A program made the position numbers and the translations under genes. Shown here piece by piece: positions 1-64,000 of a DNA stretch of 64,000 nucleotides. The notes below the pieces were generated by a model. The model searched no databases and was not told the DNA's origin. It was given only the letters and a program-made list of their open reading frames with translations. The DNA lies in assembly GCA_963977015.1 (NCBI GenBank), contig CAXBMO010000029.1, positions 1-64,000 on the forward strand. The letters run 5' to 3'. Every line of letters begins with the position of its first letter. Position 1 is the stretch's first letter. The stretch comes from an uncultured bacterium. Lineage in GTDB: Bacteria > Verrucomicrobiota > Verrucomicrobiia > Verrucomicrobiales > DEV007.

Positions 1-770
1 GTCGCATGCATTCTCGACTGGATCAGGTAATTTCTAGGTTCTAAAACACGACCTAACCGATCACGGCGATTCCCTACTTTGTACACCTTAGGATCGTAAA
101 AGAAAAGGCACGATTCAGGGCTGAGCGGAAATACCATTTGAAAACCTGAGCGGCTGAATCCGGAAAACGACCGTTTGCCGTCCCCCTTGTCCAAAAGCTG
201 ATTGAGAAGAACCACGGGATGGTCACTTGTGATAAACTGTTTTGATTTGTTTTTAGGCGTCAAGAACTTCTGCTCAAGTGTATGCATTTCCATCCAGCAA
301 GGAACCAGCTGGTCCTTTAGGAGAGCTCCACTCATTCCGCTAATGTCCATGAGACCAGGCCTCCATCCTCCGGGAGGCGCTGGTAGATCACCCCTGTCTA
401 TCGCACCCTTGATCACCATGTCGGCATCGCGTTTGAAAGGTAGCTTTGCGATTTCAGCCGTCTTTCGGGTTCTAAGGTAGAATATTACTGCAATCATCCG
501 CATGGCGACCAACTCTTCATCGCTCATACTCCTGTCGGTGGAGACTTTTTTCAGCAGCCCCGCAGTTTCGTTCTCTACGTGTTGTAACCAATTGTCGGTC
601 GAGTCATCATCACCCTGCCTGTAAAAGTAGTTAGCCTTACACTGACTCTCAGGCTTGTTTGGACCAATGTATCGATAGGGCTCGGTAAGCGCGACTCCAA
701 TCTTGTGGTTCCGTGTAAACTGGCGCAGATAATGTTGCGGCACAAAATGTTGACGTTTGTTCTTTGACAT
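1..770 (-). CDS. DUF4238-family protein (partial, runs off the left edge)
   Basis: Not in the ORF track. I translated it by hand from the ATG at 770 down to about 541: MSKNKRQHFVPQHYLRQF...QCKANYFY...WLQHVENETAGLLKK. The QHxVPxxYLxxF start is typical of DUF4238. Lower GC than its flanks. Confidence 0.75.
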   Translation of the reverse strand, partial: MSKNKRQHFVPQHYLRQFTRNHKIGVALTEPYRYIGPNKPESQCKANYFYRQGDDDSTDNWLQHVENETAGLLKKVSTDRSMSDEELVAMRMIAVIFYLRTRKTAEIAKLPFKRDADMVIKGAIDRGDLPAPPGGWRPGLMDISGMSGALLKDQLVPCWMEMHTLEQKFLTPKNKSKQFITSDHPVVLLNQLLDKGDGKRSFSGFSRSGFQMVFPLSPESCLFFYDPKVYKVGNRRDRLGRVLEPRNYLIQSRMHA

Positions 771-979
771 TTGGTTCGGGTTTTCGCTAACACGCACTCC
801 ACCAACCCGACGGCAATCTGAGACATGCCAAGAAATTCGCAAGTTGTTTATTGTCAAGTTAGTGAAATTATCTGGGGAAATCGTTGCTACAAACGTGGCT
901 CAAGACCTGCGTGTTGTGGGCATTACCCCTTAGGGAAGGCAAAACCGCATGTGACGTCCTGCGTGAGGCCGGTGTGGCG

Positions 980-1066
980 GGGAAATCCTTTATGCTCCCG
1001 ATGTACAAGGATCTGCCGGAACAAACCATGGCTGACCTGTTGGAGTACATTTCGACCCTGAAGTAA
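980..1066 (+). pseudogene. Possible orphan C-terminal fragment of a PVC-type heme-binding domain protein
   Basis: GKSFMLPMYKDLPEQTMADLLEYISTLK* resembles the S-x-M-P...DLxxYLxTLK ending of these proteins. No credible upstream part. Confidence 0.35.
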
Positions 1067-1084
1067 GCCGGCTGAGCGAACTGG

Positions 1085-1116
1085 GTAGGGCGGATGGATC
1101 GCCGAATCCATTCGCC
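1085..1116 (+). repeat. GTAG-type REP-like palindrome
   Basis: GTAG followed by the hairpin GGCGGATGGA-tcgccgaa-TCCATTCGCC (10-bp stem, one G:T pair). Confidence 0.45.
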
Positions 1117-1161
1117 AGTCACCTGTCGCGGATTCCCGGAAGCGTTCGCTGGATTCAAACA

Positions 1162-1527
1162 ATGCAATTTCATTCAAGAAAATGGGTCAAACCGGAAGAC
1201 CTCAACGCCAATGAAACGCTCTTTGGCGGGAGGCTCCTGAGTTGGATCGACGAGGAGGCTGCGATCTATGCGATGTGTCAACTCGGGGCGAAGAAGGTCG
1301 TCACCAAGTTCATGTCGGAGATCAATTTCGTCAGTGCCGCCATCTACGGCGACGTGGTCGAGATCGGTCTCGAAACCGTCAGCTTTGGCCGCACTTCAAT
1401 CACCATGAAATGCGAGGCTCGAAACAAGGATTCCAAGCAGAAAATCCTCACGATCGAAAAGATCGTCTTTGTGCTTCTCGATGAGGAAGGCAACCCCAAG
1501 GCGCATGGCGTCACGCTGTCCGATTGA
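1162..1527 (+). CDS. Acyl-CoA thioesterase (hotdog fold)
   Basis: DLNANETLFGGRLLSWIDEEAA motif. Confidence 0.9.
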   Translation: MQFHSRKWVKPEDLNANETLFGGRLLSWIDEEAAIYAMCQLGAKKVVTKFMSEINFVSAAIYGDVVEIGLETVSFGRTSITMKCEARNKDSKQKILTIEKIVFVLLDEEGNPKAHGVTLSD

Positions 1528-1654
1528 GCTCCTGCCCTGGTTTTTGGAAATCGTTCGCCCGATCCCGAGACGGCCATGAAATTCGAAGGTGGATTTGAAG
1601 CATGGTGAGCTTTCGTCTTTTCCCTATCTTCAATTCGTCCGATCCTCACCAACC

Positions 1655-2938
1655 ATGAATCCAAGCCCCTCCCAACCATCCCGGCGCCACTTTTTGAGAG
1701 GCGCGGGCATCTCCATTGCCCTGCCGTTTCTCGAATCGGTCCATGCCGCGACGGCGGACGCCGCCCCCAAACGGATGGTTTTCGTCAGCACGGGACTGGG
1801 GATGAACCCCCGGACGTTCTTTCCAGAGGAGACCGGCGCGGATTTCGCCCCTTCTCCGGTCCTTCCTCCCATGATGGAACACCGGGGCGGGTTCACGTTG
1901 TTTTCGCACATGGATCACCCGAACGTGTTCAACAAACATGCGGGCATCAAATCGCTGCTCAACGGGGTGCTGAACGAGAACGCCAAACCCGGCGAGAACG
2001 TCTCCATCGATCAGGTCGCGGCGACTCATCTTGGCTACACGACCCGGTTCCCTTCGCTGCACATTTCCCTCGGAGGAGCGGAGAACGCCTCCTATACCCC
2101 GTCCGGAATTCGGCTCCGCCAGGAAACGTCGCCCGAGGCGTTGTTCCGGAAATTGTTTGTCCAGGACTCGGAAGCTGCCCGGAAGGCCCGGGCGCTGGAA
2201 TTGGAGGAACAAGGCAGCGTCCTCGATCTGGTCCGCACCCAGGCTCGCCGGTTGGAGCGTGGCGTGAGTCGCGCCGACAAGGACAAGCTGGATGAATACC
2301 TGACCGCGATCCGCGAAGCGGAAGAACGCCTCCAGGGGATTCGCCAGTGGCAGAGCGTCGAGAAGCCAAAGGTCGCAAAGGAAGAGGTTGAACCTGACCA
2401 TGCCGAGCACGCGGATGGCGACATGGACTACGGATATCACGCGCCGATGATGTTCGATTTGCTGGCTCTCGCCCTTCAGTCGGACTCGAGCCGGATCATC
2501 ACGGCGAACTTCGGGATGCACAACAAGGTGATCGAACTCGAAGGCGTCAACACCGGTTACCACGGCCTCTCCCACCACGGAAACCGGGAGGATAAACTTC
2601 GCCAGCTCCAGATTATTGAGACGTTTTACATGGCGCAGTTATCGCGGTTCATCGGGAAACTCAAGTCCGCCAGCACGGTGGGCGGATCGCTCTTCGACGA
2701 TACCATGGTCTTCTTCGGCAGCGGGATCAGCGATGCGGCGCGACACTCCAACCGCAACCTGCCCATCATCCTCGCCGGAGGCGGCCTGAAGCATCAGGGA
2801 CACTACGACGCCGTGCAGCCACACAACGGCCGGCAAACGCCGCTGAACAATCTCTTCACTACCATGTTGCAGCACTTCGGGATCGAGACCGAAGCCTTCA
2901 ATGGCGCGACCGGAGACCTGAACCACATCCTGGCCTGA
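1655..2938 (+). CDS. DUF1552 domain protein (Tat-like signal)
   Basis: SRRHFLRG, SIDQVAA, DKLDEYL and YHGLSHHG motifs. Start taken at the ATG at 1655. Confidence 0.9.
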   Translation: MNPSPSQPSRRHFLRGAGISIALPFLESVHAATADAAPKRMVFVSTGLGMNPRTFFPEETGADFAPSPVLPPMMEHRGGFTLFSHMDHPNVFNKHAGIKSLLNGVLNENAKPGENVSIDQVAATHLGYTTRFPSLHISLGGAENASYTPSGIRLRQETSPEALFRKLFVQDSEAARKARALELEEQGSVLDLVRTQARRLERGVSRADKDKLDEYLTAIREAEERLQGIRQWQSVEKPKVAKEEVEPDHAEHADGDMDYGYHAPMMFDLLALALQSDSSRIITANFGMHNKVIELEGVNTGYHGLSHHGNREDKLRQLQIIETFYMAQLSRFIGKLKSASTVGGSLFDDTMVFFGSGISDAARHSNRNLPIILAGGGLKHQGHYDAVQPHNGRQTPLNNLFTTMLQHFGIETEAFNGATGDLNHILA

Positions 2939-2973
2939 CCGTCCCGATGTTGACGACTGTTTCGGCACAAGAA

Positions 2974-3186
2974 AGGCCCAAAGGGCCGAGATATGCCAGC
3001 CCAGGGCAAGTGAGCGATGCGAGCGCCGCCCTGGGAATCCGGTGGTTAACGGGAAATAGACCAGGAAGGCCGGGACAACCGTTATCTCGGCCCTTCAGGC
3101 CTCCCTCTGTTTCGCTACGATTCCCAGGCCGACAGTCGCTGAAGCTTCTTTTGGCCCGGGCTGACAGATCTCGGCCCGATGGGCCT
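2974..3186. repeat. Hairpin-ended REP/MITE-like element, copy 1
   Basis: About 33-bp imperfect terminal inverted repeat (aggcccaaagggccgagatatgccagccc / gggctgacagatctcggcccgatgggcct) and internal hairpin cccagggc...gccctggg. Homologous to 27153-27359. Confidence 0.8.
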
Positions 3187-3235
3187 GGCGCCAGGGAACG
3201 GCGCCTCAACTTCGTGCCAACTTTTCCAACCTAAC

Positions 3236-5599
3236 ATGATTTCCAAAGACCTCCTCCTAGCTCTCATGAGCGTGGTCACATCGGCCTCCGCCTTGTCCGT
3301 CCACGCGGCCGATCCCTACGCGCCGATTCAGCCATTCCTCGATCGCTACTGCGTGGAATGCCACGGCGAGAAAAAACAAAAAGGAGAAGTGCGCCTCGAT
3401 GACTTTGCCGCCATCGACGGAACCCTCTGGAGCGAAATCTACGATCAGATCCACCACGGCGACATGCCGCCGGAGGACGAACTCCAACCGTCGGAGCAGG
3501 AACTCGAGAACATCTTCAAACTCATCGATCGGATCTCGTGGGACGATGCCTTCTCCATCTCAAGCGGTTATCGCCGCCTCAACCGGCGTGAGTATGCCAA
3601 CACCGTCCGGGATCTCCTCGGCCTGAGACCGGGCCTCTACAATCCCGCCGCCAGAATCTTCAAAGACGAAGTGAGTCACGGCTTCGACACCAACGCGGAG
3701 GAGCTGATCATTTCCAACGAACTGCTTCTCGAATATCTCGACTCCGCCGAGGACAGCCTGCGTACTGCGCTTTTCCTCGATCAATTGGAGCCGCCGGTCA
3801 CAACGTCGGAGAACTTCAATCCGGCAAGACTCGATGGTGGAAATCGACGATTCACCACGCACCAGGTTAAGAAGAGATCCACGGTCATCCGGGGGCCGGG
3901 ATTCCACTTTGCCCGAGAGCCTTCGCGGAGAGTCGCGATTGCCGGAAACTACCGCGTCACGATCACTGCGGCCGGGGTGGATCGGGACAACTATGGCAAG
4001 GTGAGGTTTGCGCCGGTAACCGGCCCGGTCAAGATGGGCATCGGCGCACTTCTCGAAGGCCGGAATGGTGGGGGAGGTGGCTCGAAACTGGTGAAGTCTT
4101 TCGATCTTCAGGATGAAAAATTCGAGACCTTCGAAGTGGAGATGTGGCTCGAAAAGGGGGCCTACCCCTGGGTTAGCTTCCAAAACGGAGCCCCGAAGCC
4201 CGCAACCAATATCCGAGCAGCGATTCGGCGTCGACAAATCGACCCCTCGGAGATTCCGAAGAACTACCGCGGCCCGGGGGTGGAGGTCAGGCGTTTCCAG
4301 GTCGAAGGCCCGCTTGATCCGGAATGGCCGCCCGCCACCTATCGAACCACCTTTCAGGCGAACGACATGCCCGACTTCGAAGATGCCGCGGAACGCGATT
4401 CCCTCATCGAGCGATTCGTGACCCGTGCCTTCCGGCGTCCCGCGACGGAGACCGATGTGCAGGATTTTCGCGAATATCTTGGCCGGCAGTATCAAAAAAC
4501 GGGGAGTTGGCATGAAGCTTATATCAAGACCTTCGCTGCAGTCATGGCCTCGCATGAATTTCTCTACATCAAAGAAGAAACCGGCGAACTCCCGCCCTTC
4601 GCCCTGGCGAACCGCCTGTCCTATTTCTTCTGGAGCACCATGCCTGACGAGGAACTGTTCCAGCTCGCTCTATCGGGAAAGATCCTGGACCCTGACGTGT
4701 ATGCGGCGCAGGTCGATCGACTGTTCCATGATCCAAAGAGCGATGAGTTCGTCCGTGCGTTCACCACCCAATGGCTCTCGCTCGATCTCCTCGGAAGCAT
4801 GGCCCCGGACAACAAGGACAGCCTCTACGGCATTTACCACAAGGCCGGATACGAGTCGGCTTTCCGGAACGAAACGCTCCACTTCTTCCGGCATGTCCTC
4901 TTTGAAAACCAGCCGGTCGGCGATTTTCTCGATTCCGACTACACCTTCATCAACCAAACCCTGGCGCAGGCCTACAAACTCCCCTTTCAGGGCGGCTCGG
5001 ATTTTCAACGCGTGTCCCTCCCCAAAGGCTCGGTTCGTGGCGGTCTCCTGGGGCACGGCAGCATCCTTTCCCTCACCTCCAACGGCGTCGACACCCTGCC
5101 CGTGACCCGTGGCCATTGGGTTCTCGACGAACTGTTGGGAACGCCGCCACCCCCGGCGCCGGCGGAAGTCCCTGCGCTGGTTCCGGATTTGACGGGTGCG
5201 GACACCCCGCGTGCCCAGCTCGTTCGTCACCGCGAGGATCCGGCCTGCTTTGAATGCCACAAGCAGATGGACCCCATCGGTCTCGCCCTGGAGAGCTTTG
5301 ACGTCATTGGCCGCTACCGCGCAAAATACCAGCCCGGGCCGAAGATCGATCCCGCCGGCGAAATGTTCGGAGCCAGTTTTGCAAACGTCGCCGAGCTGCG
5401 GAAAATCCTCCGGACGCGCGAGGCTGATTTCGCGAGAAGTCTGACCATTAAGCTCGCCGAATACGCCAAAGGCCGGGAGCTGAACCGGCGCGACCTCGAG
5501 ATGGTGGATCAAGTCGTCGCGAAAGCCGCGAAAGACGAATACCGGTTCCAGTCGCTGTTGTTGGAGATGCTGAAGAGCAAACTGATGCGCGATCGGTAG
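3236..5599 (+). CDS. Planctomycete cytochrome c / DUF1587-DUF1595-DUF1592-DUF1588-DUF1585 domain protein
   Basis: CVECHG, RRLNRREYANT, LSYFFWSTMPD, RGGLLG and CFECHKQMDP motifs. Confidence 0.9.
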   Translation: MISKDLLLALMSVVTSASALSVHAADPYAPIQPFLDRYCVECHGEKKQKGEVRLDDFAAIDGTLWSEIYDQIHHGDMPPEDELQPSEQELENIFKLIDRISWDDAFSISSGYRRLNRREYANTVRDLLGLRPGLYNPAARIFKDEVSHGFDTNAEELIISNELLLEYLDSAEDSLRTALFLDQLEPPVTTSENFNPARLDGGNRRFTTHQVKKRSTVIRGPGFHFAREPSRRVAIAGNYRVTITAAGVDRDNYGKVRFAPVTGPVKMGIGALLEGRNGGGGGSKLVKSFDLQDEKFETFEVEMWLEKGAYPWVSFQNGAPKPATNIRAAIRRRQIDPSEIPKNYRGPGVEVRRFQVEGPLDPEWPPATYRTTFQANDMPDFEDAAERDSLIERFVTRAFRRPATETDVQDFREYLGRQYQKTGSWHEAYIKTFAAVMASHEFLYIKEETGELPPFALANRLSYFFWSTMPDEELFQLALSGKILDPDVYAAQVDRLFHDPKSDEFVRAFTTQWLSLDLLGSMAPDNKDSLYGIYHKAGYESAFRNETLHFFRHVLFENQPVGDFLDSDYTFINQTLAQAYKLPFQGGSDFQRVSLPKGSVRGGLLGHGSILSLTSNGVDTLPVTRGHWVLDELLGTPPPPAPAEVPALVPDLTGADTPRAQLVRHREDPACFECHKQMDPIGLALESFDVIGRYRAKYQPGPKIDPAGEMFGASFANVAELRKILRTREADFARSLTIKLAEYAKGRELNRRDLEMVDQVVAKAAKDEYRFQSLLLEMLKSKLMRDR

Positions 5600-5608
5600 G
5601 GGGCGCGC

Positions 5609-6712
5609 TCAGGGATTGGGGGCCAAGCGCCAATTCAAGGTTAGCCCCACGCCCAGAGGGAGCGGAGTTACGGAGCCAACGGGCGTTTTCAGCGTGAAAA
5701 CTTCGCCCTCGGCCTTTTCCATTCCGAATCGCTGCGAGGATGATTGGAACCCGTAATAGGCGGGGCCGTTCGTGCAGAGAAATCGCTCAAACGCCGCTTT
5801 TCCCGCACTGGAAAACAGATCAACGCCGCTTTCCTCAAACGCCATCGCGTAGAGTTGCGGTGCGCAGCCGCCCGTGAAACAGCCCGCCGCGCAGCCACAT
5901 TCGGTCGCCTTGGTCGTGTGCGGCGCACTGTCGGTTCCGGCGAAGAATTGCGTCTGTCCCGGGGCCGTAACCGCCTCGCGGAGCGCGTCGCGATCTTCAT
6001 CGAATTTTACGATTGGGAGGCAGTAGAGATGATATTTCAGGCCCTGAATGAGGTGCCCGATGGTGTAGAGCAGATGCTGCGGTGTGATCGTCGCTCCGAC
6101 CCGGTCCTCGGGCGCGCTCCGGACAAACTCGGTGGCTTCCTTCGTCGTGATGTGCTCGCAGACGATCCTCAGTCGGGGGTGCTCGGCCAGTAACCGCTGC
6201 ATCGATTCGCGATAGAAAAGCGATTCCGCGTTTCGGTTCGCCGCGAAGTAGTCCTCGCCGCCGAGCCCGTGGTTTTCGCCGTGAATGCAGAGCACGATGC
6301 CGTGTTCCTCCATCGCCCGAAACACGTCGCTCCCGATCAGATCGGCCATCGGGACTCCGTGCTCGGCGTTCGTCGTTCCGTGCGGGGGATAGTACTTGCA
6401 GGCCTGCAGGACGCCCGCTTCAGCCCCTTCGGAGATCATCGCCGCGGTCGTGTTGGCCGTCAGGTAGAGCGGAACCAGAAGTTGCTCAAACCGTTGGGCT
6501 CCTGCCTCCCGGAGATCGGCGGCGTACTGCTCAATCGTCCAGGAATCCGGGGTTTCCTTGCCGAAGACGCGGCTCACCGGCGGCTTGGTATTGGGCATCG
6601 CCAGCGCCCCTGCGCATCCCATGTCGAGATGAGCTTGGATGTAGGCACGCAGGGCGGGCCCCTGGCGGAAGTGGGTGTGGAGATCGAACCACTTGGGCAA
6701 ATCGAGTGTCAT
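5609..6712 (-). CDS. pyrC: Dihydroorotase (homodimeric type)
   Basis: DLHTHFR, MPN, KYYP..TTN, CEHITT and GTDSAPH motifs. Confidence 0.85.
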   Translation of the reverse strand: MTLDLPKWFDLHTHFRQGPALRAYIQAHLDMGCAGALAMPNTKPPVSRVFGKETPDSWTIEQYAADLREAGAQRFEQLLVPLYLTANTTAAMISEGAEAGVLQACKYYPPHGTTNAEHGVPMADLIGSDVFRAMEEHGIVLCIHGENHGLGGEDYFAANRNAESLFYRESMQRLLAEHPRLRIVCEHITTKEATEFVRSAPEDRVGATITPQHLLYTIGHLIQGLKYHLYCLPIVKFDEDRDALREAVTAPGQTQFFAGTDSAPHTTKATECGCAAGCFTGGCAPQLYAMAFEESGVDLFSSAGKAAFERFLCTNGPAYYGFQSSSQRFGMEKAEGEVFTLKTPVGSVTPLPLGVGLTLNWRLAPNP

Positions 6713-6935
6713 CCTGCTTTCTAGCCCGGTTGAATGGCGGTTGCAATCTCAGGAGTCCCGCTCGGTTCCGCGATCATCAAAGGTTCTTCCATTCCCGCCG
6801 CGCCGCAGAGAATCTGCTCTCCCTGCGCATCACCCACGCCGGGGAGCGGAATTGCGGGTCATCCGCTCTGAGCGCGGCCTCTCTGAAGAGAGAGGTCTTG
6901 GTTGGCAGGCAACCGCAACGCCGTTAGACTCTGCC

Positions 6936-7835
6936 ATGATTGTTGAGCCACCTTCTCGCCCGTTTCCCCGAAGAGCTTTTCTGCGAAATGGGGCTCTTTT
7001 CCTGGTGGGATCATGTGCGGGAACGCAGGGAACGGAATCGGATTCGCGAGGCGTGGTCCGGGTTGGCCTGGTGACGGACATGCACTACGCGGATAGGCCT
7101 GCCAGAGGTTCGCGGCACTATCGGGAAACGGTGACCAAGCTGGCCGAGGCCAGGCGCTATTTCGACCAGGCAGAGCCTGAGTTCATCGTGGAACTGGGGG
7201 ACTTCATTGATGCGGCGGATTCGGTTGAGGTTGAGCTTGGCTATCTGGCGCGGATTCAAAACGAGTTCGCCCAGCTACCCGGCCAGAAGCATTACGTCCT
7301 TGGGAATCACTGCGTGGATACCCTGACCAAACAAGAATTTCTCAGCGGCGTTGGACAGAAGCAATCTTATTATTCCTTTGATGCAGGTGGGTTTCACTTT
7401 GTGATTCTGGACTCCTGTTTTCGAGGCGACGGCGTGCCCTATGAACGTAAGAATTTTGAGTGGACCGACCCCAACGTTCCCGATCAGGAATTGGAGTGGC
7501 TCGCTGCCGATCTCGAGCAGGCGGAGGGAAAGGTCGTGGTCTTTGCGCACCAACGGCTGGACGTCACGACGCACCATGGAGTGAAGAATGCGGCGGAAGT
7601 TCGCCAGATTCTGGAGAAAGCCGGTAAGGTCCTATCCGTGTTTCAAGGGCACAGCCATCAAAATGACTACCGCGAGATTGCCGGCATTCATTACTGCACC
7701 CTGGTCGCCATGGTGGAGGGATCAGGTGCGGAGAATAATGGTTATGCCACGATGGATCTCTACGCCAATGGCACCATTCGGATCACGGGACAGCGCAACC
7801 AGCAGAACTACGATTGGAACGTCCCGGAGATCTGA
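6936..7835 (+). CDS. Calcineurin-like metallophosphoesterase (Tat-like signal)
   Basis: TDMHY, LGDFID, GNHC and GHSH motifs; RRAFL N-terminus. Start taken at the ATG at 6936. Confidence 0.85.
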   Translation: MIVEPPSRPFPRRAFLRNGALFLVGSCAGTQGTESDSRGVVRVGLVTDMHYADRPARGSRHYRETVTKLAEARRYFDQAEPEFIVELGDFIDAADSVEVELGYLARIQNEFAQLPGQKHYVLGNHCVDTLTKQEFLSGVGQKQSYYSFDAGGFHFVILDSCFRGDGVPYERKNFEWTDPNVPDQELEWLAADLEQAEGKVVVFAHQRLDVTTHHGVKNAAEVRQILEKAGKVLSVFQGHSHQNDYREIAGIHYCTLVAMVEGSGAENNGYATMDLYANGTIRITGQRNQQNYDWNVPEI

Positions 7836-7893
7836 TGGGAAGATCCGTTCCTTCTAATTTCGCTCTCTCGGATTGACGATGGGATTTCGGTTC

Positions 7894-8212
7894 GAGCCGG
7901 AGGCTCCCAAAGAGCCTAGCCGGTGGTGGAGCGTAGCGGAACCACCGGTTTCCGTTTGAAATTGAATGCGCCCCGAAGGTGGCGCTAGAATACTCACCGG
8001 TTGGGTGACGTCCTCCATCAAGAAAAGCACCACCAAGCAACAACCTACAAAGAGGAATACCTGGAAATGCTGCGGCGCGGATTGGTGGAATTCGACGACC
8101 GCTACCTCTGGTGACTTCGCGCGCACCTTCGGAGCGCATCATTCTTTTGATCGCGATCCGGTGGTTCCGCTGCGCTTCACCACCGGCTAGGTTCGGATTG
8201 AGCCTCCGGCTC
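7894..8212 (+). mobile_element. Internally deleted IS200/RAYT-like (Y1) element
   Basis: About 55-bp imperfect inverted repeats (gagccggaggctc...cctagccggtggtggagcgtagcggaaccaccgg and its reverse complement) enclose a transposase C-terminal remnant. Confidence 0.8.
8013..8114 (+). pseudogene. tnpA: C-terminal fragment of an IS200/IS605-family TnpA (Y1) transposase
   Basis: LHQEKHHQATTYKEEYLEMLRRGLVEFDDRYLW* matches the Q-E-x-H-H...EE...FDERYLW ending of this family. No start codon and no HUH motif. Confidence 0.75.
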
Positions 8213-8294
8213 AGTTTAGAATAGTTTATGGGAAAAGGTAGCCGATGCCGCGAGGAAATTTCGCGTTCCTAACGCACCGCTATTTTCTCGCAGA

Positions 8295-9803
8295 TCAGTC
8301 TGCAACCTGCAGCCTGGCGAAGACGACCTGTTTCCGGGCCCGGTTGATGCCAATGAGACCACCGGTTTCCGGGTCATGGGCAATGCCTTGCCCGGGAAAC
8401 GGAGAGGGGATGATGTCCACCAACTTCAGGACCTCGCCCGGTTCGGGGATTTGTAGCCGATAAATGACTTTTCGATCGTGACCTGTCGCCCAGACTTCCC
8501 CGTCCTTCAAGGAGCCTCCGGAGATACTATGTTGGCCTAACTCGCGAACAACTTCCGCAGGATATCTCCAGGCTCCCTGTTCGTTCCAGTCGGGATCCAG
8601 TTTGACCAGGACGGTCCGGGCATTGTTTCCTTCCCCGTAGTGGGCAAAGTTGCACCACCAGGAGTCACCCTGTCGAACCACCCAGGTTAGACTTCCGCGA
8701 TCATCGCCGAAGCGCTTGTAGACGCTGAGTTGCATCGACGCCGGGTCCAGAACCATGATCTCGCTGGTGGCGGGCCGCTTTGGAAAGTTCGAGTGGGCGC
8801 AATAGAGGCTTCCCTTCCAGAAGAAGCCACTATTCAAGTGCGATGCAGATCCGGTACTGAGACCAAGACGCTGACCGGACGATCGGTCATACCTGGCGAC
8901 CACCGTGTTGTTGATCGCGTAAACCGAACCACCTTCCGCGGCTGCCGCCTGGATGGCTTCGGGAGCGGGTAAGACATCCGTCTGGACGGCCTGTAGCTGT
9001 GGCTCCTGCGACAATTGCTCGCGCAACCAGCCGGGTTTATCGGTCGTGATCCCATCCACCCCGGATTCAACCAGATGGGTTGCCTGCCTGGCATCGTTCA
9101 CGGTCCAGACGTAAAGCTTCAGCCCCGAATCGTGGATCTTCGCGGTGAACTCGCGATCGATCGCAAAGTGGTGACTCAGATTCAGGCCATCCAGATTCGC
9201 TTCCTTCGCCCAGGCGATCAGCTCTTCCACGGTGGGAAGCAATCCCTGGCTTTCTTTCTTCGGAGAAACGAGCCAGTAGACTTCGTGCTCCGGCAGCAAT
9301 CGTTTCGCCCGCCTCATGGTCTCCCAGCTGAAACCGATGATCACGGCTTGGTTGGGGTTCCTTCCAGAGTTGTTCAGATCCTTTTCAAGTTGGGGCAGGA
9401 TCTCGGGCCCACACTTGATCTCAATGATCAGCCGCTTGTCGTCCGGCAGGATTTTCAGGGCCTGATTGAGAGTGGGGATCTGTTCGCCCTTCCAGGCATC
9501 ACCTTTCCAGGTTCCCGCGTCCAGCGCCTGAACCTGGTCCAGCGTCAGGCCTGCCACGGGTTGGTCCAAACCCGTGGTTCGCCGGGTGGTCTTGTCGTGA
9601 AGGAGGACAATATGTCCATCCTGCGTCAGCTGAACATCCAGCTCGTTGGCGTCGGCGCCTTGTTCCCATCCAAGCTGAAGTGCGGACAGGGTATTCTCCG
9701 GGGCATCGTTCGAAGCCCCGCGATGGGCAATGATTTCCGTGGCCGGCGCAACGGCGCACGACAACAGGGGGACGGCAACGGCAAATGGGATGGCTCGACT
9801 CAT
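8295..9803 (-). CDS. Glycerophosphodiester phosphodiesterase with a C-terminal propeller-like domain
   Basis: IAHRG..APENT, ELDV, HD, IEIK, WTVN and GITTD motifs, plus about 230 extra C-terminal residues. Confidence 0.85.
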   Translation of the reverse strand: MSRAIPFAVAVPLLSCAVAPATEIIAHRGASNDAPENTLSALQLGWEQGADANELDVQLTQDGHIVLLHDKTTRRTTGLDQPVAGLTLDQVQALDAGTWKGDAWKGEQIPTLNQALKILPDDKRLIIEIKCGPEILPQLEKDLNNSGRNPNQAVIIGFSWETMRRAKRLLPEHEVYWLVSPKKESQGLLPTVEELIAWAKEANLDGLNLSHHFAIDREFTAKIHDSGLKLYVWTVNDARQATHLVESGVDGITTDKPGWLREQLSQEPQLQAVQTDVLPAPEAIQAAAAEGGSVYAINNTVVARYDRSSGQRLGLSTGSASHLNSGFFWKGSLYCAHSNFPKRPATSEIMVLDPASMQLSVYKRFGDDRGSLTWVVRQGDSWWCNFAHYGEGNNARTVLVKLDPDWNEQGAWRYPAEVVRELGQHSISGGSLKDGEVWATGHDRKVIYRLQIPEPGEVLKLVDIIPSPFPGQGIAHDPETGGLIGINRARKQVVFARLQVAD

Positions 9804-10001
9804 GATTCTGCTAGAGCATTTGAAGTGGAGAAGTCGCCAATGCAGCTAGGAAATTTGGCTTCCGGCAAGGCGTTGTGAGGGAGCAGAGCGAGCTCTGTGA
9901 CCGATCAAGAACGCAGCAGGTGGCCAAAGACACCGCTGTTCCGCTTCCATCGGCGAAGCCGCACGCTTTCTTGTTCCTCGTCATATCCATTGGCTACAGG
10001 T

Positions 10002-10916
10002 TCATTTCAACTGCGAGACTAGCTTCCACAATTTCGATTCGCTGGGCTCGGACTCGCCAATCGGATGGCAAACCAGTTCGATCGCATCTGTTCCTATCGT
10101 TACGCGAGTGAAGCAAGGGCGGAATTCTTCCAGATTGTAGCCCGGCGCGCCTTGTTCCATGAGATTGCGTTTTCCGTTGTAGAGCGCGCTGGGAAAGCAG
10201 ACCTCATGAGCGGGGGCCCGGTCGTCCCACCCGCGGATCCCGTTGTGGAAATGGCCGTGGAAGACGCCGGCGACCTGTCCGTGATGAGCGTCGAGCACTT
10301 CGTAAAACTTCTCCTGACCGTGCTCCGGCTTCACAAACCAGCCTCGGTCGGGATGCCTGTTCGGGTGCACGGGCACGTGGATGCAGAGAAGGATTCGCAG
10401 GCCTGATTCCGCGGCATCCGTGAGGAGTTGATCCAACCATCCCAGCTGCGATTCGGTGAAGAAGCCGTCATGGGAATCGGTCCGCGAGTTGTTCAAGAGC
10501 ACGAACCGAACGCCCTTGTGATCCAGGAACGTGTCGATTTCGGGACGGATGTGCCTGGCAAACAAGTCGGGCGGATCGTGATTTCCCGGGATCTCATGGA
10601 CTGGCTTGCCAATTTTCGCCCGCTCTTCCAAATAGATCGCATACTGCTCCTCTCGTCCGCCATCGACAACATCGCCCAGATGAATCACCAGATCTCCGTC
10701 AGCCCTGGCGAGGTCCGCGACGGTCTTGCGCCACTGGCGTTCGGCTTGATCGTTGTCTTTTCGGCCCAGATGCGTGTCGCTGACCACGATAAACGAAAAC
10801 GGTTCGAAGCCGGAGGCCCTGAGGGTGATCGGCAAGGGAAGGGAAAGCCCACCGGAAAGAAAGAGCGTGCGACGCATCGCGGTGCGTCGGGTGACCGCAT
10901 TCATGCTGATATTCAT
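10002..10916 (-). CDS. Calcineurin-like metallophosphoesterase (Tat-like signal)
   Basis: SDTH, LGDVVD, PGNHD and GHFH motifs. Confidence 0.85.
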   Translation of the reverse strand: MNISMNAVTRRTAMRRTLFLSGGLSLPLPITLRASGFEPFSFIVVSDTHLGRKDNDQAERQWRKTVADLARADGDLVIHLGDVVDGGREEQYAIYLEERAKIGKPVHEIPGNHDPPDLFARHIRPEIDTFLDHKGVRFVLLNNSRTDSHDGFFTESQLGWLDQLLTDAAESGLRILLCIHVPVHPNRHPDRGWFVKPEHGQEKFYEVLDAHHGQVAGVFHGHFHNGIRGWDDRAPAHEVCFPSALYNGKRNLMEQGAPGYNLEEFRPCFTRVTIGTDAIELVCHPIGESEPSESKLWKLVSQLK

Positions 10917-10941
10917 TCGGGGTTTTTACCTGATCCTCTCA

Positions 10942-11814
10942 TTACCAGGTTCGATTCGATTGCAGGAATTCCTTCACCTTTGATGGCTTGTTTGTGTGAA
11001 ACATTCGAACGCCCGCATCGACGAGCTTGGCCCAGTCATCGTGGGTTCCTTCAGCGTGCGTCTCAACCAGCATCCCCAGGCTCGTCGCGTATCGAATGAG
11101 TTCCAGGGTCTTGGGATCCGCCGGGTTCGATTTGGTCACATGGACTTGAACTGTGGTCGGGTTGAACCTTGCCACGATGTCGTCGATCTGCTTTTTGGAA
11201 TGGGTCTTGAACATCAACAATTCCCCCAAACCGGGGGCTCCGTTGGCCTGGTATTGAGCAAACAAGTCAGCCTCTTGATAGGGCACGCGAAAGAGGATTC
11301 CCTTCCTCGCGTTGTGCTTGGCAACGAGTTGCATCAGCTCCTCAAAGTGCGCACTGACGCCGGGTTTCAGGTCTGCCTTGAAGATCGTGCGGTTTTTTCC
11401 TTCCGTGAGGAACTCCTCAAGCGTCGCGACACGCTCTTCGGACACCGTCCCATCGCGATATTTCTTGCGATATTGCTTCAGCTCGGCCCACTCCATTTCA
11501 GCCACCTTCCCTGTCCCGGTGGTTTCGCGATCGATGGTGGAATCGTGCACCATCACAAACTGCCCATCCTTGGTGCGTTGAATATCCGTTTCGTAGAGCT
11601 GATAGCCTTTGGCCTGACAATTCTGGATGTTGGCGACGGAGTTCTCGGGGGCCCGGTCCGCCAAATCCGTTTCATAGCCACCTCGATGAGCGGCGATGTA
11701 GACCTCAGTCGAGTGGAGATTCAGAACCGTTGTCCGCCTGATCTCGGCCGCAGAACCGCGGGAAACGCAAACGACCAGAGCCAGCAGCAAAATTGAGGAT
11801 CGTCGCAACGTCAT
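10942..11814 (-). CDS. Glycerophosphodiester phosphodiesterase family protein
   Basis: AAHRG..APENS, ETDI, HDSTIDR and HTNKP motifs. Signal peptide from the ATG at 11814. Confidence 0.85.
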   Translation of the reverse strand: MTLRRSSILLLALVVCVSRGSAAEIRRTTVLNLHSTEVYIAAHRGGYETDLADRAPENSVANIQNCQAKGYQLYETDIQRTKDGQFVMVHDSTIDRETTGTGKVAEMEWAELKQYRKKYRDGTVSEERVATLEEFLTEGKNRTIFKADLKPGVSAHFEELMQLVAKHNARKGILFRVPYQEADLFAQYQANGAPGLGELLMFKTHSKKQIDDIVARFNPTTVQVHVTKSNPADPKTLELIRYATSLGMLVETHAEGTHDDWAKLVDAGVRMFHTNKPSKVKEFLQSNRTW

Positions 11815-12018
11815 GGGCAAATAGACAGCAAGAGGGTGGGGGGCACGCGATTCGGCAGTCTTTCCACCGCCCGGAACGGAACTTCCTTGCAAGAATAGCG
11901 GTCGGTTGCGCTTTTTGTGCACCAGGCGATCGCGATCATTCGCCAAAAGGTTTTGCGACGCCGTCCTGCTTCACGGCCCAACGGAATCTCCTGCCGAGCG
12001 TCGTTGAGCGCCAGAGCC

Positions 12019-13725
12019 TCACGGCGCCTGACGGGACTCAGCCTTACCGATCCTGCGGTTCACCGTTTCCAGCTTCGATTGCCGTTCGGCAAGCTTCGCG
12101 CGAAGCGCCCCGACCTCATCAGTGGCGGTTTTCAGCTGCACAAGCGCTTCCTGCGACTCCTCCGGGAGCACGATTTCCTCCCCTTGCAGGGCGAGTAGAC
12201 GCTTGTACTCCTGGCGGCGCAGGTTCTCGATCGTTTCAGCCACCTCGAGCCGGGTGCGCAAGCTGGCGACAGCAGCCCCGAGCCTCTGCGATTCGGCCTG
12301 CCATTGACGGACCATCTCCCGGCTGTGGGCGAGGGCAAGTTTCGCCTGACGAACGTAGTCAGCCGGATCGTCCGTGCGATAGGCGGAACCGGGAATCTCC
12401 CAGCCGTCAGCAAAGGCACGAACGATCCGGGACAGGTGCTGTCGATTCTGCCGGCCTTCGACCGCATCGGTAAGCAGCCGAGTCAACAGCGCCCTCGATT
12501 CGCGCGTCTTGTATTCCGCCATGGCGTTGAGCAGCAGCAGGGGCATCGAAACGTGATGGCGAAGAAGCAGTCTCTCGAATTTCGGCATGGCCTCCTCCGG
12601 CTTCCTATCCGTGAGGGCACATCCCGCCGCCGTGGCGATCTCGATGTTTGCGTCTTCCATCTGTTTGAGCAGAGCCGGGACCGCTTCAGCCCCGGCCCAG
12701 CGAAGCGACAGCAGCAGGATGAGCCGTCGCTCAAGATCCGTCTCCTCATCCAGCAACTCCAACATCTGATCCGTTCGGAAGGAGTGCCCGGCCCGAAACA
12801 GGGCCAGAATGCAGGCCATGCGAACGGCCGCGTTCTGCCCCTGATCATCAGCAATGTTCTCAATGACGGCCTGGTCGCCATTCTTCACGAACTCAGCCAG
12901 GATCACGATCGTCTCGTAGGGAAACCGCTTGGGCGCTCCGGCGGGTTCCGCATCTGCCCGGTAGCCACTCGGCGCGAGAATCAACGGGATCATCGATGGA
13001 TGGAGCGGCGACTCGATTGGGGCCGACGAAGAACCGTCTCTCACCTTGTAGTAAACGTTGTGGTAGGCGCCATAAGCGGTGTCGGAAGCACCTCCCGAAC
13101 CGGTGAAATCGCCGTGGTAGCGCACCTCCTTCAACAGGTTGGCAACCAACACCTGCCGCTGTCCTGCGGTCATCTTGGCGGGCTCAACGCTCATTTGATC
13201 CTTTTCCTTACGCCACCAATCATTGTAGAGCGCGAGCACGCGAACCCGCATCCTCGCCTCCAGGTCCGGCCCCGCCTCATACAAGGGCGGCAACTCGTGC
13301 CCGCAAATCATGAGGATCGTTTTCCGGTATTCAGGGATCATCACGTGACAAGAGCTTCGCTTCGCATGAAGCACGATGTAACGGAGCAGGAGCGGAATCG
13401 CCGCCAGGTCAGGATCGGCTTTCAGAATCCGGGTCGCCGCCGAGTAATTCGTCCAGTGCGAACTGTCATTGGTCGCGATGAGAAGATCCTCCGCATCCAA
13501 CAACTTGTCCACGTTGTCGGACTGCTGCAACAAGTCCACAAAGTCGCGTTCCAGCAGATGAAGCAGTTCATCTTCAACCGGCGTTCGCAGCACCTGTCGC
13601 TTCTCCAGTCGCGACGCCGTATCGACAAGTGGCTCTTCAGCCTTGAGAACCGCACCAGAGCAAAAAAGCAGGGCCCCCGTCCAAACCCAACGGAAACCAA
13701 TCAGGGCCAAAGAGCACATTCTCAT
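12019..13725 (-). CDS. HEAT-repeat-like secreted hypothetical protein
   Basis: Long helical ORF with AVPALL..MEDANIEIATAA repeats and a coiled-coil tail. Start uncertain. Confidence 0.6.
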   Translation of the reverse strand: MRMCSLALIGFRWVWTGALLFCSGAVLKAEEPLVDTASRLEKRQVLRTPVEDELLHLLERDFVDLLQQSDNVDKLLDAEDLLIATNDSSHWTNYSAATRILKADPDLAAIPLLLRYIVLHAKRSSCHVMIPEYRKTILMICGHELPPLYEAGPDLEARMRVRVLALYNDWWRKEKDQMSVEPAKMTAGQRQVLVANLLKEVRYHGDFTGSGGASDTAYGAYHNVYYKVRDGSSSAPIESPLHPSMIPLILAPSGYRADAEPAGAPKRFPYETIVILAEFVKNGDQAVIENIADDQGQNAAVRMACILALFRAGHSFRTDQMLELLDEETDLERRLILLLSLRWAGAEAVPALLKQMEDANIEIATAAGCALTDRKPEEAMPKFERLLLRHHVSMPLLLLNAMAEYKTRESRALLTRLLTDAVEGRQNRQHLSRIVRAFADGWEIPGSAYRTDDPADYVRQAKLALAHSREMVRQWQAESQRLGAAVASLRTRLEVAETIENLRRQEYKRLLALQGEEIVLPEESQEALVQLKTATDEVGALRAKLAERQSKLETVNRRIGKAESRQAP

Positions 13726-14076
13726 TGCTCCATCATACCAGAGTCTGCGAAGGCCCGTGTAAAAGTATTGTAAAACCAATGCCTTAAATGCTTTGGAAAA
13801 GGCTGCCACAGTTTCGCCTTTGAAGGGGCTTAGCCCGCGGTTTCGGCCTTCGCTGCCGCCTTTATTCCTGCGTTTTGGTGTGAGCATCGTTGAAAGCTTT
13901 TGCTGCCAAGGGTGCCAATCGTTCGTCGGTGAAATTCGTGCGTTTGTCTCTCCCGTTTCGTTTACAGCTCCGTCTCCTGTTTCCGTTGGTCAGATATTGT
14001 GAAAGTTAGTGTTGAGTGCGCCGGGACGATTTGCTGACCAGGGACTCCTCTTTTCTCCCGACGCAGCAGACTCCCG

Positions 14077-14313
14077 ATGATCACCGACTACCACGCCAAA
14101 AACTGCGCTCACGAATTCAATTGAGTGGGCGGCGAAGGTCTCGACCGTTTGGGGCGCGCTTTGTTTGATGCCTGTGTTGATCGGAATCCTAACCAGATCG
14201 TGGCTATCTTTGCCCTTCGGTCACCTTTATCCACGGGCGCTTTGTTGGCCAATGAAGCCAGATTGGGAAAATCCATCCAAGCCGGACTGGTGCATTGCCA
14301 GAATTGGGCCGAG
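14077..14313 (+). pseudogene. Degenerate 5' fragment of a SNF2 helicase
   Basis: MITDYHAK...(TGA at 14122)...VDRNPNQ...ALRSPLSTGALLANEARLGKSIQAG...WAE aligns by eye with the N-terminus of the protein at 20806-23673 (VDLNPHQ...GALLADEVGLGKTIEAG...WAE). Confidence 0.8.
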
Positions 14314-14385
14314 AGTGGCTTGGGCGACGATGGTTGCATAGACAAGATGTTTTCAAAGCTCACAAATTGAAAGAAAAAAAGACAG

Positions 14386-16287
14386 ATGAAGGCCGACGCA
14401 GTATCTCTACTCGCCGTATTTGAGTCGAAGGTCCGACTCGAGGTGCCGCTGTTCCAGCGGCAGTATGTCTGGAGCCTTGACCAGCAATGGGAACCCCTCT
14501 GGGAGGACATCTCCCGCAAGTTTGAGGAATACATTGAGGGGCGCCAAGATGCACCCGTCCACTTCCTCGGGGCGATGGTTCTCGATCAGAAGCAGACACC
14601 AACAGGAAAGGTGCCCAAGCGGCAGATCATCGACGGCCAGCAAAGATTGACAACACTACAGATCTTTCTTTCCGCTTTCCGCGACTTTTGTCGAGCGAAT
14701 GATTGCGAAGAACTTGGCAAAGAAGCCGAGACTTACACGCTTAACACGGGGATGATGGATGATCCGGCCGTCGACAAATTCAAGGTTTGGCCGACGAAGC
14801 TAGACCAGAATCAATTCCGCGATGTTGTTGAGAGTGGTTCACTTGAGAAACTTGAGAAAAAGCACCCGCTCACGAGGAGAAAGTACGCTCGAAAGTACGA
14901 TCCGCGACCGCGTATGATCGAAGCTTACGTCTTTTTCTATGGAGAACTAAAAGCATTCTTCATCGGTAATGCCCAGGACCCTCCGCTCAAGGCGGAAGAG
15001 CCATTGGTAGCCAGGCTGGAGGAGTGCTTCCAAGCGCTCAAAAATGCCCTTAAGATCGTTGCGATCGATCTGGAGAAAGATGACGACGCCCAGGTGATTT
15101 TCGAGACCCTGAACGCCCGCGGAGAGCCGCTTCTTCCGGCCGATCTACTCCGCAATTATATCTTCCTTCGCGCCGCCCGCCTCAACGAGAATCAGGAGGA
15201 ACTTTACGAAACCTATTGGTCTAGTTTTGACGAAGAATTCTGGCGCACGGAAGTGAAACAGGGCCGTCTTAATCGTCCCCGTAGCGATCTCTACATGCAG
15301 CATTTCCTTGCTAGTCGGCAGGGCGTGGACATTCCGATCAAACATCTATTCGTCGAATACAAATTTTGGATAGAAAAAAAGAAGCCATTTGAAAGGGTTA
15401 GAGATGAGTTAATGGCCTTGGCGCGCCAAGGAGGCCATTTTCGCCGAATTATCTCCCCTGGAAAGGATGACGTAGTTTTCAATCTGGCAACGTTTCTTGA
15501 GCGATTCGACATTCGAACCAGTTATCCTCTTTTACTTCTTCTCCTTGACCAAGGTCTAGACGAGGATGCATGGGCTGAGATTTCTAGAATCTTGGAATCC
15601 TACTTCTTGCGTCGCGCGGTCTGCGGATGGTCGACGAAGAATTACAACAAGATATTTCTCAGCTTGACTCGGAAGATGAAGAAAGACGGAGCGTCACCAC
15701 AAACCCTGAGAAAGGCCCTGTCCGATCAAGTTGGAGAATCTGGCGCCTGGCCAACCGATGAGCAGTTCGAGACCGAATGGAAGACTGCTCACGCCTACCA
15801 GCGTCTCAACAATCCCAAAATGGTTTATCTTCTTCGTCGATTGAGCAACAGCTACCTAGATACCAAGCATGAGAAGCTTTCCATCGATCAGAGTGTGACG
15901 GTGGAACACATTCTTCCGAAAAGCTGGATCGAACATTGGCCCCTTCAATCTGGTGCCAAAGGTCTGGAGGGTGCCAAATTGTGGGCGGAAGATGCAGATC
16001 CCGTAATCGTCGCGGCGACGAGGAAGAGAGACTCGGCGTTGCAGACGTTTGGCAACCTCACGATCCTCACCCAAGCCTTGAATTCAAGCGTAAGAAATTC
16101 CGCTTGGAGCATTAAGCAGCCGGAAATCATGAAATCTTCTCTCCTCCCGATAAATCAAATGCTTCACCGTTATAAAACCTGGAACGAAGACACTATTGAT
16201 GCCCGTGCAAAAGAACTCATTCAACGGGCGACGAACATTTGGCCTGGGCCTGATGAGAACAGCTTGTTGGCGAATCTTTTGAAGTGA
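14386..16287 (+). CDS. DUF262 + DUF1524 protein (GmrSD-like type IV restriction family)
   Basis: VPLFQRQYVW, IIDGQQRLTT, IFETLNARG, TVEHILP and GNLTIL..LNS motifs. Confidence 0.9.
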   Translation: MKADAVSLLAVFESKVRLEVPLFQRQYVWSLDQQWEPLWEDISRKFEEYIEGRQDAPVHFLGAMVLDQKQTPTGKVPKRQIIDGQQRLTTLQIFLSAFRDFCRANDCEELGKEAETYTLNTGMMDDPAVDKFKVWPTKLDQNQFRDVVESGSLEKLEKKHPLTRRKYARKYDPRPRMIEAYVFFYGELKAFFIGNAQDPPLKAEEPLVARLEECFQALKNALKIVAIDLEKDDDAQVIFETLNARGEPLLPADLLRNYIFLRAARLNENQEELYETYWSSFDEEFWRTEVKQGRLNRPRSDLYMQHFLASRQGVDIPIKHLFVEYKFWIEKKKPFERVRDELMALARQGGHFRRIISPGKDDVVFNLATFLERFDIRTSYPLLLLLLDQGLDEDAWAEISRILESYFLRRAVCGWSTKNYNKIFLSLTRKMKKDGASPQTLRKALSDQVGESGAWPTDEQFETEWKTAHAYQRLNNPKMVYLLRRLSNSYLDTKHEKLSIDQSVTVEHILPKSWIEHWPLQSGAKGLEGAKLWAEDADPVIVAATRKRDSALQTFGNLTILTQALNSSVRNSAWSIKQPEIMKSSLLPINQMLHRYKTWNEDTIDARAKELIQRATNIWPGPDENSLLANLLK

Positions 16288-16302
16288 ATCACTTCAGGTG
16301 CG

Positions 16303-17673
16303 CTACTTCTCTGGAAGATGCTCACTTTCGAATACCGAGTCAATCCTCCAATCTACAAGTTCTTCCAAACTTGTGGCTAGATAGTCCTGTCTTGGTAGCG
16401 AAAGTGGATCAGCACCGTAGGATATTGCCTGTGTAACAGCATCTCTCTGTGATACACTGAGAGATTCTAACCAGGTAGGTGAGATTGCCATGTTTTCACA
16501 ACTAGTCAAAATCAAATTGATCAGCAGTCCTTCCAGATTCTTATAAGAGCGATTTGTTGCCCATGCTAGTGTGCCCAACATTGCGTGGCAATACTCGTCG
16601 CTCATCTTGTGCCAGGAAAAGACTATTCCCCAGCCATCTGCCATTTGTGCAAAGGAAAATGTAATAAAGTCCAAATTTCCGATGATGCTCAGATCTTGTA
16701 GAATTTCTCCCCCAAATCCGAATTGGGGAAATAATGATCCCGAGAACACTATAGACGGTTCACTTTTTGATGCAAAGATTACATAACGGGCATCTTCAAA
16801 TCGTTCCGATTGGTGTGAATCGTCAAAGAACTTCTTTTGTCTTAGGAGCTGAGTCAATGCTCTTCGCGTTCCCTCTCTAGCGCCCTCGATCATCTCACGA
16901 GTAGCCGTTGTTCCATCAAAAACTCCCAGTTGATATTCGTAATTCTGAAAGGCACATTTTTTGGCATAGACTTCCCTGCAAAGAGATCTGTAAGCATATA
17001 AAAAGGCCTGTTTCGAAGTCGGCACGAGCGGTCTATCGTCGATAGGGCGAAAAATCTCGTTGTCGTGAGTTTTGCAAAACCCTCTAAAAGTTGAGACCGA
17101 CTTTATGTTTTGTCGTCTGAGAATGATGAGTCCCTGGTTCTTTTTTATATCCCCGTAACTTGATGAGGGTGTATATACCTCGCCATTCTCCGCGATGCTT
17201 GTTAGTGCACCACTTTTTTGAATCGAGTGAGCTTCAATCACCTCACCACAGTATTCTTCTTGAACGTAGTGGAGACATTGCCCTGCTTTTCGAATTTCTC
17301 TTTGTTTGTCGAGAATTTCCGAAAGCTCAACCTCCGGCGGATTAGGAATTGAAACTGGTTCATCAGAGTGTAACGCCTGATTGGATGTCCAACCCACCAT
17401 GAGCAATGAAATACCCTGTTTTTGGGCGTCGCGATAGCCATTCTCACCAAATTCACTGTCCCGAAAATTCTCAAAAGTGACAGGGGTTGGAGGGCTCTCC
17501 ATTTGCTCTATTCTCCAACCACTTCGACCAATGGCATACTTAGACTTCACTTTGGCGTCAGCAGCCGATTCAGTCTTTACAAAGCAATGAGCGATTGCGC
17601 CTTCAATCTCACTGAGGTGCTTTGCGCTGTCTTCAGGGACAACTGAGAAGGTCACAAAAAAAGTCTCGCTCAA
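16303..17673 (-). CDS. Low-GC hypothetical protein, possible HNH-like nuclease
   Basis: 456-aa ORF with C..C, AHSIQ and STFRGFCKTHDNEIF motifs. TTG start uncertain. Confidence 0.6.
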   Translation of the reverse strand: MSETFFVTFSVVPEDSAKHLSEIEGAIAHCFVKTESAADAKVKSKYAIGRSGWRIEQMESPPTPVTFENFRDSEFGENGYRDAQKQGISLLMVGWTSNQALHSDEPVSIPNPPEVELSEILDKQREIRKAGQCLHYVQEEYCGEVIEAHSIQKSGALTSIAENGEVYTPSSSYGDIKKNQGLIILRRQNIKSVSTFRGFCKTHDNEIFRPIDDRPLVPTSKQAFLYAYRSLCREVYAKKCAFQNYEYQLGVFDGTTATREMIEGAREGTRRALTQLLRQKKFFDDSHQSERFEDARYVIFASKSEPSIVFSGSLFPQFGFGGEILQDLSIIGNLDFITFSFAQMADGWGIVFSWHKMSDEYCHAMLGTLAWATNRSYKNLEGLLINLILTSCENMAISPTWLESLSVSQRDAVTQAISYGADPLSLPRQDYLATSLEELVDWRIDSVFESEHLPEK

Positions 17674-18033
17674 GGTTGTTCTGTCGGTTTTATTAAAGCT
17701 TGCTGTATCGTCGAGTTTTCTTGATTGTCAAGGATTTGCCTTGGTGTTCAGAGTTTCGTCTTGCAATATTCCCACACTGCTTGCGGCAAGCTTGATGATT
17801 AGCGTTTGCCTCGACTGATTCCAAAGTACTCTGCTCCTTACCATCCCGCCAGGGGCGCTGGCGAGCCTACCTGAGTTCTCTCTGTCGCAACGCGTTGTCC
17901 TACCGTCATGGGCTACCAAGATGATGAAGCGACATATTCTCAGCGATTGTGTCGTGAGGGATTAGACGATATTCCCAAGGTTTGCCGCCGTGTTTGGCAG
18001 TGTGGGCAGAAGCGTTCCGACACCACTCTTCAG

Positions 18034-18273
18034 CTACTGGTCGTAGAAAACACCATCGATGCCATTGTCCTCATAATCGTCAATGACGGCTTGCGCTGCA
18101 GTTTCTGTAGCGATCCCTGTGAGTTTTGAGAGGGTGAATGCTGTAAGTGCCCGGGCTGTATTCTTGGCGCCTTGGTGATCCGCTGGTGCGTTGGTGTCGA
18201 TCAAGGCTGGAAGATGAGGGACGTATTCCTCATCTAGCTTCGATCTGAGTAGCGCTAATTGTTCGGGAGTCAT
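18034..18273 (-). pseudogene. Truncated AIPR-like protein (N-terminal part)
   Basis: ARALTAF...AAQAVIDDYEDNGIDGVFYD resembles the AIPR N-terminal D..DNGID motif. It stops after 79 aa. Confidence 0.55.
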
Positions 18274-18281
18274 CGCAGAAA

Positions 18282-20630
18282 CTATTCAGGCTTGAGTAGC
18301 GGATAGAGGCGGCGGGTTACGGTTGCGCCGCGGTTGTGCCAACTGCAGCCGTCCTTCTTGCGATCAGGCAGGGCGTCCCGCTCATCGCAGAGGGCATCGA
18401 CCAAGGCGAGGGTAGCGTTCCCGAGTGCCAGGGATTCGGTGATCTCATCAAAGTGGCCAGCCAACTCTTTGAAGTGGCAACCGATGGCATTACGGACTTG
18501 AAGCCGAGAAAAGATGTCCTCGAGAAGCGGGGCTAAATCAGTAGACTTAGTTACCTGACCCTGCTCGTCAAGGTGTTCGCAGCGGAGAGCGGGAAGAAGT
18601 TTCTTCTCGCCTTTTAATCCTCCCCGATAGTGATCGAGAGTCCAGCGTTGCTCGGCACCGGGGGATCGGGGGAGGCGACATTGGTAGATGCCAGTGAGAA
18701 AATCGAGGATGCGCTCGAGGACGATGCCGGACTTGTTTGCGATTGTGCCGGGATCTTCAGCCGCTTCCACATGACGGCGGAGGAAGGCGATCTCTGAGTC
18801 CGGGCCTTTGGCGAGACTGAGGCCTCCTTCAAGTGACCAGGTTCCCAGCTCAAGGAACTCTACCTTCTTCTGGGTCAGGATACCCCAGCGAAACTTGAAG
18901 CGCAGCGGTTGGTAGTGACTGCTAATGATGACGTGGTGGAAGTGGGCTGCCTCATCGAGAAGCAGCTCGTAGAGGCGCTCCATGTGCGCTTCATCCACTG
19001 AGGCGATGGCATCGTCGAGGAAAAGGATGGTGTTCTCCGGAGTCTCCCTCTTCTCCAGTGCCAGAAAGAGGCAAAGCCCGAGCGTGTCCAGATGTGATTC
19101 GGACAATAGGGCCACTGGGCTAGCCTCGGCCTTGCCGAAAAGGGTGCCATCAAACTGTGCCGACGACTTCTTGGTTGGGTGCAGGTAGAGCTTGATGGTT
19201 TCGATCTTTTCACCCGGGTGAATCGATTGGTAGAGCGTGGCAAAGTCCCCTGAGATGGCTTTCAGGGTTTCATTCGCGTGACGGATACGTTCATTGTGGA
19301 GGACGGTCTTAATGGCCTCGCCCCGCTTGACGATGAATTCAATGCGCTTGCCATCAGCGGTGGCGTGCTTGATCCGCTTGATGGCTTGGCGAATCTCTGA
19401 CTGCAGGGTCTTTCGGATTTGGAGGGCGGCATGTTCTTTCTCAACCGTTTCCGACAGGGGCTTTAGCTGAGAGGCTTCGGCCTTCAGGCGAGTGAACCAA
19501 TCTTCAGTCAGGTCGTCGGCGCTCTCAACCGCCAGAATGGAGGGAACGAGGTCCGGAAGACTCCATTGTTCCGAGTCGATAGCCAATTGGTGCACCTCCT
19601 TGAGCCGGGTAACGATGGCGAAGAAGGAATCCTGAAGGGTCTTCTGGGATGTCTGAGCCCTTTGGAGCGTATCCTTGGCATTCTTGGTCTTTTCGCTCTG
19701 CTCCTTGACGGCTTTCAGGGTTCCAAGCTTTTCATCGATTTTCTGAACGAGTTCTTCGTGGCCGATCTCTGTATCACAGACCGGACAGGTATCGGAGTCG
19801 CTCAGCTTCAAATAGGCTTGTGACTGCTGAAGCGCTTCGAAGGCTTTGGCAAGGTCGTCACTGTGATCGGCCACAAGCTTGGTGAGAGACGCTTTCTCTG
19901 TCTCGAAAGTTTCTTGGGCCTTGGTGACGGCTGGATAGCTGTCTGCGAGCGGTCTAAAATCATCACGCAGCCGCTTGATCTCTTGGTTGAGATCTTGGAG
20001 GATTTGAAAGTTTTCCGCGATGGTCTCTTCGCTCTCGCTAAGAATATCTCGTTGCCAATCCTTTTGGCGCTCGCCGTATTTTGTTCGGTCAGCGTGTTCC
20101 GCGAACAAATTCGCTAGTATATCATGGGCCTGAGCGATTAAGCTCGTCTGGCTGTTCAGATTCCCCTTCTCCGAGAGAATGAGTTCATTCAAGGCGGCTT
20201 CCTCGCGGTCGAGAGCCGGGATGGAGACGAAGTCTTGAATCCTCTTGAAGCGATTTGCGGGAGTTTCCTCGATGAGTTTGGTGATGTTTTTGCGACTCAG
20301 AACTTTGAGCTGATGGTCGAGGTAGCCCGTGTGCTGGACCTTGGCACCAGAGAGCCGCGCCGAACGGGTCTTATTCTTCACGTTCAACGAGACAGACAAA
20401 TCCGCCTTTTTTCGGGAGGCGTTGACGAGCTGACCAAGACGCGATTTTCCATCTAGAGATTTTTCTTCCAACGATCCCGCCGTGCCATCAACAACGAACT
20501 CGAAAGCATCGGAGATTGTCGTCTTACCACTGCCATTTTCACCATAGAGAACCGTGAGATTTTGCTTTGTGTCAAACTTAACCGTGAAGGGCTCGTTCAC
20601 CCCTCGAAAGGCTTCAAGATTCAGTTCCAT
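18282..20630 (-). CDS. Rad50/SMC-like ABC ATPase with zinc hook and C-terminal HEPN-like domain (RloC-like)
   Basis: FRG, Walker A GENGSGKT, coiled coil, CPVC, signature LSESH, Walker B FLDD..SVD, H-loop SSH, then LE...RNAIGCH. GGAGG RBS upstream. Confidence 0.8.
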   Translation of the reverse strand: MELNLEAFRGVNEPFTVKFDTKQNLTVLYGENGSGKTTISDAFEFVVDGTAGSLEEKSLDGKSRLGQLVNASRKKADLSVSLNVKNKTRSARLSGAKVQHTGYLDHQLKVLSRKNITKLIEETPANRFKRIQDFVSIPALDREEAALNELILSEKGNLNSQTSLIAQAHDILANLFAEHADRTKYGERQKDWQRDILSESEETIAENFQILQDLNQEIKRLRDDFRPLADSYPAVTKAQETFETEKASLTKLVADHSDDLAKAFEALQQSQAYLKLSDSDTCPVCDTEIGHEELVQKIDEKLGTLKAVKEQSEKTKNAKDTLQRAQTSQKTLQDSFFAIVTRLKEVHQLAIDSEQWSLPDLVPSILAVESADDLTEDWFTRLKAEASQLKPLSETVEKEHAALQIRKTLQSEIRQAIKRIKHATADGKRIEFIVKRGEAIKTVLHNERIRHANETLKAISGDFATLYQSIHPGEKIETIKLYLHPTKKSSAQFDGTLFGKAEASPVALLSESHLDTLGLCLFLALEKRETPENTILFLDDAIASVDEAHMERLYELLLDEAAHFHHVIISSHYQPLRFKFRWGILTQKKVEFLELGTWSLEGGLSLAKGPDSEIAFLRRHVEAAEDPGTIANKSGIVLERILDFLTGIYQCRLPRSPGAEQRWTLDHYRGGLKGEKKLLPALRCEHLDEQGQVTKSTDLAPLLEDIFSRLQVRNAIGCHFKELAGHFDEITESLALGNATLALVDALCDERDALPDRKKDGCSWHNRGATVTRRLYPLLKPE

Positions 20631-20799
20631 CGGTACCTCCTTGCTCAGATTCGAATTGCTTGGTGAGGACGAGGTTCCAGTTCACGTCTTTCGATTCTCC
20701 GAGTGCTTTCACCACTTCTGCAATCGTAGCTTTATCAACCAGAGATTGGGAGGCGAGCGCTTCGGATACCCGTTTGGCGGTCTCAGCGGGGAGTGTCAT
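20614..20799 (-). CDS. Small 61-aa hypothetical protein coupled to the ATPase
   Basis: Starts 6 nt after the SNF2 stop and overlaps the ATPase start by 17 nt. Confidence 0.65.
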   Translation of the reverse strand: MTLPAETAKRVSEALASQSLVDKATIAEVVKALGESKDVNWNLVLTKQFESEQGGTDGTES

Positions 20800-20805
20800 G
20801 AGTTT

Positions 20806-23673
20806 CTATTTCAGGATCCACTTAATGGTGAAGAGTTCCTCCTCTGAGGACTCGGCTTTGAGTTTGCCCTCGATGCTTTCGATGAGGCGTTCGCGGTTGT
20901 TGTCGATCTCGTCCTGAGCGTCGAAAAGCGAGCGGCGACGTTCCTTGCGGTGGCTTTCGAGAGCTTTAATTTGTTTCTGGCCTGCGAGCTTTTCTTCGAG
21001 GCTGAGGGCGGCTGAGGCGGCGCGACGAGCTTCCTTGATCTGGCGGTCGATGTCCTTGATTTCGCGCTCAAGGCCGACCTTCAGGTCGTCGGCCCAGTTG
21101 TCGAGTTTGGTGGCTTCGGCTTCGAAGAACTCAGCATTGCGCTCGGAGATGTCGCGGCTGATGCGGGCCTGTTCTTTTTGAGCGAGCTCGTCGAGGGAAG
21201 TCGGCAGGGCGTGGGTCACGGAGCCGTTGGATTGCCCTGGTAGTGAGAGGAGGCGGCGGGCGGTTTCTTCGTCGAGGACTTGCCCTGTGTCGGTGTGGGC
21301 GGCAAGAATGAGGTAATCTTCGGTCTGATCGAGAGACTGGACGGTGAATTGGCTCGCGATGAGCCAACCGGATTGGCCGAGGTAGGGCTCGAGGATGGTG
21401 ACTTTTCCCTCGTGGTCGTCGTAGCTGAAGCGGATCTCCTCGGGTTGGAGCTCCCGCACTTTGGCTTGGGTGATGAGGGCATCTGCAAGCGGGTGGCCGA
21501 TGCGGTAGAGGTGTGCCTCGCCTGAGCGGCGAGGAAGCTCGTAGCGGCCGAGGGGGACCTTGGAGGCGAGTTTAGGTTGATCGGGAAAGGGATCGGAGAT
21601 GAGCTCAAAGCTACCTTCGCCATTGAAGGTGGCATGACCATTGAGTTCGTGGCGGGAGAGGCGGATGAGCTGGCGTTCGAACCGACCGAGTATGGCCTTT
21701 GAATCTTCGTCGCGTATTTTGAGTTTCTCGCGGACTTCGTCGTCGAAGTGCTCGAGGAGCTTCTTCCGCGTGGTGGTCATGGCCTCGTTAATTTCAAAGC
21801 TTAGTTCCAGTTGGAGGTCGTCGAAGGCTTCTTTGATCTCTTTGGGCTTGCGGCAGTGGTTATAGATCGAGGCGATGCGTTTCTCGAAATCGACGCCGGA
21901 GCCGATAGCACCGAGGACTTCGTCGCTGGCACCGAAGACGCCTTCGAAGAGGTTGAATTTTTCGGCGAGAAGTTCGTAGACACGTTGGTCGGCTGCGTTC
22001 TTTTTGTTGAGGAAGTTGACGACGACCACGTCGTGTTTTTGGCCGTAACGGTGACAGCGGCCGATGCGCTGTTCGACGCGCTGGGGGTTCCAGGGGAGGT
22101 CGTAGTTGATGACGAGGGAGCAGAACTGGAGGTTGATTCCCTCGGCTCCGGCCTCGGTGGCGATCATGATCCGGCCTTGCTCGCGGAAGTAGTCGACGAT
22201 GGCGGAGCGCATGTCGGCAGTGCGGGAGCCGGTGACGCGGTCGCTGCCTTCGTGGCGCTCGATCCAGTCGGCGTAAATTTCCTTGGAACGCTCGTCGGTG
22301 TTACTGCCGTTGAAGAGGACGATGCCTTCGCTCCATTCGCTCTCGGAGAGGAGCTGGAGGAGGTAGTTCTGCGTGCGGCGGGACTCGGTGAAGATGATGG
22401 CCTTTTCGGCTGCTCCGAGTGAGGTGGCACGGTCGAAGGCGACGCGGAGGGCCCGAAGGAGGGCGTCGCCCTTGGCATTGTTGGTGATGGAAGTCGCGAG
22501 CTGGGCGAAGGACTGGAGCTCGGCGATCTCGGACTCGAGAGCGGCGCGGTCCTCTGGTGTGAGGCGCTCGGGTGGTGGGTCCTCTGTCCATTCGTCAGCG
22601 GTTTCGTCGAGAGCTTCGTAGTCGTCGTCGAGTTCGTCCTGCAGCGGGAGATTGTCCTGCTCGGCGAGGTCGCGCTGGAGGCGACGGGCCATCGTTTCCA
22701 AAGCCCCTGCGATGGCGAAGGTGGAGGACGCGAGGAGTTTCCTCAGGACGAGCGTCATGAGGGTGCGCTGGGCTGGAGGGAGCGCGAAGAGGTCTGGCCG
22801 GGTGAGGTATTCGGAGACGAGTTGGTAGAGCTGGTCTTCGGTTTCCTGCGGAGTGAATTCTTGGATGATGGCGTGCCGGGCGGTATAGGGCACGTATTGC
22901 ACAACCTGACGGCGCAGGGTGCGGTGACAGAGGGGGGCAAGGCGATCCTTGAGAGTTTGGAATGTGGTGTCCTGACTGAGGTTGGCGAATTGCTGTCGGA
23001 AGCTCTTGAGGTCTCCGAAGGCGTGTTCGTCGATGAAGGAGATGAGGCCGAAAAGTTCGAGGAGGGAGTTTTGCAGCGGGGTAGCGGTGAGAAGCACCTT
23101 GGGTCGGCCTTCGAGGGCGCGCTTCAGCTCGTTGGCGATGACGTTGCTGGTCTTGTAGACGTTGCGGAGGCGGTGGGCTTCGTCGATGACGACGAGGTCC
23201 CAGGGGGTGGCGACAATGTCTTCGGCCTTGTTGCGGGCGAAGTGGTAGGAGCAGATGACGAGGTTGGGCTCGTCAGGTTGGAAGGGGTTGGTGGAGCCTT
23301 CCTTCTTGGCCTTGTTGTAGGACTTGGCCTCAAGGATCAGCGACGGGAGGAAAAATTTTTCGGCGAGCTCCTGGTGCCACTGCTTCCGGAGGTTCGAGGG
23401 GGCGATGATGAGAATCCGGCGTTTCCGCTCGGCCCAGCGTTGGGAGAGGAGGATGCCGGCTTCGATGGTTTTTCCAAGGCCGACTTCGTCGGCGAGGAGG
23501 GCGCCATTGGAAAAAGGAGACTTGAAGGCGAAGAGAGCGGCATCGACCTGGTGGGGGTTGAGGTCGACCTGGGCACCGGCCACCGCAGCAGCGAGACTGC
23601 CGACGCTATCGGAGGACCAGCGGCGGGTGAGCCCGTAGGCTAGGTATTTGGCTTGGTGGTCGGTGAGATACAT
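20806..23673 (-). CDS. SNF2-family helicase (RM/defence-associated type)
   Basis: LLADEVGLGKT, DEAH, TATP, TEAGAEGINLQ and QRIGRCHRYGQ motifs, with a coiled-coil C-terminus. Confidence 0.92.
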   Translation of the reverse strand: MYLTDHQAKYLAYGLTRRWSSDSVGSLAAAVAGAQVDLNPHQVDAALFAFKSPFSNGALLADEVGLGKTIEAGILLSQRWAERKRRILIIAPSNLRKQWHQELAEKFFLPSLILEAKSYNKAKKEGSTNPFQPDEPNLVICSYHFARNKAEDIVATPWDLVVIDEAHRLRNVYKTSNVIANELKRALEGRPKVLLTATPLQNSLLELFGLISFIDEHAFGDLKSFRQQFANLSQDTTFQTLKDRLAPLCHRTLRRQVVQYVPYTARHAIIQEFTPQETEDQLYQLVSEYLTRPDLFALPPAQRTLMTLVLRKLLASSTFAIAGALETMARRLQRDLAEQDNLPLQDELDDDYEALDETADEWTEDPPPERLTPEDRAALESEIAELQSFAQLATSITNNAKGDALLRALRVAFDRATSLGAAEKAIIFTESRRTQNYLLQLLSESEWSEGIVLFNGSNTDERSKEIYADWIERHEGSDRVTGSRTADMRSAIVDYFREQGRIMIATEAGAEGINLQFCSLVINYDLPWNPQRVEQRIGRCHRYGQKHDVVVVNFLNKKNAADQRVYELLAEKFNLFEGVFGASDEVLGAIGSGVDFEKRIASIYNHCRKPKEIKEAFDDLQLELSFEINEAMTTTRKKLLEHFDDEVREKLKIRDEDSKAILGRFERQLIRLSRHELNGHATFNGEGSFELISDPFPDQPKLASKVPLGRYELPRRSGEAHLYRIGHPLADALITQAKVRELQPEEIRFSYDDHEGKVTILEPYLGQSGWLIASQFTVQSLDQTEDYLILAAHTDTGQVLDEETARRLLSLPGQSNGSVTHALPTSLDELAQKEQARISRDISERNAEFFEAEATKLDNWADDLKVGLEREIKDIDRQIKEARRAASAALSLEEKLAGQKQIKALESHRKERRRSLFDAQDEIDNNRERLIESIEGKLKAESSEEELFTIKWILK

Positions 23674-24136
23674 TCCAGTTGAATCCGTTTGATTATCTAT
23701 TCCGCCTTCATTCCCTCACGGTCAAAGTCGTAGCAAAGTCGCTTCGCGAAAAACAGCCGATGAATGTGTTCCGTGAAATTCGGGGGCTGCCCTAGAACAC
23801 GTAATCAAGCAGGCTGCATCACAAAACCAGGATTCTAGAAATTTGTCCTGGGATACTGCCTTCTCCCCTTTCGATTTCGGAGAATATTTCCTAACAACCA
23901 TAACAAGTGGGTTGATCTTAGCTCGGATTTACTACTTTGCTAGAGCGATTCTTCCAAGCGATGACGTCAACATTTCGGACGATCGGAAGGAGGGGCACGT
24001 ATTCCCCAAGGCAACCAATGAAGACGAGTTCGAAATGCAGAAATCTATTTCAGAACCGCAAATGCACCGCAGCCAATTCAGCCTAAAACAAAAAAGCGAC
24101 TCTCGATTTCTCGGAAGTCGCTGATTGGAAAGAAGA

Positions 24137-24218
24137 TGGGCAGGAGAGGATTCGAACCTCTGAAGGCATAGCCAGCAGATTTACAGTCTGCCCCGTTTGA
24201 CCGCTTCGGTACCTACCC
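24137..24218 (-). tRNA. tRNA-Tyr(GTA)
   Basis: GGGTAGG...GCAGACTGTAAATCTGC...GGTTCGAATCC...CCTGCCCA with a long variable arm. CCA is not encoded. Confidence 0.95.
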
Positions 24219-24359
24219 AGGGCTGGGTGTCGTTCCTGAAAACTCAGAGACGACTGGGAGGCGCACTAAATGGCGGTTCGCGGAGTTTGCAACCAATTTT
24301 GGTTGAATTTGATGGTCGGGAAGGCACTTTCTCCGTCCCCTGTGCCCGGGGATCCAAGG

Positions 24360-25640
24360 ATGGCCAGCAAGCTCCAGAAATTGAAGGGATTCCGTGATTT
24401 TTATCCGGAGTCGTGTGCGGTTCGCAACTATTTGTTCGAGACGTGGCGGCGCGTGGTCGCGAAGTATCGCTTTTCGGAATACGAGGGGCCGATCCTGGAG
24501 CCGACCGATTTGTATCGGAAGAAGAGTGGCGATGAGATCACGGAGCAGCTCTATCACTTTCTCGACAAGGGAGAGCGTGAGGTGGCGATGCGGCCGGAAT
24601 TGACTCCGACCCTGGCGCGGATGGCGGCGGCGAAGCAACGGGAGTATCGCAAGCCGATGAAGTGGTTCAGCATCGGGCCGTTTTTCCGCTACGAGAAGCA
24701 GCAGAAAGGGAGGCTCCGCGAGTTCTACCAGTTCAACTGCGATATTCTGGGCGAAGATTCCCCGGCGTTGGATGCGGAGCTGATCGCGGTGTCGATCGAT
24801 TTGATGCGGGAACTCGGGTTTGGCGAAGGCGATTACGTGATTCGGGTGAGCGATCGCAGTGCGTGGATGCGCTGGATTGAGGAGCAGGGCATTGGCGATG
24901 CGGCGACCTTTCTGCAATCGATCGATAAGATGGAGCGAACCCCGCCCGAGAAGACGGATGAGGGGTTGCAGGCGCTGGGGACGAGTCTTGCCGCGGTGCA
25001 GGAGTTCATGAGCCGGGGAGAAGAGGTGAGCGAGCGGATGCCGTTGATTCGCGAGAATCTTGCGGCGCGCGGGCTCGACGGGTTTCTGCAATGGGATCTC
25101 GGGATTGTGCGTGGGCTGGCTTATTACACGAGCACGGTTTTCGAGGTGTTTGATCAGGGGAAAGGCATGCGAGCGGTGGCCGGAGGCGGGCGTTATGACG
25201 AATTGGTGGGGCTGATTGGCGGCGTTGAGATGCCGGCAGCCGGATTCGCGATGGGCGATGTGGTGATTGGCGATTTGATTCAGGAAACGCCAGCCGCGAA
25301 GGCGAAGTTGGATGCCTGGCTGGAGGAACATGCGGCGATTGAGGTGTTCGTGATCGTGGCAAACGAGGAGCAGCGCTCCGCGGCGTTGGCGGGTGTTCAG
25401 GTTCTGCGCGATGCGGGGAACCGGGTCGAGTTTGCGCATTCGGCGGCCAAGGTCGGCAAGCAATTTCAAGCCGCGGAACAGGCGAACGCGAAGTTGGCCG
25501 TGATCTACGGAGACGAATTCCCCACGTTGAAGGTGAAGAACATGGCGGATCGGTCGGAGGTGGAGGTTTCCAGCGATTCGCTCGTCGGCGAGATCTCGAA
25601 AATTCTGGGAGCTTCAGGATCAGTGGTTTCGGGCGATTGA
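24360..25640 (+). CDS. hisS: Histidine--tRNA ligase
   Basis: KGFRDF, MRPELT, GRLREFYQ, RGLAYYT and GGGRYD motifs. Confidence 0.95.
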   Translation: MASKLQKLKGFRDFYPESCAVRNYLFETWRRVVAKYRFSEYEGPILEPTDLYRKKSGDEITEQLYHFLDKGEREVAMRPELTPTLARMAAAKQREYRKPMKWFSIGPFFRYEKQQKGRLREFYQFNCDILGEDSPALDAELIAVSIDLMRELGFGEGDYVIRVSDRSAWMRWIEEQGIGDAATFLQSIDKMERTPPEKTDEGLQALGTSLAAVQEFMSRGEEVSERMPLIRENLAARGLDGFLQWDLGIVRGLAYYTSTVFEVFDQGKGMRAVAGGGRYDELVGLIGGVEMPAAGFAMGDVVIGDLIQETPAAKAKLDAWLEEHAAIEVFVIVANEEQRSAALAGVQVLRDAGNRVEFAHSAAKVGKQFQAAEQANAKLAVIYGDEFPTLKVKNMADRSEVEVSSDSLVGEISKILGASGSVVSGD

Positions 25641-25654
25641 CGAGTCAGTCGAGA

Positions 25655-25792
25655 GTCGTCACTCGTTCTCATGCTTCGGCTTCGCCTCGAATACGGAGCC
25701 TATTGGATCGCGGGTCGTTTCGCACATGCTTCGGCTTCACCTCGGATTTCGAGGACGAGTAGGAAGGACGAGTAGGAGGACGACGGACGAGT
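25655..25792. repeat. Intergenic composite repeat
   Basis: Direct repeat catgcttcggcttc(g/a)cctcg at 25670 and 25725; tandem aggacgagtagg units at 25752-25776; complementary gtcgtcactcgttctc at 25655. Confidence 0.6.
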
Positions 25793-25841
25793 TGGGGCGA
25801 CGATGGTTGACCGGTGGCTTAAGGCGGATAAGAGTTTGTCC

Positions 25842-27065
25842 GTGACTATTCGAAACCTCCTCACGCTTGCCCTTCTCCTTCCGTTTGGTGCATCTGTCAG
25901 CATGGCCGGTGACTGGCCAATCTGGCGTGGTCCAGACCACAATGGGATTTCCCAGGAAACCAATTGGCAGGTTGATTGGCCGGATGACGATCCTGAGGTG
26001 GTTTGGGAGGCGGAAATCGGGATCGGGTTTTCCAGTTTCGCAGTTGCGGGGAATCGCGTTCTGACCACGGGGAATGCGGACGATCACGACACGGTCTGGT
26101 GTTTCAACGCCGATACTGGCGAGCTGTTCTGGAAGCATTCCTACGAGGAGCCACTCGATCCGAAATATTACGAGGGCGGCACTTCGGCGACTCCGGCGAT
26201 TGATGGCGGGGTGGTTTATCAACTGAGCCGGCGCGGGAAGCTGTTCTGTCTCGACCTTTCGACCGGGGAGGTGAAGTGGGAGAAGAATGTGCAGGAGGAG
26301 ACGAAAGCCGCCCTGCCGGATTGGGGATTTGCCGGGTCCCCCTTGGTGCATGGCGAGCTTCTGATTCTCAATGTGGGCGGTTCGGGGCTTGCGCTCAACA
26401 AGAAGACGGGAGAGCAGGTCTGGTTTTCGGATACGGACAAAGCGGGCTATTCCACGCCCCTGCCATTTCAAACGGAGGACGGTGCAACGGTCGGCATTTT
26501 CAGTAGTGCGCGCGATTTTGTGGCGAGGAATCTCGACAACGGAGATGAGATGGCGCGTCACAAGTGGCTCACCAAATATGGGGTGAACGCTTCGGATCCG
26601 ATTGTCAGTCTCCCTTACGTGTTCCTTTCCTCCGACTATGGCAAGGGTTGCACGTTGTTGGACGTCAGCGGTGGTGATCCGGTGGAGGTGTACAAGAACA
26701 AGGAACTCCAGACCCAGATGAATCCCGCGGTTCTGGTGGACGGGTATCTTTACGGATGCAGCGGAAACGAGAGTGAAAAGAAGGTTCCGTTGAAGTGTGT
26801 GGAGTTTGCAACCGGAGAGACTCAGTGGGAGTATCAAGGGGTTGGCGCAGGTTCCGTGTTGGCAGCGAACGGGCATCTCATTGTCTTGAGCGCCCGCGGT
26901 GAACTGATGTTTGCCCCAATCTCGGCCGAAGAATTTGAGCCGGTCTTCATGATGCAGGTTTTGGGAGGCAAGTGTTGGACCGTTCCCGTGTTGGCCCATG
27001 GCCGGATTTACTGCCGCAACGCCGAGGGCGAGGTGGTCTGCATCGATGTGCGGGGAAAGAGCTAG
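25842..27065 (+). CDS. PQQ-binding-like beta-propeller protein (BamB-like)
   Basis: DWPIWRG, repeated TGE..W units and a signal peptide. GTG start inferred. Confidence 0.85.
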   Translation: MTIRNLLTLALLLPFGASVSMAGDWPIWRGPDHNGISQETNWQVDWPDDDPEVVWEAEIGIGFSSFAVAGNRVLTTGNADDHDTVWCFNADTGELFWKHSYEEPLDPKYYEGGTSATPAIDGGVVYQLSRRGKLFCLDLSTGEVKWEKNVQEETKAALPDWGFAGSPLVHGELLILNVGGSGLALNKKTGEQVWFSDTDKAGYSTPLPFQTEDGATVGIFSSARDFVARNLDNGDEMARHKWLTKYGVNASDPIVSLPYVFLSSDYGKGCTLLDVSGGDPVEVYKNKELQTQMNPAVLVDGYLYGCSGNESEKKVPLKCVEFATGETQWEYQGVGAGSVLAANGHLIVLSARGELMFAPISAEEFEPVFMMQVLGGKCWTVPVLAHGRIYCRNAEGEVVCIDVRGKS

Positions 27066-27152
27066 TGCTTGGATTGCGGTGAATTGACTGGCTCGGATGG
27101 GTTGAAGTGGAGTCGTGGAACCGGTGGTGTCCCAACGTTGGATGCATCGTAC

Positions 27153-27359
27153 CAGCCCAACGGGCTGAGACATCTTCAGCCCAGGGCAAGCGAGGACCGA
27201 GCGCCGCCCTGGGATTGCCGAAGGAGAAAATGGGACCCTGAAGGGGGCCGACAACTGGTATCCCGGCCTTACAGGCCTGGCATGACCAACGACCTTCTCC
27301 CCGGCCGCCGGGCGTTCCTCCCTCTGGCCGGGGCTGGCATGTTTCAGCCTTTCAGGCTG
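27153..27359. repeat. Hairpin-ended REP/MITE-like element, copy 2
   Basis: Terminal inverted repeat cagcccaacgggctgagacat / atgtttcagcctttcaggctg and internal cccagggcaagcgag...gcgccgccctggg. Homologous to 2974-3186. Confidence 0.8.
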
Positions 27360-27544
27360 GGCTCGGTCGGACGGATGGCGAATCCGTGCCTTCGCCAGGG
27401 CATCTCGATCGTTTCCTCGTCGCGCCTGGCCCACAACTCCACCAGGGAACGCGCGTCAACACGGAGATCTTCAACACCCAGCAAGGGCTCCCAACCCGCA
27501 AAAACACTTCTGACATTGAACTCAAAGGTGGTATATTCTTATCC

Positions 27545-27826
27545 ATGAGTTCAACTGTGACACTCGACGAATCAGGGGCGTTGGTTCTCCCACAAGCGAT
27601 TCGAGACCGCTTTCAGCTTAAACCGGGGTCGCATCTTCGGATTGAAGTTGGTGTGGATTGTCTTCAACTTCTTCCCGAAAGCGATTTGGATGCCGAAACA
27701 ACGGTGGAAATCGTCGAAGAGGCTGGGTTGAAGGTTATTCATGCGCCGCAAGACATCAACGGCTTGGATACGGTAGCGGCAATTGCTGCGGATCGCGACG
27801 CCAGAGAGTCCCGCATTCGGTCTTGA
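27545..27826 (+). CDS. AbrB/MazE/SpoVT-family antitoxin
   Basis: TLDESGALVLPQAIRDRFQLKPG motif. Start taken at the ATG at 27545. Confidence 0.85.
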   Translation: MSSTVTLDESGALVLPQAIRDRFQLKPGSHLRIEVGVDCLQLLPESDLDAETTVEIVEEAGLKVIHAPQDINGLDTVAAIAADRDARESRIRS

Positions 27827-27839
27827 TCAAAGCTCTGTC

Positions 27840-28262
27840 GTGCTCATCCATCTTGATTCTTCGATCCTGATAGCGGCATTGGTTGATACGCAGCCCTGTC
27901 ACGCTGAATGTCTCCAATTAATCGGTGGAAGTGATGAAAAGGGTGTTCACACTCACGCGTTATCAGAGACATTTTCGGTTCTCACCGGCGGACGATTGGG
28001 ATTTCGGGTTCCCGCATCTCAAGCTGCCGAGGTCATTGGTGATACCATCCTGTCGAGAGTTGAAGTTTGCGAAATTGAGCTGTCCCATCGGATCCAAGCG
28101 TTTCGCGATGCTGAACAGAGGGGCGTTCGTGGTGGCGCAATCTACGACTATCTTCACCTCGTGTGTGCTCGCGAAGCCGGTGCCGAGTTCATTTACACGT
28201 TGAACACCAACGATTTTCAGGCTCTTTGGCGTTCCGGTGATCCAGAGGTCAAGGCGGTCTGA
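27840..28262 (+). CDS. PIN-domain (VapC-like) toxin
   Basis: LDSSILIA, SE, IYDYLH and TLN..DF acidic residues. GTG start inferred. Confidence 0.85.
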   Translation: MLIHLDSSILIAALVDTQPCHAECLQLIGGSDEKGVHTHALSETFSVLTGGRLGFRVPASQAAEVIGDTILSRVEVCEIELSHRIQAFRDAEQRGVRGGAIYDYLHLVCAREAGAEFIYTLNTNDFQALWRSGDPEVKAV

Positions 28263-28340
28263 AAATAAGCAGAGACACTTTCTAGCAATTTCAGCGACCT
28301 TTAGCTGATACCGCGAGGCGCTTTCGCCTGATCCTGATTC

Positions 28341-30626
28341 TTACTTCGGCGCAGCAGGCGCTGGATCCGCCCTCACAATCACATAAAGCGCATCCTGAGG
28401 CGCGGTGAGTTTCACGCCTCCGTCGACCGGTTCGAGAGCGACTTCCGCTTGCCGGTATCCTGATGGTGTCAGGGCGATGGCTTTGACGAGGTCCGGGTTC
28501 TGAATCGTGATGGTGGCGTCCAGGTTGGCAATTCTCCAGGGTGGTTTTCCCGTTCTGACGATCTGTTCCCCATCGATCTTCGTGGCATCTGCGCCGCGAC
28601 CAAAGGGGACCTTGGCATCCTTGGTTTCCCAGCCGTCCAGGCGGGAAACGGTTCCGAGTTGGAGCAGAATCCGGCGAGACTCGGAGAGCGGTTTGCGATC
28701 GAGTGCCACCGCCTGGATTGTGGCGTAGTCCGTCGTCGATTCGATGGTCACGGTGGACAACTCAAAGCGGCCACCGGCCTTGGCGAGAAAGCCGGTTACC
28801 CCCTGGGACGCCGGCGCATCGACCCGGCAGATGCCCTGGCGGTAATCCCATTGATGCTGGTCGGTGTTGCTTCGGATCGTGCCTTTTTCCGCATTCAGAT
28901 AGTCGTCGACCGAACCGCCCTTGGAGTTTTCGCTGCTTCCCCCGATTCGCGAATGAACCGGGCCGACGAGGAAGGCGGCGCGGTTGATCTGCCCGTCGAA
29001 CGCGGGTTCCCAACCAGGCTGCAACTCGGGTTGAATTCGGCCGTCGCCATAAATCTCGTTGTCTTCGATGTTTGCCTGGCGGCGCAGCCACAAATCGCGA
29101 AGCGGGCGGAAATCTTCCGCGACCGGTTTGCCGGCTTCGAGCAGGCCAAGCCGATGCTGAATCGCATTGGCGGGAAACATCCCCATCAGCATGGGAGTGC
29201 TGCAACTCCACTTGGAAAGGGCGTGGGAATCTCCGACTTTCCAGAACAGTCGCCGTGGGTCCATCTGCCAGGTTGGATCGGTGCAACTGAACCAGAAAAC
29301 GGCATCGAGACCGTTCAAGGTCTGGTAGGCGCTGATGAGAAACGGGCCTTCGCTCTGGTAACGATTGGGATTCTTCCAACTCGTCTCGGTTACCATGAAG
29401 GGATGACCTTTTTCCTGGCGATAGTTCACGGACAACTCCAGGGGCTTGAAGAGGACCGACTCGTTCACGAGGTAATGGCCGGGATCGATGCGGTAGGAAT
29501 CCTTGTCGCCGATGTGTTGGTAATCGCTGCCGACGTATTCGTTCTCGGCATCGAAATCGAGGGCGTGATAGCTGTAGCGCTCCAGCGCCTTGAGCTTGGA
29601 ATCATTGGCCGTTCGCCAGTTGGTCGCATTGAGAAGCTGCTGGCAGCCCAGTTCTTCGCGGAGATAGGTTCCCATGTCGGCATAGAATTGGCGTTGAAAC
29701 GTGGCCATGAATTCCACCTGATCCTTGATGCGGCGACTCATTCCTCCGGTCCAGGATTTCGTGAGGAAGTAGACGTCAAAGACGCCGACCAAGCCGTCAG
29801 CCGGGGAATCATGCTCGTGTTTCCTTGCGCTTCGTCCCCATTTGGCCAGGGCGGTATCGAGCGACTCATACTTTTCCGACAACCAGGTTCCAAAGTGCTT
29901 GGCGAGGATCTTTTTATGGGCCTCGCTCATGCGCGACTGAGTCCAGAAGAAGAGGCTGTCTTCGTTGTGGATCTGGAGAAATGCCACGGTCGGATCGTCC
30001 TTGATGGCGAGCCCGGTGTGAGGATTGACGGTGGTGTAGAGATGCTTCGTCCATTGCTTGTAGGCGTCCTGCATCCTGGGTTCGACAAACAACGCGCCCC
30101 AGGGCTGCTCACCGGTATAGTCGGGAAGGTCCCAACTTTTCGGCACGGGATGATGACCGTAGTAGGGGGAAATGAGAACGTAGACCCCGTTCTCCTTCGC
30201 GGCTTTGATGAAGCGGAAAATCCCCTCAACCTCGGCCTCGTTCACGTCGGTGATGTTGGCGCCTTCCTTTGCGTTGGCGACCCGGGAATGGATCCGCGCG
30301 AGGTTGACCCCCATTTTCGCGAGAAAGCGGCAGTGTCGATCAATCGCCTCGGGACTTTGCCGGTAAACATCGGTTCCAACGGCCCAAAACCGGATGCGGC
30401 GATCGTCGCCACGAAGGAAATCGTTGCCGCTCGGGGTGAGCTTGATGAAGCCCGTCTCCCCGGATGCCGCTTCGTTCAGTCTTCGCAGGTCGAGGAGGGC
30501 GTTGTCCGCGAACGTCTCCTCACCGGGATCGAAGGCCCAGCTGTTCGAATCGTCGAGGGGAACTTCAGCGGCATTGCCAAGCCGAAACAACGCGAAAGAG
30601 AAGACAAACAACCTGAGAATACGCAT
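28341..30626 (-). CDS. Secreted clan-A-like glycoside hydrolase
   Basis: Signal peptide, GVNLARIH, IHNEDS (acid/base candidate) and MVTE (nucleophile candidate). Confidence 0.7.
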   Translation of the reverse strand: MRILRLFVFSFALFRLGNAAEVPLDDSNSWAFDPGEETFADNALLDLRRLNEAASGETGFIKLTPSGNDFLRGDDRRIRFWAVGTDVYRQSPEAIDRHCRFLAKMGVNLARIHSRVANAKEGANITDVNEAEVEGIFRFIKAAKENGVYVLISPYYGHHPVPKSWDLPDYTGEQPWGALFVEPRMQDAYKQWTKHLYTTVNPHTGLAIKDDPTVAFLQIHNEDSLFFWTQSRMSEAHKKILAKHFGTWLSEKYESLDTALAKWGRSARKHEHDSPADGLVGVFDVYFLTKSWTGGMSRRIKDQVEFMATFQRQFYADMGTYLREELGCQQLLNATNWRTANDSKLKALERYSYHALDFDAENEYVGSDYQHIGDKDSYRIDPGHYLVNESVLFKPLELSVNYRQEKGHPFMVTETSWKNPNRYQSEGPFLISAYQTLNGLDAVFWFSCTDPTWQMDPRRLFWKVGDSHALSKWSCSTPMLMGMFPANAIQHRLGLLEAGKPVAEDFRPLRDLWLRRQANIEDNEIYGDGRIQPELQPGWEPAFDGQINRAAFLVGPVHSRIGGSSENSKGGSVDDYLNAEKGTIRSNTDQHQWDYRQGICRVDAPASQGVTGFLAKAGGRFELSTVTIESTTDYATIQAVALDRKPLSESRRILLQLGTVSRLDGWETKDAKVPFGRGADATKIDGEQIVRTGKPPWRIANLDATITIQNPDLVKAIALTPSGYRQAEVALEPVDGGVKLTAPQDALYVIVRADPAPAAPK

Positions 30627-30785
30627 ATCCGAGAATAGCCGGATTTGAGGAAGGCCGTCAACCCGGCATTCCGGTCGAAGGGGGCGAATGTTAGAGTCGG
30701 GAAGGTCTTGCGAACTTCCGGATACCCGGACGTAAGCGGCCCCGGTTTGAATGGGGATCGCTGAAGGCTGGAAAAGTCGACCGGC

Positions 30786-31280
30786 TCAGGCGTTCCCGCC
30801 GGGAGGTGCTTCGTCGCTCTCTCCCTGAAAGCCGCGTTCCTCCATCTTTTTCAAGACTTCGGACATATCCTCCACTTCCTCCCAAACCTCATCCGTGATG
30901 TAAATGGGTGCATCCTGTTGAATTGCCATGGCCATGCTGTCGCTGGGGCGGGCATCCAGTTCGACAATCTTCTTCTGATGGACCTCATTCTCGCAACTGA
31001 CGATCAAGCGGGCGTAGTAGACGCCGTCGTGGAAGTCGTTGATGATGACGCGATCCACCTTGGCGCCGAGCGCCAAAAGAATATCGGCAATCAAGTCGTG
31101 GGTTTGCGGGCGAGGCTTTGGCGTTGCCCGCATGAACATCGTGATCGCGGCTCCCACGGTTTGATCGACATAAATCACGAACACCTTCTCTTCCGTGCCC
31201 AGAAAAACGGCGCATCCGCCACTGGTCGGCAAAACCGCGCGCACCTCAATTTCAAAGACTCCGTTGTTACTGTTGCTCAT
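30786..31280 (-). CDS. Bifunctional nuclease family protein (DUF151)
   Basis: PRPQTHDL and LDARPSD motifs. Confidence 0.9.
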   Translation of the reverse strand: MSNSNNGVFEIEVRAVLPTSGGCAVFLGTEEKVFVIYVDQTVGAAITMFMRATPKPRPQTHDLIADILLALGAKVDRVIINDFHDGVYYARLIVSCENEVHQKKIVELDARPSDSMAMAIQQDAPIYITDEVWEEVEDMSEVLKKMEERGFQGESDEAPPGGNA

Positions 31281-31307
31281 GGATGAGATTTCATAAAGTT
31301 AGCGCGT

Positions 31308-31838
31308 TCACCGGATCCCGCGACTCAAATATTCCTGAGTGGTTGCGACGTAACGCTGCGCCCACACTTTAAGGCCGGATTGTTCGTCTTCGGCAAGTGT
31401 TCGTTTCACTTTTGCGGGCGAGCCCATCACAAGGGATCCCGGCGGGATGACCGTTCCGGGGGTGACCAACGCGCCGGCCGCGACAATGCTCCGTTTTCCA
31501 ATTACGGCTCCGTCCATCACGATGGCTCCCATGCCGATCAAGACCTCGTCCTCAATCGTGCAGGCATGGAGCAAGGCCTTGTGCCCGACCGTGACCCAGT
31601 CTCCGACCGTGGTTCCAAATTTATCGGCCAGATGAACCACCGTCCCGTCCTGGATATTCGTGTTTGAGCCGATCACGATGCGATTGATGTCTCCGCGCAG
31701 CACGCATTGGTACCAAACGCTGGAGTTCTCACCAATGGAGACGTCGCCGATGACGGTCGCATTGGCCGCAATGAAGCAGCTTTCGTGGATTTGCGGAGCC
31801 TGATCCAGAAAGGCGTAGGATTTGGGAACCGGCTTCAT
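31308..31838 (-). CDS. Gamma carbonic anhydrase family protein
   Basis: LRGD, TNIQD, VGH..LHAC motifs and hexapeptide repeats. Confidence 0.9.
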   Translation of the reverse strand: MKPVPKSYAFLDQAPQIHESCFIAANATVIGDVSIGENSSVWYQCVLRGDINRIVIGSNTNIQDGTVVHLADKFGTTVGDWVTVGHKALLHACTIEDEVLIGMGAIVMDGAVIGKRSIVAAGALVTPGTVIPPGSLVMGSPAKVKRTLAEDEQSGLKVWAQRYVATTQEYLSRGIR

Positions 31839-31849
31839 CCGAGTGGCGG

Positions 31850-33313
31850 TCAGCTGTCTTGTCGTCGCAGTTGCGGAAACAGAACCACGTCGCGAATCGA
31901 CTCGGCTCCGGTCAACATCATGATGAGACGATCAATCCCAACCCCGATCCCGCCGGCAGGCGGCATCCCGTGTTCGAGCGCCTCCAAAAAGTCTTCGTCG
32001 ATTTTCTGGATCTCCTCTCCGGCCTGCTCCTCGAGACGAGCCCGTTGGGTGATGGGATCGTTCAGCTCCGAGTATCCCGGAGAAATCTCCTGACCGTTGA
32101 TAATGAGCTCGTAAACGTCGACGACCGAATCGTCTTCGGTGTTTTGCTTCGCCAACGGAACCAACTCCTTGGGAACGTGGGTCACGAAACAGGGATCCTG
32201 GGTTTTTTCCTCAATCAGCTTCTCAAAGACCTGTTGAGTGACCTCGTAATCCTCCATGTCCGGACTGATTTGCACACCCAGCTCGTCGCAGCGCTTTCTG
32301 CGCTCCTCCGCGGTGTAGGAAAACCATTTTGGATCGATTTCTTCGATCAGCGAGCGGTAGGTGGCGCGTTTCCAAGGGCGTTCCAGATTGATCGTCTTGG
32401 TCACTTCGCCTTCCGCGTTTTGGTGTTCGATCTTCAGCCCCCCGCAATATTTCTCGGCCAACAGGCAGACCATTTCCTCCACCAGATCGGCCATCGTCTC
32501 GAAGTCGGCGAAGGCCCAGTAGGCCTCCAACATGGTGAATTCAGGATTGTGGCGCGTGCTGATCCCCTCGTTTCGAAAGTTGCGATTCAGCTCAAAAACC
32601 TTCGGGAATCCGCCCACGAGCAGTCGCTTGAGGTAAAGCTCGGGAGCAATGCGCAGATACATGTCCATGCTCAGGGCATTGTGCCGGGTTTGGAAGGGTT
32701 GGGCCGCGGCGCCTCCCGGGACATCCTGCAGCATCGGAGTCTCGACTTCAAAAAAGCCCCGGTCGGTCAAAAAACGGCGAATTTCACCAACCATCTGGCA
32801 TCGCTTCAGAAAGATTTCGCGGCTGCGCTCGCTCGACACCAAATCCAGATAACGCTTCCGGTACTGGAGTTCGCGGTCGGAAATTCCGTGCCACTTGTCG
32901 GGCAAGGGACGGAGCGCCTTGCTCAAAACGGTCAGCTTCTTCGTTTTCACGGACGGCTCTCCCTTTTGCGTGACGAAGGTTTCGCCTTCAATTCCGAGCC
33001 AATCTCCCATGTCGAGAAGCTTGAACGCCTCAAAATCAGTCTCTTCCACCTCGTTCTTGCCGATGTGACACTGAATTTTTCCTTCAAAGTCGGACAACTC
33101 AAAGAAGCTGCTCTTTCCAAAGCCGCGTTTGGCCGTCATCCGGCCTGCGATGGTGACGGGTTTGCCTTCCTCAAAGTTGGCGCGGAGCTCCCCAGGCTGA
33201 TGGGTCGTCTCGAATTTCCCTCCATACGGGTTGACGCCGAGTTCCTGCAGCTGGGCAAGCTTTTCGCGGCGAACGGCGATCAGATGATGTTCGTCTTGGG
33301 GTTCGTCTGGCAT
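31850..33313 (-). CDS. lysS: Lysine--tRNA ligase (class II)
   Basis: YLRIAPELYLKRL, FRNEG, HNPEFT and GIDRL motifs. Confidence 0.97.
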   Translation of the reverse strand: MPDEPQDEHHLIAVRREKLAQLQELGVNPYGGKFETTHQPGELRANFEEGKPVTIAGRMTAKRGFGKSSFFELSDFEGKIQCHIGKNEVEETDFEAFKLLDMGDWLGIEGETFVTQKGEPSVKTKKLTVLSKALRPLPDKWHGISDRELQYRKRYLDLVSSERSREIFLKRCQMVGEIRRFLTDRGFFEVETPMLQDVPGGAAAQPFQTRHNALSMDMYLRIAPELYLKRLLVGGFPKVFELNRNFRNEGISTRHNPEFTMLEAYWAFADFETMADLVEEMVCLLAEKYCGGLKIEHQNAEGEVTKTINLERPWKRATYRSLIEEIDPKWFSYTAEERRKRCDELGVQISPDMEDYEVTQQVFEKLIEEKTQDPCFVTHVPKELVPLAKQNTEDDSVVDVYELIINGQEISPGYSELNDPITQRARLEEQAGEEIQKIDEDFLEALEHGMPPAGGIGVGIDRLIMMLTGAESIRDVVLFPQLRRQDS

Positions 33314-33387
33314 GTAGCGCCAAAAAGCCCTAGATCCGCCGAAAAACCACTTCTTTTCGAGCCGATTTTGCGTCTGGTAGGGCGAAG

Positions 33388-34035
33388 ATGAGTCGAGCCC
33401 ACATTCACCCGGACGTGATCCTCGATGGCCGCCTGGCCATCTATCACGAGCGATCGAGGTGGCTTGCCCTGGCCGATCTCCACTATGGCTACGAAGTCGA
33501 GTTTCGCCGGGCGGGAGGATTGATGCCGATGTACGGAATGGACCAGATCGAAGCGCGATTGGTGTCGCTGATTGCCGATTATGAACCGGAGAAGGTTTTT
33601 CTTGCCGGAGATTTGGTGCACGGCAGAGCGAGCAGTCGCGAAATGGCGGCTTTTTGCGAGAGGATGGAGGAGCTGGGGCCGAAACTCGTTTTTCTAGCTG
33701 GAAACCACGACCGGGGCGCCATCACGACCCGGCTGGAGTTTGAAGATTTCGTCCGGGTCGACGGATTCTTCATTCACCATGGTCACCGGCCATCGGCCGC
33801 TGCGCCGGAGGAAATCGAGATCGTGGGGCATCATCATCCTGCCATCTCCATTCGGGATGGTGCGGGATTGAAGATCAAGCTCCCGTCTCTCATTCAGGAA
33901 ACCCACGAATCCGGCGAACGCTGGATTTTACCGGCGTTTTCTCCCTGGGCCGGGGGAACGACGTGGAAAACGCGGCCCAATCAGCAAACCCGGCGTTGGG
34001 CCTGTAGTCCGAAACGGGTTTTCGAGATTTGTTAG
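33388..34035 (+). CDS. PdeM-like metallophosphoesterase
   Basis: ADLH, GDLVH, GNHD, HGH, GHHHP and LPAFS motifs. Confidence 0.8.
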   Translation: MSRAHIHPDVILDGRLAIYHERSRWLALADLHYGYEVEFRRAGGLMPMYGMDQIEARLVSLIADYEPEKVFLAGDLVHGRASSREMAAFCERMEELGPKLVFLAGNHDRGAITTRLEFEDFVRVDGFFIHHGHRPSAAAPEEIEIVGHHHPAISIRDGAGLKIKLPSLIQETHESGERWILPAFSPWAGGTTWKTRPNQQTRRWACSPKRVFEIC

Positions 34036-34139
34036 CAATCGGCGAAAAACCTTCAAGCAGTCATCATCCCGTAAGGTTGGCGCGGTCATCCTGCAGGCAA
34101 ATCAGCATTAACCTGCAACTGCGAAAACACCCAACTGCT

Positions 34140-35246
34140 ATGAAATACCACGTAATTGCCATTGCCGCCCTGACTCTGGGATTCGGCTTGCTTCATGCTC
34201 AAGATCAAAAGGTGGAGGAGACTCCCCAAACCTCGGAAAAAGAACGCGAGAATTCGGAGGGCGACCGGAAAAAGCCCGGAATTGACCTGGAGGCGGCGAA
34301 GAGGTTCCGGGACCTGGACAGCAACGGAGACGGTGCCGTGAGCCGCGAGGAATTCGACGAAAGCGAAATTGCCTCACGAGCCGAGGAACGCGACCCCGAT
34401 GGGAATCGGGTCAGTGAGATTTTCGATAAGATCGATCGAAATGGTGACGATGAACTCGGGCTCTTCGAGTTCGCGGAGTCATTCGAGCACCGGAAGACCC
34501 AGCTCATGGATCGCAAGGTTCAGGCGCGATTTGAGGAGTTGGATCGCAATGGTGACGGATTCATTGGTCGCAGCGAGTTCGCCGCGAGCGAAATCGCAGA
34601 GAATGCTCGTAAGAATGGAAACGCGGAGAGGGTCAGTGAGGTCTTCAACAAGATCGATCTGAATGGAAGCGGTGATATCGGAGCGTTCGAATTCGCCTAT
34701 GCCCATGAGAATCGGAACAAACCTTCCATGGATCACGAAACCGCGAAGAAGTTCGCGAGCCTTGATTCCAATGATGATGGCTCCATTGGACGCCGGGAGT
34801 TTGCTGACAGCAAAGTTGCCGAGAAATTGCGCGAGAACGACAACCGCGAAAAAATCGACGAAATCTTCGAGGAAATGGATCGGAATGGCAACGGTGAAAT
34901 CGGCCCCCGGGAGTTTGCCAAGGCACATGAGGATCGCGACGAGAAAGGCAAGGACCAGGACGAGCCCAAGAAAGAAGACGAGCGCAAATATGACCGGGAA
35001 ACTGTCGAGCAGTTCCAGGAATTGGATCGCGACGATGACAAGGCGATCAGTCGTCGCGAATTCTCCCGTTCACCGATTGCGGAGCACGTTGATGATCGGG
35101 ATCGCGTTGATGAGATTTTCGGTCGGATTGATGGCGACGACGACGGTAAACTGAGTCTGAAAGAATTCGCGGAAGCTCGTGCGATGATGCGGGACCGGCC
35201 CGGAAGGCGCGGTGGTCCGAATCGCGATGGAAAGGTGAAGAGGTAA
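34140..35246 (+). CDS. Secreted multi-EF-hand protein
   Basis: Signal peptide and eight DxN/DxDG-x-x-x-x-EF-type loops arranged in four tandem units. Confidence 0.85.
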   Translation: MKYHVIAIAALTLGFGLLHAQDQKVEETPQTSEKERENSEGDRKKPGIDLEAAKRFRDLDSNGDGAVSREEFDESEIASRAEERDPDGNRVSEIFDKIDRNGDDELGLFEFAESFEHRKTQLMDRKVQARFEELDRNGDGFIGRSEFAASEIAENARKNGNAERVSEVFNKIDLNGSGDIGAFEFAYAHENRNKPSMDHETAKKFASLDSNDDGSIGRREFADSKVAEKLRENDNREKIDEIFEEMDRNGNGEIGPREFAKAHEDRDEKGKDQDEPKKEDERKYDRETVEQFQELDRDDDKAISRREFSRSPIAEHVDDRDRVDEIFGRIDGDDDGKLSLKEFAEARAMMRDRPGRRGGPNRDGKVKR

Positions 35247-35290
35247 GTTCAAGAGTTCACAACTACAGTCTGATTGATCTCGTTCACGAG

Positions 35291-35334
35291 AAGCGGCGGG
35301 GAGAGTGATTCTTCCCGCCGCTTTCTGTTTTTTT
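35291..35334 (+). terminator. Rho-independent terminator
   Basis: aagcggcggg...cccgccgctt stem followed by a T-tract. Confidence 0.75.
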
Positions 35335-35445
35335 GCCGTCGGCGTTGGGATTTGCTTCCGGACGCCTGCGTTGCGACCGTAATATTCCAGGGTTTTCCGA
35401 CGTGTGATTCAAGCAATCAACCTGAACCGCGCTATAATCTTCACC

Positions 35446-38295
35446 ATGAAACCCCTTTTGTTGCTTTCAGGGCTGACGCTGGCCCTGGGCAGTGCCTCGG
35501 CTGAGGAATTGGATTTCAATCGTGAAGTCCGCCCGATTCTCGCCGCTAACTGCTTCGAATGTCATGGACCGGATGAGGCGGCGCGGAAGGGGAAATTGCG
35601 GCTGGATCAGGCCGGCGCCCGGGCGCTGACGGACGGGGAAGTGATCGCGAGAATCATGAGCGATGATCCTGACGAGATCATGCCGCCCCCGAAGGCGAAC
35701 AAAACGCTGAGCGGTGAGCAAATCGAAACCCTGAAGGCATGGATCGAATCCGGAGCCGAATACGCAGAGCACTGGGCGTTCGTCAAACCCACTCGGCCGG
35801 ACGTGCCGAAGCGAGGTGAATGGGCGCGCAACGAGATCGATGCGTTTGTCGCGCGGCGGTTGCAGAAGGAAGGTCTCGAGCCGTCTCCGGAGGCTGACCC
35901 CTATTCCCTGATTCGACGCGTGTATCTGGATTTGATCGGCCTGCTTCCCACCCAGGAAGAGGCGGACGCGTTCGTCAATTCCGAGGATCCACTGGCTTAC
36001 GAGCAACTGGTTGACCGGCTGTTGAATTCGCCGCACTACGGGGAGCGCTGGGCGCGTCCCTGGCTGGATCTGGCCCGTTACGCGGACTCCAACGGATACG
36101 AGAAGGATCGGCCGCGATCGATTTGGCCCTATCGAGATTGGGTGATCCGGGCGCTCAATGCCGACCAACCTTTCGATCAGTTCACCATCGAGCAAATCGC
36201 GGGGGACATGCTTCCCAATGCCACGCTCGACCAACGGATCGCGACCGGATTTCACCGCAATACGATGTTGAACGAAGAAGGTGGCATTGATCCTCTGGAA
36301 TACCGATTCCACGCGGTGGTTGATCGGGTGCTGACCACGGGGACGACCTGGATGGGACTGACGACGGGGTGCGCCCAATGCCATACGCACAAGTACGATC
36401 CCATCACGCATACGGATTACTTTGGCCTGTTTGCCCTTCTCAACAATGCCGACGAACCCGATCTGGAAGTTTGGGATGAGGCGACGCGAACGCGGCAGGC
36501 CGAGCTCGAAACCCGGATTCGGCAGACGGAGCAGGAATTGCTCGCCGGAGCCAATCCGGAGGCGGTTGCTTCGTGGATTCAATCAGAGCGGGAAAAGGCG
36601 GTGCCGTGGACGGTGATTGTGCCCACAACCTGGTCGACGAACTTGCCGAAGCTCGAGGTCGAAGAAGACGGCGCGATTTTTGCGAGTGGAGATTTTACGA
36701 AACGCGATGTCTACACGCTCAACTTCGAGCTTGAGGATTCGAAGCCGATTACCGCGATTCGTCTGGAAGTGTTGCCGGATTCGCGACTTCCAGCCCGAGG
36801 ACCGGGACGCAGCTACTACGAGGGGAGGGATGGCGACTTTTTCCTGAGCGAGTTGACGCTTCGGGTCGGGGGAATGCCCGTGTCATTCGCGTCCTCCAGT
36901 GCGGGGTTTGGAAAGATTGCGGTGGGATCCGGCGGCGCGAAGTCCGAGAACGTCTATGACGGGAAGGGCTCCACGGGATGGTCGACGGCGACGCGCGAAG
37001 GTGAACGTCACGAACTGGTGCTGAACCTGGCAGAACCGATCGCCAACCCTTCGAGTTTCGAAATAGAGCTGCTTTTCGAGCGCCACTTTGTGGCAGCGTT
37101 AGGCAAATTTCGCTTCGCGGTGACATCATCGCCCAAACCGGCTCAGGCGCGCCCCGGAATGGCCGCTGACCCGCTGAACGCCTCCGAGGCTGAGATGAAA
37201 TTGGACTACGTTCGATTCGCTCCCGAGTTTGAAACGCAACGGGAACCGCTCGTGAATCTGCGGAAGCAGCTTCCCAAACCGGCAACAACCCTGGTGTTTC
37301 GCGAGCGTCCCACGGACAACATTCGCCCCACGTTTCGCCATCACCGCGGCGAATATCTGCAAGCTAAAGAGCCGGTTTCCCCGCGCGTTCCGGAGATGTT
37401 TGAGCCGATCCCGGATGGCGAGCCCGTCAATCGACTCTCCTTCGCCCAGTGGTTGGTGAGCGACCGAAACCCGCTTGTCGCCCGGGTCACCGTGAACCGC
37501 GCCTGGCAGCAGATGTTTGGCCGGGGAATTGTCGAGTCGACCGCGGATTTTGGGACCCAATCCGCACCGCCGAGTCACCCCGAATTGCTGGATTGGTTGG
37601 CGGTCGACTTTGTTGAAAACGGTTGGTCGTTCAAAAAGCTTCACCGGTTGATCGTGACGAGTGCAACCTATCGACAGAGTTCACGGATCACCCCGAGTTT
37701 GCTGGAGAAAGATCCCGACAACTCGTTGTTGGCCCGTGGGGCGCGGTTTCGGTTGGATGCGGAGGCCATTCGCGATGTCGGCTTGAAAGCGAGTGGGCTG
37801 CTTTCGCCGAAGATGTTCGGGCCGAGCGTTTTTCCGGTCCAGGATTCAAGCGTTTATGCCGCGGCTTATGGCAAGCCGAAGTGGCAGGCGTCGAAGGGGG
37901 CCGATCAATATCGCCGCAGTCTCTACACGTTTTCGAAACGCACGGCTCCATTTGCCGCCTTCACCGTGTTTGATGCGCCGACGGGCGAGACCTGCACGGC
38001 CCGGCGCGAGCGCAGCAACACTCCGCTGCAAGCCCTGACCCTGTTGAATGACCAGATGTTTGTGGAAATGGCGGAGGGACTGGCCCGCGACGCGATCACG
38101 CATCATTCCGATTCGCGCGAACGCGTTCAATTCATGCTTCGGCGATGCCTGACACGTCCACCAACAGAGTTTGAAGTCGCGACGCTGCTCACCTTTCAAG
38201 AAGAGCAGCAACGGCGCCTGAATGATGAATCGCTGGCCTGGATGTTAACCGCCCGGGCTGTGATCAATCTGGATGAAACCATCACCAAAGGCTGA
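35446..38295 (+). CDS. Planctomycete cytochrome c / DUF1549 / DUF1553 protein
   Basis: [42 protein letters not shown] and TPLQAL motifs. Confidence 0.92.
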
Positions 38296-38296
38296 C

Positions 38297-39724
38297 ATGA
38301 CGGAACCGATCAATCCCCTGCATCAAAGGACGCGACGCCAGTTTTTCGACACCTGTGGAGTCGGGCTTGGCAAGGTGGCGTTGGCATCTCTTCTCGCGCA
38401 ACCTGCTTCGGCGGCGAAGAGCCCACTCAGTCCGCGAAAACCGCCCTTTCCGGCGAAGGCCAAACGCGTCATCTACCTGTTCATGGCGGGCGCGCCGAGC
38501 CAGTTGGAGCTGTTTGATCACAAACCCAAACTTCGCGAATTGGATGGAAAGCCGATTCCGCCGGAGGTGATCAAGGGGCAGCGCTACGCCTTCATTCAGC
38601 CGGACGCGGCGGTACTGGCGCCTCGGTTCCAGTTTTCGCGCCACGGGCAATCCGGAGCCGAGATCTCGGAGATGCTGCCGCATTTGGGCAGGGTGGCCGA
38701 CGAGATCGCCATCGTAAAATCGGTCCATACGGATCAGTTCAACCACTCGCCGGCCCAGCTTTTCGTGAATACCGGGAGCGGAATTCCCGGGAGACCGGCG
38801 ATGGGTGCGTGGCTGAATTATGGGCTCGGCAGCGAAGCGAACGACCTTCCCGGGTTCGTGGTTTTGAAGAGTGGTGGAAACTTGAGTGGCGGTGCGGCGA
38901 TGTGGAGCAGTGGATTTTTGCCGTCCAGCTATCAAGGGGTGCCGTTTCGCAGTTCCGGGGACCCGATCCTGCATGTGTCGAACCCGAAAGGTGTGGATCA
39001 ACAGGCGCAGCGCGATTCCCTCGACGTGATTCGAGAACTGAATCAGCGCCAGTTCAAAAACACCGGCGATCCTGAAATTCAGACGAGAATCAATGCCTAC
39101 GAGATGGCTTTTCGCATGCAGTCACGCGCTCCCGAGTTGATGGATTTCTCACAGGAAAGCCAGGCCACGCTCGATTTATACGGCGCAAAACCGGGGGATG
39201 GCGGAGCTTCCTACGCAAACAATTGCCTGCTCGCTCGGCGGCTCGCAGAACGTGGGGTCCGTTTCATCCAGGTGTATCATTCGGGTTGGGATCATCATTC
39301 CAATGTTGAAGGTGGGGTTCGCCGGCAATGCCAGGCAACCGACCAGGCGAGCGCCGCGTTGATCCGCGACCTCAAGGTGCGCGGACTTCTCGAGGATACC
39401 TTGGTTGTCTGGGGGGGCGAATTCGGGCGAACGCCAATGGTCGAGGCCAGTGCTGCGCTCGGACGATCACAGGGCCGCGATCATCATCCCCAGGCCTTTA
39501 CGATGTGGTTTGCCGGAGGAGGCATCAAACCGGGAATCACTATCGGCCAAACCGATGAGCTGGGATTCCACGTGATCGAAGACGGGATCCATGTTCACGA
39601 CGTTCAGGCAACCATGCTTCATTTGCTCGGCATCGATCACGAGGAACTGACCTACACCTTTCAAGGCCGGCCGTTCCGATTGACCGATGTTCACGGACAC
39701 GTGGCGAAGAAGCTGCTCGCCTGA
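38297..39724 (+). CDS. DUF1501 domain protein
   Basis: [27 protein letters not shown] and GRDHH motifs. Confidence 0.92.
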
Positions 39725-39787
39725 CCTGAGCGTGCTTTTTGGCAGACTTGGGTTTGAAGGGAATGGGTTCTTTGCAAAGATTCGATC

Positions 39788-40558
39788 ATGAGTTCTCAAC
39801 TTTTTGATTTGTCAGGGCGCGTCGCGCTGGTCACGGGCGGAAGCAAAGGGCTGGGCAAGGCCATGGCCCGTGGATTTGCCGAGCACGGAGCGGACGTGAT
39901 GATTTGCAGCCGAAGCGAGGACGAACTCAAAGCGGCGCAGCGTGAAATCGGCGAAGGATTGGATGTGAAGGTTGAATATCGCGTCACGGATATGACGGAT
40001 CGGAATGAGGTCAAAGCGCTAGCGGCGGAGACGATCGAGAAACTGGGCAAAGTCGATATTCTCGTCAACAACGCGGGATCGAACTCACCGGAGCCGATCG
40101 ATCAGATCACGGACGAAGCCTGGGACCGCATTCTCGAACTCAATCTCAGTAGCGTGATGGTTTTAACCCGGGAGCTGGTTCCCCAGATGAAGGAACGAAA
40201 ATGGGGTCGGATTATCCACATTTCCTCGGTGCTGGGCGTTGGTTCCAAAGAGGCGCGCAATTCCTATTCGGCGACCAAGGCCGCCCTGATTGGGTTCGCA
40301 AAGGCTTCCGCGCTCGACCTTGGACCAGATGGCATCACCGTGAATTGCCTGGCTCCAGGGCCTTTCCTGACGGACTTGCCGATGAGTCTGCTTGATGAAG
40401 CGCAGAAGAAGAAGTTCGCCGAGTTTACCGCGTTGGGGCGATGGGGCAGGCCACCGGAGATTGCTGGTCCGGCGGTGATGCTGGCGAGCGAGGCGGGAAG
40501 CTACATCACCGGAGAGACGTTGCTCGTCGATGGCGGAGCTTATGCCCGGGCCCTGTAA
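39788..40558 (+). CDS. SDR-family oxidoreductase
   Basis: TGGSKGLG, NNAG and YSATK motifs. Confidence 0.92.
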   Translation: MSSQLFDLSGRVALVTGGSKGLGKAMARGFAEHGADVMICSRSEDELKAAQREIGEGLDVKVEYRVTDMTDRNEVKALAAETIEKLGKVDILVNNAGSNSPEPIDQITDEAWDRILELNLSSVMVLTRELVPQMKERKWGRIIHISSVLGVGSKEARNSYSATKAALIGFAKASALDLGPDGITVNCLAPGPFLTDLPMSLLDEAQKKKFAEFTALGRWGRPPEIAGPAVMLASEAGSYITGETLLVDGGAYARAL

Positions 40559-40571
40559 ATCGGAGCGCTTT

Positions 40572-42092
40572 TTACTCGTACTCCCATTTCATGATCCACG
40601 GATCGTTCATCTCTTTCTGAAACTGTTTCAGGCGTTCCTGATACTCTTTGAGGACGTCCGCAAACTCGGGGTTCTCGGCCAGGTTCGTGGTTTCGTGAGG
40701 ATCCTTCCCAATATCATAGAGCTCGAACGCCGGGCGATTGACGTACTCTCCCACCGTCCGGTTCCCATAGTTTGCGTCGGGTCCCTTGTCCCATTGCGCC
40801 TGCCAGGTTGACGCCGCCCAAAGATCGGACGCGAAAGGATAGGGAAGGCCATGCGCAATATTCCAGATCAGCTTGTATTCCTTGTCGCGAATGACGCGCA
40901 TGGGATAGTACATCTGGATTTCGTGAAACGTGTGTGAAGCAAATATCGATTCCCAATGCGTCGCGTCTGCTTTTCCAAGAACCGGGAGCCAGGATTTCCC
41001 GTGGTAACGATCCAGTCCTTTTCGCGGTCCCCGGTTATCCTTGGCGGCATAGGCTTTGCCTTTCCAGTAATCGTCGGCCGGGACCCAGTTTTTGGGACGA
41101 TTCTTGGAGGTATCCAGACCGCCGGCAAAATCCAGAAGCGACGGGGTGATGTCGATGTGACTGATGAGCGCTTCAGACTTCAGGCCGCGATTGGTTTCGT
41201 AGGGATTGCGAACGACGAAGGGGACCCTCAAGCCACCTTCGAAGACGGTCGTCTTTCCTCCGGGAAAAGCCATCCCGTGGTCAGCGGTGAAAACGATGAG
41301 CGTCTTGTCGTAAAGGTCTGCTTCTTTGAGAATCTCGACCAGTTTGCCCACGCCCTGGTCGATTCGTGAGCAGCTCTGGTAGTAGTGGGCCAGTTCGCTG
41401 CGGGACTCCGGAGTATCGGGCAGGAAGGGAGGAACGATCACGTCCTTGGGGTCGAAAATGACCTCATCCACGCCGGGGTGAGATTCGCCGTTCGGTTTGT
41501 TTCCAAAAAGGTCGGGCTTATGTTTGCCGGGAAACCGGTCGTCTTTTCCGCCACCGCGATGAGGATCGCTTGTCGCGAAGTAGAGGAAGAAGGGCTTGTC
41601 TTCATCAGCGGTGATGAACTCCTTGGCTGCTTCCGCCATTTGCACCGCATTCCTTCCATTCCCTTTCAGGTAGGTTTCGTAGTGATAGACTTCCTCGGGC
41701 GCAACGTGGTATTTCCCGATATGTCCGGTCCGGTAACCTGCGTTGCCCATCACCCGGGGGAGGGAGAGGCTTACCACATTGTAGTAGCTTGCAAACTTGT
41801 GATAGGAGTGCTGGTGCCCATATTGACCATTCGCGTGATTATGCAGGCCCGACATGACGACCGATCGGCTCGCTGAACAACTTGCGGTCGTGGCAAAGGC
41901 GTTGAGGAAAACGGTTCCATCGGCCGCAACCGCGTCAATGTGGGGCGTTACCGCAGCCGTGTCGCCATAGCAGCCGAGGGTCGGGCTTTCATCATCGGTG
42001 ATGAAGAAGATGACGTTTTTCTCCGCAGCAAAGGCAGAGGTGATCAGGAACAACGCAGCACAAACAACGAAAGGGGTTTTCATTGCCTCCAC
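40572..42092 (-). CDS. Sulfatase (sulfamidase-like)
   Basis: TDD, CSASR, GKYH and DHG motifs. Confidence 0.9.
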   Translation of the reverse strand: MEAMKTPFVVCAALFLITSAFAAEKNVIFFITDDESPTLGCYGDTAAVTPHIDAVAADGTVFLNAFATTASCSASRSVVMSGLHNHANGQYGHQHSYHKFASYYNVVSLSLPRVMGNAGYRTGHIGKYHVAPEEVYHYETYLKGNGRNAVQMAEAAKEFITADEDKPFFLYFATSDPHRGGGKDDRFPGKHKPDLFGNKPNGESHPGVDEVIFDPKDVIVPPFLPDTPESRSELAHYYQSCSRIDQGVGKLVEILKEADLYDKTLIVFTADHGMAFPGGKTTVFEGGLRVPFVVRNPYETNRGLKSEALISHIDITPSLLDFAGGLDTSKNRPKNWVPADDYWKGKAYAAKDNRGPRKGLDRYHGKSWLPVLGKADATHWESIFASHTFHEIQMYYPMRVIRDKEYKLIWNIAHGLPYPFASDLWAASTWQAQWDKGPDANYGNRTVGEYVNRPAFELYDIGKDPHETTNLAENPEFADVLKEYQERLKQFQKEMNDPWIMKWEYE

Positions 42093-42140
42093 CTTTCGGG
42101 AGATCTGGCCTGCGTCAACCAGCCATTTTACCGAGGGCGC

Positions 42141-42704
42141 CTATGCTCCAGATTTCAACGGTAGGGTGGCGACTTCGCTGTAGAAATACGTTCCGTTTTC
42201 ACCGATCCTGGATTCCAGAAGGAGAACCTCCGTTGCCTTTTGGGAAATCGAGCCGGGCCGGGAGGGAAGGTTCGGTCGCTTTTGGCCATGTTTCAGCCTT
42301 GCCAGCGTGATGTGGGGCCGGAAAAGGCGCGTTTCCGGTTCCAATCCACAATCCTGGGCCAGTTGTTCCAACAGCTTGACCAAGTTCTTCAATTCCGGCG
42401 AAGCGGTGACCTTTGCCGCAATGATTCTGGCGCGAGAGACGCGGGGAAAGAGGACGGAACGTCCGATTTCGTAATGAACTGGAGAGGTTTGTTCGCTGAT
42501 CTCAGCGGCTCCGCTTTGAAGTTGCTCCATCTTTTCATCCTCCAGTTCGCCGAGAAAACGGAGTGTGAGATGGAGATCGTCGGTCGGGACAAATCGGCCA
42601 AACCGCTCCCAGCCGCTTCCGCGAAAGAGTTGAATTCGATTGGTCAGAAAATCGAGACCGTCTTCGTCTGGTCTCAGGGCTAGGAAAAAGCGGCGTTGGG
42701 CCAT
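42141..42704 (-). CDS. thpR: RNA 2',3'-cyclic phosphodiesterase
   Basis: HLTL and HITL (two HxT motifs). Start taken at the ATG at 42704. Confidence 0.88.
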   Translation of the reverse strand: MAQRRFFLALRPDEDGLDFLTNRIQLFRGSGWERFGRFVPTDDLHLTLRFLGELEDEKMEQLQSGAAEISEQTSPVHYEIGRSVLFPRVSRARIIAAKVTASPELKNLVKLLEQLAQDCGLEPETRLFRPHITLARLKHGQKRPNLPSRPGSISQKATEVLLLESRIGENGTYFYSEVATLPLKSGA

Positions 42705-42770
42705 AAAAATTGATACATTCTGTTTGCCGTGATGCAATCTCGGCGCGCTGGTGACGTCAAACGTCCCGAA

Positions 42771-43637
42771 ATGAAAGCTCCGATTACTGCCCTGTTCGTC
42801 TTGTTGTTTGGTTTTAGCAATAGCTTCGCGCTCACTGCCCAAGAAATTCTTGAGCAGCATGAGCAGGCAAAAGCTGAAGCGTTGCAAGCTTATCTCGATG
42901 CCAATCCTGAAGCTGAAGATCGCGCAGACGCGGTTGAGCATCTCATCGATTCGCTGACCGTTTTGGGCGACAGCGAAAAGGTGTTTCCGCTGCTCGAAGA
43001 GCGCTACGCAGCCCTGGTCTCTGTTCCGGAGCCGGATCTTCAGGCCCTGCTCGGTGAATTGGTCCCCCAACTGGTGGACGGATTTCGCGTCGGCGAAGGC
43101 AAGGACAAAGCCCGTGAGTTTATTGATCGGGTTGAGAAAGACCTGGCGGTGGTGATTCAGCAGAATCCCCGAATCGGAGGCTATCTGCAGCAGTTGCGAG
43201 GCAAGTTGAATATGCCGGGAGTCGGCGAGGCCATGGATATCCAGTTCACCTCAATCAGCGGTGATTCCATCGACCTGGCGGAGATGAAGGGGAAGGTTGT
43301 CTTGGTCGACTTTTGGGCGACCTGGTGCGGACCGTGCATCGCTGAGATGCCGAATGTGATCAATGCCTACAAGAAACATCGCGAAAGTGGGTTCGAGGTC
43401 GTTGGCATTTCCCTGGACCAAGACAAGAACGCCCTGGAGAACTATATCAGCGAACATGAGATGACCTGGCCGCAGTATTTCGATGGCAAAGGCTGGGGGA
43501 ACGAGATTGCGGGCAAGTTTGGAATTCAGGGAATCCCGGCGACGTTTCTGATCGGTAAAGATGGCAAGATTGCCGCCACCAATCTTCGGGGCGACGATCT
43601 CGAGAAGAAAGTGACCGAACTCCTCGGAGATTCTTAG
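42771..43637 (+). CDS. TlpA-family disulfide reductase
   Basis: DFWATWCGPC motif and a signal peptide. Confidence 0.9.
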   Translation: MKAPITALFVLLFGFSNSFALTAQEILEQHEQAKAEALQAYLDANPEAEDRADAVEHLIDSLTVLGDSEKVFPLLEERYAALVSVPEPDLQALLGELVPQLVDGFRVGEGKDKAREFIDRVEKDLAVVIQQNPRIGGYLQQLRGKLNMPGVGEAMDIQFTSISGDSIDLAEMKGKVVLVDFWATWCGPCIAEMPNVINAYKKHRESGFEVVGISLDQDKNALENYISEHEMTWPQYFDGKGWGNEIAGKFGIQGIPATFLIGKDGKIAATNLRGDDLEKKVTELLGDS

Positions 43638-43649
43638 GCTGCGGTACTT

Positions 43650-45101
43650 TCAGCGGTAATCGCTGCTTCGACTCGCGGTGCGGATTCCGCTGCGAAGTCG
43701 CCATTCCAGAAGCGTTTCCATCAACGCGCGTTTGGTCGCGTCGTGATCGGGATTGGACCAAAGGTTCACCTGCTCCCCGGGATCGTTCTCAAGATCGAAC
43801 AATTGCCCTTCGTTTTCTCCGTTGATCGCATCGCTTCCCAGAATGTGAACCAGCTTCCAACGGTCGGTGCGCACCATGGTCATATAGTCGGCCGTGGTGA
43901 AATTTCCGTCGCGTGGATGCTCGGCAAAGACGCAGTCACGGCCTCTCCAATCCGGATCGCCTTCGAGCGCGGGCAGCAGGCTCCGAGCTTCAAAGGTGTC
44001 GGGAACGGAGAGGCCTGCGAGTTCGAGAATCGCCGGACCGATATCGAACAGTGAAACGAGATCGTCGATGGTTCGCCCGCCCTCAAACCGCTTCGGCGAC
44101 CAGACGATGAGCGGCACATTCGTGACCTGCTCATACATCGTCCATTTCTGGCTGTGACCGTGGTCGGTGAGGCAGTCGCCGTGATCCGAGGTGAAGATTA
44201 CGATGGAGTTCTCCAGATAACCCTGGGTTTCGAGGGAATCCATGATCTTGCCAACTTGATGGTCGATCATGGTGACATTGGCGAAGTAGTGCCTTCGCTG
44301 ACGCAGCCGCTGTTCTTCGGTTGGATCAAGGTCCAGAACGACGGAGTCGTGATCAACTTCGTGGTTGTGGACGCGCATGCCCTTGTAGGCTTCGGGTTGA
44401 CCGTTCAAGTCTTCCTCCGTCACTTCCTGAAGCGGCACCGCACGGTCGTCGTAGCGCTCCAGATACTCCGGAGTGGGATCGTAGGGCGGATGTGGTCCGG
44501 GGAAGCCGATTTCGAGAAAGAGAGGCTCGGTTTGGGGATAATTTTCGATCCACCACGACGCGGTGTTGCCGACAAACATGTCGCTGTGGCTGTCCTCGGG
44601 CAAATCCCAGGTAAACGCGCCCAACTTCTTTTCGTAGTTCGAGAATTTGCGATATTGCTCCCGCTGCTGCTTCACCAGTCCGCGGGCGGCGAGGGCCTTG
44701 TCCCACTCATCAAAAAAGTAGCGTCCCTCCAAATAGCGATCCTTGTTTTCGACCACATAGCGTTGATGAAACCCACATGGCGTGGTGAAGGGCCAGGTGT
44801 GCATTTTCCCGACATTGGCACAATGGTAGCCGCTCGCGTTCAAGTCTTCGATCCAGGAATGCTCCCAGCGATCGGCGTTTTTGAGGATGCCCGTGGTGTG
44901 GGGATATTGACCGGTGAACAGGCTTGCCCGTGATGGCGCGCAGCTTGGAGCCGTCACGTGGCAGTTCGTAAACGCGACGCCTTCGTTGACGAGCCGATCC
45001 AGATTCGGGGTGTCAACGTGGTCGAAACCCAGCGCGTTGATGGTATCGAACCGTTGCTGGTCGGTGAGGATAAAGATGATGTTGGGGCGTTCCTGGGCCA
45101 T
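43650..45101 (-). CDS. Sulfatase
   Basis: TDQQR, CAPSR, GKMH and SDHG motifs. Confidence 0.9.
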   Translation of the reverse strand: MAQERPNIIFILTDQQRFDTINALGFDHVDTPNLDRLVNEGVAFTNCHVTAPSCAPSRASLFTGQYPHTTGILKNADRWEHSWIEDLNASGYHCANVGKMHTWPFTTPCGFHQRYVVENKDRYLEGRYFFDEWDKALAARGLVKQQREQYRKFSNYEKKLGAFTWDLPEDSHSDMFVGNTASWWIENYPQTEPLFLEIGFPGPHPPYDPTPEYLERYDDRAVPLQEVTEEDLNGQPEAYKGMRVHNHEVDHDSVVLDLDPTEEQRLRQRRHYFANVTMIDHQVGKIMDSLETQGYLENSIVIFTSDHGDCLTDHGHSQKWTMYEQVTNVPLIVWSPKRFEGGRTIDDLVSLFDIGPAILELAGLSVPDTFEARSLLPALEGDPDWRGRDCVFAEHPRDGNFTTADYMTMVRTDRWKLVHILGSDAINGENEGQLFDLENDPGEQVNLWSNPDHDATKRALMETLLEWRLRSGIRTASRSSDYR

Positions 45102-45216
45102 GTCGAATAGATTGCGGGATGTGCGTGCTCAAAAAGTGGAGATTAACCAGTTAGTGGGCTAGGTTTGAAAGTCAGGGACTCTTTGTGATTAAGTTAGGCT
45201 TGCTAAACGAACCGAT

Positions 45217-45903
45217 TTGATCGATGAATCAACCCTTCGTCTCATGGAAGCTGCTGCCATCCAAATCTATCAAAAGCCACCCAAGCGAGATGTCTGGTTT
45301 TTCATTTCGTATGCGCGGAGGAACCAGCAGTTGGCGGGAAGCTTTATGGATTTGTTTCTCGAGCAGGTCGGCCCGGCCAAGAATTATCGCTATCATTTTT
45401 GGCAGGATTCCGAGATTTTGGTCGGCGATCAATGGCATGAGGAGATTCAGAAGGCACTGGAAGTCTGCGACTTGGGGATTCTGCTACTCAGTCCGGCATT
45501 TCTCAATTCCCAATACATCAGCGAGCAGGAACTCCCCAATTACGTTGGGGCGAAGGGCAAGGCGGTGTTGCCGGTTCTTCTCCAACGGGTCGATTTTAAG
45601 CTCCATGACCTCAAGGGGTTGGAGCGATTCCAGTTTTTCCGGCTCAACCGGCCGAGTTTCAAGCACTCCAAGTGCTACGCGGATTGCAACAGTCAGCAAC
45701 GGCGGCAATTTGCGGAAGCCCTCTTTCGCGAGACGCAGCAACTGCTCGACGAACTTTATCTCCCAGCTGCCGAACTTCCCGAGGAGAGCGCCAAGACGGG
45801 GAAACCGCTTTCCGGCGGTTTTGCCTTTTCGCGGGCGATCAATCAACGCGCACGGCGGCAGCGAAAATCGGTCGAATCGGCCAATCACCAGGAACACGGA
45901 TGA
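45217..45903 (+). CDS. Stand-alone TIR-domain protein
   Basis: FISYAR, W.D..I..G..W and LLSPAFLNS..I...EL motifs. Start could instead be the ATG at 45244. Confidence 0.85.
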   Translation: MIDESTLRLMEAAAIQIYQKPPKRDVWFFISYARRNQQLAGSFMDLFLEQVGPAKNYRYHFWQDSEILVGDQWHEEIQKALEVCDLGILLLSPAFLNSQYISEQELPNYVGAKGKAVLPVLLQRVDFKLHDLKGLERFQFFRLNRPSFKHSKCYADCNSQQRRQFAEALFRETQQLLDELYLPAAELPEESAKTGKPLSGGFAFSRAINQRARRQRKSVESANHQEHG

Positions 45904-46388
45904 TCGACTTTATAATTCAAACCTTTGAGGAACAGGGATGGGCCTATCACAAAGTGGAGGGAGCCGACGTCATCGAGACCGGTTTCGAGGCGCACCATAC
46001 CAAGGTTCATCTTCATATTCAGGCATTTCCCGAGATCAGCGCGATCTCCGTGGTTTCCCAGTCGCCGATTGTCTCCACGTCGCCCGATCGACGATTGAAG
46101 GTGCTCGAATTGATCATGCGCGTGAACGAGGTTCTGAATATCGGGAACTTTGAGCTCCGTTGGGATCAGGGAGAAGTCGTTTTTCGGACGACCAACCTGT
46201 TCTCGAAAAGTCGTTTTGACGGAGCGATTTTGATCGCGTTGGTCGAGGCGACGATCGTTGAAGTCGATCGCATCACGCCTTGTCTCAATATCATTCAGAA
46301 GTCCTCACCTGCTGAATTGATGATGCTCGACGTCGCAGAATTGATGCAAAGAGATGATTTGGTGCCGGATGTCGGCAATTCTGATTGA
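45900..46388 (+). CDS. YbjN-like (sensory transduction/T3S-chaperone fold) protein
   Basis: ELIMRVN..LNIGNFEL.WDQGEV.FR pattern. ATGA overlap with the TIR gene stop. Confidence 0.7.
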   Translation: MIDFIIQTFEEQGWAYHKVEGADVIETGFEAHHTKVHLHIQAFPEISAISVVSQSPIVSTSPDRRLKVLELIMRVNEVLNIGNFELRWDQGEVVFRTTNLFSKSRFDGAILIALVEATIVEVDRITPCLNIIQKSSPAELMMLDVAELMQRDDLVPDVGNSD

Positions 46389-46397
46389 ATTGGATGA

Positions 46398-47117
46398 ATG
46401 CAGACCATCGCGGACATTTTCGTGCTGCGCGGCGAAGAGCGCTTGGGACCCTACACTCCCGAAGCCGCTTCGGATCTCATTTCTAAAGGCCTGCTGGCTG
46501 AAGACGATCTCTGCATTCGTGCCGGTCAGAAACAGACCCAGCTTCTGCGCCAGGTTCTTGGTTATGGTGGCTCGGAGTTTGAGATTGTTCCCATGCCGGG
46601 GTTTGAGGCGGGGCGTGAGGAATACATTCCCTACACCACGCCACTCGATCCTCCTCCCAAACCGCCGGATCCCGCGGAAATCGACACCAGTCGCATCGTT
46701 TATACCGGGCACCCGAGCTATTTGAACTTTCCCTGGTTGGTCGGGACGTCGCTGACATTGATCATTGTTGGAGCGATCCTTTGGGCGGCCAACGGATTCA
46801 TCCTGCTGGGAGGATTGGTGTTTACCCTGTTCACCTACGTCTTCATCTCCATTCATCGGGCGATGCGGCAGTACCTGATTTCCCGAAAGCGGGTCGAAAT
46901 TATCTACGGTCTATTGATCAAGAGTTCCCACGAAGTGAGAATCAGCGACATTCGGACCATCAACGTGAAAGCCAACGGTTTGAAGGGCCTCATGGGCGTT
47001 GGAAATGTCGAATTCGCGTCGGCCGGAAGCGGTGGGATGGAAGTGGAATTCCGCGGAGTTCGGCGCCCTCACCAGATCAAGGAACTGGTGAGAGCGATTC
47101 AGGACGGGAAAGTTTAG
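46398..47117 (+). CDS. Membrane protein with GYF-like N-terminus and bacterial PH domain
   Basis: GPYT N-terminal motif, proline-rich linker, two hydrophobic helices, then Y.I...R...GL...I.DI...G.V.F.SAG. Confidence 0.75.
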   Translation: MQTIADIFVLRGEERLGPYTPEAASDLISKGLLAEDDLCIRAGQKQTQLLRQVLGYGGSEFEIVPMPGFEAGREEYIPYTTPLDPPPKPPDPAEIDTSRIVYTGHPSYLNFPWLVGTSLTLIIVGAILWAANGFILLGGLVFTLFTYVFISIHRAMRQYLISRKRVEIIYGLLIKSSHEVRISDIRTINVKANGLKGLMGVGNVEFASAGSGGMEVEFRGVRRPHQIKELVRAIQDGKV

Positions 47118-47126
47118 ACGGGTGTC

Positions 47127-48416
47127 TTAAACCGTGGGAGACCAGCCGTCGCGATATTCGCGGGACCAATGTTCCATCGCTTTTTCATCGACTGGTCGGC
47201 CCGTTTCGGGATCGATTTCCAGAACCTGCCTGGTCTTCAAGGCGATGTTTGCCAGGTGACACCAGCGGGAACTCTTCTGAGCGTCGCCAATTTCTGAATG
47301 GAGGGGAACGTCGGCTCGAATCGCGTCGGCGAGATTCTGGAAGTGGTATTGGTCGCCGCCAACTCGAGGCTGTTTATCGACTTCCTTGCCCTGCAGATCG
47401 TAGAACGTGATGCCCGAGCCATCGCAACTCGCAAATCCCTTTTCGCAAGACCAACTGGCAAAAGGGTGGGACTCCGGTTTCCGGCGATGGCAGCTACTCT
47501 GCTCCCAACTGGCGCCGACTTCTCCAAAATCGAACAAGGCGGTTCCGGTGTCCGGCGTCTCCTGATTGTCCTCGTGATGATAGCGATTGCCCTGAAACGA
47601 GACCGTCTTCGGGGTGTCGACTCCCAGTCCCCATCGGACCACATCAAGGCTGTGAACTCCGTTGTTGGCCATTTCACCACCCCCAAAATGCCAGTGCCAG
47701 TGCCAGTTGTAATGGACGAGATTGTCCTTGAATGCGTATTCCGGACAAGGCCCGAGCCATAAATCGTAATTCAGATTTTGAGGCGGTTCTGCCGGCTTTC
47801 CAATTCCAATGGAAGGGCGTTGATTGATGTAGTAGCTCCTTCCATAGATGGGCTTTCCGATCACGCCGTCCTGAAGCTTCTGGATCCCTTCGATCATCGA
47901 CGGATAACTCCGGCGCTGGTTCCCCATTTGAACTTTGCGGTCATACTTTCTCGCCGCTTCGACCATCAGTTCGCCTTCCCGTCCGTTATGGCTGCCGGGC
48001 TTTTCGACGTAGACGTGTTTTCCGGCTTTGCAGGCCAGAATGGTCGCGGGTGCGTGCCAGTAGTTCGGTGCCGCAATGGAAATGATGTCAACCTGCGGAT
48101 CTTCGAGGATCTTCCGAAAGTCGGTCACGAACTTGGCCGGTTGTTCCTGCCCACTGCGCTTGAGCACGCCGGCTGCTTCTTCGTGGCGTTTGGAATCGAC
48201 ATCGCAGAGGTAGGCGATCTCGACCCCCGGGACTTGGAGCCAGCCCTTGATGTGGCCCCTGCCTCTCCCCAGCCCCATAATTCCCACAATCAATTTTTGG
48301 GAAGGTGCGTCCTGACCACGGGCGCTGGTCAAGGTGTTGATGGTGGCGGCTCCGATCGCTGTTCCAGCAGCGGTTTTTGAGAATTGACGTCGGGTTGGAT
48401 TGTTTTCGAGGGGCAT
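47127..48416 (-). CDS. Gfo/Idh/MocA oxidoreductase (Tat)
   Basis: TRRQF, YVEKP and QMGNQRRS motifs. Confidence 0.9.
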   Translation of the reverse strand: MPLENNPTRRQFSKTAAGTAIGAATINTLTSARGQDAPSQKLIVGIMGLGRGRGHIKGWLQVPGVEIAYLCDVDSKRHEEAAGVLKRSGQEQPAKFVTDFRKILEDPQVDIISIAAPNYWHAPATILACKAGKHVYVEKPGSHNGREGELMVEAARKYDRKVQMGNQRRSYPSMIEGIQKLQDGVIGKPIYGRSYYINQRPSIGIGKPAEPPQNLNYDLWLGPCPEYAFKDNLVHYNWHWHWHFGGGEMANNGVHSLDVVRWGLGVDTPKTVSFQGNRYHHEDNQETPDTGTALFDFGEVGASWEQSSCHRRKPESHPFASWSCEKGFASCDGSGITFYDLQGKEVDKQPRVGGDQYHFQNLADAIRADVPLHSEIGDAQKSSRWCHLANIALKTRQVLEIDPETGRPVDEKAMEHWSREYRDGWSPTV

Positions 48417-48471
48417 GTTGAGAACACGCCGTTTCCCCGGTTATCTTATCAACTCCAGTCTCCGGAACGCT

Positions 48472-49317
48472 TTATCGAATGTTGGCGAGGAAGCCGTTTT
48501 TGCCGCGCTGAGTCACTGCCAGCTCTCTGCGGAAGAGGGCGGGATCGGCAATGTAGGTCTGATTGCCGTATTCGGCGCGGCCGAAGTCGCTGTCCACTGC
48601 CACAATAACTCCGGCAAGCTCCCACCGCTTGGCATCTGGATTGTAGTGGAATGCTGCCCCGCCGGAATCTCCGGGAGCCGCCTGGCATTCGTGAACGCCG
48701 CGTCCAAACTTGGCTGCAAATCCGAAGCTGGAGTAGTTACTGGTCGACATCGGCGCAGTGTAGATTTGTTCGATCGAATTGGTTCCCCAGCGCAGCGTGT
48801 AGTCCTCAGTCCAGGAATAGGCGTCGGAGGCACTTGCGCGACCACCAGCTCCCGCTCCGAGAAGAAGCAATTGGGTGCCGGATTTGGGGACCATGGTCGT
48901 CAGCGGAATGAACGGAAGTTTGGAAACAGAATCCCGGTTGGAGAATTCAATCTTGAAGAGGCAGAGGTCTGCAGTCGATCCATCGGAATTTTTGAAAAAC
49001 TGTGCGGAACCACGAACTGCGTCATATCGGCTGCCATCCGAGAGTCTGAATGTGCCAGGGCCGACATGGGCGGCCGTCAAAACGTAACCGGATCCAAGGT
49101 AAACTCCGGTGGAACGATCAATCTGACCCACGTTGTTCCAGTAGGGAAATGTGTCCCGCTTCAGGGCCCGCTTCACATAGTGTTGCAGTGCTCCTTCGCT
49201 TTCGCTGATTGAGGCTTGGCCCGGGGCAACAAGAGCTTGGGCGGAATAGGAAGCCAGCATGATGATGCTGACGGAAACGAGTCTGAGAGTGAGCTGGAAG
49301 GGGAGTCTCCTTTTCAT
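48472..49317 (-). CDS. Trypsin-like serine protease
   Basis: LTAAHV, ADL and GDSGG catalytic-triad motifs, with a signal peptide. Confidence 0.85.
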   Translation of the reverse strand: MKRRLPFQLTLRLVSVSIIMLASYSAQALVAPGQASISESEGALQHYVKRALKRDTFPYWNNVGQIDRSTGVYLGSGYVLTAAHVGPGTFRLSDGSRYDAVRGSAQFFKNSDGSTADLCLFKIEFSNRDSVSKLPFIPLTTMVPKSGTQLLLLGAGAGGRASASDAYSWTEDYTLRWGTNSIEQIYTAPMSTSNYSSFGFAAKFGRGVHECQAAPGDSGGAAFHYNPDAKRWELAGVIVAVDSDFGRAEYGNQTYIADPALFRRELAVTQRGKNGFLANIR

Positions 49318-49790
49318 TCTGGTGTGGTGAGGGATTTGACGAGGGGTATCAGAATCTATTCGGGTTTGCCAATGCAGGACTCATTTTACGGAAATTATAA
49401 AAATTATCAATCACTTTATTTAGATCGAAGGGCAGTTTTGCAAATTTGAACGCGTTTGATAAGAAAAAAAGGAATCATCTTCCTGTCTAGAGGACGAACT
49501 AACTCAAAATTGCAGACTGTTTCTCACTTTTGAATATTAAAATTAAGAAAATGAAGAAATGGAGCTTGATGAGAGAGTTGGAGCTCCTGCTTGTTCGCGT
49601 CCCTTTTGGATAAGTCACACCTCTTCACCAGTTTTGCGGTCCCTCGCTTTGTGTGAAGGGAAACGAGAAGTCGTAGCCAACCGGATCCTTATTCCAGGGA
49701 CGTCAAAAATTGATCTGATCCAGCAAAGCCCTCTCTTGCGTTTATCTGGGAAAGGTCCACAATCTAGGCTTTTCCCTGTTCCCTGTTTTA

Positions 49791-50288
49791 ATGGCAAGAA
49801 CTTCGTTACCACCCAGGCCTCGGCCAACCTACGGTCCCCAGTCCATTGCGATTGTTGGAAGCCTCTATAATCGCAAACTGGTCGATTCCCTCGTCGATTC
49901 GGCTCATGAGGAGCTGAAGGCGATTTTGCCGGGGGAGAAGTTCCCCATTTTTCGCGTTCCCGGTGCCTTTGAGATTCCTGTAACGGTTGAGAATCTTTGC
50001 CGCCGTGGCGCGTTCAGCGCGATTATCGCCCTGGGAGTCATCATTCGCGGTGAAACGGCTCACGCGGACTTGGTGGCGAGCTCGGTCACGGATGGTCTAC
50101 AGAATATTGCGATCGAGCACGGCACGCCTGTCATTCACGAGGTCTTGCTCGTTGATACGGAACGCCATGCCTTTGAGCGTTGCATGGGAACGGAAATTAA
50201 CCGTGGAATCGAAGCCGCGAGAGCCGCTGCCGGGATGGCAGATCTCTTTGGCCAAATCGCGAATGCTTATCCAGCGAATCACGCATGA
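49791..50288 (+). CDS. ribH: 6,7-dimethyl-8-ribityllumazine synthase
   Basis: VPGAFEIP and GVIIRGETAH motifs. Confidence 0.93.
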   Translation: MARTSLPPRPRPTYGPQSIAIVGSLYNRKLVDSLVDSAHEELKAILPGEKFPIFRVPGAFEIPVTVENLCRRGAFSAIIALGVIIRGETAHADLVASSVTDGLQNIAIEHGTPVIHEVLLVDTERHAFERCMGTEINRGIEAARAAAGMADLFGQIANAYPANHA

Positions 50289-50704
50289 GTAACAGAAGAA
50301 GAAAGGGGAGGGAAGCCGCGCTTCAGTTGCTCTTTGCCTCCGATATTGAGGGCGAGTTGAGTGACGGCCAGAATCGCAAGAATTTTTGGGAGCTTTGCAA
50401 CGTGAAAGCTTCGCGGAGGGAATTTGCCGAGGAATTGGTCAACGGAGTTCTTGAGAACCTCGAAGCGATAGACTCGGTTTTGCGCCGTTGTGTCGATAAC
50501 TATGAATTGCCACGGCTGGCTGCGGTTGATCGGAATCTCCTCCGGCTGGCGACCTACGAAATTTTGCTCGTGGAAGCAGTGCCGCCGGCTGTAGCGATCA
50601 ATGAAGCGATCGAAATCGCCAAGGATTTCGGGACACCGGAATCCAGCCGGTTCATCAACGGAATTCTGGATCGGGCTCAGAAAGAAGCGATCACGGCGAT
50701 TTGA
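50285..50704 (+). CDS. nusB: Transcription antitermination factor
   Basis: RRKGREAALQ, DRNLLRLA, INEAIEIAK and FINGILD motifs. Confidence 0.95.
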   Translation: MSNRRRKGREAALQLLFASDIEGELSDGQNRKNFWELCNVKASRREFAEELVNGVLENLEAIDSVLRRCVDNYELPRLAAVDRNLLRLATYEILLVEAVPPAVAINEAIEIAKDFGTPESSRFINGILDRAQKEAITAI

Positions 50705-50707
50705 GTT

Positions 50708-51553
50708 ATGGGACTGTTTGATTCCATCCTTAAGCGATTCGGCAACAAGGAGATCGATTGGGACGATCTGGAGGCGATGCTGATTGGTGCCGATTTGGGC
50801 GCTCCGCTCGCCATGGAGATTATCGATGAATTGCAGGATCTCGGGCGGACGCTCAAAACCCAGGATGTTTTGGATCGAACCCGGGAGGCAGTGGTTAACA
50901 TTCTTCCGGAATCCGTTCCCGGCCTGCAGCCTCTGGAAAATGGGAAGCCGCGGGTGGTTCTCGTTGCGGGGGTGAACGGCACCGGAAAAACGACATCGAC
51001 CGCCAAACTTGGCTACTTCCTCAAACAGCAGGGCCTCAGCGTGATGTTTGCAGCGGCGGACACCTTCAGGGCTGCCGCCATTGAGCAGTTGGTTTCGTGG
51101 GCCGAGCGGACGGACATCCCCATTGTTAAGACCCAGTATCAAGGTGATCCAAGCGCCGTTTGTTACGACGCCTATGAAGCGGCGGAAAAACGGGGGATCC
51201 AGTTCCTCCTCGCGGATACGGCGGGTCGACTTCACACGCGTTCAAATCTCATGGAGGAGCTCAAAAAGGTTCGGCGCACGATGGGGAAGAAAGATCCGGC
51301 GGCTCCCCATGACCGGCTTCTGGTGGTGGATGCGACAACGGGATCGAATGCGCTGGCTCAGGCGAGAGAGTTTCATGCGGCGCTGGATCTGACCGGACTA
51401 ATCATCACCAAGTTGGATGGATCCGGCAAAGGCGGAATGGCCGTTGCGATTCAACAGCAGTTGCAGATCCCGACCTGGTTTGTCGGCACAGGTGAGAAGG
51501 TCGATGATTTCCATCAGTTTGAGCGGAAAGACTTCGTCGAAGAGATGATCTAG
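50708..51553 (+). CDS. ftsY: SRP receptor GTPase
   Basis: GVNGTGKTT, DTFRAAA, DTAGR and TKLDG motifs. Confidence 0.95.
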   Translation: MGLFDSILKRFGNKEIDWDDLEAMLIGADLGAPLAMEIIDELQDLGRTLKTQDVLDRTREAVVNILPESVPGLQPLENGKPRVVLVAGVNGTGKTTSTAKLGYFLKQQGLSVMFAAADTFRAAAIEQLVSWAERTDIPIVKTQYQGDPSAVCYDAYEAAEKRGIQFLLADTAGRLHTRSNLMEELKKVRRTMGKKDPAAPHDRLLVVDATTGSNALAQAREFHAALDLTGLIITKLDGSGKGGMAVAIQQQLQIPTWFVGTGEKVDDFHQFERKDFVEEMI

Positions 51554-51629
51554 CCTCTCTCTGTGAGTCGTTTTCGCCTCGCATGGTTTTTTGGTGGGAA
51601 GTGATTCAAAAATCCCGCAACATGATGGG

Positions 51630-52964
51630 ATGAGTGCGCAAAACCCCACGCGTCGCCAGGTTCTGAAGTCCGCTGCCGCCTGCCTGGCGCCAACCATTAT
51701 ACCAGCAAGTGCGCTCGGGTTGGGAGATCGCCCGGCCCCGAGCGAACGGGTAACGATGGGCTTCGTCGGGATCGGTCTGCAGGGAATTGGAGTGATGGAG
51801 GCATTTCTTAAGCACGCCGATGTTCAGGGAGTGGCCATCTGTGATGTTCATGACAAGCATCATCGGGATCGTGATTGGGGTGAAGGACGCGTGTTGGGGC
51901 GCGAGATCGGAAAGTCGATCGTTGATCAAACCTATGGAACTACGGATTGTGCCGCCTACTCCGACTTTCGGGAACTCATCGCGAGAGATGATATTGACGC
52001 GGTCCAGGTCTCAACTCCCGATCATTGGCATGCCTTGATTACCCTGGCGGCATTGAGAAGTGGAAAAGACGTCTACTGCGAGAAGCCCGTAACTCACTCG
52101 TTTTTGGAGGGACAGGCGCTGGTTCGAGCTGTGGCCGAAAACGGTTCCATCTTCCAGGTGGGTTCTCAACAGCGGTCCGATGCCAAGTTTCGCAAACCGG
52201 TGGAAATTGTGCGAAATGGCCATCTTGGGCAAATTCAGCGGGTGGAAGTCGGCCTTCCCCCGTGCTACTCGACGCCGCAGGGGGATCCCGCGATCATCGA
52301 GCCTCCCGAAGGATTGGACTATGACTTGTGGTGTGGACCCAGCCCCGTCTTGCCGCACATGCGGGCGAGGCACCATCGGTCGTGGCGTTATCACACCGCT
52401 TTTGGGGGAGGGACGCTCATGGACTGGATTGGTCACCACTACGACATCGCGCATTGGGGGCTTGGGGTTGAGCGCGGTGGGCCGATTTGCGTGGAAGCCA
52501 GGAATTGGACCTGGCCCGAAACCGAGATCTACGACACTCCGGTGGATTACGATATTTTGTGTAGCTACGAAGGTGGCATCGAAACCCTGATTTCATCACG
52601 CAAGCCGATGGGGACGAAGTGGATTGGCGAGGACGGTTGGCTGAGTGTCAGCCGAAAAGAGACGAGCGCGTCGAATCCCGCATGGTTGGAGGGCGAGTTC
52701 AATCCCGGTAAATGGAAAGCCTATCGTTCACCGGGTCATCAAAGAAACTTTGTGGATTCGGTCAAAAATCGGCGGGAAACCGTGGCGCCGGCGGAAATCG
52801 GGCATCGCTCCATCACCCCGGGGCATCTGGGGTGGGTATCCGCAAAAACGGGGCGACCCTTGGACTGGAATCCGGCATCGGAGACGATTGCAAATGATGA
52901 TGGCGCTCAACAGGAGCTCGAGACCTTGAACTACCGCAAACCCTGGCGTCTCGACAAATCCTGA
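51630..52964 (+). CDS. Gfo/Idh/MocA oxidoreductase (Tat)
   Basis: TRRQVL, TPDHWH, YCEKP and QVGSQQRS motifs. Confidence 0.9.
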   Translation: MSAQNPTRRQVLKSAAACLAPTIIPASALGLGDRPAPSERVTMGFVGIGLQGIGVMEAFLKHADVQGVAICDVHDKHHRDRDWGEGRVLGREIGKSIVDQTYGTTDCAAYSDFRELIARDDIDAVQVSTPDHWHALITLAALRSGKDVYCEKPVTHSFLEGQALVRAVAENGSIFQVGSQQRSDAKFRKPVEIVRNGHLGQIQRVEVGLPPCYSTPQGDPAIIEPPEGLDYDLWCGPSPVLPHMRARHHRSWRYHTAFGGGTLMDWIGHHYDIAHWGLGVERGGPICVEARNWTWPETEIYDTPVDYDILCSYEGGIETLISSRKPMGTKWIGEDGWLSVSRKETSASNPAWLEGEFNPGKWKAYRSPGHQRNFVDSVKNRRETVAPAEIGHRSITPGHLGWVSAKTGRPLDWNPASETIANDDGAQQELETLNYRKPWRLDKS

Positions 52965-52984
52965 TTTTTCGATATTCTTGAAGG

Positions 52985-53320
52985 ATGGACCCTAACAGAG
53001 AGCCAACCAAGTTTGAGCATCGCGTTTACCAGGCCCTTCAGGAAGTTCCGGAAGGGCGGGTGACGACCTACAAATTCTTAGGAAAAGCTGTCGGTTGCGA
53101 ATCGAGCCAGGCCATTGGCCAGGCGATGAAGCGAAATCCGTTTATGCCCGAAGTCCCGTGCCATCGCGTCATCAAATCCGATTTGACGATCGGTGGATAT
53201 GCCGGAAAGCGCGAGGGTGAGAAGTTATCCCAAAAACTGAAATTACTCGCCCGGGAAGGAGTTCAATTTGACGCCAATGGTCGCCTCTTGGACGAGCACT
53301 GCGTTTTCGATTTCTCCTGA
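52985..53320 (+). CDS. MGMT/Ogt-family alkyl-DNA repair protein
   Basis: PCHRV active-site motif. Confidence 0.88.
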   Translation: MDPNREPTKFEHRVYQALQEVPEGRVTTYKFLGKAVGCESSQAIGQAMKRNPFMPEVPCHRVIKSDLTIGGYAGKREGEKLSQKLKLLAREGVQFDANGRLLDEHCVFDFS

Positions 53321-53357
53321 ATAGCTTCCTGGATGGTTCAGCTTGAGTGGACGCACT

Positions 53358-53393
53358 GAAGGGAATCCTGACCACTCAGCCAGGATTCCCTTC
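53358..53393. terminator. Perfect 13-bp hairpin between convergent genes
   Basis: gaagggaatcctg-N10-caggattcccttc. No clear T-tract. Confidence 0.5.
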
Positions 53394-53583
53394 CACACAA
53401 CTTAGACAATTTTATCCCGCATCGATCAGGCCGGTTCCACCGCAACTTGGGGAGGTCGATGGAACCGATCGGTCTTGCGTTGGCGATCACCATGGAAGTG
53501 ACCGTTGTTGCCAAGACGGGAATTGGTCAGGGATTTGCGAACTAATTCCAAAACGAGCGAAATTTTGGAATTGCGGCTCGGAT

Positions 53584-56500
53584 TTAGTCCGATGCTGCAG
53601 GCTCAGGTGGTGGCTTTGGAGCGACGACCGTGAGGATTCCCTTCAAGACTTGCCAATGTCCCGGCGTGGTTGCCCGGAAGGGATAGGCGCCAGGTTTGCT
53701 TGGGGCGAGGAATTGGAGCGTGGTCGAGGCTCCCGTCGTGACCAGGCCGGTTGCATGGAGGATCTTGCTTGAAGCCGGGACGGTTTCTGAATTTTTGGCA
53801 TCACTTTGATGAATGGCTTCGACGAGTTTTCCGACCTCATCTTCGGCACCTTGATCCATCAAGACCACGTTGACGGGGGAGGCGTTCTTGTTGGTCAGGG
53901 TCATCTCCACGGGGGTGCGGGGATTCACGGAAAAGCGGGAGGGCTGATAGGACGGGGCGGCGGTTGCTTCGATCTCGACTTTCTTGATCTTCAGATCGTC
54001 TGGAGCCGCTCCCATTCGGGAAAGCGCCCGCATCGCCGTAAAACGGTCTTCGGTTTGACCTGCATACTTCGCAACCGTGATCAACGAATCCTTAAAGTCG
54101 TCGCCCAATTTGCGGGCGACGGCAGACGCCGCGGCAATTCGTTCGGGCGCGAGTTGAATATCGACCACAATCTTTGCCTCATCGGACGGCCGACTCGTCG
54201 TATACACCGCCTCTCCGTCGTTGTCGCGTAGCTCGAATTGAACCTGTGACGATTGGATGGAGCCGGGGGTGGTGTAAAGTATAACCGATTCGATCTTCAT
54301 CTCCTCACCCAAGTCCACTTCCCACCAGAGGTCATCCCCGTCAGTGCTCGACACCTGAACGCCCTGTGCTGAAGCGTCACCCGACGAGTCGACCGGGTAA
54401 AACTCTTCCTTATCCAGATTGGTGATTCCGTTAACGCCGGCAGACGAATGCTGTTCAATTTCTGAAGCCGAGTCCGGGGCCGTGAATTGACTGGTGGTTT
54501 TTCCGCTCGCCAGATTCGTCCCTTCGTAGATGACCTCCAGTTCGGTAAAGCTCAGCCGGTTGGTGTTTGGCGAGACAATCCGGACAAACCGCGCGGTCCG
54601 GTGATTCGACTGGTTTGGGGCTGCCAACTCATCACGAACCAGCGATTTGATCCGGTATTTCACGGCTTCATTCTCGGCGGCAATCTCACAGGCTCTCAAC
54701 AATTCCGTGTGGGGAAAATCGCCCTTTGCCGTGATTTTTGCGGCCAGCTCATTCGTTGTATGACTCGTGCTGGCTCCGATGAGGGATGCCGCATAAGCGG
54801 TTCTTCGCGATGCCGAATTTGGCGACTGCTCAGCGATCCGCAGAAGCTTGTCGCGCAAAAAGTGAAGTTCCCAGGCTCCCGCGTGGTTCAAGAGCTGCTG
54901 AATATTTTCAATCACCAGACTCGACGTGTTCTGGTCAGCCAGGCGGCTGACGAAATATTCCGCCAGCGTCTGTCCCTGACGCCGTGCCAGAACAATGGCG
55001 GCGCGGTGGAGCCCTGCGAGATGCTCCTTTTCGTAGATCTTACGTTCGAAGAGAACGCTCGCGGCCTGGGGTGTCATTTCGCCAGCTACCAAATCAGCAT
55101 TGGACGTTGCGATCGCTTTTGCCCGCAGACTGGGTGGCGATCCTGACGCCTTTCCTAGCAGTTTGCAGGTCTCTTCATAAATCGGCTGAAGGTCGTCAGA
55201 CATGGGCCAATGCCTTGCCAACGTCGCGATGTCGCCAGCCTTCGGGGAACCGATTTTTCGGGCGGAAGACAACGCGGCGAGGCGAACCCGGGGATCCTCA
55301 TCCTCCATGACCTTGGCCAGCAACTCCAACGGCTGATCAATACGATCGTGCCAATCCCCCAAGACCCTGGCGGCTGCGGCTCGAGCCTTCGGCTCAGGAG
55401 ATTCGGTAAGGCTGGAGAGCAGGGAGGAATCGACCCTTCCGTAGGCCTGATGCAACCAGAGGAGTTCGGTGAGAAGACGTTGCCGGTCGTCGTCGCTGTA
55501 GTCGATATCGCCGCTCCATTCATTGAGAGCCGCAAACACTTCGGTTGGGCTGCGCGTCCAGAGTTCGCGCCGGACATGCTTTCGCGCATTCGGTTCGGGA
55601 CTTCTCAACTGCTCCAACAGAACCTCGATCGGCGCATCGCTGACGTTCTGACGCCAATATTCCCGCTTTCCTCTCGCGCTAAGCCGCCAAACCCGGCCTT
55701 GATGGGGTTCGGATGCGGATTCCGAATCCATGGCCGCGTCCAAAATATAGAATGCTCCATCCGGACCGACCTTGTAGGCAATTGGCGAAAATGCCGCTGA
55801 ACCGTCGCTTTTGAGCAAAGGGTTTTGCTGGCGTTCGATCCTCAAAACAGAGCCTTCGTCTGAAACCTGGAACCAATTGATCGCGCCCGAGTCCGTTTCT
55901 GAACCGCGAACGAAGGCCGTTCTTCGTTGTTTGGGAAAGTGTGGGCTGTAGAGCAGGGTTCCACCGCTACTCGTCTGGAGAGAATGGGGTTCCGAAACCT
56001 CATGATCCAGGCTGGCGATCTGGTCGAGGAGGATCGTTTGATTTCCCTGGCTATTGATCATCAGGCCGCGCCCCCAACCGTCAAACGACAGGCTCATGCG
56101 ATCAATGAACGGGGAGTTTGAGACCATCTCCAGTTTTTCGCTCCGCGGGGAATAGTGGAGAATGGCTTGGTCTGAGATTCGCTGCACACCCCAGGCGGTT
56201 TCGACTCGGGAGTGGGTTTGTTGTCCCTGGCTGAACCAGAGCGAGCCATCCGGTCCCCATTGAAACCCGGCAAGACCAGACTCGGGGGCCGCCGCGCCAA
56301 ATCCAGAAAAGACCTCTTTCCGTTGATCGGCCACGCCGTTGTCGTCGCGGTCGAGGTAGCGAACCAGCGTTCGCTGTTCCGCGATCACCGCGCCACGCTC
56401 GGCAAGGGTAAATCCGGTTGGGAGTTGGAGACCACGAGCGAAGACAGAGTGAGAATCGACAACGTGGTCCATGTCTTCGTCCTCGAGAATGAGGAGATAG

Positions 56501-57687
56501 TCGTCAGGCAACTCAATGGAGTCGGGACTGGTCGAACTCGGCGCACACAGAACCCAGAGCCGCCCGCGTTCATCGAAGTTCATGGCGACCGGCTTGGAAA
56601 TGGGCACGTCGCGTTCCGATGCCCAGAGGCTGATTTCCAAATCATGATCCAGGGCGAACTTTTGCAGCACCTCATTGGGTCGGTTCTCGGTTTGAGGGCG
56701 AATCAGCGGATAGGCTCCCGGCACCGGAGCGCTGCTGAGGAGGTGAGGTGGAATCGTGGTCGGTTCCATGGTCCAGAGCGACATGATGCCCGGTTTTTCC
56801 ATGTTCCAGACCGTGCGGTCCGCCAACTCGATCAGCCGGTCTTTCTGTTCCAGGATGTCTTCTCGAGTGTTTTCAGAATGAACCGGCCTCCAGCGGTTGA
56901 GCCAAAGCAGATTCTTCTTGGTCACCAGTCGACGAACGGCTTCCGCGCCCCAAAAATCGGATTCGGGAGTTTCCACGATCAGCCCCAGCTTGTCCGCGAG
57001 GATCTTGCTCAGCATCCAGTGGCCATACGCATTCAGATGGATGCCGTTGTCGGTGAAAGGGCGGCGACTTCCCTGGCTCTCCGCTTCGAACGCGGTCAAA
57101 ATATCCAGAAACCGGACTTTGCTCTCGATGCAGATTTCCCGCATCGCGTCGCGATAGAGCCGCAGATTCGCATTGATGGACGCTTCGCGCGGGGACTCCG
57201 GCGCAACTTGCCGGTAGGGAACGGGAGAAACCAGAACCAGCTCCGGAGGCGTCTTTCCGTTGTAATTTTGTGACGTGCGATCCCTGATGAACTGAGCGAG
57301 TTCTTTCCGAAATTTCGGGATTCCCGCAGACCCGCCGAACGACTCGTTGAAGCCAAAGAACGCAAAAATGAGGTCGGGGCCAACTGCGAAAAGGTGGGAA
57401 TCAAGATCGCCAAATCCAGGTTCGCGCTCCAAATCGGAGACCTGATCTCCCGACCAGCCCATATTGCGAACCAAGAGGTTGTGATTGGGAAAGGCGCATT
57501 GGAGGGCGGCTTCGAAGTAGGAATGGGCTGTCATTCCTTCCGCCAATGCGTTTCCCAGGATGACGATTCGCGCCCCGGGCTCCAATTCCAACCGAGTAGC
57601 CCGGGAATCTCCCGGAAAAGCGAGCCAAAGAATCAGCCCAGCCAGCAACGGCAGGGATGGATTTCGATGGCTGGCGGACGGTCTCAT
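53584..57687 (-). CDS. Large PVC-type multidomain protein: SGNH, dehydrogenase-like propeller, HEAT repeats, discoidin-like and cupredoxin-like domains
   Basis: RNMGWSGD, GFNES, DNGIHLN; FDERGRLWV; RAAAARVL; WWEVDLG; PGAYPF..T.PGHW. Confidence 0.8.
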   Translation of the reverse strand: MRPSASHRNPSLPLLAGLILWLAFPGDSRATRLELEPGARIVILGNALAEGMTAHSYFEAALQCAFPNHNLLVRNMGWSGDQVSDLEREPGFGDLDSHLFAVGPDLIFAFFGFNESFGGSAGIPKFRKELAQFIRDRTSQNYNGKTPPELVLVSPVPYRQVAPESPREASINANLRLYRDAMREICIESKVRFLDILTAFEAESQGSRRPFTDNGIHLNAYGHWMLSKILADKLGLIVETPESDFWGAEAVRRLVTKKNLLWLNRWRPVHSENTREDILEQKDRLIELADRTVWNMEKPGIMSLWTMEPTTIPPHLLSSAPVPGAYPLIRPQTENRPNEVLQKFALDHDLEISLWASERDVPISKPVAMNFDERGRLWVLCAPSSTSPDSIELPDDYLLILEDEDMDHVVDSHSVFARGLQLPTGFTLAERGAVIAEQRTLVRYLDRDDNGVADQRKEVFSGFGAAAPESGLAGFQWGPDGSLWFSQGQQTHSRVETAWGVQRISDQAILHYSPRSEKLEMVSNSPFIDRMSLSFDGWGRGLMINSQGNQTILLDQIASLDHEVSEPHSLQTSSGGTLLYSPHFPKQRRTAFVRGSETDSGAINWFQVSDEGSVLRIERQQNPLLKSDGSAAFSPIAYKVGPDGAFYILDAAMDSESASEPHQGRVWRLSARGKREYWRQNVSDAPIEVLLEQLRSPEPNARKHVRRELWTRSPTEVFAALNEWSGDIDYSDDDRQRLLTELLWLHQAYGRVDSSLLSSLTESPEPKARAAAARVLGDWHDRIDQPLELLAKVMEDEDPRVRLAALSSARKIGSPKAGDIATLARHWPMSDDLQPIYEETCKLLGKASGSPPSLRAKAIATSNADLVAGEMTPQAASVLFERKIYEKEHLAGLHRAAIVLARRQGQTLAEYFVSRLADQNTSSLVIENIQQLLNHAGAWELHFLRDKLLRIAEQSPNSASRRTAYAASLIGASTSHTTNELAAKITAKGDFPHTELLRACEIAAENEAVKYRIKSLVRDELAAPNQSNHRTARFVRIVSPNTNRLSFTELEVIYEGTNLASGKTTSQFTAPDSASEIEQHSSAGVNGITNLDKEEFYPVDSSGDASAQGVQVSSTDGDDLWWEVDLGEEMKIESVILYTTPGSIQSSQVQFELRDNDGEAVYTTSRPSDEAKIVVDIQLAPERIAAASAVARKLGDDFKDSLITVAKYAGQTEDRFTAMRALSRMGAAPDDLKIKKVEIEATAAPSYQPSRFSVNPRTPVEMTLTNKNASPVNVVLMDQGAEDEVGKLVEAIHQSDAKNSETVPASSKILHATGLVTTGASTTLQFLAPSKPGAYPFRATTPGHWQVLKGILTVVAPKPPPEPAASD

Positions 57688-57760
57688 TGGTATCTCATCG
57701 TAATAGTAACCAATTGGGGAATGTCCGCACCCTGGAAATTTTGAGGTGCGAACGGGAACA

Positions 57761-58936
57761 TTAGTCGAACGGTGCCGTTCGATCCGAGAGTGGCAGGAAG
57801 ACCCTTTTCCGGCTGATTCCTGCTTGGAAAACGGCGGTAATCATCTCGAGCGCCTTCATCGCACGGTATCCGGAGCAAATGGGATCGCGGCGCTGAAACT
57901 GGATGGCCCGGAGCCAATCATCCACGATTCGGCGGTTGCCAATGTCCATCCAGAAGGCTTCCGGACGTTCCTTGTCCGTTTCCTCCTCCGTCGCGAAGAG
58001 TTCCACGTAGGGATAGGTGTAGTTCTGAACTTTTGCGGCGGTAACCAAAAAGGTCTTCACCGGATGACCGGCAAACACGCGAACCTTGGCCTTCGTTCCG
58101 ATCAGTTCCAGTCCCCAGGGACCGTTGAGGTGGCTTCCTTCCGGGCGACTTTGGAACGTCAAATCAACGCCATTGCTCATCGCAAAATAGGCGTGGATGT
58201 GATCTCCCGCAATCTTGCCGAGGTCTTCCTGGATCGCGCTTCGTCCGGAGTCCACCGTGATTTCGCTCCCTTTTTCCGAAATGCGGGCCGTGCACCAAAT
58301 GGCGTCACCCGCAAAATAGCGGGCGAGATCAAACAGATGGGTGCCGAGAACGACCATGTCCTCTGCGCCTGCTCTTGCGTCCTGCTTGCCGAAGAGGCGA
58401 ACTTCGAGCAGGTCGCCAATCTCGCCCTTGTCGATCGAGTCTTTCAGCTTGGTGATTTTCGGATCGAGCAGCATTTGATGCGCCACCGCGATCTTCAGGT
58501 TCTTCTCGTTCGCGATTTTGAGCAATTCATCCGCCTGCGCCAGCGTCTGGGTGAAGGGCTTCTCCAAGTAGACATGGGCGCCCGCTTCGAGGGCGGCTTT
58601 GCCCATCGCAAAATGCTGGTCGGTCCACCGTGGGGCCACGCTGACCAGATTTGGCTTCTCCACTGCCAGCATCTCTTGAAAATCCGCGTAGGCTTTCGGA
58701 GCTCCCGTCGCAGTTTTGGCCTTCTCGTGGTTCGCGGAATCCGCGTCGGCAACGGCGACAACCTGGACGTTCGGGAGATCGCGAAAGAGGACATCCAGTC
58801 GATGCCCGTAGTCGCCCCGGCCAGTATGACCGATGACGGCCGCCTTGAGAACTTCATCCTGAGCAAAGGCCCCGGAATGCGAAAGAGCCGCTGCCCCGAA
58901 GAGCAGCGACTTGGAGTGAAATTGGCGGCGATCCAC
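57761..58936 (-). CDS. Gfo/Idh/MocA oxidoreductase (Tat)
   Basis: DRRQF, GHTGRGDYGH and YLEKP motifs. Confidence 0.88.
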   Translation of the reverse strand: MDRRQFHSKSLLFGAAALSHSGAFAQDEVLKAAVIGHTGRGDYGHRLDVLFRDLPNVQVVAVADADSANHEKAKTATGAPKAYADFQEMLAVEKPNLVSVAPRWTDQHFAMGKAALEAGAHVYLEKPFTQTLAQADELLKIANEKNLKIAVAHQMLLDPKITKLKDSIDKGEIGDLLEVRLFGKQDARAGAEDMVVLGTHLFDLARYFAGDAIWCTARISEKGSEITVDSGRSAIQEDLGKIAGDHIHAYFAMSNGVDLTFQSRPEGSHLNGPWGLELIGTKAKVRVFAGHPVKTFLVTAAKVQNYTYPYVELFATEEETDKERPEAFWMDIGNRRIVDDWLRAIQFQRRDPICSGYRAMKALEMITAVFQAGISRKRVFLPLSDRTAPFD

Positions 58937-58939
58937 CGG

Positions 58940-59212
58940 TTATTTCTTAAGTTTCATGAGGAAGCTCCCCACGATGAGCAGGATGAGAGCTCCTCCGGTT
59001 GCGACCAGAATCTGCGAGACGGTTCCACCTCCTCCGATGTTGAGTTGGGAGGCGATATATCCACCGACGAACGCTCCGGCGACACCAAGAAGGATCGTCA
59101 GAATCAGGTTCATTTTCTGGCGGCCAGGCATCAACAACCTGCCCAAAGCACCAGCGATGAGGCCAATAACGACCCACCATACAAACTCTCCAAATGTCAG
59201 GGCTAAAATCAT
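58940..59212 (-). CDS. GlsB/YeaQ/YmgE-family membrane protein
   Basis: IGLIAGALGRLLMPG and LGVAGAFVGG motifs. Confidence 0.88.
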   Translation of the reverse strand: MILALTFGEFVWWVVIGLIAGALGRLLMPGRQKMNLILTILLGVAGAFVGGYIASQLNIGGGGTVSQILVATGGALILLIVGSFLMKLKK

Positions 59213-59403
59213 GATTATATCTTGTATTAGTTAATGGTTAGAAACGGCTAAATGACTGTGGTTCGTGAGTCAAGGTTGTCTACGACTTCTTTTTCGTCAC
59301 TTTGTGAGGGTTATTCGGTCGCATTCAGTGGGGCTATCATGCCGAAAATGCCGTTGCTTAACAATTATAAAAAACCGGCAATCCTGCAATGCCTGAGCCG
59401 CGT

Positions 59404-61809
59404 TTAGACCAGCGCATGCCGGAGGACTTCATCGACCGTCTCAACAGGAACAATTTCGAGACGTTCTCTGACTTCTTCGGGAAGCTCCGGAATGTCCTTT
59501 TCGTTGAGTTTGGGAATGATCACTTTCTTGATCCCCGCAGTCAGGGCCGCGATCGTTTTCTCCTTGAGGCCGCCTATCGGTAACACCAAACCGCGAAGCG
59601 TGATTTCACCCGTCATAGCGACTTCGTGATTGACCGAACGATTCGCATAGAGCGAGGCCAAGGCGGTAAACATCGTGATTCCGGCAGAAGGCCCATCCTT
59701 GGGAACGGCACCGGCCGGCACGTGGATGTGGACATCGTAGTTTTCAAAATCGGCCGGCTTGATCTTCAGCTCCTTGGCTCGAGAGCGAACCAGGCTCTGA
59801 GCTGCCTGCACCGATTCCTTCATCACATCACCCAGTTGACCGGTTAGCTTGACGTTGCCTTTTCCCGGAAACCGGATCGCCTCGACGTGGAGAACATCTC
59901 CACCAACCTGCGTGTAGGCCAGTCCGGTCACGACGCCGGGTTGACTTTTGAGGAGTTTGCTTTCCCTGACGAACTTGGCGGGCCCCAAAATGTGGCGAAC
60001 CTCATTCAAATCGACGTTCAAACTCGTGATCTCCTCTTTTGCGACCCGAGCCGCAACGGAACGGCAAACCGAGCCGAGTTCCCGTTCGAGATTCCGAACT
60101 CCGGATTCCCGCGTGTAATCGGAAATCACGGCACGAATCGCTTTTTCCTCGAACGTGCACTGATCTTCCTTCAGCCCGTTTTCCTTGATCTGCCGCGGGA
60201 TGAGATAGCGGGTTGCGATGTTCAGCTTCTCTTCCTCGGTATAACCAGGAAGCTCAATGGTCTCCATCCGATCCAGAAGGGGGGCGGGAATCGTGGAAAG
60301 CGTGTTGGCCGTCGCGATGAACATGACCTGCGACAAATCAAAGGGCACATCGAGGTAACGGTCCGAAAAACTGTCATTCTGACGCGGATCTAGCACTTCA
60401 AGAAGGGCGCTCGCGGGATCTCCACGGAAGTCGGCTCCCATCTTGTCGACTTCATCCAGCATCATCACCGGATTTCGCGTTCCGACGCGTCGCAATTCCT
60501 GGATGATACGTCCGGGCATCGACCCGATGTAGGTCCGGCGGTGACCGCGAATCTCGGATTCATCGCGAATGCCTCCCAACGCCATGCGAGTAAATTCCCG
60601 TCCCAGTGCATCGGCAATGGATTCACCCAGGCTGGTTTTTCCGACTCCGGGAGGACCGACGAAGCAAAGAATTGGTCCCTGGCCGGTCGGATTGAGCTTC
60701 CGAACCGCCAAAAATTCGATGATCCGCTGCTTCACGCGCTTCAGTCCATAATGATCCTGATCGAGCTTTTCCTGAGCCGCGTTGAGATCCAGATTGTCCT
60801 TGCTCATCGCCTCCCACGGCAACTCGGCGAGCGTTTCGAGGTAGTTGAGAATCACGGAGTGATCCGGGCTTTGCGGCGGAATGATCTCCAATCGCTTGAG
60901 TTCGTGATCCGCCTGCTCGCGCGCTTCCTCAGGCAGATTCGCCGCATCGAGCCGTTCGCGCAGATCTTCGACCTCTTCTTCAGTCCCATCCTGCTCACCC
61001 AATTCCTTCTGGATGGCACGGAGTTGCTCGCGAAGATAAGCCCGCTTCTGCGATTCTGTGAATTCCGTCTCCACATCCGATCGTAACTTCTGCTGGATTT
61101 CCGCGATGCGAAGCTGGTTATCGATCTGCTTTTGCAGATTCTCGACCCGCAAAACCACATTCAACTGACTCATGAGGTCCTGGCTGCGATTCAACTCAAG
61201 GCTCAGATTGCCAGCCAAAAAGTCACTCAACGTCGCGGGATCATCCATGCCCGAAAGCATCGTGATCGCTTCAGGGGGAACGTTCGGATTGAATTCGAGA
61301 AGCTTGATCGCTGATTCGCGCAGATTGCGAACCGCAGCCGTCCAGTATTCGTCATCGTCTTCGGGCGACGACTGCACCAGGCGCTCCACCTCGACTTTCA
61401 AAAACGGTTCCGTCTGCGTGGCTCGCACCAGCTTCACGCGTTCGATGCCTTGCGAAATCACGATGGCGGCTTCTTGATCGGGCCGAACCAGGCGCAGCAC
61501 TTTGGCCAGGCAACCCACCTCATGGAGATCCTCCAGACCGACATCGTCCTTCTCGGGATCTTTCTGAAGCACCACCACGACGTGATCGCCATGGGGCAGG
61601 CTTTGTTCGAGCATCTCCAGGGTTGAGGCGCGTCCCACGCTCAGGGGAGAAATGGTTCCCGGAAACAAGACGGAATTGCGCAACGGCAGAACCGGAATCT
61701 CAGCCGGGAGGTTCAGCTTTTCCAACGTCGCATCGCCTTCCTCCACGATCGTGGCTTCTTTGGGAGGCTCATTCGACCCATTCTGTAATTCCAAATTTTC
61801 TGACTCCAT
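59404..61809 (-). CDS. lon: ATP-dependent Lon protease
   Basis: GPPGVGKTS, HRRTYIG, PKDGPSAG and GGLKEK motifs. Start is 61809 or 61845. Confidence 0.95.
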   Translation of the reverse strand: MESENLELQNGSNEPPKEATIVEEGDATLEKLNLPAEIPVLPLRNSVLFPGTISPLSVGRASTLEMLEQSLPHGDHVVVVLQKDPEKDDVGLEDLHEVGCLAKVLRLVRPDQEAAIVISQGIERVKLVRATQTEPFLKVEVERLVQSSPEDDDEYWTAAVRNLRESAIKLLEFNPNVPPEAITMLSGMDDPATLSDFLAGNLSLELNRSQDLMSQLNVVLRVENLQKQIDNQLRIAEIQQKLRSDVETEFTESQKRAYLREQLRAIQKELGEQDGTEEEVEDLRERLDAANLPEEAREQADHELKRLEIIPPQSPDHSVILNYLETLAELPWEAMSKDNLDLNAAQEKLDQDHYGLKRVKQRIIEFLAVRKLNPTGQGPILCFVGPPGVGKTSLGESIADALGREFTRMALGGIRDESEIRGHRRTYIGSMPGRIIQELRRVGTRNPVMMLDEVDKMGADFRGDPASALLEVLDPRQNDSFSDRYLDVPFDLSQVMFIATANTLSTIPAPLLDRMETIELPGYTEEEKLNIATRYLIPRQIKENGLKEDQCTFEEKAIRAVISDYTRESGVRNLERELGSVCRSVAARVAKEEITSLNVDLNEVRHILGPAKFVRESKLLKSQPGVVTGLAYTQVGGDVLHVEAIRFPGKGNVKLTGQLGDVMKESVQAAQSLVRSRAKELKIKPADFENYDVHIHVPAGAVPKDGPSAGITMFTALASLYANRSVNHEVAMTGEITLRGLVLPIGGLKEKTIAALTAGIKKVIIPKLNEKDIPELPEEVRERLEIVPVETVDEVLRHALV

Positions 61810-61814
61810 ATCGG

Positions 61815-62231
61815 TTAAGTTGCTTTGATTGGAAGACTCACCCACAGGTATCCTTCGACCTTCGTTGCGGTGACTCCCTCTGGATCGACCGCCTGGGGCA
61901 GGTGGATTTCTCGTGCGAATGGTCCGTTCTCAATTTCCAGTGCCAGGGTTTGGCAACAAGAGACGGAGGGATCCTCAATCTCGGGGCGTGGAATCGCGCG
62001 AAATCCCTGAATGCTGATTTTCTGCGGCAAAACCTTCAGGTCGATCGCTTCCCGGTGGACCCCTGCCAAATCGACACAGATCTCGAAGCGATGATCGTAG
62101 CGGTAGGCGTTGATCGCGGGCGTCCACGCAGGATTGGGCGCAAGGTAGTGAGAGAACTGAAGCTTCTCAATGCCCTGGACGACCTCCTCGGTCTGGGCGA
62201 AAACGCGGGTGTAACGGATTTTTCTCGCCAT
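61815..62231 (-). CDS. Hsp20/alpha-crystallin family protein
   Basis: W.PAIN.Y, DLAGV, GPFAREIHLP and GYLWVSLP motifs. Confidence 0.88.
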   Translation of the reverse strand: MARKIRYTRVFAQTEEVVQGIEKLQFSHYLAPNPAWTPAINAYRYDHRFEICVDLAGVHREAIDLKVLPQKISIQGFRAIPRPEIEDPSVSCCQTLALEIENGPFAREIHLPQAVDPEGVTATKVEGYLWVSLPIKAT

Positions 62232-62239
62232 AACGGGGT

Positions 62240-62269
62240 AAGTTGGCGGTCTTGGTTAGGTTTTGTCAA
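62240..62269 (-). promoter_or_regulatory. Possible sigma70-like promoter of hsp20-lon
   Basis: TTGACA (62264-62269), 18-nt spacer and a weak -10 (CAACTT) just before the ATG. Confidence 0.3.
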
Positions 62270-62369
62270 GAGGCGGGAAGTTCCCGACTCAGTTCCTTGG
62301 ACGATTTGGAGCCGCAGACCTATCAACCCACCTTGATTAGGGGCTAACATTGTCAATAGTTCGCCATCC

Positions 62370-63746
62370 ATGCCTGAATCCCCCCGTGTTGCCATTCTCA
62401 ATGTCGTAGGCCTGACCAGTCGGTTCTTCGGTCCCGACATGCCGGAGATCACCGCGTTTCAACAACGCAGCCAATGGGCGCACGTCGAGCCGATGCTCCC
62501 CGCCGTCACCTCTTCGGTCCAGGCCACCTACCTGACCGGAAAAACTCCGGGAGATCACGGCATCGTCGCCAACGGCTGGTATGACCGGGCCCGCGCCGAG
62601 CATCTCTTCTGGAAGCAATCCGACCGCTTCGTCGCCGGCCCGAAACTCTGGGAGATCCTCAAGGACGCCAACCCCGACTTTACCTGCGCCCGTCTCTTTT
62701 GGTGGAACAACATGTATTCCACCGTCGATTACTCCATCACCCCGCGCCCCATCTATTGCGCCGACGGCAAAAAGGTTTTCGACATCACTTCCCGCCCGCT
62801 CGACATCCGCGATGCCATCAAGGCCGACCTCGGCGACTTTCCCTTTCCCCAGTTCTGGGGACCGGGCTCCGGCATCGGCTCCAGCCAATGGATCGCCGAC
62901 TCCGCCAAATGGATCGAGGAAAAATACGCCCCCAACCTCAACCTCGTCTACCTCCCACACCTCGACTACAACCTCCAGAAGTGGGGACCGAACGATCCGC
63001 GCATCGCCGAAGATCTCCGCGCCATTGATGAAGTCGTTGGCCGCCTCATCCGGTTCTTCGAAAAACGCGGCGTCAAGCCCGTCCTCCTCTCCGAATACGG
63101 CATCACCGAGGTCGATCGCCCCGTTCACCTCAATCGCGTCTTTCGCGAGCACGGCTGGCTCGAGATCAAGGAAGAGCTGGGGAGCGACGTCCTCGAACTT
63201 GGCGATTGTCGCGCCCTCGCCATCGCCGATCACCAGATCGCCCACATCTACCTCAATGACCCGAGCCTGAGGGAGGACGTTAAAGCCGTTCTCGCCCAAA
63301 CTGAAGGCGTCGAGCGCGTTCTCGACCGTGCCGAACTCGCCGAAGCCGGGCTCGACCACCCCCGCAGCGGCGATCTCGTCGCCATCGCGGATTCCCGCAG
63401 TTGGTTCACCTATTACTATTGGCTCGACGACGACAAGGCGCCCGACTTTGCCCGCACCGTCGACATCCATCGCAAGCAGGGCTACGACCCCGTCGAACTC
63501 TTTATCGATCCCAAAATCGTCCTCCCCAAGGTCAAGATCATCAGCAAGCTCATCCGCAAGAAACTCGGCCAGCGCATTCTCATGGACCTCATCCCGCTCG
63601 ACTCCACCCTCGTCAAGGGCTCCCACGGTCGCCTTCCCGAGGATCAAGCCGACTGGCCCGTCCTCATCGGCCCCTTTGCCGCGTTAAAAGACTCCGACCA
63701 AGTCGGCGCCTGCGACGTCTTCGAGCACCTGCGCCAGCTTCTTTAG
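62370..63746 (+). CDS. Alkaline phosphatase superfamily nucleotide pyrophosphatase (EboF-like)
   Basis: PAVT..Q.TYLTG, HGIVANG, YLPHLDY, SEYG and KGSHG motifs. Confidence 0.85.
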   Translation: MPESPRVAILNVVGLTSRFFGPDMPEITAFQQRSQWAHVEPMLPAVTSSVQATYLTGKTPGDHGIVANGWYDRARAEHLFWKQSDRFVAGPKLWEILKDANPDFTCARLFWWNNMYSTVDYSITPRPIYCADGKKVFDITSRPLDIRDAIKADLGDFPFPQFWGPGSGIGSSQWIADSAKWIEEKYAPNLNLVYLPHLDYNLQKWGPNDPRIAEDLRAIDEVVGRLIRFFEKRGVKPVLLSEYGITEVDRPVHLNRVFREHGWLEIKEELGSDVLELGDCRALAIADHQIAHIYLNDPSLREDVKAVLAQTEGVERVLDRAELAEAGLDHPRSGDLVAIADSRSWFTYYYWLDDDKAPDFARTVDIHRKQGYDPVELFIDPKIVLPKVKIISKLIRKKLGQRILMDLIPLDSTLVKGSHGRLPEDQADWPVLIGPFAALKDSDQVGACDVFEHLRQLL

Positions 63747-63809
63747 GTTCGATGCCCCGTCACCGGGTTCCCCGCTTGATTCAGCCTCAATCCTCTCTAT
63801 CACTGTCCC

Positions 63810-64000
63810 ATGAAGCTCGAAACCCTTTGCCTTCACGGCGGCCATCAGCCGGACCCCACCACCAAATCCTGCGGCGTCGCCGTCTACCGCACCGCAGCCT
63901 ACGTCTTTGACTCCACGGAGCACGCCGCCAATCTCTTCGCCTTGAAGGAGCTGGGCAACATCTATTCGCGGATCATGAATCCGACCAACGACGTCCTCGA
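63810..64000 (+). CDS. metY: O-acetylhomoserine aminocarboxypropyltransferase (partial)
   Basis: Hand translation: [11 protein letters not shown]...[27 protein letters not shown]. It runs off the right edge. Confidence 0.88.

Follow-up and report, generated by a model that had tools for sequence, protein, structure and literature searches.

Suicide nucleases of the ABC-HEPN type that sit within restriction-modification (R-M) loci are already established, PrrC and RloC being examples, and two publications treat ABC-HEPN proteins inside R-M operons as a second defensive layer (PMC3710099; PMC12707154). There, RloC is described as having a coiled coil whose apex bears a CxxC loop, PrrC and RloC as ending in a HEPN-type domain with an Rx4-6H motif, and the PrrC gene as embedded in an R-M operon, EcoprrI (PMC3710099; PMC12707154). 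Classical type III R-M systems of the EcoP15I-like kind have the composition Mod2Res. Type I R-M loci carry accessory genes, the restriction-linked ORFs (rlo). Lamassu systems (LmuA-LmuB-LmuC) trigger on DNA ends.

The window analysed here is a stretch of 64,000 nucleotides from the genome of an uncultured bacterium, and a sequence-only reading of it had proposed that the genes at 18034-23673 are either a stand-alone defence system or the remains of an R-M locus. The locus belongs to a known class of defence loci, although it is decayed and slightly unusual in form. It is probably a deletion remnant, representing the surviving 5' part of an SNF2-cargo-Mod-Res operon together with an orphaned abortive-infection cargo of the PrrC/RloC style. 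The features of the locus and its surroundings are as follows.

20806-23673, minus strand: intact open reading frame (ORF) of 955 aa for a DrmD-like SNF2 helicase (ORF list, translation)
20614-20799, minus strand: ORF of 61 aa for a small helical protein (ORF list, translation)
18282-20630, minus strand: intact ORF of 782 aa for an ABC ATPase of the SMC/Rad50 kind, with coiled coil, putative CPVC hook and, at the C-terminus, a HEPN-like domain
20520-20543, minus strand: Walker A motif GENGSGKT, ATPase residues 30-37
19776-19787, minus strand: CPVC, ATPase residues 282-285, in the predicted loop at the coiled-coil apex
18381-18803, minus strand: HEPN-like domain, ATPase residues ~610-750
18474-18494, minus strand: RNAIGCH, ATPase residues 713-719
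18034-18273, minus strand: truncated AIPR (AbiU-like) gene, N-terminal ~78 codons in a 79-aa ORF (tblastn)
17906-18043, minus strand: type III Res subunit, final ~44 codons, read in a frame other than that of the AIPR stub (tblastn)
24135-24219, minus strand: tRNA-Tyr (GTA), at the island edge (ARAGORN)
14077-14313, plus strand: fragment (N-terminal ~80 codons) of a divergent second SNF2 gene (tblastn)
14386-16287, plus strand: GmrSD type IV restriction enzyme (Pfam GmrSD_N and GmrSD_C; PADLOC mREase_IV, 311 bits)

The ORF coordinates and translations bear out the earlier description of four co-oriented genes, with 6 nt between the SNF2 and small-protein frames, an overlap of 17 nt between the small-protein and ATPase frames, and 8 nt between the ATPase frame and the AIPR stub. 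The tRNA noted beside them is the tRNA-Tyr, which lies on the same strand as the SNF2 gene and 461 nt upstream of its start. No att-like direct repeat of the 3' end of the tRNA-Tyr was found in 11500-24400 and no integrase was seen. A promoter and terminator scan of 17500-24300 returned fewer sites than shuffled sequences and is therefore uninformative, and no RNA runs carrying the locus were listed among the public runs. An ORF of 456 aa had no match in Pfam, PADLOC or NCBIfam, nor was it similar in BLASTP to the SEC-C cargo proteins from the related loci L006 and L014.

The 955-aa protein contains an SNF2-rel_dom domain (E 7.5e-37, 127.4 bits) and a Helicase_C domain (75 bits), both above the Pfam cut-offs. 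Its best matches in PADLOC and NCBIfam are DrmD models (PADLOC DrmD, 695 bits; NCBIfam DISARM_DrmD_b NF038318, 703 bits), which, along with the DNA methylase neighbouring the gene in related loci, gives it a likeness to the DrmD of class 1 DISARM and raises the question whether the locus is a broken DISARM with this protein as its DrmD. Such an origin is scarcely credible, since the 703 bits fall short of the equivalog cut-off of 950 and cover only positions 24-644 of the 868 in the profile, a second model (NF038317) scores 253 bits against a cut-off of 610, and the partners of the gene in related loci are type III Mod and Res rather than DrmA, DrmB or DrmC. In addition, PF09369, the DrmB-type domain, was not found in the source genome, although the same search was positive in 8 of 14 control genomes.

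Related loci were collected from two starting points, with their ORFs called by a simple longest-ORF rule. In the loci anchored on the ATPase, a gene of the same SNF2 family (45-82% identity to the SNF2 protein of the window) lies directly upstream of the ATPase gene in 22 of the 30 that could be assessed, in several phyla, an arrangement that is thus more than chance. Mod and/or Res genes occur in 16 of the 17 loci with both SNF2 and ATPase and at least 4.9 kb of downstream sequence, Mod being an N6_N4_Mtase protein (PADLOC MTase_III, 761 bits) and Res a ResIII protein (PADLOC REase_III, 719 bits). The second search, anchored on the conserved C-terminal region of the SNF2 protein, was made in species-representative genomes, where 515 of 599 candidate stretches proved to be relatives; the 80 most similar to the query were kept and 78 analysed, five of them on contigs of the first set. 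With at least 6 kb of downstream sequence available (n=48), Mod and/or Res were present in 47 loci, which, given how the loci were chosen, describes close relatives, while the ATPase was present in 6 and AIPR in 10. The distance between the SNF2 and Mod genes in these loci varies from 3 nt to 7.8 kb, and other cargo found in this gap includes AAA_21/AAA_15 ATPases, RloB, DUF5131, DUF2130, AAA+ proteins, a subtilase and GmrSD. On the evidence of these neighbourhoods, an SNF2 helicase followed by variable cargo and type III-like Mod and Res genes is a widespread operon type. Its members resemble classical type III systems in that genes for Mod (N6_N4_Mtase) and for Res (ResIII helicase) lie side by side, but add a strongly conserved SNF2 lead gene and a variable cargo slot before Mod. 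With its AAA_21/AAA_15 ATPases and RloB-like proteins, the slot recalls the rlo genes as a site of variable accessory defence genes amid R-M genes, although the host operon is SNF2-Mod-Res and not hsdRMS.

These comparisons bear directly on the possibility of a stand-alone three-gene system, in which the SNF2 translocase and the small protein would sense foreign DNA and control the ATPase-HEPN protein with no need for Mod or Res. The intact and tightly spaced frames of the three genes, the recurrence of their order in the 22 loci counted above and the existence of one SNF2-linked locus with no Mod or Res within 10 kb (L027/L071) speak in its favour. The homologous ATPases nevertheless largely sit with type III mod/res genes, a situation that the sequence-only reading had itself set against a stand-alone system. 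The SNF2 gene keeps company with Mod/Res far more often than with the ATPase, its C-terminal region is retained in loci where the ATPase is absent, and the small protein and ATPase occur together without SNF2. Moreover, across phyla the SNF2 proteins are 65-70% identical and the ATPases only ~30%, the pattern expected if the cargo is swapped, and the window itself contains the tail of a Res gene. A stand-alone system is therefore very unlikely and that half of the earlier proposal is left unsupported, whereas the other half, the remains of an R-M locus, gains support from the Mod and/or Res genes of the relatives and from the Res tail that abuts the AIPR stub. The SNF2 protein is a partner of Mod/Res that is now orphaned in the window.

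Over 81 aa the AIPR stub aligns at 43% identity with residues 12-92 of an AIPR protein of 605 aa in locus L018 (tblastn). Full-length AIPR homologues match Pfam AIPR (PF10592) at residues ~250-400 and also PADLOC AbiU; the 79-aa stub stops before this domain and has no Pfam match, and its alignment to the N-terminus of the full-length proteins upholds its earlier description as an AIPR remnant. The segment 17906-18043 is matched by 15 Res proteins at 41-71% identity, through their residues ~850-892 of ~896 (tblastn). It had been stated that no methylase or Res gene is present, which holds for the methylase, as the Mod of L005, used as the query, retrieved no cognate gene from the window or the rest of the 95%-complete genome, but not for Res, of which these last codons remain. 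A separate search of the source genome recovered this fragment as its only Res piece. The window thus differs from a classical type III system in lacking Mod and in having Res cut to ~44 codons.

The end of the AIPR stub and the start of the Res tail meet within 18034-18043 in different frames, and this junction is best read as the scar of a deletion, probably a single event, in which ~6 kb would have been removed by comparison with intact relatives. The junction rests on the source assembly. Public contigs, from four marine metagenome runs of one study, cover parts of 16200-24300 at a word depth of only ~2-6, and no listed piece bridges 18034-18043. These points leave room for a mis-join of the metagenome, with the organism itself carrying a full operon. 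Such an artefact is nonetheless highly improbable: the two sides of the junction share their orientation and the expected operon order, no repeat able to cause a mis-join at the junction was found, no joint or loose end is reported there among the public pieces listed, and no Mod or further Res piece was found on any other contig of the genome.

A deletion of this kind could also have left behind an inert wreck, whose remaining genes have no function after the loss of Mod and Res and are merely not yet degraded. Apart from the scar, the fragment of a second SNF2 gene nearby is consistent with this, as is the decay of whole loci among relatives, such as L031, where SNF2, ATPase and Res are all fragmented, and L026, whose ATPase is interrupted. 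The sporadic occurrence of the system points the same way. Its true homologue is confined to the source genome among the 41 genomes searched (the source and 40 relatives) and is found in none of the three others of the same genus, because of which an intact ancestral locus was not found among these relatives. Yet the 955-, 61- and 782-aa frames are all open with every conserved catalytic motif intact, and homologous pairs of the small protein and the ATPase are found on their own, so that an inert wreck is unlikely.

Under the preferred reading of a deletion remnant with orphaned cargo, the ATPase would be the effector, and its features were compared in detail with those of known families. It matches Pfam SMC_N and AAA_23, while its match to Rad50_zn_hook is weak (E 0.0068) and below the cut-off of that family. 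Searches of the PDB by sequence gave weak matches to SMC and other ATPase heads only (best E 6e-4). Its AF2 model (pLDDT 81.5) is matched by Foldseek to the heads of SMC, Rad50 and SbcC proteins and to LmuB (chains 9uxh and 9hqx), with E values down to 1.2e-10. The Walker A, signature and Walker B motifs are conserved among the relatives, and in an alignment of 19 sequences the Walker A residues G30, E31, N32, G35 and K36 are invariant, as are C282, P283 and C285 of the CPxC motif. In the model, the CPVC loop (residues 277-290) sits between helices 263-276 and 291-352, placing a putative zinc hook at the apex of a coiled coil, as in RloC. Towards the C-terminus, R713, N714 and G717 of an RNxxGxH motif are invariant and H719 is present in at least 90% of the sequences. 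The model of the surrounding domain (pLDDT 79) gave no Foldseek match at E <= 0.001; the top match in a wide VIA-align search is the HEPN protein 2hsb (Z 9.4, rmsd 2.9, 116 residues aligned), and many HEPN chains stand within the top 25 of that list, although these Z values lie below the level that the tool treats as safe for helical bundles. The earlier domain calls for this protein, a zinc hook and a HEPN domain, agree with the near or complete invariance of both motifs across the relatives.

The protein thus resembles RloC and PrrC in its Rad50-like ABC head, RloC in its apical cysteine loop, and possibly both in a C-terminal HEPN-type domain with an Rx4-6H motif, while its family shares with PrrC the location of the gene inside an R-M operon. 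It differs from them in its score against Pfam AAA_13 (PF13166), the PrrC/RloC model, of only 18.5 bits where the cut-off is 36, and in a host operon that is type III-like with an SNF2 helicase and not type Ic. The family also has an obligate 61-aa partner gene, of which the accessible parts of PMC3710099 and PMC12707154 make no mention for PrrC or RloC. Since a match to AAA_13 at E <= 0.01 is seen in 18 of the 19 members (the best at 1.3e-11), the family is apparently a distant related branch of the RloC/PrrC proteins. The LmuB models of PADLOC, for which no curated cut-off is given, score 77 and 66 bits, and Lamassu is similar in having an SMC/Rad50-like coiled-coil ATPase, to which both models and structures match, together with a nuclease effector and a small accessory protein. 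However, the effector in the window is HEPN-like and fused to the ATPase, whereas LmuA is separate; the partner is of 61 aa; the LmuA and LmuC models of PADLOC match none of the four proteins; and cassettes of the window type usually lie inside an R-M operon.

The 61-aa protein has no match to any family in Pfam, PADLOC or NCBIfam, while a homologous small ORF (~58-86 aa) lies just upstream of the ATPase gene in 30 of the 36 loci searched, including the window, and the aligned small proteins share an invariant Trp (W41). The predicted complex of the protein with the ATPase reached ipSAE values of 0.68, 0.66 and 0.68 in three runs as against 0.00 for the best of three controls, with a pLDDT of at least 80 for the partner and at least 97% of the contacts in agreement between the runs. 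In its calibration, 58 of 80 solved complexes and 2 of 110 mismatched pairs attained the mark of the tool; our own alignments, as used here, fall outside this calibration. The contacts involve ATPase residues 133-150 and 429-451, located in the model at the base of the outgoing and of the returning helix of the coiled coil, and the small protein is accordingly predicted to clamp the neck of the coiled coil. The score may pass through likeness to the solved neck complexes of kleisin with SMC or Mre11 with Rad50. The pair is also present without SNF2 or R-M genes in L010, L014 and a Hymenobacter plasmid (L127), and the small protein and the ATPase are by this pattern of occurrence a conserved two-gene cassette.

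The original cargo of the operon would have comprised the 61-aa protein, the Rad50/SMC-like ATPase with its fused HEPN RNase, and the AIPR gene, before one deletion took most of AIPR, the whole of Mod and all of Res but its last ~44 codons. The small protein and the ATPase-HEPN protein could by themselves make up an abortive-infection cassette of the PrrC/RloC kind, in which the ATPase would dimerise through its heads and the CPxC hook and sense DNA ends or the failure of the neighbouring R-M system, upon which the HEPN RNase may be let loose on tRNA or other RNA. By clamping the coiled-coil neck beside the heads, the small protein would set the threshold of the switch. As the same pair exists elsewhere without SNF2 or R-M genes, it may still be active in the window. 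What the analysis shows is the gene content, the homologies, the scar, the neighbourhood counts and the fold and motifs, whereas a single deletion event, the binding of the small protein, the RNase activity, the trigger and a present-day function are inferred.

In the literature searched, no paper was found that names an SNF2-small-ABC-HEPN-type III arrangement, while a list of HEPN families (PMC3710099, Additional file 1) might include this one. The comparison would add three things to the established suicide nucleases. One is an R-M class of type III-like character with a highly conserved SNF2 helicase at its head, whose members would be divided in current defence catalogues between 'RM type III' and an orphan 'DrmD'. 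The others are the variable slot for cargo within its operon and the tiny conserved protein that is predicted to bind a Rad50-like ATPase-RNase fusion at the neck of its coiled coil. Should this be confirmed, the pair would offer a compact model of an SMC-like sensor that gates a fused effector. A broader proposal joins all of these, namely a widespread R-M class with a DrmD-like SNF2 as its core fourth component, an SNF2-Mod gap serving as a hot spot for abortive-infection cargo, and a new two-gene cargo, with a 'mini-kleisin' of 58-86 aa on the neck of a zinc-hook SMC/Rad50-like ATPase-HEPN protein, that also works alone and is maybe still active here; taken as a whole, it is tentative and somewhat doubtful. 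The window on its own presents a decayed locus and not a new stand-alone system, and shows how cargo can outlive its R-M host.

The second SNF2 fragment (14077-14313) aligns with residues ~1-82 of 18 SNF2 proteins at 44-57% identity (tblastn) and, with 44% identity to the 955-aa SNF2 protein of the window, is a divergent member of the same family. The GmrSD gene comes directly after it, and GmrSD is likewise found as cargo behind SNF2 in three related loci.

Four open reading frames and a tRNA gene, all on the minus strand, make up the locus:

20806-23673 (-), SNF2 helicase, 955 aa
20614-20799 (-), small protein, 61 aa
18282-20630 (-), SMC/Rad50-class ATPase, 782 aa
18034-18273 (-), AIPR stub, 79 aa
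24135-24219 (-), tRNA-Tyr

In this order, the first two ORFs lie 6 nt apart, the second and third overlap by 17 nt and the third and fourth lie 8 nt apart; the arrangement of four co-oriented, tightly spaced genes near a tRNA described in the sequence-only reading was confirmed. The 955-aa protein was identified as an SNF2 helicase by Pfam; the 61-aa and 79-aa proteins gave no family match in Pfam, PADLOC or NCBIfam. The setting is that of a small variable island, since tRNA-Tyr forms an edge, the GC content drops to 0.45-0.52 at 14-18 kb of the window and the housekeeping genes (hisS and a BamB-like gene) start immediately past the tRNA. A 622-aa ORF at the far island edge (12019-13887 (-)) has no match in Pfam, PADLOC or NCBIfam.

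The key clue to the origin of the locus is a remnant of Res, the endonuclease subunit that accompanies the methylase (Mod) in type III restriction-modification (R-M). Fifteen Res proteins of relatives match 18043-17912 with 41-71% identity, through residues ~850-892 of a total of ~896. AIPR homology occupies 18282-18040 in one frame and Res homology runs from 18043 in another, the end of the AIPR stub and the start of the Res match coinciding exactly. The simplest reading of this sequence is that a single deletion brought codon ~78 of AIPR next to codon ~850 of Res, and intact relatives would place its size at roughly 6 kb. A whole-genome search with the Res of a relative locus (L005) found the 18043-17912 fragment alone, and the Mod of L005 had no match in the window's own genome (95% complete). 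The earlier statement that no methylase or Res gene is present thus stands for the methylase and has to be amended for the Res tail. An assembly artefact at the AIPR-Res junction, which public contigs neither confirm nor contradict, is regarded as highly improbable. With the Res tail abutting the AIPR stub and with relatives carrying Mod and Res, the proposal that these genes are the remains of an R-M locus is upheld, and the window locus is very probably the remnant of an R-M operon.

A word-index protein search with the ATPase returned 95 clusters at E <= 0.001, one of them that of the window itself; nearly all have 777-791 aa, and the named ones are from Verrucomicrobiota. A scan of species-representative genomes gave 44 ATPase loci. 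Among the 30 loci with a judgeable upstream side, tblastn placed a full-length SNF2 helicase of the window family (45-82% identity) immediately before the ATPase in 22; two further loci begin within the ATPase. The eight loci without SNF2 carry the most distant ATPases (22-35% identity). Downstream of the ATPase, type III Mod (N6_N4_Mtase; MTase_III 761 bits) and Res (ResIII; REase_III 719 bits) were identified by ORF clustering, Pfam and PADLOC, frequently with AIPR, YhcG, RhuM, SEC-C or AAA_15 genes in between. The order SNF2-small protein-ATPase, whose recurrence without mod and res had been put forward earlier as a check, is followed by Res and/or Mod in 16 of the 17 SNF2-linked loci with at least 4.9 kb downstream (sole exception, L027), the remaining 5 of the 22 ending too early to be judged. 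SNF2, ATPase and Res are all broken into pieces in one locus (L031), the ATPase is split by an interruption of about 1.1 kb in another (L026), and SNF2, AIPR and Mod are split in a third (L001); these appear to be other decaying copies, if not the product of MAG sequencing errors.

A second scan used the family-specific C-terminal 300 residues of SNF2 (alignment A3) as query, and at least 515 of the 599 candidate stretches encode an SNF2 relative. The 78 loci analysed (L049-L126, five of them on contigs of the first set) come from the best 80 of these, the relatives nearest to the query; ORFs in them were called naively. Within this best-80 sample, Mod and/or Res follow on the same strand in 47 of the 48 loci with at least 6 kb past SNF2 (both in 43), the ATPase in 6 and AIPR in 10. 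The SNF2-to-Mod distance varies from 3 nt to 7.8 kb, and the gap holds a changing, defence-like and very varied gene set.

Genes in the gap between SNF2 and Mod (L049-L126)
AAA_21/AAA_15 ATPases, 10 loci
AIPR, 9 loci
DUF5131, 7 loci
DUF2130, 6 loci
OLD-like AAA_15, 5 loci
ATPase-HEPN, 5 loci
AAA+ protein, 4 loci
subtilase (S8), 3 loci
GmrSD, 3 loci
RloB-like, 3 loci
singleton ORFs, 54

Because of this co-occurrence (47/48 as against 6/48) and the changing gap genes, SNF2 belongs with Mod and Res, and the ATPase is one among many cargo modules. The identity across phyla, 65-70% for SNF2 as against about 30% for the ATPase, fits an exchange of cargo. A stand-alone system of SNF2, small protein and ATPase, the other alternative proposed earlier, is very unlikely given these associations and the existence of the small protein-ATPase pair without SNF2. 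The best family matches of the window SNF2 are DrmD models (PADLOC, NCBIfam), which cover the helicase core alone, the NCBIfam model scoring 703 bits, under its cut-off of 950. That the locus is a DISARM fragment is scarcely credible, as no PF09369 domain was found in its own genome by a search positive in 8 of 14 control genomes. Within the C-terminal region of SNF2 covered by A3 (20809-21708 (-)), the last ~110 residues form a strongly conserved helical segment, retained in loci without the ATPase, which reads ERNA.FFEAEA.KLD.WADDLK.GLEREIK..DRQIKEARR... and is likely a docking element for Mod/Res.

In 30 of the 36 loci searched, among them the window, an ORF of 58-86 aa was detected that terminates at the start of the ATPase. 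These ORFs align as one family with an invariant Trp; the motif around it is (E/D)DW(R/K)L, or NWNL in the clade of the window. The pair occurs without SNF2 or R-M in L010, L014 and the mobilizable Hymenobacter monticola plasmid NZ_CP094536.1 (L127, 49022-69382). The ATPase homologue of this plasmid is full-length (28.5% identity), is preceded by a small ORF that lacks annotation and adjoins a tyrosine recombinase (integrase) and two hypothetical genes, and 49022-69382 lacks SNF2, Mod and Res. Predictions of the small protein-ATPase complex gave ipSAE values of 0.68, 0.66 and 0.68 (best of three controls, 0.00). The partner pLDDT was 80 or higher, and the runs had 97% or more of their contacts in common. 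In the calibration of the tool, 58 of the 80 solved complexes attained the mark applied, as did 2 of the 110 mismatched pairs; this calibration holds only roughly here because of the custom alignments for both proteins. The predicted contacts involve residues 133-150 and 429-451 of the ATPase, at the base of both coiled-coil helices, beside the heads. SMC necks bind kleisin N-domains and the equivalent site of Rad50 binds an Mre11 helix-loop-helix; as such neck complexes are present in the PDB, the pass may reflect likeness to them. The prediction supports a putative binding of the small protein to the coiled-coil neck of the ATPase.

The 782-aa protein matches Pfam SMC_N and AAA_23, and PADLOC LmuB (77 bits). 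Its AlphaFold model (pLDDT 81.5) comprises an N-lobe (1-135), long outward helices to residue 276, a loop (277-290) bearing CPVC, returning helices to 470, a C-lobe (480-600) and an extra helical domain (613-750), and its Foldseek neighbours are SMC, Rad50, SbcC, RecN and Lamassu LmuB chains (E down to 1.2e-10). Walker A, the signature motif, Walker B, C282-P283-x-C285 and R713-N714-x-x-G717 are invariant in 19 relatives from several phyla, with H719 in at least 90%. A separate model of the C-terminal 198 residues (pLDDT 79) had no Foldseek match at E <= 0.001. An exhaustive VIA-align search with this domain placed HEPN proteins on top, led by 2hsb (Z 9.4, less than the tool's safe level for helical bundles) and followed by 5yep, 7ae2, 1wwp, 1ufb, 8xdj, Csm6 chains, the sacsin HEPN domain and AbiA. 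The fold and the RNxxGxH motif together suggest a domain that, because of this Z value, is termed HEPN-like. The PrrC/RloC Pfam model AAA_13 reaches 18.5 bits on the window ATPase against a cut-off of 36, and matches 18 of the 19 relatives at E <= 0.01; the family is a distant cousin of RloC, outside the membership set by Pfam. The earlier reading as a zinc-hook ABC ATPase-HEPN agrees with the conserved CPxC loop and with the HEPN-like fold and motif. In the Brachythrix locus L010, without SNF2 and R-M, the histidine of RNxxGxH is replaced by proline (L010:11702-12301), and its HEPN may be inactive.

In the intact operon, SNF2-Mod-Res would restrict unmodified DNA, and the small protein with the ATPase-HEPN would act as a back-up to R-M in the manner of PrrC with EcoprrI and of RloC, whose back-up role beside R-M has been described (PMC3710099; PMC12707154). 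A Rad50-like sensor would read DNA ends or R-M failure and unleash the fused HEPN RNase. The copy in the window has decayed: its R-M half is gone and its SNF2 is probably orphaned. As R-M-free relatives suggest, the pair may still work alone; the chances of its being active in the window today are about even, and an inert wreck is unlikely. The account as a whole, an R-M remnant with an orphaned back-up cassette, is considered probable. The principle of an ABC-HEPN back-up to R-M is already known; among the papers that the literature searches listed, none names a type III-like operon headed by SNF2 and provided with a cargo slot, or a small partner predicted to bind the neck of an SMC-like ATPase fused to HEPN, and older catalogues may list the family.

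Directly downstream of the Res tail lies a 456-aa ORF (16303-17673 (-), GC about 0.45-0.47) without a match in Pfam, PADLOC or NCBIfam. Its predicted structure is similar to clusters of hypothetical proteins and of proteins with a SEC-C domain (TM 0.75-0.84); BLASTP found no similarity between this ORF and the SEC-C cargo proteins from L006 and L014. A second, divergent SNF2, 44% identical to the window's own, persists as an N-terminal stub of ~80 codons at 14077-14313 (+), immediately followed by an intact GmrSD type IV restriction gene (14386-16287 (+)); GmrSD is a cargo type following SNF2 elsewhere also, and the two may be the decayed remains of another SNF2-cargo-Mod-Res operon, oriented towards the first.
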